Below are positions 1-32,000 of a stretch of DNA of 32,000 bases, in pieces. The notes below the pieces were generated by a model, which saw only the letters and a program-made list of their open reading frames with translations, was not told the DNA's origin and searched no databases. A program made the position numbers and the translations under genes. The stretch comes from Sinorhizobium meliloti (GTDB lineage: Bacteria; Pseudomonadota; Alphaproteobacteria; Rhizobiales; Rhizobiaceae): positions 930,001 through 962,000 of the forward strand of contig NZ_JAGIOS010000001.1 of assembly GCF_017876815.1 (NCBI RefSeq), given 5' to 3'. How positions within the stretch are numbered: the stretch's first letter is position 1; every line of letters starts with the position of its first letter.

Positions 1-192
1 CGCCGGTCTTTTTCCTTCACGCGCTGATCCTTGGACTTCGTTCAACCATTCGGCGCAGCCACTCTCGACCGGTTTTCCCGCGCCTTCGCCACGTCCGTAG
101 CATGTTCAGCCTGCAAATAGCATCGCCGGTGCTCTTGGCAAAGCCGTTTCCGATTGCGAAGATCGCTGGCAAGAGTGGACGGGAGGACCGGC

Positions 193-651
193 ATGAATAT
201 GAGCGGAGAGGAACGTATCGCGGCTGACCGCGACGCGGTTTGGCGTGGCCTGAACGATGCGGACATTCTGAAGCGATGCATTCCCGGCTGCCAGTCTCTT
301 GAATTGATATCGCCGACCGAGCTTGCGGCCGTGGTCAAGATCAAGATCGGCCCCGTTTCCGCATCCTTCAACGGCACGGTCGTTCTGTCGAACCTCAATC
401 CCCCCGCGAGCTACACCATATCCGGCGAGGGCAAGGGAGGAATAGCAGGCTTTGCCAAGGGCGGCGCCGACGTCACGCTACTGGACGAGGGAGCGGAAAC
501 CGTGCTGCGCTACGACGTCAAGGCGGAGATCGGCGGCAAGCTTGCCCAGCTCGGCTCGCGCCTCGTCGATTCGACGGCGCGCAAGCTCGCCCAGCAATTC
601 TTCGCGGATTTCAACCTGGCCGTCAGCGGCGAGGCCGAGGCGGCGAGCTGA
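193..651 (+). CDS. SRPBCC-fold CoxG-family protein (carbon monoxide dehydrogenase subunit G-like)
   Basis: Lies in ORF 154..651. The translation MSGEERIAADRDAVWRGLND...KAEIGGKLAQLGSRLVDSTARKLAQQFF fits the CoxG/SRPBCC pattern. I place the start at ATG 193, preceded by GGGAGG at 181-186, not at the ORF-track start. Confidence 0.7.
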   Translation: MNMSGEERIAADRDAVWRGLNDADILKRCIPGCQSLELISPTELAAVVKIKIGPVSASFNGTVVLSNLNPPASYTISGEGKGGIAGFAKGGADVTLLDEGAETVLRYDVKAEIGGKLAQLGSRLVDSTARKLAQQFFADFNLAVSGEAEAAS

Positions 652-678
652 GGTCTCGCAACGCGTTCAGCAGCGATC

Positions 679-1023
679 TCAGCCTTGCGGCGCAGGCAGG
701 CTCGCTTGCGTCGCCAGTTTCTCCGCCTGGCCGCGTTGCTTTTCTGCCTCGCGATGCCATTTCAGCGCCTCGTTGGCCTCGTTGCGCGCCCGACGCCGAT
801 ATTTCCCCTGGGTGAACCAGGTCACGGCGGCGCCGAGCACGAGACCGATAATGACGGCGAGAAAGAGAAATACGAAAAACGGAGCCGAGATCGAAAGCAC
901 ACTGTCGGCGGGATTGAACGGGTTCAACGCAAGGGTTGCCGTCTGCCGGTTGGCTACGCTCAGGACGATCAGCAGGACTCCGAGCGGCACGAAGACGACG
1001 ATATTGATGAGTTTCTTGAGCAT
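679..1023 (-). CDS. Small inner-membrane protein, LapA/DUF1049-like (two TM helices plus a basic C-terminal tail)
   Basis: 114-aa ORF with ATG at 1023. It has two hydrophobic segments (IVVFVPLGVLLIVLSV and FFVFLFLAVIIGLVLGAAV) followed by a basic tail (KYRRRARNEANEALKWHREAEKQR). It sits downstream of ihfB, as is common in alphaproteobacteria. Confidence 0.55.
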   Translation of the reverse strand: MLKKLINIVVFVPLGVLLIVLSVANRQTATLALNPFNPADSVLSISAPFFVFLFLAVIIGLVLGAAVTWFTQGKYRRRARNEANEALKWHREAEKQRGQAEKLATQASLPAPQG

Positions 1024-1203
1024 GCACCCGCTCCGACCAGAATGTTAATGCATGTCGCCCGGGAATCTGGGGCGGCTTCGCGACAACGACATGCATAGGA
1101 ATAATGACATAAAGCGGGCCGTCCTGTTTCGAGGCGGAGAGCCGCACGACGCGCGGATCTCGGCGCCCGCGCGAGAGGCGCCGATTCCTGTGCGCCTCGT
1201 TCG

Positions 1204-1515
1204 TCAGTCGTCTTCGCCGTTATTGTTGTCGTTCATGCCCGGATTGAGCCGCTCACGCAGTTCCTTGCCGGTCTTGAAGAAGGGCACCCACTTTTCTTCG
1301 ACGAAGACGGAATCGCCGGTGCGTGGGTTGCGGCCTGACCGTGATGGCCGGTTCTTGACCGAGAATGCGCCGAAACCGCGCAGCTCCACCCGATTTCCGG
1401 CAGCAAGCGCGTCCGTGATCTCATCGAGTACCGCATTGACGATATTCTCGACATCGCGGTGATAGAGATGCGGATTGCGCGCCGCCACAATCTGCACCAG
1501 CTCTGACTTGATCAC
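1204..1515 (-). CDS. ihfB: Integration host factor subunit beta
   Basis: [33 protein letters not shown]...[45 protein letters not shown] is a canonical HU/IHF-beta sequence. The start is GTG at 1515, with a GAGG-type ribosome-binding site upstream. Confidence 0.95.
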
Positions 1516-1618
1516 GTTCGCCCCCTCGGTTTTTTTGCTTGTTTTGTCTGCGTTTGTGCATTCGGGAAGGCTCGCCTGGAGCTACGGCCTCGTGACGCGG
1601 CTAGCACACGTGCTTTCC

Positions 1619-2578
1619 TCATTGCCCTTCAACCTGCCAAACCGAAACAAGACCGTCAAGAAACAACTTGTCCAGGCCGGTCTTTTCGAGGCTCTTCATC
1701 GTCGGAAAAGCCTCATATCCCAACGCCTTGACCGATTCGGCCAGGAGCGATCCGAGGCCGAAGGACAGCGTGCCGCTCGGTGCTTCCCAGTCGAGGACGG
1801 GAAGGTCCTTCGAGACCTTCCGTTCGGCCAGGAACGCCCGGATTTCATCATCGCCGCCGAGCTCGTCGACGAGTTTGCCTTCCAGCGCCTGCCGCCCGGT
1901 GAAGATCCGGCCATCCGCAAGGGCGAGCGCTTCCGGCCGCGGCAGTTTGCGCCGCTCGGCGACCAGATCGACGAACCATCCGTAGCTGTCGTCGATCATT
2001 GCCTGAATCATTGCTCTCGCCTCGTCGCTCGGAGGATGAAACGGCGACGGTTCGGCTTTGAGAGGCCTCGATTTTATCGATTCGAGCGACACGCCGAGTT
2101 TGTCCATGAGGGTCTTGACCTGCGGATACTGGAAAATGACGCCGATGGAGCCGGTGATCGAGGTCTCCCCGGCAACGATCCGATCGCCGGCAAGGGCGAT
2201 CAGGTAGCCGGCCGAAGCGGCAAGCGTGCGCACATCCGAGACCACCGGCTTCTTCTCGGCAACCTTGCGGATGGCCTTGTAGATGACTTCGCCGCCATAG
2301 GTGGTGCCGCCCGGTGACGAGATCGTCACGATCAGCGCCTTGACGGACTGGTTGTCGGCGATCCGCTCCAGCCGCTCCACCAGCTCCCGGTCGTCCTGAA
2401 TAAGGCCTGTGACGGCGACGCGCGCGACGTGATCGCGCGCACGCTCCGTTACGTCGCCCCAGCCCGAGAAGGCAAACAGCGCGAGGCCGCCGGCGACGAG
2501 GACGGCCACCGCCGCCCAACGCCAGAAGCTCAGCTTTCTGCGCAGGCTGCGGCGGTCGGCAATGGCGAGTTCGTCCAT
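1619..2578 (-). CDS. sppA: Signal peptide peptidase SppA (36K type, ClpP/crotonase fold)
   Basis: Lies in ORF 1619..2629. It has an N-terminal TM segment (WRWAAVAVLVAGGLALFAF), then the SPGGTTYGGEVIYKAI and LAASAGYLIALAGD motifs typical of SppA. I prefer ATG 2578, which has GGAG six nucleotides upstream, over the ORF-track start at 2629. Confidence 0.85.
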   Translation of the reverse strand: MDELAIADRRSLRRKLSFWRWAAVAVLVAGGLALFAFSGWGDVTERARDHVARVAVTGLIQDDRELVERLERIADNQSVKALIVTISSPGGTTYGGEVIYKAIRKVAEKKPVVSDVRTLAASAGYLIALAGDRIVAGETSITGSIGVIFQYPQVKTLMDKLGVSLESIKSRPLKAEPSPFHPPSDEARAMIQAMIDDSYGWFVDLVAERRKLPRPEALALADGRIFTGRQALEGKLVDELGGDDEIRAFLAERKVSKDLPVLDWEAPSGTLSFGLGSLLAESVKALGYEAFPTMKSLEKTGLDKLFLDGLVSVWQVEGQ

Positions 2579-2918
2579 GGGTGTCTCCGATTTTTGGTAA
2601 GGGGGTTCTGTCAGTTTCCCACGGAACATGCTATCTGCCTCAGCCGCGGCAAGCTAGGGTAGTCTGCAACGCGGCGCACGGGAATAGGCGCCGGGCCGAC
2701 GCGAGTTGCTGCATGAAACCCCTTGGGGTTTGACGCGGCATGGAGTAGAGCATGCCCGGCGGAATGGAATATTGCGGCCGGATTGTCTTACAACGCAAAG
2801 TTTGCGCCGCTCCATTGCCGGGCGGCAGCAAGATAACCATATTCGCCGTGGCTTACGCCGATGTATGTATATGTGTCCCTCGGACTGCCCGAGGTCAGAC
2901 GAAACTGACAGGCTCTTG

Positions 2919-3587
2919 ATGCTGAACGAAGCCCGATCCCCCGCAATCTTCGCCGATGTGGGTACGAGCTCTGCCGATGCCTATGCTTCGGCGGCGCGGC
3001 ATTCGGCGCGCGTAAGGCGCCTGAAAGTCATGCTGCCGCTCATCGCCGGCGCGGTTGCGCTGATCTTCGTCACCGTTTCCTTCGTGCGCGCCTTCCTGCC
3101 CGAAGAGCTGCAGCTCGAGACGGCGACGATAGAGAACGGCAAGATCGTCATGCAGAACCCCGCGATCTCCGGCCGCAACAAGCAGGATATCAGCTATTCG
3201 ATGAAGGCCCAGCGGGCGCTTCAGGATATCGCCAATCCGAACCTGATCACGCTCGAGACCATTCACGCCGAGATGCCGGTCAACGATACGCTGATCGCCA
3301 CGGTCGATGCGACGAGCGGCATTTACGACCGAGGTGCGAATACGCTCGACATGAACGCACCGTTCACGATTTCCATGAATAATGGGGTCAATGCCGACTT
3401 CCAGTCTGCCTATCTGGATATCAATGCCGGCGAAATGGAGACGAAACACCCGATTGCCATCAGCATGAAGGGCGGATCGATCATTGCGCAGAAGCTGCGA
3501 ATGACAGATAAGGGACGTGTCGTAACATTCGAAGGCATGGTAAGGGTCAATATCGAACCCAGCGCCATTCGCAAAAACGCCAAATAA
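2919..3587 (+). CDS. lptC: LPS export system anchor protein LptC-like
   Basis: Lies in ORF 2706..3587. From ATG 2919 the protein has one TM anchor (LKVMLPLIAGAVALIFVTVSF) followed by a beta-rich periplasmic domain. It sits immediately upstream of lptA-lptB-rpoN. The call rests on architecture and synteny, because LptC sequences are poorly conserved. Confidence 0.65.
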   Translation: MLNEARSPAIFADVGTSSADAYASAARHSARVRRLKVMLPLIAGAVALIFVTVSFVRAFLPEELQLETATIENGKIVMQNPAISGRNKQDISYSMKAQRALQDIANPNLITLETIHAEMPVNDTLIATVDATSGIYDRGANTLDMNAPFTISMNNGVNADFQSAYLDINAGEMETKHPIAISMKGGSIIAQKLRMTDKGRVVTFEGMVRVNIEPSAIRKNAK

Positions 3588-3618
3588 CAGGACCCCAAGA
3601 ACAGGATCCCCTGCAGCC

Positions 3619-4179
3619 ATGTCGGTCAAACCTGCCGCTCTCTTTAGGATTTCAGCCGCTCTGGCCGTGGCCGGGCTCGGCGCTTCGCTGATTGCTTCCG
3701 CCGCCCTCGCGCAGGCAACCTCCAGTCGCATGCAGGGCCTTCAGCTTTCGAACGACCAGCCGATCCAGATCGAGAGCGACAAGCTGGAGATCAAGGATCC
3801 GGAGAGCAAGGCAATCTTCACCGGCAATGTGAAGGTCGTCCAGGGCACGACGACGCTGCAGGCCGGCAACATGACCGTCTTCTACAAGGCGGGCGGCGGC
3901 TCGGTCACCAGCGGCAACGCCGATATCGATCGGATCGAGGTCAGCAACAAGGTGTTCCTCAGCTCCGGTGCGCAGCAGGCGACGGGCGAAAGCGGCATCG
4001 TCAACCTGACCAACCAGACCATCGTGCTCAAGGGCAAGAAGGTCGTGCTGTCGGAAGGCAAGAATGTCTTCGTGGGCTGCCAGTTGAACGTCCAGATGGA
4101 CACCGGCGAAGCGCAGCTCGACGCCTGCGGCGGCCGCGTACAGATCCAACTCGATCCGCAGTCCCGCAAGACGAACTGA
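3619..4179 (+). CDS. lptA: LPS transport periplasmic protein LptA (OstA N-terminal domain)
   Basis: It has a signal peptide (AALAVAGLGASLIASAALAQA) and the OstA-like pattern IQIESDKLEIKD...AIFTGNVKVVQGTTTLQAGNMTVFY. It lies between lptC and lptB. Confidence 0.8.
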   Translation: MSVKPAALFRISAALAVAGLGASLIASAALAQATSSRMQGLQLSNDQPIQIESDKLEIKDPESKAIFTGNVKVVQGTTTLQAGNMTVFYKAGGGSVTSGNADIDRIEVSNKVFLSSGAQQATGESGIVNLTNQTIVLKGKKVVLSEGKNVFVGCQLNVQMDTGEAQLDACGGRVQIQLDPQSRKTN

Positions 4180-4192
4180 CATAGACCCGCTC

Positions 4193-5005
4193 GTGCAGAT
4201 TCCTTTCCTCCACAAACGCAAACGGGGCAAAAAGCCGTCGGCGGCAGCGGCAGCTGCCCGCGCGGTCGACAAGGCGCGCTACGACGGCACGCTGATTGCC
4301 CGGGGCCTGACGAAGTCCTACCGCTCGCGCCGCGTCGTCAACGGTGTCTCGCTCGTCGTGCGCCGTGGTGAGGCTGTCGGCCTGCTTGGCCCGAACGGCG
4401 CAGGCAAGACGACCTGTTTCTATATGATCACCGGCCTGGTGCCGGTGGACGAGGGCTCGATCGAGATCAACGGCAACGACGTCACGACGATGCCCATGTA
4501 TCGCCGGGCGCGCCTGGGCGTCGGCTACCTGCCGCAGGAGGCCTCGATCTTTCGCGGGCTGACGGTCGAGGATAACATCCGCGCGGTTCTGGAGGTTCAC
4601 GACGAGAACGTCGACCGCCGCGAGAGCAAGCTCAACGATCTGCTTGGTGAATTTTCGATCACCCACCTGCGCAAATCGCCGGCCATTGCACTTTCGGGCG
4701 GCGAACGTCGGCGCCTCGAAATCGCCCGTGCGCTTGCGACCGACCCGACCTTCATGCTGCTCGACGAACCCTTTGCGGGCGTCGACCCGATCTCCGTCGC
4801 AGATATCCAGGCGCTTGTGCGCCACCTCACTTCGCGCGGCATCGGCGTCCTCATCACCGACCACAATGTGCGCGAGACGCTGGGGCTGATCGATCGGGCC
4901 TATATCATCCATGCCGGCGAAGTGCTGACGCATGGCCGCGCCAACGACATCGTCACCAATCCGGACGTGCGCAGGCTCTATCTCGGCGACAATTTCAGCC
5001 TCTGA
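4193..5005 (+). CDS. lptB: LPS export ABC transporter ATP-binding protein LptB
   Basis: It carries Walker A GPNGAGKTT, the ABC signature LSGGERRRLEIARAL, Walker B MLLDEPFAGVDP and the LptB-type C-terminus VRRLYLGDNF. The start is GTG at 4193. I saw no in-frame ATG, GTG or TTG between it and the conserved core. Confidence 0.93.
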   Translation: MQIPFLHKRKRGKKPSAAAAAARAVDKARYDGTLIARGLTKSYRSRRVVNGVSLVVRRGEAVGLLGPNGAGKTTCFYMITGLVPVDEGSIEINGNDVTTMPMYRRARLGVGYLPQEASIFRGLTVEDNIRAVLEVHDENVDRRESKLNDLLGEFSITHLRKSPAIALSGGERRRLEIARALATDPTFMLLDEPFAGVDPISVADIQALVRHLTSRGIGVLITDHNVRETLGLIDRAYIIHAGEVLTHGRANDIVTNPDVRRLYLGDNFSL

Positions 5006-5180
5006 TGCCTGCCGGCGACGTGCATTCCGGCAGAACGGACGACCGCCGGCTGAATCGGCACCTCCGCCGCCGTCCACGCTTGACCAAATTCCAGTAATAA
5101 GCAATTTTTGGGCCAACTAAGAAGATGGGCCCGTCCAAGCGGACACGGCTCGGAGAACTCGACGGGAGTTTCACACCAGC

Positions 5181-6725
5181 ATGGCCTTGTCCGCCAGCCT
5201 TCATCTGAGACAGTCGCAGTCGCTGGTCATGACGCCGCAGCTGATGCAGTCGATCCAGCTGCTTCAGATGAACCATCTGGAGCTCAGCCATTTCATCGCG
5301 CAGGAAGTCGAGAAGAACCCGCTGCTGGAGGTCCAGCCGGCCGATGAGCCAACGATATCGGATCGCGAGGATGCCGGTCCGCATCCGGCGGAGACCGGCG
5401 GCGAAACCGACGAGGCGGCAGGTCAGAGCGACCTTTACGACAGCGCCATGTCGAGATCCGGCGAGAGGCTCAGCGAAGGCCTTGACGCCGACTTCGCCAA
5501 CGTCTTCCCCGACGATACGGCGCCGCAGCGGGCGGATGCGCCCGAGCTTCTCGGCCAATGGAAATCCATGCCGGGTGCCGGCGACGCAGAGGGATACGAT
5601 CTCGACGATTTCGTTGGCGGCCGCAAGACGTTGAGGGAGACGCTCGCCGAGCAGCTGCCCTTCGCACTCAGCGCTGTCTCCGATCGGCTGATCGCCCGGT
5701 ATTTCATCGACCAGCTCGATGATGCCGGCTACCTGCACGCCGACCTCGCCGAGACCGCGGAGACGCTGGGCGCGGCAGGCGAGGACGTGGCGCGCGTGCT
5801 GCACATGCTTCAGCAGTTCGATCCGCCGGGCGTCTTCGCGCGCACGCTTGGCGAATGTCTTGCCATTCAGCTGCGCGCCCGCAATCGTCTCGACCCGGCG
5901 ATGGAAGCGCTCGTGGCCAATCTCGAGCTCCTGGCACGGCGCGATTTCGCAAGCCTCAAGAAGATCTGCGGCGTCGACGAGGAAGACCTGATCGATATGC
6001 TCGCCGAGATCCGCAAGCTCGATCCGAAACCGGGCACCAGCTTCGAAACCGGTGTGTTCGAGGCCATCATTCCCGACGTCGTCGTGCGCGCCGCACCCGA
6101 TGGCGGCTGGCTTGTTGAGCTCAATCCGGATGCCCTGCCCCGGGTTCTCGTCAACCACGACTATTTCACAGAAATATCGCGCTCCAGCCGGAAGAACAGC
6201 GGCGAACAGGCCTTTCTCAACGAGTGCCTGCAGAATGCCAACTGGCTGACGCGCAGCCTCGATCAGCGCGCCAGGACGATCATGAAGGTGGCGAGCGAAA
6301 TCGTCCGGCAGCAGGACGCCTTCCTCATCCACGGCGTCGGCCACCTGCGCCCGCTGAACCTCAGGATCGTCGCGGACGCGATCAAGATGCACGAGTCGAC
6401 GGTGAGCCGGGTCACCTCCAACAAATACATGCTGACCCCGCGCGGGCTCTTCGAATTGAAATATTTCTTCACGGTCTCGATCGGCTCGGCGGAAAACGGC
6501 GATGCACATTCGGCCGAGTCCGTGCGCCATCGCATCCGCACGATGATCAATCAGGAAAGCGCCGATGCCGTGCTCTCGGACGACGACATCGTCGACGTCC
6601 TCAAGCAGGCCGGCGTCGATATCGCCAGACGCACCGTCGCAAAATATCGCGAGGCGATGAGCATCCCCTCCTCCGTCCAGCGCCGCCGCGAGAAGCGGGC
6701 GCTGGCCAAGGCCGCGGGATTCTGA
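5181..6725 (+). CDS. rpoN: RNA polymerase sigma-54 factor
   Basis: The N-terminus is the Gln/Leu-rich region I (LRQSQSLVMTPQLMQSIQLLQMNHLEL). The C-terminus has the HTH and the RpoN box (ARRTVAKYREAMSIPSS). Confidence 0.97.
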   Translation: MALSASLHLRQSQSLVMTPQLMQSIQLLQMNHLELSHFIAQEVEKNPLLEVQPADEPTISDREDAGPHPAETGGETDEAAGQSDLYDSAMSRSGERLSEGLDADFANVFPDDTAPQRADAPELLGQWKSMPGAGDAEGYDLDDFVGGRKTLRETLAEQLPFALSAVSDRLIARYFIDQLDDAGYLHADLAETAETLGAAGEDVARVLHMLQQFDPPGVFARTLGECLAIQLRARNRLDPAMEALVANLELLARRDFASLKKICGVDEEDLIDMLAEIRKLDPKPGTSFETGVFEAIIPDVVVRAAPDGGWLVELNPDALPRVLVNHDYFTEISRSSRKNSGEQAFLNECLQNANWLTRSLDQRARTIMKVASEIVRQQDAFLIHGVGHLRPLNLRIVADAIKMHESTVSRVTSNKYMLTPRGLFELKYFFTVSIGSAENGDAHSAESVRHRIRTMINQESADAVLSDDDIVDVLKQAGVDIARRTVAKYREAMSIPSSVQRRREKRALAKAAGF

Positions 6726-6826
6726 GCGCTGCCGGCAGGCCGCAAGCGCGTAAGCCGGGTTGCGCTTTGGGCTCTGGCCGGCGGAACCGCCGGGGCCTGA
6801 TGAACGTTTAATTCCACGACGCGCAA

Positions 6827-6855
6827 TTGACTCTCCGCGGTACAGCGGATATGAG
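6827..6855 (+). promoter_or_regulatory. Candidate sigma-70-type promoter for hpf
   Basis: TTGACT (6827-6832), a 17-nt spacer, then TATGAG (6850-6855), about 150 nt upstream of the hpf start. This is a motif match only, compared with the rhizobial CTTGAC-N17-CTATAT consensus. Confidence 0.3.
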
Positions 6856-7003
6856 GCCGCCGCGCTTGCCTGAGATAGAACTCCGCGAGGCAGCGCGCGC
6901 TCACGATTTCGGTCGTTCAGGACTCCGGTCGCTGAAGTGCTTGGATGACGGGAGCGCTTGGAATAGACTGGGCACGCAATTCACGAACAAGAGAGGAAAC
7001 TCC

Positions 7004-7576
7004 ATGAGTGTGCGTGTATCCGGTAAACATATGGAAATCGGCGATTCGTTTCGCGTCCGCATCGGCGAGCAGATCGAGCAGGCCGTAACCAAATATTTCG
7101 ACGGAGGATATTCGAGCCAGGTCACTGTGGAAAAGTCAGGGTCGCGATTCAGCGCCGACTGCAAGCTTCATCTCGATACGGGCGTGGTATTGCAGGCAAA
7201 CGGCCAGGCGAACGAACCACAGTCAGCCTTCGACGCGGCTTCGGAGCGCATCGAGAAGCGGCTCCGGCGCTACAAACGCAAGCTCAAGGACCATCACAAC
7301 GGCAACGGGCAGAATTCCACCGAGGTGGCCTATCGAGTGATGGACTCGGTGCCCTTCGAGGACGAGGAAGTTCCCGACGATTATGCACCGACGATCGTTG
7401 CCGAAACTACGAAACAGTTGAGAACAATGTCCGTCGCCAACGCCGTTATGGCCTTGGACATGACGGATGAACCGGTGCTGATGTTCCGCAGCCCCGGCAA
7501 GGATGACCTGAACATCGTCTATCGGCGCAACGATGGGAATATTGGCTGGATCGACGCCGCCAATATCAAGGCATGA
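7004..7576 (+). CDS. hpf: Ribosome hibernation promoting factor, long form
   Basis: Lies in ORF 6827..7576. From ATG 7004 (GAGAGGA ribosome-binding site at 6991-6997) it reads MSVRVSGKHMEIGDSFRVRIGEQIE...EKRLRRYKRKLKDHH, plus the C-terminal dimerisation domain (EPVLMFRSPGKDDLNIVYRRNDGNIGWID). It occupies the conserved position between rpoN and ptsN. Confidence 0.92.
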   Translation: MSVRVSGKHMEIGDSFRVRIGEQIEQAVTKYFDGGYSSQVTVEKSGSRFSADCKLHLDTGVVLQANGQANEPQSAFDAASERIEKRLRRYKRKLKDHHNGNGQNSTEVAYRVMDSVPFEDEEVPDDYAPTIVAETTKQLRTMSVANAVMALDMTDEPVLMFRSPGKDDLNIVYRRNDGNIGWIDAANIKA

Positions 7577-7584
7577 GTGGGGAT

Positions 7585-7620
7585 GGGGGAAGCCAGCCGG
7601 ACTGGCGTCCCCCGTCTTTC
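7585..7620 (+). terminator. Hairpin downstream of hpf (possible intrinsic terminator or attenuator)
   Basis: GGGGGAAGCCAG-CCGGA-CTGGCGTCCCCC forms a 12-bp stem with one mismatch. It is followed by GTCTTTC, which is only a short T-tract. Confidence 0.4.
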
Positions 7621-7750
7621 CGATCAGCGGGACGGCGGAAAGGCTCGACTTTTCTGTGCATTCGAACCGCCAAGACAAAGATGGGTAGAGCCATCACGGC
7701 GCATTTGTGATGAGATTGCCAGGCTCTAACCGGCGAACGAGGATAAAAGA

Positions 7751-8215
7751 ATGGCATTGGCAGGCTTGCTGCATCAAAATGCGATCATCCCGGCCATGAG
7801 GGCCAACTCGAAGAAGCAACTCCTTCAGGAATTGGCGGCAAAAGCATCGAAGCTCACCGGTCTGCCGGAGCGGGAGATTTTCGACGTCATCCTGCAGCGA
7901 GAACGACTCGGCTCGACCGGTGTGGGCAACGGCATCGCCATCCCGCACGGCAAGCTTAGCAATCTTCCGTCGATCGTCGGCATCTTTGCGCGGCTCGATG
8001 CGCCGGTCGATTTCGAGGCCTTGGACGACCAGCCGGTCGACCTCGTCTTTCTGCTGCTTGCACCGGAAGGTGCCGGCGCCGACCACCTGAAGGCGCTCTC
8101 GCGCATCGCGCGCGTGCTGCGCGACCATGACATGGTGTCGCGTATCCGAGCGAGCGACTCGGCAAGCGCGATCTACACGCTGCTTAGCGACGACACGACC
8201 TCGCACGCTGCCTGA
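7751..8215 (+). CDS. ptsN: PTS-Ntr EIIA nitrogen regulatory protein PtsN
   Basis: It has the EIIA(Ntr/Fru) pattern with the phosphorylatable His in GIAIPHGKL, followed by VDLVFLLLAPE. It lies in the conserved rpoN-hpf-ptsN order. Confidence 0.92.
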   Translation: MALAGLLHQNAIIPAMRANSKKQLLQELAAKASKLTGLPEREIFDVILQRERLGSTGVGNGIAIPHGKLSNLPSIVGIFARLDAPVDFEALDDQPVDLVFLLLAPEGAGADHLKALSRIARVLRDHDMVSRIRASDSASAIYTLLSDDTTSHAA

Positions 8216-8278
8216 ATATCTTCTGCCTGCCGCCTACCGGAGCCGGTTGGAAGAGCATGCGGCAATTCGAACAACGCC

Positions 8279-8316
8279 GAAGGGCCGTGCACCTTGCAGA
8301 GTGCGCGGCCCTTCGC
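8279..8316 (+). terminator. Strong GC-rich hairpin downstream of ptsN (terminator-like, no U-tract)
   Basis: CGAAGGGCCGTGCAC-cttgcaga-GTGCGCGGCCCTTCG forms a 15-bp stem with one G:U-type position. It lies 64 nt after the ptsN stop codon. Confidence 0.35.
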
Positions 8317-8338
8317 AAATCGCATTCATGCGCCGTCA

Positions 8339-8557
8339 GATCACGATGTTTTTAGGTCGGGTCGACCTACTGCATGTTTCCTTTAATCGTATCCGATTAA
8401 AGGACAAAAACATTGCAGCAGATCAAAGTGTTACAGCGACCTTTGCGCGTCTGATAAGACGCGCGGCGCTGTAAAAACATGAACGTGATCGATTCCAAGA
8501 AGTTGAGACGCGGGATGCGGGCGGAAAACCGCACACACCTTTCCTCATCCCGCTCTA
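8339..8557 (+). repeat. Intergenic mosaic repeat, family A copy 1 (RIME/Sm-repeat-like), interrupted by a nested family-B element
   Basis: The left arm GATCACGATGTTTTTAGGTCGGGTCGACCTA (8339-8369) and the right part AAAAACATGAACGTGATCGATTCCAAGAAGTTGAGACGCGGGATGCGGGCGGAAAACCGCACACACCTTTCCTCATCCCGCTCTA (8474-8557) are collinear with the uninterrupted copies at 11396-11510 and 25897-26011 (reverse). Confidence 0.85.
8370..8473 (+). repeat. Family B palindromic element, copy 1, inserted inside family A copy 1
   Basis: It has a long hairpin CTGCATGTTTCCTTTAATCG-tatc-CGATTAAAGGACAAAAACATTGCAG and a second hairpin GCGCGTCT-gata-AGACGCGC. The insert is bracketed by TA (8368-8369) and TA (8472-8473). 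A second, inverted copy lies at 10556-10656. Confidence 0.8.
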
Positions 8558-9181
8558 AGCAGCAGGCGTCTCGCTTTCAGAGGTGGCTGCTTTCGGGCCG
8601 CCCTTGGCAACGCCGACCATCGCCGGGCGCAGGACGCGCTCGCCGATCGTGTATCCTGCCTGGACCACCTGGACGACCGTGTTGTTCGGAACCTCGGTGT
8701 TCGGGACCTCGAACATGGCCTGGTGGAAATTCGGATCGAACTTCTGGCCGGTGGGGTCCAGCTGCTTCACGCCGTGACGCTCGAGCGCCGCAAGCATCGA
8801 CCGCTCGGTCATTTCCACGCCCTCGATGAGTGCTTTCAGGCCGGCATCGCCCGCCTCCCTGGCGTCGGCCGGAATCGCATCCAGCGCGCGGCGCAGGTTG
8901 TCGGAGACCGCCAGCATGTCGCGCGCGAAGCCCGCGACGGAATAGGACTTCGCGTCCTTCACATCACGTTCGGTGCGCCGGCGCAGATTGTCCATCTCCG
9001 CAGCAAGGCGAAGATATTTGTCGCGCAGTTCCGCACTCTCGGCCCTGGCAAGCTCAAGCGGATCCGGCGCGGTCGTGGAAGCATCCGCCTCCGGCTTTTC
9101 CGCAGCTTGCGGCTCAGCGGCTGTTTCGAATTCTTCAGGCGCCGCGGCCTCGGGTCCGTTCTTGTTCGTTTCGTCGGTCAT
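8555..9181 (-). CDS. grpE: Nucleotide exchange factor GrpE
   Basis: Lies in ORF 8555..9322. From ATG 9181 (GGAGAA ribosome-binding site) it has an acidic N-terminus, then [22 protein letters not shown] and the C-terminal [19 protein letters not shown], which are canonical GrpE. Confidence 0.93.
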
Positions 9182-9339
9182 GACGTTCTCCGAATTTCTG
9201 TCTTTTGCTGTGTTCGGCATCATCAAACCAGCGGAAGTCGCTTTGCTTGAACGTACTGTTGCCTGGATTTGAAGCCCGATATCGATGTTTGGGCCCGAAA
9301 AATCAAGGGTCGATTGCTTCATCGATCAAAAGGATTCGC

Positions 9340-10419
9340 TCAGCGCGACAGCCGCGACATGAGCTGGGCGGTGTAATCGACCATGGGAACGATGCGGGAA
9401 TAGTTGAGCCGGGTCGGCCCGATGACACCGACCGCGCCGACGATGCGGTCGTCGCTGTCGCGGTAGGGAGCGACGATCAGCGAGGAACCGGAAAGCGAAA
9501 ACAGCTTGTTTTCGGAACCGATGAAGATGCGCACGCCCGGGCCGCTCTCGGCGAGGTTGAGGATCTCGATCAGGCTGTCCTTCTTTTCGAGGTCATCGAA
9601 GAGCATACGCAGCCGCTCGATGTCGTCCGTCCCTTCCAATCCTTCGAGCAGATTGGCGCGGCCCCTGACGATCAGCCGCGCCGGCTGGCCGTCGCCCTCG
9701 CTTCCGGACCAGATCGCTAGCCCACGCTCGACCAGGTCCTGCGAGAGCGCGTCGAGCTCGCCGCGCACCGTCTCCTTGACCTTTTCCAGTTGCGTCCGCA
9801 ATTCGGGAATCGTCTGACCGGCAAGGTGAGCGTTGACGAAGTTCGCCGCTTCGGTGAGCTGGGCGCTGGTGATCCCGGCGGGCAGCTCGATGATGCGGTT
9901 CTCCACCTGATCGTGCTCGCCGACGAGCACCGCCAGCGCCTTGGTCGGCGCCAGCCGGATAAACTCGACATGCTTGAGGACGGGATCGCTCTTGGTGGTG
10001 ATTACGAGACCTGCGCCGCGCGACATGCCGGACAGCATCTGGCTCGCCTCGGTAAGAAGGTTTTCGACCGACCTGTCCCGATTTCCCGGGTGAACCTGCC
10101 TTTCGATCGAGGCGCGTTCCTCCGGCGAGAGATTGCCCACCTGCATGAAGGCGTCCACGAAGAAGCGCAGGCCCAGCTGCGTCGGAAGCCGGCCGGCGCT
10201 GACATGGGGGGAATAGATCAGGCCCAGATCCTCGAGGTCGCTCATCACGTTGCGAACCGAGGCCGGCGACAGCGACACCGGCAACAGCCGCGAGAGATTG
10301 CGCGAGCCCAGCGGCTCCCCGCTTTCCAGATAGCTCTCGACAATGCGGCGGAAGATCTCGCCGGAGCGCTCGTCCAGCGCCGATGCGATCCCCTTCGTTC
10401 CAGGGTTGCGCAGTACCAT
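9340..10419 (-). CDS. hrcA: Heat-inducible transcription repressor HrcA
   Basis: The N-terminal winged helix ([27 protein letters not shown]) and the C-terminal [25 protein letters not shown] are characteristic of HrcA. grpE lies downstream. Confidence 0.95.
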
Positions 10420-10454
10420 GTCACTCCGTGATCAGTATTCTGTGTCCGGAAAGA

Positions 10455-10482
10455 ATATAGTGATCCGCGCGGGGAATGGCAA
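10455..10482 (-). promoter_or_regulatory. Candidate sigma-70-type promoter for hrcA
   Basis: On the minus strand I read TTGCCA (10482-10477), a 16-nt spacer, then CTATAT (10460-10455). The -10 lies about 35 nt upstream of the hrcA ATG and matches the rhizobial -10 consensus CTATAT exactly. This is a motif match only. Confidence 0.35.
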
Positions 10483-10555
10483 AAGGGAAAAATCACTGCG
10501 AAGCTTCGACATCAAGCGGTTCCCTTTGCCTACGCCATGATCTAGAAGGCTCACG

Positions 10556-10656
10556 AAAGCGCCGCGCGTCTTCAGACGCGCAAAGGCCGCTGGAGCACTT
10601 TGAATTCTGCATGTTCTTGTCCTTGAACCGAACAGGACCCAAGGAAGCATGCAGTC
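10556..10656 (-). repeat. Family B palindromic element, copy 2 (inverted relative to copy 1), in the hrcA/rph divergent promoter region
   Basis: AGCGCCGCGCGTCTTCAGACGCGCAAAGGCCGCTGGAGCACTTTGAATTCTGCATGTTCTTGTCCTTGAACCGAACAGGACCCAAGGAAGCATGCAG aligns along its whole length with the reverse complement of 8370-8471. Both hairpins are retained. Confidence 0.8.
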
Positions 10657-10676
10657 GGGATCGACAGGAGTTGACG

Positions 10677-11396
10677 ATGCGGCCATCCGGTAGAAAAACC
10701 GACCAAATGCGCAAGGTCTCGTTCGAGCGCAGTTTCTCCAAGCATGCGGAAGGATCCTGCCTGGTACGCTTCGGCGACACGCATGTTCTGTGCACCGCGA
10801 GCCTGGAGGAAAAAGTTCCGGCTTGGCTGCGCAACGGCGGCAAAGGCTGGATCACCGCGGAATATGGCATGCTGCCGCGGGCGACCGGCGAGCGCATGAG
10901 GCGCGAGGCGGCGACCGGCAAGCAGAGCGGCCGCACGCAGGAGATCCAGAGGCTGATCGGGCGGTCGCTCAGAGCCGTCGTCGATCTTCCGGCGCTCGGC
11001 GAACGTCAGATCTCGATCGACTGCGACGTGATTCAGGCCGACGGCGGCACGCGCACCGCGTCGATCACCGGCGCCTGGATCGCCCTCCACGACTGTTTGA
11101 AGTGGATGGAGGCGCGCAACATGGTCAAGCTGGAGAAGGTCTTGAAAGATCATGTGGCCGCCATTTCCTGCGGCATCTTCGCCAATCAGCCGGTTATCGA
11201 CCTCGATTATCTGGAAGACTCGGCTGCGGAGACGGATGCCAATTTCGTGATGACGGGCAGCGGCGGCCTGGTCGAGATCCAGGGAACGGCGGAAGGCAAG
11301 CCCTTCAGCGAAGAAGAATTCGCAAGCCTGATGCTGCTCGCCAAGAACGGCATTGCCGAACTCGTCGAAATGCAGAAGCAGGCGATAGCAGGCTAG
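10677..11396 (+). CDS. rph: Ribonuclease PH
   Basis: Lies in ORF 10476..11396. From ATG 10677 it reads [42 protein letters not shown]...[22 protein letters not shown]...[19 protein letters not shown], which is canonical RNase PH. Confidence 0.95.
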
Positions 11397-11510
11397 ATCA
11401 CGATGTTTTTAGGTCGGGTCGACCTAAAACATGAACGTGATCGGAACCAAGAAGTTGAGAAGCGGGATGCGGGCGGAAAAGCGCGCGCACTTTTCCTCAT
11501 CCCGCTCTAG
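11396..11510 (+). repeat. Intergenic mosaic repeat, family A copy 2 (uninterrupted archetype)
   Basis: Palindrome 1 is GATCACGATGTTTTTAGGTCG-gg-TCGACCTAAAACATGAACGTGATC (11396-11442). Palindrome 2 is AGCGGGATGCGGGCGGAAAAGCGC/GCGCACTTTTCCTCATCCCGCT (about 11458-11508). The copy is about 90 percent identical to copies 1 and 3. Both ends carry CTAG, and the left one supplies the rph TAG stop. Confidence 0.85.
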
Positions 11511-11614
11511 ACCGCTCTCTGCTTCACTGAAGCAGTGAGATGATCTAACGCTTCGACAATACGCACTTCCGGACGGAACACCGTCACGGCTTTTCCGGAA
11601 GTGCTCTGGATCAC

Positions 11615-12046
11615 TTGAGAGGAACAGGTCCGGTGCCGACATTCGAAGGCATTCTGGAGACCGCGCTTTACGCGGACGATCTCGACGAGGCCGAGGCCTT
11701 CTACGGAACGGTCCTCGGCCTTGAAAGGATCACCCGCGCCGGCAGCCGCCATGTCTTCTTCCGTTGCGGCGATGGCGTGCTCCTGATCTTCAACCCCGCG
11801 GAGACGGTGAAGCCGCCTGCACCGGGCGCACTTCCCGTGCCTCCGCACGGGACGAAGGGCAACGGGCACATGTGCTTCCGGGTCGCCGCCGAGGCGCTCG
11901 ACGGCTGGAAGGCGAAACTGGAGGCGGCCGGGGTCGAGATCGAGGCGGATATCCGCTGGCCGAACGGCGCCCGCTCCTTCTATTTCCGCGATCCGGCCGG
12001 CAACAGCCTGGAATGCGCGGAAGCGGGCCTCTGGGCCAAGGATTGA
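11615..12046 (+). CDS. VOC-family protein (glyoxalase/bleomycin-resistance/dioxygenase fold)
   Basis: ILETALYADDLDEAEAFYGTVLGLE...GHMCFRV...WKAKLEAAGVEIE...ARSFYFRDPAGNSLE is a typical single-module VOC pattern. The start is uncertain: TTG at 11615 or GTG at 11633. Confidence 0.75.
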   Translation: MRGTGPVPTFEGILETALYADDLDEAEAFYGTVLGLERITRAGSRHVFFRCGDGVLLIFNPAETVKPPAPGALPVPPHGTKGNGHMCFRVAAEALDGWKAKLEAAGVEIEADIRWPNGARSFYFRDPAGNSLECAEAGLWAKD

Positions 12047-12076
12047 TTTCGGCAGTATCTGAACGGAACGGAATAG

Positions 12077-12721
12077 ATGCGCAGACTGATCGACAAGACG
12101 CTCGTCGTCGCGAGCCATAATGCCGGCAAGATCCGTGAGATCCGCGATCTCATCGGGCCGCTCGGCTTCGAAGCGAAATCGGCAGCCGATCTCAATTTCG
12201 TCGAGCCGGATGAGACCGGCACGACCTTCGAGGAGAACGCGACCATCAAGGCGCTCGCCTCGGCCAAGGCCTCGGGACTGCCGGCGCTTTCGGACGATTC
12301 CGGCCTTGCCGTCGACGCGCTCGGCGGCGCCCCCGGGGTCTACACGGCCAACTGGGCCGAACGTGAGGACGGCAGCCGCGACTTCCAGATGGCCATGGAG
12401 AAGGTCGAAGAGGCGCTCCGCGCCAAGGGTGCGGTGAAGCCCGAAAGCCGTACCGCACGCTTCGTGTCCGTTCTCTGCCTTGCCTGGCCGGACGGGCATG
12501 TCGAGCTCTTTCGCGGCGAGGTCGAGGGTTATGTCGTCTGGCCGCCGCGCGGCACCAGCGGCTTCGGCTACGATCCGGTCTTCCAACCGAAGGGCTACGA
12601 CACCACATTCGGCGAAATGAGTGCGGAGGAGAAGCATGGCTGGAAGCCGGGCGATTCCGAGGCCCTGTCGCACCGCGCCCGCGCATTCAAGCTGTTCGCC
12701 GAAACCTGTCTCGGCGCCTGA
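12077..12721 (+). CDS. rdgB: Non-canonical purine NTP pyrophosphatase RdgB (HAM1 family)
   Basis: [18 protein letters not shown]...[14 protein letters not shown]...[21 protein letters not shown]...[10 protein letters not shown]...[18 protein letters not shown] are the canonical RdgB motifs. It lies in the conserved rph-rdgB-hemW order. Confidence 0.93.
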
Positions 12722-12732
12722 GTAGGAAGACA

Positions 12733-13914
12733 ATGCAGATAGCCCCGCTTTCAGCGATCGGTGACGGCATGGACCCCGGTTTCGGGGTCTATGTGCACTG
12801 GCCCTTCTGCGCGGCGAAATGCCCCTATTGCGACTTCAATAGCCATGTGCGCCATCAGCCGGTGGATCAGCCTCGCTTCGTCGCCGCATTCCTGAAGGAA
12901 ATGGCCGCGGTGCGCGCGCTTTCCGGTCCGAGAACCGTCACCAGCATTTTCATGGGCGGGGGTACCCCGTCTCTGATGGACCCTCGGACGGTGGAGGCGA
13001 TCCTCGACGGCATTGCCCGGCAGTGGCACGTGCCTGATGGCATCGAGATCACCATGGAGGCGAACCCGTCCAGCGTCGAGGCGACGCGCTTCCGCGGCTA
13101 TCGGGCGGCCGGCGTCAACCGCGTCTCGCTCGGCGTACAGGCTCTCAACGACCGTGACCTCAAATTTCTCGGACGGCTGCACGATGTCGAGAATGCGCTG
13201 AAGGCGATACGGCTCGCGCGCGAGATCTTTCCGCGCATGTCCTTCGACCTTATCTATGCGCGGCCGAACCAGACGGTCGAGGAATGGGAGCGGGAGCTGA
13301 AGGAGGCGGTTTCCTACGCCGTCGATCATCTGTCGCTCTACCAGCTTACCATCGAGGAAGGGACGCCCTTCTACGGCCTGCACAAGGCAGGGAAACTCGT
13401 CGTTCCGGATGGCGAGCAGTCGGCGGTTCTCTACGAGGCCACGCAGGAGATCACCGCTGATATCGGCATGCCGGCCTATGAGGTCTCCAATCATGCCCGG
13501 CCGGGGGCCGAGAGCCGGCACAACCTCACCTATTGGCGCTACGGCGACTATGCGGGCATCGGCCCCGGCGCCCACGGGCGGCTGGCGATCGGATCAGGCA
13601 AGATCGCGACCGCAACCGAGCGCAACCCGGAGGCATGGCTGCAACGCGTCGAAGAGTGCGGCGAAGGCCTGGTCGAGCGGGAACTGCTCGATTTCGAGGC
13701 GCAGGCCGATGAGCTTTTGCTGATGGGGTTGAGGCTGCGCGAAGGCGTCGATCTCGCCCGCTGGCAGACCCTCTCGGGCCGCGATCCGGATCCGGCCCGG
13801 GAAGAATTCCTGATCGAGCATGGTTTCATCGAGCGGATCGGCAATTCTCGGCTGCGCTGCACGCCCGCCGGAATGCTGATCCTCGACGCCGTGGTGGCCG
13901 ACCTCGCCTGCTGA
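12733..13914 (+). CDS. hemW: Radical SAM heme chaperone HemW (HemN-like, oxygen-independent coproporphyrinogen oxidase family)
   Basis: It has the radical-SAM CxxxCxxC motif in VYVHWPFCAAKCPYCDFNS, then GGGTPSL and the HemN C-terminal domain. Its size (393 aa) fits HemW/YggW rather than HemN. ATG 12769 is an alternative start. Confidence 0.9.
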   Translation: MQIAPLSAIGDGMDPGFGVYVHWPFCAAKCPYCDFNSHVRHQPVDQPRFVAAFLKEMAAVRALSGPRTVTSIFMGGGTPSLMDPRTVEAILDGIARQWHVPDGIEITMEANPSSVEATRFRGYRAAGVNRVSLGVQALNDRDLKFLGRLHDVENALKAIRLAREIFPRMSFDLIYARPNQTVEEWERELKEAVSYAVDHLSLYQLTIEEGTPFYGLHKAGKLVVPDGEQSAVLYEATQEITADIGMPAYEVSNHARPGAESRHNLTYWRYGDYAGIGPGAHGRLAIGSGKIATATERNPEAWLQRVEECGEGLVERELLDFEAQADELLLMGLRLREGVDLARWQTLSGRDPDPAREEFLIEHGFIERIGNSRLRCTPAGMLILDAVVADLAC

Positions 13915-13930
13915 TCGCGGGCCGAGCGGC

Positions 13931-14797
13931 TCAGCCGCCTTCCTTCACCGGTGCGACGATCCCCCAGGTAACTCCAAAGGGATCCCGGAGCTGGCCGTAA
14001 TGGTCGCCCCAGAATGCGATCTCCAGCGGCATCGTCACCTCTGCGCCGGCCTCCACCGCCCGATTCCACCAGAAATCAGCGTCGTCGACGACGAGGTGCA
14101 GCACGAAGCCCTCCGGCGGCTTCCAGGGATGGCCGAATTCCGGGAAAGGATCGTTCAGCATCAATGCGCCGCCATTGATCGTCAGGTGGCAGTGGATGAG
14201 GCGCTTTCCATCCTGGGCATGTTTGCGGTCCTCCTCCTTGGCGCCGAAAGCGCGGACATAGAAGGCCGCCGCCGCATCTGCATCCTCCACGTTGAGATAG
14301 GCGATGACGCCGGGCATGGGCGGGCGCGACGGCGCTTGCCAGTCGACCTCGGACCGGGGATCGAGATCGATCGCCGCCTTGAAGCTTCCGTCCATGTAGA
14401 AGGGGACGGATTCGTGCTGATGGGCGATCTTCCATCCCCTGTCGGTGCGTGTCAGGCCCAAGGTCAGGCGATACCAGAGCGCCGCCTTCTGGCCATCGTG
14501 CTTCTCGCCGGAAAGATGCGTCAGCGCAGTGGCGAAGGCGACGTCGCCGCTCACCGAAACGTCGAGCTCCTCGAGGGTGAAGCCGAGCGGCCCTTTCCAC
14601 GTGGAAAACCACTGCTCAAGGCCGCCGGCATCTGCGTCGGAAGCCTTGAGGGGGGGCGCCAGCGAAAAGACGAGGCAATCTTCCGTGCCGTGGGCGAGGA
14701 CGCGGGCGGCATCCTTCCGGCGCAGCGCCTCCGCCCAGTCCCCGATTACCTCCTCGATCTCCGCAACGGCCGCATTCCTGCTCTCGGTAATGGTCAT
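13931..14797 (-). CDS. Two-domain protein: N-terminal NTF2-like (SnoaL/DUF4440-type) fused to a C-terminal VOC (glyoxalase/PhnB-like) domain
   Basis: Residues 1-135 (IGDWAEALRRKDAARVL...ALWYRLTLGLTRTDRGWKIAHQHESVPFYMD) follow the SnoaL-like/ketosteroid-isomerase-like pattern. Residues about 160-288 (VIAYLNVEDADAAAAFYVRAFGAKE...HCHLTINGGALMLND...WGDHYGQLRDPFGVTWGI) follow the PhnB-type VOC pattern. The start is ATG 14797 with a GGAGGA ribosome-binding site, 15 nt after the upstream gene. Confidence 0.75.
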   Translation of the reverse strand: MTITESRNAAVAEIEEVIGDWAEALRRKDAARVLAHGTEDCLVFSLAPPLKASDADAGGLEQWFSTWKGPLGFTLEELDVSVSGDVAFATALTHLSGEKHDGQKAALWYRLTLGLTRTDRGWKIAHQHESVPFYMDGSFKAAIDLDPRSEVDWQAPSRPPMPGVIAYLNVEDADAAAAFYVRAFGAKEEDRKHAQDGKRLIHCHLTINGGALMLNDPFPEFGHPWKPPEGFVLHLVVDDADFWWNRAVEAGAEVTMPLEIAFWGDHYGQLRDPFGVTWGIVAPVKEGG

Positions 14798-14812
14798 GAC
14801 CCGGTCCTCCTC

Positions 14813-15295
14813 TCAGAGTTTCGCAACGAGCGTCGCAAGCTGATCGGCGCATTGGCCCCAGCCCTCGTGGAAGCCCATCTTCTCATGGGCATCGCGGTCC
14901 TCGACGCTCCAATGGAGCGCGCGGGCCGTATAGCGGGTCTTGCCGCCCTCGTTCTCGAAGGTCATGACCGCCGTCATGAACGGCTTCTCGGACGGCTTCC
15001 AGGCTTCCGTAAAGGCATCGGTGACGACGATCTTCTCGTTCGGCACGACTTCCAGATAGACGCCCTGATTAGGATAGAGTTCACCCTCGGGCGAACGCAT
15101 GACAAAGCGGTTGGTGCCGCCCGCCCTGACGTCGAGCTCCGCTTCCGTGATCGTCCACGGCAGAGGAGCGAACCACTGCTTCAGAAGCTCGGCTTCCGTG
15201 AAGGCCCGGTAGACCTTCTCGCGCGGGGCATCGATCAGCCGTGTCAGAACCAGTTCGCGTTCGCCGCCGGAATTGGTGTCGGTCGCTGCAGTCAT
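14813..15295 (-). CDS. SRPBCC-family protein (Aha1/AHSA1-like, activator of Hsp90 ATPase homolog domain)
   Basis: These are the last 160 codons of ORF 14813..16006. ELVLTRLIDAPREKVYRAFTEAELLKQWFAP...VMTFENEGGKTRYTARALHWSVEDRDAHEKMGFHEGWGQCADQLATL matches the AHSA1/SRPBCC pattern. The start is ATG 15295, with GGAGGA eight nucleotides upstream. Confidence 0.8.
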   Translation of the reverse strand: MTAATDTNSGGERELVLTRLIDAPREKVYRAFTEAELLKQWFAPLPWTITEAELDVRAGGTNRFVMRSPEGELYPNQGVYLEVVPNEKIVVTDAFTEAWKPSEKPFMTAVMTFENEGGKTRYTARALHWSVEDRDAHEKMGFHEGWGQCADQLATLVAKL

Positions 15296-15327
15296 TTTCG
15301 AAATCCTCCATGTTGGTTCATTCCAAG

Positions 15328-15354
15328 GACGAAGGAGGATGCCGCCTGCCGACA
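15328..15354 (-). promoter_or_regulatory. Candidate ECF-sigma-dependent promoter P2, upstream of the SRPBCC and NTF2::VOC genes
   Basis: The minus strand reads CCC-TGTCGGC-aggcggcatcctcc-TTCGTC-CT: TGTCGG (15354-15349), a 17-nt spacer, then CGTC (15331-15328). It lies 32 nt upstream of ATG 15295. The architecture is identical to the site at 17037-17063. Confidence 0.55.
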
Positions 15355-15369
15355 GGGGCCAGAAAAAAT

Positions 15370-16641
15370 TTATCGCTTTTCTTCTTCCGCGACCGTCGCC
15401 GGCTCGGCCGCGAGGTGATCGAGCTGCATGCGGATATAGGCCGCTTCGGACGCGTTGGTGGCCAGTGCGATCGCCCGGTCGAAGGCGGTGCGCGCCTCGC
15501 ATGCCCGGCCGAGCTGCTTCAAAAGGCCGCCGCGCAGGCCGTGATAATAGAAATAGCCGGAAAGCCTCTCCCCAAGGGGCTCCACCATCGCCAGTGCGGC
15601 CTCCGGTCCCTCGCGTTTCGAGACCGCGACCGCGCGATTGAGCGTGACGACCGGCGAGGGCTGCAGGCGCTCGAGCGCCTGGTAGAGGAGGTCGATCTCC
15701 TCCCAATCCGTCTGCTCCGGACGTTCGGCGCGGGCATGCAGGGCCGCGATTGCTGCCTGTATCTGGTAGGGACCGGGGCGGCGATGGCGCATTGCTTTGT
15801 CGATCATCGCCAGCGCCTCGGTGATCATCGGCCGGCTCCAGAGCCGCCGATCCTGATCTTCGAGCAGGACGACGGCACCATTGGCATCGAAGCGCGCGCG
15901 GGCGCGCGAATGCTGGAGCAGCAGAAGCGCCGTCAGCCCCATCATTTCCGGCTCGGCGGGAAACAGCCGCAGCAGCAGCCGCGACAGGCGGATCGCCTCG
16001 TCGCAAAGATCGGCGGAGACGCCCTCGGGGCCGTTCATCGCCGAATAGCCCTCGTTGAAGACAAGGTAGATCATCGTCGCGACCGCTGCGAGCCGCTCGG
16101 CGCGATCGACGGCATCGGGTGTCTCGAACGGGATGCCGGCGGCTGCGACGCGGGCCTTGGCGCGGGTGATGCGCTGCTCCATCGCCGCTTCGCTGACGAG
16201 AAAGGCACGGGCGATCTGCCTGACGGAGAGCCCCGATACGATGCGCAGTGCAAGCGCGATCTGCTGGGTTGCCGGAAGCGCCGGGTTGCTGCAGACGAAG
16301 AGCAGCCGCAGGATGTCGTCGCGGTAATGCGCCCCGTCGAGGCGATCGGCGAGTTCACTCTCCCGGTCGTCGAGATCGGAGAGCAGTTCCTCCGGCGGCA
16401 GTGCCGTCTCGCGCGACTGCCGCCGCACCTTGTCGATGCCGCTGTTGCGGCCGACGAAGATGAGCCAGGCGGCGGGATCGCGCGGCGGACCGGTGCGGGG
16501 CCAGTTTTTCAGCGCACGGATACAGGCCTCCTGGAACGCCTCCTCCGCCAGATCGAGATTGCGAAAGTAACGCAGCAGCGCACCCATTGCCTGCGGCCGC
16601 GCGGAAACAAGAGCAAGATCGATCCAGCCTGTGTCGGTCAT
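15370..16641 (-). CDS. ECF-family RNA polymerase sigma factor with a long C-terminal extension (COG4941/DUF6596 type, ECF42-like)
   Basis: Region 2 is LDLAEEAFQEACIRALKNWPRTGPPRDPAAWLIFVGRNSGIDKVRR. Region 4 is PATQQIALALRIVSGLSVRQIARAFLVSEAAMEQRITRAKARV. About 250 further residues follow, including the FNEGY motif (MIYLVFNEGYSA) and helical-repeat-like sequence. Its ATG overlaps the stop of the upstream YCII gene (ATGA at 16638-16641). Confidence 0.88.
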   Translation of the reverse strand: MTDTGWIDLALVSARPQAMGALLRYFRNLDLAEEAFQEACIRALKNWPRTGPPRDPAAWLIFVGRNSGIDKVRRQSRETALPPEELLSDLDDRESELADRLDGAHYRDDILRLLFVCSNPALPATQQIALALRIVSGLSVRQIARAFLVSEAAMEQRITRAKARVAAAGIPFETPDAVDRAERLAAVATMIYLVFNEGYSAMNGPEGVSADLCDEAIRLSRLLLRLFPAEPEMMGLTALLLLQHSRARARFDANGAVVLLEDQDRRLWSRPMITEALAMIDKAMRHRRPGPYQIQAAIAALHARAERPEQTDWEEIDLLYQALERLQPSPVVTLNRAVAVSKREGPEAALAMVEPLGERLSGYFYYHGLRGGLLKQLGRACEARTAFDRAIALATNASEAAYIRMQLDHLAAEPATVAEEEKR

Positions 16642-17012
16642 GAGGGCAGCTCACCGGGTTTATAAAGCGCGAGCGGCCGGACCTCGTAGGAGCCCGTGCT
16701 CGGATTGGCGTTACTCAGATCGCGCGCGAAGTCGAGCGCCTCATCCAGCGAGGCGCAATCGATCAGATAGAAGCCGAGCAACTGTTCCTTGGTCTCGGCG
16801 AAGGGGCCGTCCATGACGATCGTCTCGCCGGCGCTGTGGCGCAGCGTCGCCGCCGCCGTCGTCGGCACCAGGCGCGCGACGGGCCCCAGCTTGCCCGCTT
16901 CGACATATTTGCGTTGGACGGCGCTCAGATCACGCATGACCCTCTCGTCCTCCTCCTTGCTCCAGGCACTGGTGACGCTTTCATCGTTGTAGCAAAGCAC
17001 GGCGTAAAGCAT
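16638..17012 (-). CDS. YciI/YCII-family protein with the DGPF signature
   Basis: The 124-aa protein reads MLYAVLCYNDES...TIVMDGPFAETKEQLLGFYLIDCASLDEALDFA, which is the DGPF-type YCII-related domain. The start is ATG 17012, with GGAG seven nucleotides upstream. Confidence 0.88.
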   Translation of the reverse strand: MLYAVLCYNDESVTSAWSKEEDERVMRDLSAVQRKYVEAGKLGPVARLVPTTAAATLRHSAGETIVMDGPFAETKEQLLGFYLIDCASLDEALDFARDLSNANPSTGSYEVRPLALYKPGELPS

Positions 17013-17036
17013 TGAAAATCTCCGCTCTGGTCTGAA

Positions 17037-17063
17037 GACGAATGGCGCTATTGATAGCCGACA
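17037..17063 (-). promoter_or_regulatory. Candidate ECF-sigma-dependent promoter P1, upstream of the YCII-sigma pair (putative autoregulation)
   Basis: The minus strand reads GCT-TGTCGGC-tatcaatagcgcca-TTCGTC-TT: TGTCGG (17063-17058), a 17-nt spacer, then CGTC (17040-17037). It lies 24 nt upstream of ATG 17012 and just downstream of the dnaA terminator. Confidence 0.55.
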
Positions 17064-17087
17064 AGCGGGGCGAAAAAAACGCTCAAC

Positions 17088-17109
17088 AAAAAAGCCCGGC
17101 GGACCGGGC
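17088..17109 (-). terminator. Rho-independent terminator of dnaA
   Basis: The minus strand reads GCCCGG-tccg-CCGGGC followed by TTTTTTG. It begins 26 nt after the dnaA stop codon. Confidence 0.7.
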
Positions 17110-17135
17110 TTTCGTAACGTCGGGCTTTCCTGCCT

Positions 17136-18659
17136 CTATTCGTTGATCAGTCGCTTCAAAAGCTCGATCTCGTGGCTGAGCTTGGTGTCGGCAGAAATCA
17201 GTTCCTCGATCTTGCGCACAGCATGGAGCACGGTCGTGTGGTCGCGCCCGCCGAAGCGGCGGCCGATCTCGGGGAAGGAGCGCGGGGTCAGTGTCTTCGA
17301 CAGATACATGGCGATCTGGCGCGGCTTGACGATGACGCGGGTGCGGCGGTTGGAGACCAGCTCCTGACGCGAGACATTGTAATGCTTGGCGACGACGCGC
17401 TGGATATCTTCGATGCGGACGCGGCGCGGTTCCCCGGCATTGACGAGATGGCCGAGCAGTTCGTCGACCCGCTCGATCGAAAGCTGCGGCTCGAAGGAGC
17501 GGCGGAAGAGAAGCTGATTGAAGGCGCCCTCGAGTTCGCGGCCGCTGGCTGTCACGTTGCGGGCGACATGGCTCAGTATCTCGAGCGGAATCTCGAGCGA
17601 GGCATCGTCCTGGCGCGCCGCTTCGAGACGACGCTTCAGCATTTCCAGGCGCATCTCGTAGTCCGGCCCTTCCATCTCGATCGCCACGCCGCCTTGCAGG
17701 CGCGAGCGAACACGGCTGTCGAGCGATTCCAGCTCCCAGGGTGCACGGTCCGCGGCGACGACCACCTGCTTGGCGGAGTCGAGCAGCATGTTCAACAGAT
17801 GGCAGAACTCGTGCTGGATCGACTTGCCCTGCAGGAACTGCATGTCGTCGATAATGAGAAGGTCGATGTTGCGAAGCGATTCCTTCAGCGACAGCGCGTC
17901 ATTGTCGCGGATCGCCGTTGCGAAACGCCACATGAAATATTCGGCCGTCAGATAGACGACGCGTGGCGCGCGCGCACTCTGGAGGGCCGCGAGAGCGATC
18001 GCCTGCAGAAGATGCGTCTTGCCGAGACCAACGCTCGAATGGATGAAAAGCGGATTGAAGCGCACGGCGCCGGCGCCGGCCTCGGCAATCGTACGCGCTG
18101 CCGCGAGCGCGACCCGGTTCGACGAGCCCTCTACGAAACTATCGAAACCGTAGCGCTGATCGAGCGGCGAGCCGAAAAGCGGCGCCTGGACGGGTCTCGC
18201 CGGAGCTGCCGCAACCGCAGCGGCGGCAATTGCCACGGTGGGGGCCGCCGAACGGCGGGAGGGAGGGACGACCGCCGCTTCGGCAGCCGCGGCAACGCTC
18301 TCTTCAGGAGCCGTCGGGCGATGACCGCGGGTCGCGGTGCGCACGAGGATCTCCACCTTCAGTATCTCGCTGTCCTCCTGCTGGACGAGCGTGGTGATCA
18401 GATCGAGATAGCGATTATTGATCCAGGACTTCAGAAAAGTCGTCGGGACCGAGAGGCGCACGACGCTTTTCGACACTGAATGGAGCTTGAGGCGTCCAAA
18501 CCAACTTGCGAAGACATCCGGACCGACCTGGGCTTTCAAGCGCGCACTTACCCGCTCAAACAGTGCGTCATGCCGCATGTCGTGTTTTTCCCCCGCCGCC
18601 TGAGACTGATTGCTTCCGGCCTGAAAACCTCCAGGTGCCGTCGCCAAATTCATCCGCAT
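17136..18659 (-). CDS. dnaA: Chromosomal replication initiator protein DnaA
   Basis: Domain I is [26 protein letters not shown]. The AAA+ Walker A is [11 protein letters not shown], and Walker B is [11 protein letters not shown]. The domain IV DNA-binding signature is [37 protein letters not shown]. The start is ambiguous: the maximal ORF begins at 18749, ATG 18659 has the best SD (GGAAGG, N7), and ATG 18578 gives the shortest conserved N-terminus. Confidence 0.95.
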
Positions 18660-19189
18660 CTTGCCGCCTTCCAATTTCATTATTCCGATGCCGTCATTTC
18701 TGGCGGCCTCATCTTTTATGCCCGCCCGCCACGGCCGCTCGAAAGCCATGCCGCGTCAGCCGGACGCTCTGATACGCACCGAACCGGGCTCCTCATATCC
18801 CGCCACGGCACGCTGCGCTCATTCGCTTGCCTTCGCCTCAAGCAAATGTCCCCTCGCACTTCGCCTTACCGATTCTGCACGGCTCTTTTCAAGCCGACCG
18901 GAACCGTTTTTCCTCGTTGCCGGCTGACCGCACCCTCGTACGTAGCGGACAGCCCGAGCCTCCTTCTTCCTGCTCCAACGCATTCACAAGGCTAAGCCCT
19001 GCCGGCAACCACAAGACGAAACGTCCTCGCTCCGGTGCGAAGGCTCGCCCGGTTTTATCGTCTCGACTTGTTTGATTGATCGACGTGGAATTAACCCCGC
19101 CACAGGCGACGGAAAGCCCAAAGTCACCCCGATTGGAATGACCCTTAAACTTCCTCGTACAGATGTAATCTGTGTCCCCTGTGGAAGGC

Positions 19190-19218
19190 ATTTAGGCAGG
19201 ATCGCCCGGCAAGATCAA
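19190..19218 (-). promoter_or_regulatory. Candidate sigma-70-type promoter in the rpsT-dnaA spacer (would give a leader longer than 500 nt)
   Basis: The minus strand reads TTGATC (19218-19213), a 17-nt spacer, then CTAAAT (19195-19190). This is a motif match only. Confidence 0.2.
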
Positions 19219-19528
19219 TCGCGTTTTTTACCCGCCCGTAAGCGTCGACAGTTGACTCTCGTGCCGGGTTTTGCATCCCGCTCCCCGAGTCCGGCGAGAA
19301 TCCCTGTTGAATCAAGGGTTTTGTTTTTTGCGTTCTTGCTTAGCTGGCGAAAAAGAAAAAAAATAAAAAATGGCTTGACTCACTTCGGACTCAATCCGCC
19401 CGCCCCGCCAGACCACATTTTTGCCGCAACCTCTCATAAGCTATTGAAAAGCTTAGAATTTTTTTGTCACGGGATTGACACGAGCGTGGCAAGGTCAATC
19501 GCGCAGGCCGTTGGCGGCGGCACGAATC

Positions 19529-19554
19529 GGAAAAGCCCGGCGAAAACGCCGGGC
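19529..19554 (-). terminator. Rho-independent terminator of rpsT
   Basis: The minus strand reads GCCCGGCG-tttt-CGCCGGGC followed by TTTTCC. It begins 31 nt after the rpsT stop codon. Confidence 0.75.
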
Positions 19555-19584
19555 ACTTCATCAACAGCTTTTTTCTTAGCCGGG

Positions 19585-19851
19585 TTAGGCCGAAAGGCTC
19601 TTCACGCGCTGCGCCAGTCGCGAGACCTTACGCGATGCCGTGTTGGAATGCATTACGCCCTTCGTGGCGGCGCGCATCAGCTCCGGCTGTGCCGCCTTCA
19701 GGGCGGCGGCTGCGAGTGCCTGATCGCCGGAAGCGATCGCCTCTTCGACCTTGCGGACGAAGCTGCGGATGCGCGAACGACGGGCCTTGTTCACTGCGGT
19801 ACGGCGTGCGATCTTGCGGGTCGCCTTTTTCGCCGAAGTTGTATTGGCCAT
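19585..19851 (-). CDS. rpsT: 30S ribosomal protein S20
   Basis: Lies in ORF 19585..19917. From ATG 19851 it reads [39 protein letters not shown]..., which is canonical S20 (88 aa). Confidence 0.95.
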
Positions 19852-20042
19852 TGATGCCTCTCTTCGAAAACTGACATGGACTCCGCCTCGCCGTGCCGGG
19901 TCACTGCGACCTGTCATACAAGCAATTCGGGAGTATTATCGGAAAGCCTCGAACGAGGGCGTTCCAAACTGAGGGCGGCGTATAAAGGGAAACCGCCCGC
20001 ACGTCAACGCGCAATTTGAGAAAACCGAGTCCTGTCCATGGC

Positions 20043-20816
20043 TCATCTGTGTTTGAATTCGGCTTTGCGCTTGGCGACGAAGGCGGCCATGCCCTCTTTC
20101 TGGTCCTCCGTTGCGAAAAGCGACTGGAAGAGCCGCCGCTCGAAGCGCAGGCCCTCGGCGAGCGTCAGTTCCAGAGAGCGGTTGACGGCCTCCTTGGCTA
20201 TCATCGCCGCCGGCAGCGAGAATGACGCGATCTTCTCCGCGGCGCCGAGCGCCTCCTCCAGGAGCCTGTCCGGAGCCACCACGCGCGAAACCAGCCCGGA
20301 GCGCTCCGCCTCCGCCGCGTCCATCATGCGGCCGGTGAGAATGAGGTCCATGGCCTTCGCCTTGCCGACTGCGCGGGTCAGGCGCTGCGATCCACCCATG
20401 CCGGGAATGACGCCAAGCGTAATCTCCGGCTGGCCGAACTTCGCCGTTTCGGAGGCGATGATGAAGTCGCACATCATGGCGAGCTCGCAGCCACCGCCGA
20501 GCGCGAAACCGGATACGGCGGCGATCATCGGTTTGCGGGCGTTCGCGACATGCTCCCAGCCGCCAAGGAAATCGGCGAGGTAACCGTCGACGAAATCGAG
20601 CCCCTGCATCTCCTTGATGTCGGCGCCGGCGGCAAAGGCCTTCTCGGAGCCGGCAAGGACGATGGCGCCGACGGCCCTGTCGGCGTCGAAGGCCTTCAGC
20701 GCGGCATCGAGCTCGCGCATCAGCACCGCATTCAGCGCATTGAGCGCCTGCGGACGGTTGAGCGTGATCAGGCCCACGCGGCCCTGCGTTTCGACCAGCA
20801 ACGTCTCGTAACTCAT
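20043..20816 (-). CDS. Enoyl-CoA hydratase (crotonase family, short-chain mitochondrial-like)
   Basis: [16 protein letters not shown]...[15 protein letters not shown]...[24 protein letters not shown]...[21 protein letters not shown] are the canonical crotonase motifs. It corresponds by position to the gene I recall being called fadB1 in the S. meliloti dnaA region. Confidence 0.9.
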
Positions 20817-20873
20817 TCCCCATCTCCTTCACGCGTTGTCGGAAGATTGAAGAGCGGAATGTGCCATGCCGCC

Positions 20874-21779
20874 CTATTTCTGGCAGTGCGGACAGTAAAA
20901 AGTCGAACGTCCCGCCTGTACTATGCGGGCGACCGTACCGTGGCAGCCGGGCGTGCGGCAAGCCTCGCCTTCCCTGTCATAGACGGAGAAGCTGTGCTGG
21001 AAATAGCCGAGACTGCCGTCCGCCTGAATGTGATCCTTGAGCGAGGAGCCGCCGGCGGCGATCGCATCGGCAATCACGGCGCGGATCCTTTCCGTCAGCG
21101 CGATCAGCGCCTGTTTCGGGCGGCCCCGCTTGTCGACGAGCGTGCCTGCCGACCTTTTCGGCGAGAGGCCCGAGCGCCACAGCGCCTCGCAAACATAGAT
21201 ATTTCCGAGCCCCGCGATCGTCCTCTGGTCGAGAAGAGCGGCTTTCAGCGGCTGGATCTTGCCGGCGAAACGGGTGGCGAGATAGGCGGCATCGAGGGCA
21301 TTGCCGGTCGGCTCCTCGCCGAGGCCGCGGAGGAAGACGTGGTCGGCGAGCGCAGAGCGCCGTGCCAGATCCATGAAACCGAAGCGACGCGGATCGTTAT
21401 AGATCACCCGTGCCGGCCCGGAGCCGCCATCGAGATGGAAGACGACATGATCGTGCTTCTCGTCCTTGCCGCGCGGGTGGTGGAAAGCGCCGGGCGTGGC
21501 CGGATCCGCACCAGCCTCTATCGGGCCCTTCTCGATCCGGAACGAGCCGGACATGCCGAGATGGGCGATGATGACGTCGCCGCCCTCGAGCTCGATCATC
21601 AGATATTTGGCGCGCCGCGAGAGGGCGATGATCCGGCGGCCCGCGACCGCGTTCGCGAAATTCTCGGGGAACGGAAAGCGCAGATCCGGCCGGCGCAACT
21701 CCGCCCGCACCAGAAGCGCACCCTCCATCGTCGGCGCCAGTCCGCGCTTGACCGTTTCCACCTCGGGCAATTCCGGCAT
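20874..21779 (-). CDS. mutM: Formamidopyrimidine-DNA glycosylase
   Basis: It has the N-terminal [14 protein letters not shown] catalytic motif, the H2TH region ([20 protein letters not shown]) and a C-terminal zinc finger (CRTPGCHG...STFYCPHCQ). Confidence 0.95.
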
Positions 21780-21960
21780 CGGCCGTGTTCCTTCATCCTT
21801 TATTCATCGCACCCGCCCGCGTGAGCGGCACGCCATTCCCATGACGCCGCCGATAGCCTATATCCCGCTCCATCCGGCAGCCGGTCGCCTCTCGCTCAGA
21901 TAGCGTGCACGGAGCGATTTCGCTATGGTGCCGGCAAAATTCGTTGAAGTGGAGTTTCGT

Positions 21961-22737
21961 ATGGCGGATGAGCGCGTATCGGCGAGGGGCGGAATGGAGA
22001 CCTCATTCGGTTTCCGCGAAGTCGGCACGGGCGAGAAGCAGCCGCTCGTCAACGACGTCTTCCACAAGGTCGCCAAACGCTACGACATCATGAACGACGT
22101 GATGTCGGCCGGGCTGCACCGGGTCTGGAAGGATGCGATGATCGCGGCGCTCAACCCGCCGGGCCGCGAGGACTATCGGGTTCTCGACGTCGCCGGCGGC
22201 ACCGGTGACATCGCCTTCCGCATCGTCGAGCGCTCCGGGCGCAAGGCCCATGCGACCGTGCTCGACATCAACGGCTCGATGCTCTCGGTCGGCGCCGAGC
22301 GCGCCCGCAAGAAGGGGATCGAAGCCAATCTCGACTTCGTCGAGGCCAACGCCGAAGACCTGCCCTTCGCGGCGAATTCCTTCGACGCCTACACGATCGC
22401 CTTCGGCATCCGCAACGTGCCGCGCATAGAGGTCGCGCTCAAGGAGGCCTACCGCGTGCTGAAGCGCGGCGGCCGGCTGCTCGTGCTCGAATTCTCCGAA
22501 GTGGAAATGCCGCTGCTCGACCGCTTCTACGATGCCTGGTCCTTCAATGCGATTCCGAAATTCGGAAAGCTCATCACCGGCGACGATGCGCCCTACCAGT
22601 ATCTGGTGGAATCGATCCGCAAGTTTCCGAACCAGCGTGATTTCGCCGCCATGATCCGCGATGCCGGCTTCGCGCGCGTCTCCTTCACCAATTATACCGG
22701 CGGCATCGCAGCGCTGCATTCCGGCTGGAAAATCTGA
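21961..22737 (+). CDS. ubiE: Ubiquinone/menaquinone biosynthesis C-methyltransferase UbiE
   Basis: Lies in ORF 21925..22737. From ATG 21961 (GGAG six nucleotides upstream) it has FGFREV...[25 protein letters not shown] and the SAM motif [10 protein letters not shown], then [10 protein letters not shown]...[12 protein letters not shown]. Confidence 0.93.
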
Positions 22738-22741
22738 GCGC

Positions 22742-24316
22742 ATGAGCACTCCCGGAGCATATTTCCGTCTCATACGGATCGGCTGGGTCCTTGCGCGCGA
22801 GAATGCGTTTGCGGCAGTCCCCTCCGAACACCTGCCCCCGCTCGCACGCTTCGTCCAGAAGCTCGCCGGCCTGCTTGCCAGCCGCGAGGCCCGGCTCGGT
22901 GCGCGCAGCGGCCGCCTCGCCCGGGCGGTGGAACGGCTCGGCCCTTCCTATGTCAAGATCGGCCAGTTTCTGGCGACGCGCCCGGACGTGGTCGGCGCCG
23001 AACTTGCCGCCGACCTGTCGCTGCTCCAGGACCGCATGGCCACCTTTCCGGAGAGCGCATCCAGGGCGGCGATAGAGGCGTCTCTCGGGCGCCCCGTCGG
23101 TGAGCTCTTCCTCGAATTCTCCGAACCGATCGCAGCCGCATCGATCGCCCAGGTCCATCCCGCCGTGGTCATGCGCGACGGCACGCGCGAAAGGGTGGCC
23201 GTCAAGGTCATCCGCCCGGGGGTGCGCCAGCGCTTCGTGGCCGACATCGAGGCCATGTACCTGGTCTCGCGCATGCAGGAGCGATTCCTGCCCTATACGC
23301 GCCGCCTGAGGCCGGTCGAAGTGACGAAGACGCTGGAGCAGACGACCAAGGTCGAAATGGACCTGAGGCTCGAGGCCGCGGCGCTTTCCGAACTTGGCGA
23401 GAACACCAGGGAGGATTCCGGGTTTCGCGTGCCCAGGGTCGATTGGGAGCGCACCGGCCGCGACGTCGTGACGATGGAATGGATCGACGGCATCAAGATG
23501 TCGGACATCGAAGGGCTGAAACGGGCCGGCCATGACCTGAACCGCCTGGCCGAAACGCTGATCCAGTCCTTTCTGCGCCACACGCTCCGGGACGGCTTCT
23601 TCCATGCGGACATGCACCAGGGCAACCTGTTCGTCGACGAGGCAGGCCATATCGTCGCCGTCGACATGGGCATCGTCGGCCGCCTCGGCCGGAAGGAACG
23701 CCGCTTCCTGGCCGAGATCCTCTACGGCTTCATCATGCGCGACTATCAGCGCGTCGCGGACGTGCATTTCGAGGCCGGCTACGTTCCCTCGCACCACGAC
23801 GCCGCAAGCTTCGCCCAGGCGATCCGTGCCATCGGCGAGCCGATCCACGGCCAGCCGGCCGAGACGATCTCGATGGCGAAACTGCTGACGCTTCTGTTCG
23901 AGGTCACCGAACTTTTCGACATGCAGACGCGTCCCGAACTGGTGATGCTGCAGAAGACGATGGTCGTCGTCGAGGGCGTCGCCCGAACGCTCAATCCGCG
24001 CTTCAACATGTGGAAGGCGTCCGAACCGGTGGTCGGCAAGTGGATAAGGGACAATCTCGGGCCGAAACGCATCGTCGCCGATCTGCGCGACGGCATTCAT
24101 GCGGCGCTCCGGGTTGCCGAAGCGCTGCCCGAGATTGCGGCGCGGACGGAACGCTTCTCCGGGGAAATCATGGCGATGAGCGAGAACGGCCTGCGCTTCG
24201 ATCCGGAGACCGCGGAAGCGATCGGCAGGTCCGAGGCGCGCCATACGCGCTCGGGCCGTATCGCACTATGGGTTATCGCGGCGGCGCTCGTCTACATCGC
24301 CTGGCAGCTTGCGTGA
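22742..24316 (+). CDS. ubiB: Ubiquinone biosynthesis regulatory protein kinase UbiB (ABC1/ADCK family)
   Basis: Lies in ORF 22661..24316. From ATG 22742 it has LGPSYVKIGQFLATRPD, PIAAASIAQVH.A, VAVKVIRPG and FHADMHQGNLFVD, which are ABC1-kinase motifs. A C-terminal TM segment follows. The start lies 4 nt after the ubiE stop. Confidence 0.92.
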   Translation: MSTPGAYFRLIRIGWVLARENAFAAVPSEHLPPLARFVQKLAGLLASREARLGARSGRLARAVERLGPSYVKIGQFLATRPDVVGAELAADLSLLQDRMATFPESASRAAIEASLGRPVGELFLEFSEPIAAASIAQVHPAVVMRDGTRERVAVKVIRPGVRQRFVADIEAMYLVSRMQERFLPYTRRLRPVEVTKTLEQTTKVEMDLRLEAAALSELGENTREDSGFRVPRVDWERTGRDVVTMEWIDGIKMSDIEGLKRAGHDLNRLAETLIQSFLRHTLRDGFFHADMHQGNLFVDEAGHIVAVDMGIVGRLGRKERRFLAEILYGFIMRDYQRVADVHFEAGYVPSHHDAASFAQAIRAIGEPIHGQPAETISMAKLLTLLFEVTELFDMQTRPELVMLQKTMVVVEGVARTLNPRFNMWKASEPVVGKWIRDNLGPKRIVADLRDGIHAALRVAEALPEIAARTERFSGEIMAMSENGLRFDPETAEAIGRSEARHTRSGRIALWVIAAALVYIAWQLA

Positions 24317-24403
24317 GCGGAGCGGCGGGCCTCCTTGCCAGCCTGCCGGAGAGAAGTGCCCGGCAGCCAAGAGGCGCCAACGATCAAAGCAGGAGGAAGG
24401 AAT

Positions 24404-25183
24404 ATGGATCTCGGCATTAGCGGCAAAAGGGCGCTCGTTCTCGGCGGCAGCAAGGGGCTCGGGCGCGGTATCGCCGAAGCGCTCGCGGCGGAAGGCGTTG
24501 CGGTCGCGCTGACCGGCCGGAACGAAGAAACCGCAGCCAAGGCCGCAGCGGAAATCGGCCCGGACGCTGCCGGCTTTTCGCTCGACCTTGCAAAGCCTGA
24601 AATCGTCGACCCCTTCCTCGATCGGCTCTCCTCCGCATTCGGACAGGTCGATATTCTGGTACTGAACGGTGGCGGTCCGCCGCCGACGAATGCTGCCGAC
24701 ATCGATCCCGGCTTCTGGCGGGCTCAGTTCGAGGCGATGGTGCTTTCCGGCATGCGCATCGCCCACCGCCTGCTGCCGTCCATGCGGGAGCGCCGCTTCG
24801 GCCGCATCGTCGCCGTCGCCTCCACCAGCATCCGCGAGCCGATCCCCGGCCTGACGGCGTCCAATGCGCTGCGCAGCGCGCTTGCCGGCTGGATGAAGAC
24901 ACTCGCCCGCGAGGTGGCAGCCGACGGCGTGACCGTCAACATGCTCCTGCCCGGCAGGCTCGCAACGGACCGGACGCTGGGCTTCGATCGCATGGATGCA
25001 GAGGCCGAAGGCGTCAGCGTCGAAACCGTTGCAGCGCGCAGCCAGTCGGAAATTCCGGTCGGGCGCTACGGGACGCCGGCCGAGTTCGGTGCTGCCGCAG
25101 CCTTTCTCGCAAGCCGGCAGGCCGCTTACATCACCGGGATTGCGCTGCCTGTCGACGGCGGGCTCAGCCGTTCGATGCTCTGA
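24404..25183 (+). CDS. SDR-family (short-chain dehydrogenase/reductase fold) protein, atypical active site
   Basis: Lies in ORF 24335..25183. From ATG 24404 (AGGAGGAAGG ribosome-binding site) it has the Rossmann motif ALVLGGSKGLGRG, NGGG, and IPVGRYGTPAEFG...YITG. The position normally holding YxxxK reads S-NAL-R (LTASNALRSALAGW). Confidence 0.8.
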   Translation: MDLGISGKRALVLGGSKGLGRGIAEALAAEGVAVALTGRNEETAAKAAAEIGPDAAGFSLDLAKPEIVDPFLDRLSSAFGQVDILVLNGGGPPPTNAADIDPGFWRAQFEAMVLSGMRIAHRLLPSMRERRFGRIVAVASTSIREPIPGLTASNALRSALAGWMKTLAREVAADGVTVNMLLPGRLATDRTLGFDRMDAEAEGVSVETVAARSQSEIPVGRYGTPAEFGAAAAFLASRQAAYITGIALPVDGGLSRSML

Positions 25184-25185
25184 CC

Positions 25186-32000: not shown

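Follow-up and report, generated by a model that had tools for sequence, protein, structure and literature searches.

ECF42 sigma factors have been studied in Streptomyces, Pseudomonas putida (ECF-10), Xanthomonas campestris and Sinorhizobium meliloti. The group is very large, our family search giving 3,679 clusters at 50% identity (E <= 1e-30), and has no member with an established signal or physiological role, so the question raised by the original prediction, whose statement on this point still stands, is a real one. The prediction erred in holding that the group had been examined only in Streptomyces and was uncharacterised in rhizobia. Lang et al. (2018, mSphere, PMC6180224) studied RpoE10 of S. 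meliloti, which ECFfinder placed in ECF42, and the assignment to group 42 was repeated under the 2021 reclassification (PMC10880074). When RpoE10 was overexpressed (logFC 4.9), SMc01149 and SMc01148 rose with logFC of 1.60 and 1.85 and SMb20475 and SMb20474 with logFC of 1.26 and 1.12 (PMC6180224). The mapped transcription starts of these targets sit behind ECF42-type motifs, in agreement with the promoter predicted for the group, and SMc01148 is co-transcribed with SMc01149 (PMC6180224). SMc01151 was not induced, and its mapped start was placed within the motif (PMC6180224). Deletion of the locus, with SMc01151 and rpoE10 removed as one unit, caused no symbiotic defect (PMC6180224).

The locus described here is the same one. 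Within the window (the whole 32-kb stretch of DNA analysed) the ORF calls give four co-directional minus-strand genes at positions 13931-17012, and these are SMc01151, SMc01150 (rpoE10), SMc01149 and SMc01148 of S. meliloti. In a sequence look-up all four proteins matched S. meliloti entries exactly, Y369_RHIME and Y370_RHIME among them, and the published promoter strings of SMc01151 and SMc01149 are each identical to the window at 39 of 39 positions. The four-gene anatomy, the ATGA overlap and the 74- and 15-nt gaps had been predicted exactly, as judged from the ORFs, Pfam and the sequence read. That anatomy is already known and hence is no new discovery, because earlier work in S. meliloti classified the sigma, overexpressed it, mapped the promoters of the locus and deleted it. 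What appears to be new, from comparison of sequences, is the conservation over 80 loci of a YCII-sigma core with its upstream motif, beside a variable cargo. Very probably, in our judgement, the rpoE10 locus encodes a cytoplasmic ECF42 sigma without an anti-sigma, with targets marked by TGTCGG-N17-CGTC, and it would be autoregulated and would receive its signal through the TPR extension of the sigma.

The gene directly upstream of the module is dnaA (17136-18749, minus strand; Bac_DnaA 2.8e-65), as had been claimed. A terminator-like hairpin with a T-run just past the dnaA stop (17083..17105, minus strand), found by a terminator scan and by reading the sequence, separates dnaA from the sigma module; its stem runs from 17105 to 17093 and is followed by TTTTTTGTTGA. 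Adjacency to dnaA was found in 8 loci only, all from Sinorhizobium/Ensifer, and the neighbourhood is probably incidental. Y369_RHIME and Y370_RHIME are early-style Swiss-Prot entries, which fits the guess that these were the pair of ORFs left unassigned beyond dnaA in its original description. On the other side lies hemW (12733-13914, plus strand), convergent and directly downstream of SMc01148.

RpoE10 (Swiss-Prot Y370_RHIME; 15370..16641, minus strand) has 423 residues, all of them as in the known S. meliloti protein (100% identity). It scores 56.7 bits against the NCBIfam sigma70-ECF model TIGR02937 (cutoff 42.9). Pfam finds sigma region 2 at residues 15-77 (16411..16599; Sigma70_r2, 1.8e-12) and sigma region 4 at residues 121-164 (16150..16281; Sigma70_r4_2, 6.5e-9) and gives no match to region 3, so that the core has the regions 2 and 4 only of an ECF42 sigma. 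The C-terminal extension (residues 183-411; 15409..16095) contains DUF6596 (residues 183-284, 2e-34) with the FNEGY motif, present as VFNEGYS, followed by TPR-like helical repeats. It has the length (at least about 200 residues) and TPR repeats of the ECF42 group, the TPR_21 match itself (residues 365-411, 4.5e-4) lying under the Pfam cutoff. In an AlphaFold2 model of only moderate overall confidence (pLDDT 74.9, pTM 0.63) the extension is all-helical, with a mean pLDDT per 10-residue block over residues 231-390 that is mostly 90-96 (range 77-96). Foldseek relates it to the TPR proteins Tom70, consensus TPR and Pex5 with modest TM-scores of 0.3-0.5, and relates the N-terminal part to the ECF sigma H and sigma E within RNA polymerase complexes. 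Review passages on other ECF42 members (PMC8999054, PMC9023288) state that the extension is required for activity in Streptomyces and Xanthomonas and that its sigma4-proximal part contacts sigma4. By analogy, the DUF6596 and TPR-like repeats of RpoE10 may also be needed for activity.

SMc01151 (Swiss-Prot Y369_RHIME; 16638-17012, minus strand) encodes a YCII/DGPF protein of 124 residues whose translation contains IVMDGPFAETKEQ. It belongs to YCII (PF03795; 1.1e-20, 74.3 bits, cutoff 24) and carries MDGPFAETKEQ; its nearest solved structure is 1S7I (PA1349; 3.9e-14). Since the rpoE10 ATG overlaps the SMc01151 stop (ATGA), the two genes are probably translationally coupled. Together with the promoter motif and the published assignment, these domains bear out the predicted ECF42 module with a YCII/DGPF partner.

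SMc01151 is the only coupled partner of the sigma and has neither an anti-sigma domain nor a transmembrane segment, which departs from a classical sigma/anti-sigma pair. The array lies between dnaA and hemW, and its intergenic gaps measure 123, 74, 15 and 16 nt, therefore no anti-sigma ORF fits; the predicted absence of an adjacent anti-sigma is thus confirmed. Most ECF sigmas are conventional envelope-stress regulators held by a membrane anti-sigma, and our search for one covered the 32-kb window, so such a protein might be encoded at a distant site. We consider this highly improbable. ECF42 is defined by its C-terminal regulatory extension and by the absence of an anti-sigma, in none of 80 orthologous loci is the coupled position taken by a gene resembling an anti-sigma, and no cargo protein of the window is exported or membrane-bound. 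Furthermore, an S. meliloti strain deleted for its 11 ECF sigmas has no envelope-stress phenotype on deoxycholate or SDS (PMC6180224). In general that strain stays close to wild type and is able to enter symbiosis (PMC6180224).

The two cargo genes follow rpoE10. SMc01149 (14813-15295, minus strand; 160 residues from its ATG, which is preceded by a GGAGGA ribosome-binding site) encodes an AHSA1/SRPBCC protein (PF08327; 8.4e-38, 129.9 bits, cutoff 22.1) with structural matches to PDB 1XFS (1.7e-32, ‘conserved hypothetical protein’), 1XUV and others. SMc01148 (13931-14797, minus strand; 288 residues) is a two-domain fusion of an NTF2-like SnoaL_3 domain (residues 14-133; PF13474, 2e-25, 89.9 bits) to a VOC/glyoxalase domain (residues 168-278; PF00903, 4.3e-18, 66.3 bits); the first half matches PDB 3F7S and the second 1U6L and 3OXH. 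YCII, AHSA1, SnoaL_3 and Glyoxalase, the four families proposed for Pfam searches, thus all lie above threshold. The full-length SnoaL_3::VOC fusion is found in only about 17 clusters, mostly from Sinorhizobium/Ensifer, and the nearest solved structures for all four folds (YCII, AHSA1, NTF2, VOC) are ‘hypothetical protein’ entries. The cargo may be an accessory set that varies by lineage, made up of proteins with folds for detoxification or for binding small ligands, and the module as a whole could serve as a small-molecule sensing or neutralising device.

A motif scan found just two copies of TGTCGG-N17-CGTC in the window, both in the expected gaps and both with the group-specific ECF42 elements (-35 TGTCGG, -10 CGTC). 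One lies at 17037..17063 (minus strand), 51 nt ahead of the ATG of SMc01151. The other, at 15328..15354 (minus strand), is inside the 74-nt gap ahead of SMc01149, whose transcription start SMc_TSS00874 (Lang 2018 supplement, PMC6180224) is the G at 15319. The published data show that RpoE10 steers RNA polymerase to TGTCGG-N17-CGTC, with the copy in the 74-nt gap driving SMc01149-SMc01148; the other target operon, SMb20475-SMb20474, is on pSymB, outside the window.

We compared 80 orthologous, Rhizobiales-type loci (1.02 Mb in total). The YCII gene is directly upstream of the sigma in all 80, with a 4-nt overlap in 77, and the motif stands ahead of it in 75, at about 50 nt (48-57 nt in most of those). 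The motif occurs 149 times in the 1.02 Mb against 1-8 times in shuffled sequences, an enrichment of about 30-fold. It directly precedes AHSA1 genes in 35 loci, VOC genes in 9 and NTF2 genes in 4, and in the same set also DoxX_2, membrane-anchored SRPBCC, GST and SnoaL_2 genes. The VOC genes so preceded include dispersed, opposite-strand ones in Neorhizobium. The expectation that the four genes co-occur was upheld in part: the YCII-sigma pair is conserved, and so are the cargo families tied to it by the promoter, but the complete array is present in only 4 of the 80 loci, all from Sinorhizobium/Ensifer; 24 loci have no member of these cargo families directly downstream.

The rarity of the array, these 24 loci and the restriction of dnaA adjacency to eight Sinorhizobium/Ensifer loci would suit the view that SMc01149 and SMc01148 are independent neighbours and the module an accident of gene order beside dnaA. 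This view is largely refuted and we find it scarcely credible, as RpoE10 overexpression induces both genes from a start behind an ECF42 motif (microarray data), homologues of AHSA1 and VOC have the motif in front of them also when they are relocated or on the opposite strand, and its frequency far exceeds that in shuffles. The published induction, the mapped start and the motif hence support the predicted tie of the SRPBCC and NTF2::VOC genes to the sigma. Knowing which cargo families go with the motif may help to narrow the search space of a chemical inducer screen.

The conserved ECF42 promoter before the YCII gene argues for autoregulation, the YCII-sigma pair probably raising its own expression after activation of the sigma. 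It sits uneasily with the published result: autoregulation is contradicted by the sole experiment because SMc01151, despite the conserved motif, was uninduced on RpoE10 overexpression. In that experiment the sigma mRNA was in about 30-fold excess and target induction was only about 3-fold, therefore most RpoE10 may be inactive without a signal. Such a signal, which could be a small molecule or another protein partnering the sigma, might act through the TPR extension, possibly together with the YCII protein.

SMc01151 might itself be the true regulator, a sensor, co-factor or anti-sigma-like partner acting on the TPR extension, so that the two proteins form a small-molecule-responsive sensor, in place of a one-component sigma that works by itself. 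The invariant upstream position and near-invariant overlap of the YCII gene are the arrangement expected of stoichiometric partners, Lang et al. treated the two genes as a single unit (PMC6180224), and RpoE10 overexpressed without YCII left its own promoter uninduced and raised its targets only about 3-fold. A role for YCII is also proposed in PMC8999054, which notes that some other ECF sigmas carry a fused YCII domain. Against this, the extra YCII paralogs of Bradyrhizobium-like loci look like ordinary motif-preceded targets, which agrees better with YCII being an output than an input, and six family members of unusual length included no YCII::ECF42 fusion. In Streptomyces, too, the DGPF genes were reportedly described as targets by Liu et al. 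in 2018. On balance we regard a regulatory SMc01151 as possible but unlikely.

A more specific proposal, which we hold only tentatively and think decidedly unlikely, makes YCII the ECF42 input: on binding a small compound, hydrophobic or electrophilic, it would switch RpoE10 on via the TPR extension, with the cargo as a dedicated binding or neutralising pathway. The YCII-rpoE10 promoter would then fire only after switch-on, which would account for the lack of induction by the sigma alone. If this were true, the variable motif-linked cargo (AHSA1, NTF2, VOC, DoxX_2, GST) would bind or neutralise the inducer compound, the NTF2::VOC fusion and the AHSA1::SnoaL_3 fusions found elsewhere would reflect one functional guild, as would the recurrence of these families under control of an ArsR-type regulator.

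Returning to our favoured reading of an anti-sigma-less ECF42 module, the closest known system is RpoE10 of S. meliloti (Lang et al. 2018, PMC6180224), which is the same locus with identical proteins and identical strings at both promoters. The Streptomyces venezuelae sigmas SVEN_0747, SVEN_4377 and SVEN_7131 (Liu et al. 2018; Wu et al. 2019), as far as they are summarised in PMC8999054 and PMC9023288, are actinobacterial ECF42 paralogues that share with RpoE10 the sigma2-sigma4 core, an extension of about 200 residues ending in TPRs, a YCII/DGPF neighbour and the absence of an anti-sigma; their extension is reported there to be required for activity. Unlike the S. venezuelae systems as summarised, the rhizobial local regulon adds AHSA1, NTF2, VOC and DoxX_2 genes. 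P. putida ECF-10 (Tettmann et al. 2014, as described in citing papers) is an ECF42 sigma whose genomic context Lang et al. describe as similar; its knockout is described as altering stress and antibiotic resistance and biofilm formation, whereas no comparable phenotype is assigned to RpoE10 in these sources. The ECF41 sigmas (M. tuberculosis SigJ, S. meliloti RpoE9) resemble RpoE10 in being anti-sigma-less, with a fused C-terminal regulator and a very small local regulon. Their promoter motif differs and their extension is SnoaL-like (NTF2) instead of DUF6596/TPR, so that the NTF2 fold which is cargo in the rpoE10 locus is the sigma extension in ECF41.

The four genes form the rpoE10 locus, which is already known and has been experimentally characterised in S. 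meliloti itself. Lang et al. 2018 (PMC6180224) described SMc01151 (YCII-related), SMc01150 (rpoE10), SMc01149 and SMc01148 of strain Rm1021 together with two 39-nt promoter strings, both of which are found in the window without mismatch on the minus strand (15319-15357 and 17037-17075). The sigma factor matches S. meliloti entries at 100% identity, and exact-sequence look-up returned Y369_RHIME (R00369) for the YCII protein, Y370_RHIME (R00370) for the sigma factor and Q92KR9_RHIME for the NTF2::VOC fusion. Hence these promoter and protein matches place the locus at about 0.40 Mb on the chromosome of S. meliloti. A deletion of rpoE10-SMc01151 has been published at SMc 400,979-402,620 (PMC6180224), and a separate SMc01150 deletion was made in PMC9561847.

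The ORF list and minus-strand sequence bear out the predicted arrangement of four co-directional minus-strand genes with an ATGA overlap and gaps of 74 and 15 nt, and Pfam searches agree with the predicted domains. The YCII gene (16638-17012) encodes 124 aa containing IVMDGPFAETKEQ (Pfam YCII, 1.1e-20), and its stop overlaps the ATG of the sigma gene (15370-16641, 423 aa) as ATGA. The sigma factor comprises Sigma70_r2, Sigma70_r4_2 and DUF6596 (2e-34, aa 183-284), with a sub-threshold TPR_21 match near the C-terminus. Beyond the 74-nt gap, the AHSA1 gene (14813-15295, 160 aa, AHSA1 8.4e-38) begins with an ATG served by a GGAGGA ribosome-binding site, and 15 nt further on a 288-aa fusion (13931-14797) carries SnoaL_3 (2e-25) followed by Glyoxalase/VOC (4.3e-18). 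The convergent hemW ends 16 nt past this last gene. A promoter scan of 13700-17400 gave no sigma-70-type promoters, and no RNA elements were found across the window at Rfam gathering thresholds. The tRNA-Arg(CCG) called by ARAGORN at 14078-14174 on the plus strand was rejected as almost certainly a false positive, since it is 97 nt long, runs antisense within the conserved NTF2::VOC ORF and lacks an Rfam tRNA match.

The ORF list, minus-strand sequence and Pfam searches revealed no anti-sigma candidate adjoining rpoE10, as the intergenic gaps are too short for a further gene. The absence of an anti-sigma, together with the long C-terminal domain with TPR, had been noted for RpoE10, which ECFfinder assigned to ECF42 (PMC6180224); this assignment was repeated under the 2021 reclassification (PMC10880074). 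The ECF42 reading of the module was right, and had been published for the identical protein. A conventional anti-sigma encoded elsewhere in the genome is unlikely, given that the group assignment speaks against it and that envelope-stress phenotypes are absent. A strain lacking all 11 ECF sigma factors, including rpoE10-SMc01151, still nodulates and fixes nitrogen and is nearly wild type across ~1,900 Biolog conditions, showing subtle sensitivity to quaternary ammonium compounds, tetrazolium dyes, fluoroquinolones and bleomycin that was not attributed to one sigma factor (PMC6180224). RpoE10 is dispensable for both symbiosis and envelope stress (PMC6180224).

Published overexpression of RpoE10 (logFC 4.9) induced SMc01149 (1.60), SMc01148 (1.85), SMb20475 (1.26) and SMb20474 (1.12), and transcription starts were mapped behind ECF42-type -35/-10 motifs (PMC6180224). 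The promoter within the 74-nt gap is the one from which RpoE10 activates SMc01149-SMc01148 (PMC6180224), in agreement with the sequence. The window holds only two copies of the ECF42 motif TGTCGG-N17-CGTC, both in the expected gaps.

We compared 80 orthologous loci, taken from the orthologue alignment, whose sigma factors are 70-95% identical and which come from Sinorhizobium, Ensifer, Shinella, Rhizobium, Neorhizobium, Phyllobacterium, Mesorhizobium, Bradyrhizobium-type and other genomes. Conservation of the YCII-sigma pair held throughout, with YCII directly upstream of the sigma gene in all 80 loci and an overlap of 4 nt in 77. The full array fared differently: AHSA1-NTF2-VOC occurs in only 4/80 loci, all Sinorhizobium/Ensifer. 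In 35 loci the sigma gene is followed first by AHSA1, and in 24 none of the AHSA1, NTF2 and VOC families lies directly downstream. The motif is present in 149 copies on both strands of the 1.02 Mb covered by these loci, as against 1-8 in shuffles, and precedes YCII in 75/80 loci, in nearly all of these 48-57 nt from the YCII start. It also lies directly before AHSA1 genes and, in Neorhizobium, before stand-alone VOC genes that lie on the other strand at a distance of 1.5-5 kb. Further copies precede NTF2 genes, extra YCII paralogues and genes for a DoxX_2 membrane protein, a membrane-anchored SRPBCC protein, GST, a SnoaL_2 protein and a beta-lactamase-fold protein. The conserved unit is therefore YCII-sigma with its own ECF42-type promoter, and the cargo is a lineage-variable set linked to the sigma factor by promoter rather than position. 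The notion that the cargo adjoins the sigma gene by chance is refuted, both the induction data and the motif contradicting it.

Only ~17 protein clusters, most of them Sinorhizobium/Ensifer, contain the NTF2::VOC fusion at full length; elsewhere SnoaL_3 is fused to AHSA1. One such fusion lies in a metagenomic cluster headed by an ArsR-type HTH gene (L081, 3442-10309), in which VOC (3-dmu-9_3-mt), AHSA1, AHSA1::SnoaL_3, DUF899, DUF1428, RibD_C, GST and YCII follow; hence the ECF42 cargo families travel together under different regulators.

Two Ensifer genomes contain a second, paralogous YCII-ECF42 sigma pair (L007, 8430-10037; L008, 8975-10593), ~42% identical to the first and located between it and hemW, the position of the S. 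meliloti AHSA1 and NTF2::VOC genes. A DoxX_2 gene (123-157 aa) with the motif in front often follows the sigma gene directly, as the first or second member of the cargo (loci L005-L008, L026, L033, L042 and L044); the S. meliloti locus lacks it. At a distance of 2 kb from the module, and upstream of both rdgB and hemW, the window has a second VOC/glyoxalase gene, which stands alone (143 aa, 11615-12046, plus strand); as no ECF42 motif precedes it, this gene is probably unrelated to the RpoE10 regulon.

The main conflict is between the published experiment, in which SMc01151 itself was not induced by RpoE10 overexpression (PMC6180224), and the retention of the motif before YCII. The two would be reconciled if the SMc01151 promoter needed either the signal or the YCII protein. 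We propose that the YCII and sigma genes may be translationally coupled and under positive autoregulation through the motif conserved upstream of them, and that the sigma factor would be largely inactive until some signal arrives, because ~30-fold overexpression gave just ~3-fold target induction. The cargo would act on a small molecule.

Phmmer found no solved structure in the PDB matching the sigma factor at E <= 0.01. An AlphaFold2 model (mean pLDDT 74.9, pTM 0.63), for which 39 sequences from two ECF42 clades were aligned, predicts a disordered sigma2-sigma4 linker (residues 76-111) and an all-helical C-terminal region, with mean pLDDT of 10-residue blocks mostly 90-96 (range 77-96) over residues 231-390. 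In a Foldseek search of the PDB, the N-terminal part resembled ECF sigma H and sigma E from RNA polymerase complexes, and the C-terminal part the TPR proteins Tom70, consensus TPR, Pex5 and OGT; TM-scores were modest (0.3-0.5), as expected of repeat proteins, and the matches are generic TPR and ECF-core ones. In ECF42 the neighbouring YCII protein is the suspected partner of the TPR part (PMC8999054, PMC9023288). That the YCII protein is the true regulator is plausible, though less likely than not. The sigma factor belongs to a very large family, with 3,679 clusters at 50% identity (E <= 1e-30). A YCII::sigma fusion was sought as Rosetta-stone evidence of interaction, and none of six unusually long representatives (494-573 aa) has an N-terminal YCII domain; the added length of these proteins probably reflects erroneous gene calls.

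The dnaA gene lies immediately upstream of the YCII gene. A functional tie of the module to dnaA or replication was rejected, as the window contains no DnaA-box cluster and no CtrA-type TTAA-N7-TTAA site, just 8/80 loci show the adjacency, with inserts of up to ~2.2 kb, and a terminator-like hairpin lies 3' of dnaA. Read from the first ATG, the dnaA ORF (17136-18749, minus strand) encodes 537 aa; alignment with orthologues begins at an internal site (start near 18581), which makes a true start downstream of that ATG probable. Upstream of dnaA, translations of the minus strand at 19585-21779 identify rpsT (S20), an enoyl-CoA hydratase gene and fpg/mutM (N-terminal PELPEVE), an order which we take to be the ‘unusual gene arrangement’ reported in 1995 for R. 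meliloti dnaA. The dnaA-rpsT spacer (18750-19584, ~830 nt) has no long ORF and no Rfam match; probes in the SMc01152-SMc01167 spacer are labelled ‘sRNA’ in a microarray annotation (PMC6180224 supplement).

The rpoE10 finding adds nothing on the signal and function of ECF42, and the comparative results on the 80 loci are modest refinements. The original prediction held that ECF42 had been examined only in Streptomyces and was uncharacterised in rhizobia. Published work makes both novelty statements incorrect: RpoE10 has been overexpressed, its promoters mapped and its locus deleted in S. meliloti (PMC6180224), Xanthomonas has been studied as well and P. putida ECF-10 is another studied member. 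The extension is essential in Streptomyces venezuelae and Xanthomonas, where its sigma4-proximal part contacts sigma4 (PMC8999054, PMC9023288); by analogy with this group property, the C-terminal extension of RpoE10 would likewise be needed for activity through contact with sigma4.

Follow-up and report, generated by a model that had tools for sequence, protein, structure and literature searches.

Two conserved ECF42-type promoter motifs at the YCII-rpoE10 locus of Sinorhizobium meliloti

Liu, Pinto and Mascher are said to have described, in J Bacteriol in 2018, DGPF (YCII-related) proteins as the targets of the ECF42 sigma factors of Streptomyces venezuelae and a TGTCGA-like sequence as their motif. 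ECF42 sigma factors are local regulators with small regulons (PMC7776599). They possess a TPR-containing C-terminal extension (PMC6180224, PMC8999054) that is needed for activity and for which a role in protein-protein interaction has been proposed (PMC8999054). The sole ECF42-group sigma factor of S. meliloti is RpoE10, the product of SMc01150, which was assigned to the group with ECFfinder in the study of strain Rm1021 by Lang et al. (2018, mSphere, PMC6180224). Overexpression of RpoE10 in that study raised SMc01149 by 1.60 log2 and SMc01148 by 1.85 log2, about 3-fold, and also raised the pSymB operon SMb20475-SMb20474, the promoter of which likewise reads TGTCGG-N17-CGTC (PMC6180224). According to these authors, the RpoE10 motif agrees with the ECF42 predictions. 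The gene directly upstream of the sigma gene, SMc01151, was unchanged, and the authors concluded that RpoE10 is apparently not an activator of its own operon (PMC6180224).

The DNA analyzed here is a 32-kb stretch of the S. meliloti chromosome, referred to as the window. On its minus strand the order is dnaA, a terminator, a first promoter motif (site 1), a YCII gene, the sigma gene, a second promoter motif (site 2), an AHSA1/SRPBCC gene and a gene encoding a SnoaL_3 plus VOC protein. The features are the following, all on the minus strand.

17136-18749, minus strand: dnaA.
17088-17112, minus strand: intrinsic terminator of dnaA, AAAGCCCGG-TCCG-CCGGGCTTT followed by a T run (from the sequence and a terminator-like site prediction).
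17073-17083, minus strand: A/T-rich tract, UP-element-like, 11-20 nt upstream of the site 1 -35 element.
17058-17063, minus strand: site 1 -35 element TGTCGG (window scan; verbatim in Table 1 of PMC6180224; strict motif conserved in 71 of 80 loci).
17035-17040, minus strand: site 1 -10 element, CGTC with the conserved T at +2 (CGTCTT), overlapped by the published 5'-RACE end.
16638-17012, minus strand: SMc01151, YCII family, first gene of the sigma operon (Pfam PF03795, E 1e-20).
15370-16641, minus strand: rpoE10 (SMc01150), ECF42-group sigma factor of 423 aa (Pfam; NCBIfam; classification in PMC6180224).
15361-15372, minus strand: A/T-rich tract TAAATTTTTTCT upstream of the site 2 -35 element, including the sigma stop codon.
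15349-15354, minus strand: site 2 -35 element TGTCGG (window scan; Table 1 of PMC6180224).
15323-15331, minus strand: site 2 -10 element with the cargo-class extension CGTCCTTGG (from the sequence and cargo-promoter conservation).
15319, minus strand: transcription start site of SMc01149, a G 9 nt after CGTC (RNA-seq and 5'-RACE; Table 1 and footnote c of PMC6180224).
14813-15295, minus strand: SMc01149, AHSA1/SRPBCC, RpoE10-induced cargo gene (Pfam PF08327, E 8e-38; +1.60 log2).
13931-14797, minus strand: SMc01148, SnoaL_3 and Glyoxalase/VOC fusion, RpoE10-induced and co-transcribed with SMc01149 (Pfam; +1.85 log2).

Both motifs of this locus are already in print. Table 1 of Lang et al. gives them as ECF42-type promoters, with the sequence TTTCGCCCCGCTTGTCGGCTATCAATAGCGCCATTCGTC for SMc01151 and CCCTGTCGGCAGGCGGCATCCTCCTTCGTCCTTGGAATg for SMc01149 (PMC6180224), and both 39-nt sequences are present in the window without a single difference, at 17075-17037 and 15357-15319. 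The YCII protein and the sigma factor encoded in the window are exact matches to S. meliloti R00369 and R00370, respectively. For this very locus, the 2018 publication already contains the motifs, sigma factor, start site and targets as well as the caveat on autoregulation, and nothing reported here is new in kind. The comparative analysis strengthens, on grounds of sequence conservation, the case that both sites are probably functional, and it refines the motif. The literature yielded no in vitro transcription, promoter mutagenesis or sigma deletion data for these sites.

The sigma factor of the window has the organization of an ECF42 protein. Its Pfam matches are Sigma70_r2 at residues 15-77 and Sigma70_r4_2 at residues 121-164, without region 1 or 3, which is the arrangement of regions 2 and 4 alone that characterizes the group, and its NCBIfam sigma70-ECF match is above the cut-off. 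The C-terminal extension of approximately 250 aa exceeds the length of at least about 200 aa of the long TPR-like ECF42 extension; it contains DUF6596 at residues 183-284 (E 2e-34) and a weak TPR_21 match, below the cut-off, at residues 365-411. The neighbors are those of an ECF42 gene as well, with YCII upstream, AHSA1 on the other side and no anti-sigma gene adjoining. The stop codon of SMc01151 overlaps the start codon of the sigma gene, an arrangement of translational coupling. Pfam agrees with the gene assignments that had been made from the sequence alone (YCII, sigma factor, SRPBCC and the cargo pair). The terminator isolates the YCII-rpoE10 operon from dnaA read-through. An Rfam scan of the whole window gave no family at threshold.

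On the minus strand, site 1 reads GCT TGTCGGC TATCAATAGCGCCA TTCGTC TT (17066-17035) and site 2 reads CCC TGTCGGC AGGCGGCATCCTCC TTCGTC CT (15357-15326); the motifs proper are TGTCGGCTATCAATAGCGCCATTCGTC at 17063-17037 and TGTCGGCAGGCGGCATCCTCCTTCGTC at 15354-15328. Each is intergenic and on the coding strand. Between CGTC and the ATG of the YCII gene (17012) there are 24 nt, and between CGTC and the ATG of the AHSA1/SRPBCC gene (15295) there are 32 nt, the same distances as in the initial annotation. That annotation had also described two identically spaced motifs and no others in 32 kb, with well under one match expected by chance, and our scan bears this out: TGTCGG-N17-CGTC matches exactly twice on both strands of the window, 0.12 matches are expected, and 0 of 100 dinucleotide-preserving shuffles reach two. 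A scan allowing one mismatch returned a single extra match, at 13099-13125 on the plus strand, where 4.0 are expected by chance. We considered that match as a further target and rejected it, because it lies within an ORF and the one-mismatch matches are fewer than chance predicts.

We compared 80 loci from different species, each encoding a sigma factor 69-95% identical to RpoE10 and together spanning Sinorhizobium/Ensifer, Shinella, Rhizobium, Neorhizobium, Mesorhizobium and some Caulobacterales. On the sigma strand we counted 128 strict motifs, where an analytic estimate from word frequencies gives 2.8, and on the opposite strand five, where the estimate is 2.3. The spacing is specific, with 128 matches at N17 and 0-11 at each of the other spacings from N10 to N25. 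The spacer sequence varies among genera while the hexamer and the tetramer stay constant, as one would expect if the promoter is functional and consists of two blocks. A YCII gene is directly upstream of the sigma gene in all 80 loci; a strict motif lies within 120 nt of its start codon in 71 of them, and in 70 CGTC ends 21-27 nt before that codon. One-mismatch variants are found upstream of YCII in eight of the nine loci without a strict motif, for a total of 79 of 80 at one mismatch or fewer. The initial annotation had made its reading depend on conservation at orthologous loci, and for site 1 this conservation is now evident. We also considered whether site 1 is an element linked to dnaA; this was rejected, since dnaA is the upstream neighbor in Sinorhizobium/Ensifer only and the motif persists in the other genera.

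The motif also marks genes beyond the sigma operon. When 400-1900 nt separate AHSA1 from the end of the sigma gene, as for example in loci L035, L036 and L044, the motif is still just upstream of AHSA1. Of the five opposite-strand matches, four closely precede glyoxalase genes that are divergent from the sigma gene, and the fifth precedes an AHSA1-like gene. Other genes preceded by the motif encode DoxX-like membrane proteins, a Polyketide_cyc2 SRPBCC protein and PhnB-like VOC proteins. The cargo class comprises 63 sites, nearly all of which are followed, after 11-135 nt, by an ORF with a Shine-Dalgarno sequence. Among the 135 strict matches (133 in the loci and two in the window), one is likely to be a chance match in coding sequence, at position 5435 of locus L027.

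Alignment of 134 sites refines the promoter in several respects. A T is present two bases after CGTC in 130 of the 134, and the -10 element is therefore better written CGTCNT. From 11 to 20 nt upstream of TGTCGG the A+T content is 79%, compared with 36% overall, in both promoter classes, and this stretch resembles an UP element. The A/T-rich tract is kept in orthologs whose promoter does not adjoin the sigma stop codon. The two classes differ after CGTC. Cargo promoters read CGTCCTTGG, with C at +1 in 59 of 63 sites, T at +2 in 62 of 63 and G at +4 in 55 of 63, whereas YCII promoters have T (41), C (15) or A (15) at +1 and no preference at +4; the site 1 counterpart of the cargo-class sequence is CGTCTTCAG. 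The extended bases that the initial annotation had seen in both sites, a C after TGTCGG and TT before CGTC, are indeed shared by the two motifs of the window; they are not generally conserved in the orthologs. A hairpin between the conserved CCTTGG after CGTC and the Shine-Dalgarno region (CCTTGGA/TCCAAGG), prompted by the Ensifer adhaerens sequence, was rejected because CCAAGGAG is nothing more than the Shine-Dalgarno sequence and the mapped transcription start is downstream of the 5' arm.

The combined evidence leads us to the conclusion, to which we give a probability of about 0.9, that both motifs are the chromosomal promoter motifs of RpoE10, with site 2 serving the cargo genes and site 1 the YCII-rpoE10 operon, probably with feedback. 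By analogy with the general mechanism of ECF sigma factors, sigma region 4 in the RpoE10 holoenzyme would recognize TGTCGG and region 2 would recognize CGTC(N)T, the two elements being separated by a fixed 17-nt spacer, and transcription would start about 9 nt downstream. Site 2 drives the cargo operon SMc01149-SMc01148 in dependence on RpoE10, as the literature has shown, and site 1, just past the dnaA terminator, is in this reading the conserved promoter of the YCII-rpoE10 operon. Signal-dependent positive feedback through site 1 is probable, judging by conservation, and was not seen in the single overexpression experiment. The earlier classification of the motifs as ECF promoters can be made more precise: both are of the ECF42 class, with -35 TGTCGG and -10 CGTC at fixed spacing.

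For site 2 the matter is settled. It begins 16 nt past the rpoE10 stop codon and is an RpoE10-dependent internal promoter of SMc01149-SMc01148, as attested by a start site 9 nt after CGTC that was mapped by both RNA-seq and 5'-RACE, by the induction of both genes by RpoE10 (PMC6180224) and by the conservation described here. An internal promoter for the cargo pair is what had been proposed from the sequence. The induction of the cargo genes by RpoE10 is only about 3-fold, which is a point against the RpoE10 reading.

Two published 5' ends fall within the -10 element itself. Data Set S2 of PMC6180224 contains an extra RNA-seq start for SMc01149, SMc_TSS00874, the sequence of which ends at the last C of CGTC (15328). 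The RACE end of SMc01151 would likewise be the last C of CGTC (17037), if the table sequence ends at the start as in all other rows. The 5' ends are then at the same relative position in both sites, a coincidence that is unexplained. Ends of this kind could result from processing of read-through transcripts or from a second initiation mode.

The initial annotation had further proposed positive autoregulation of the YCII-sigma pair through site 1, and this is not supported by the sole existing experiment, in which SMc01151 did not respond to RpoE10 overexpression. It had expected a start 6-9 nt downstream of CGTC, and at site 1 the published 5'-RACE end instead overlaps the motif (PMC6180224). 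It could be argued from these two observations that site 1 is not RpoE10-dependent in S. meliloti, that another promoter drives the operon and that the motif is vestigial or otherwise used; the systematic difference between YCII-class and cargo sites after CGTC, with T, C or A at +1 and no G at +4, is in keeping with such a view. We nevertheless consider it unlikely. Across genera, a vestigial site would not have been kept at 21-27 nt before the YCII start codon, where the motif is located in 70 of the 80 loci although its spacer diverges. A sigma-70 promoter scan of 13500-17500 found none, and the strong dnaA terminator directly upstream leaves only about 70 nt before the YCII gene for any promoter. 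The SMc01151 probe set was near background, with an average expression of 4.8 (PMC6180224), so that a modest induction could have been missed.

Two further points concern site 1. The overlapping sequence CTTGTC (17065-17060) was examined as a rhizobial -35 element (compare CTTGAC) and rejected, as there is no acceptable -10 element at 17 nt. The overexpression test has limits of its own: the proven targets responded only about 3-fold, and ECF42 activity is reported to need the C-terminal extension, probably together with a signal.

We therefore return to the reading in which both motifs belong to RpoE10. As the sole recognizable promoter before YCII, and one under purifying selection, site 1 very probably functions as a promoter. 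Its dependence on RpoE10 under some condition is rather likely, and positive autoregulation of the YCII-rpoE10 operon through it is plausible but unproven. One possible interpretation of the class-specific bases following CGTC is that they give the operon promoter a lower strength. A more specific proposal, which we regard as an even bet, is that site 1 is an autoregulatory promoter of reduced strength that depends on a signal, in contradiction to the published conclusion, within a regulon of YCII-sigma, AHSA1/SRPBCC, VOC/glyoxalase and DoxX genes. The proposal builds on a class difference maintained across genera: in Rhizobiales and relatives the YCII-sigma promoters read CGTC-(T/C/A)-T and are not conserved beyond that, in contrast to the CGTCCTTGG of cargo promoters. 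If this is true, the cargo genes would respond first and the feedback loop would engage only once the TPR extension is activated, and this alphaproteobacterial regulon would be conserved.

It is very improbable that the motifs are read by another regulator, such as the ECF41 sigma factor RpoE9 or a DNA-binding protein that represses or activates transcription. The idea has some basis in that positions 5-6 of the -35 hexamer are all that separates the ECF41 motif from the ECF42 motif (Table 1, PMC6180224). However, on the arrays SMc01149 and SMc01148 respond to RpoE10 only, and overexpression of RpoE9 has a single target (PMC6180224). The one-mismatch -35 variants in the 80 loci are TGTCGA, CGTCGG and GGTCGG and never TGTCAC (the GG at positions 5-6 is invariant in the strict matches by construction of the scan), and the motif accompanies an ECF42 sigma gene in every one of the 80 loci. 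Chance coincidence of short GC-rich words, ten fixed bases in a GC-rich genome, is refuted by 0.12 expected matches and no shuffle reaching two in the window, by 128 against 2.8 in the orthologous loci, by the intergenic, coding-strand position of both matches, and by the published start site and induction (PMC6180224).

The residual value of this locus lies in site 1, the motif of which is kept at a fixed distance in nearly all of the orthologous loci compared, yet the sole experiment showed no self-activation. Resolving its role would show whether ECF42 systems use positive feedback. The promoter pair is also well defined for seeking the inducing signal of an ECF42 system.

Three described systems bear comparison with this locus. 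The ECF42 sigma factors of Streptomyces venezuelae resemble RpoE10 in the long TPR C-terminal extension needed for activity, the absence of an anti-sigma factor, small local regulons and conserved synteny (PMC8999054, PMC7776599), although the phylum is different. The ECF41 system of S. meliloti, SMb20029-rpoE9, shares the TGTC..-N17-CGTC geometry and the start site 9 nt after CGTC, together with a regulatory C-terminal extension, the absence of an anti-sigma factor and a small local regulon to which the gene preceding the sigma gene belongs; the ECF41 motif given for comparison in the initial annotation, TGTCACA-N16-CGTC, agrees with the rpoE9 promoter in the table of PMC6180224. The ECF41 system differs at positions 5-6 of the -35 hexamer, which are AC and not GG, and in a SnoaL-like extension and a carboxymuconolactone decarboxylase neighbor where RpoE10 has TPR and a YCII gene. 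Its upstream gene is induced (SMb20029, +1.9 log2), whereas the RpoE10 upstream gene SMc01151 is not. The closest system consists of the RpoE10 promoters of Rm1021 themselves (SMc01151, SMc01149 and SMb20475; PMC6180224), to which the window is identical in the SMc01151 and SMc01149 sequences, in gene order, in the sigma factor and its ECF42 assignment, and in having an internal promoter for the cargo pair. To that description the present analysis adds cross-genus conservation, the strict N17 spacing, the T at +2, the A/T-rich tract and the class-specific CGTCCTTGG extension.

At the ECF42-type promoter motifs associated with the sigma factor RpoE10 (SMc01150) and its relatives, the sequence that follows the CGTC −10 element depends on promoter class. 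In the cargo class, represented in the window by site 2 upstream of the AHSA1/SRPBCC gene SMc01149, the sequence from CGTC onward reads CGTCCTTGG (window 15323-15331; loci L001-L080, the 80 orthologous alphaproteobacterial loci), whereas in the YCII-sigma class, represented by site 1 upstream of SMc01151, it reads CGTC(T/C/A)T, with nothing conserved beyond (window 17032-17040; the same loci). This difference is maintained across genera in the window and the 80 loci. Common to both classes is a near-invariant T at +2 after CGTC, present at 130 of 134 sites.

Published 5' ends fall within the −10 element itself. The RACE 5' end of SMc01151 is the last C of CGTC (17037, minus strand), if the sequence in the published table ends at the start (PMC6180224). 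For SMc01149, an additional RNA-seq start, SMc_TSS00874, is likewise the last C of CGTC (15328, minus strand), separate from the canonical start at 15319 (PMC6180224). Two promoters thus have a published 5' end at an identical relative position, which could represent either processed read-through RNA or a second mode of initiation.

If the start 9 nt after CGTC is taken over from S. meliloti, the cargo mRNAs of Rhizobium, Neorhizobium and related loci would begin with a 5'-terminal stem-loop, the sequence of which varies by lineage (AACAUC/GAUGUU, AACCUG/CAGGUU and GUCCGGCC/GGCCGGAU). The S. meliloti cargo mRNA has no 5'-terminal stem-loop. In two Ensifer genomes, an inverted-repeat-rich insertion of ~100 nt between the cargo promoter and the AHSA1 gene extends the 5' UTR from ~30 to ~130 nt.

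L036 4842-4890, L075 4307-4360, and minus-strand sites in L041 and L039: putative 5' stem-loops
L007 4318-4452 and L009 4319-4446: Ensifer insertion regions

Two other Ensifer loci encode a second, divergent YCII and ECF42-like sigma pair (39-42% identity; L019 5984-7255, L020 5975-7221) ~1.7 kb downstream of the first, so that paralogous ECF42 modules adjoin. The 90%-identity protein cluster containing the sigma factor also includes 160-aa SRPBCC proteins, the product of the downstream gene; this looks like a database clustering artefact rather than biology.

Upstream of the TGTCGG −35 element, both promoter classes possess an A/T-rich tract, with 79% A+T at 11-20 nt upstream compared with a background of 36% (window and 80 loci).

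15361-15372: A/T-rich tract of site 2, 11-20 nt upstream of TGTCGG
17073-17083: A/T-rich tract of site 1, 11-20 nt upstream of TGTCGG
17088-17112, minus strand: strong intrinsic terminator of dnaA, in which a 9-bp stem (AAAGCCCGG/CCGGGCTTT) closes a TCCG loop and is followed by a T run

Site 1 lies directly downstream of the dnaA terminator, and the T run past the terminator blends into the promoter's A/T-rich tract. Among the 80 loci, the tract is also found at promoters away from any stop codon or terminator, and because it persists there, it resembles an UP element.
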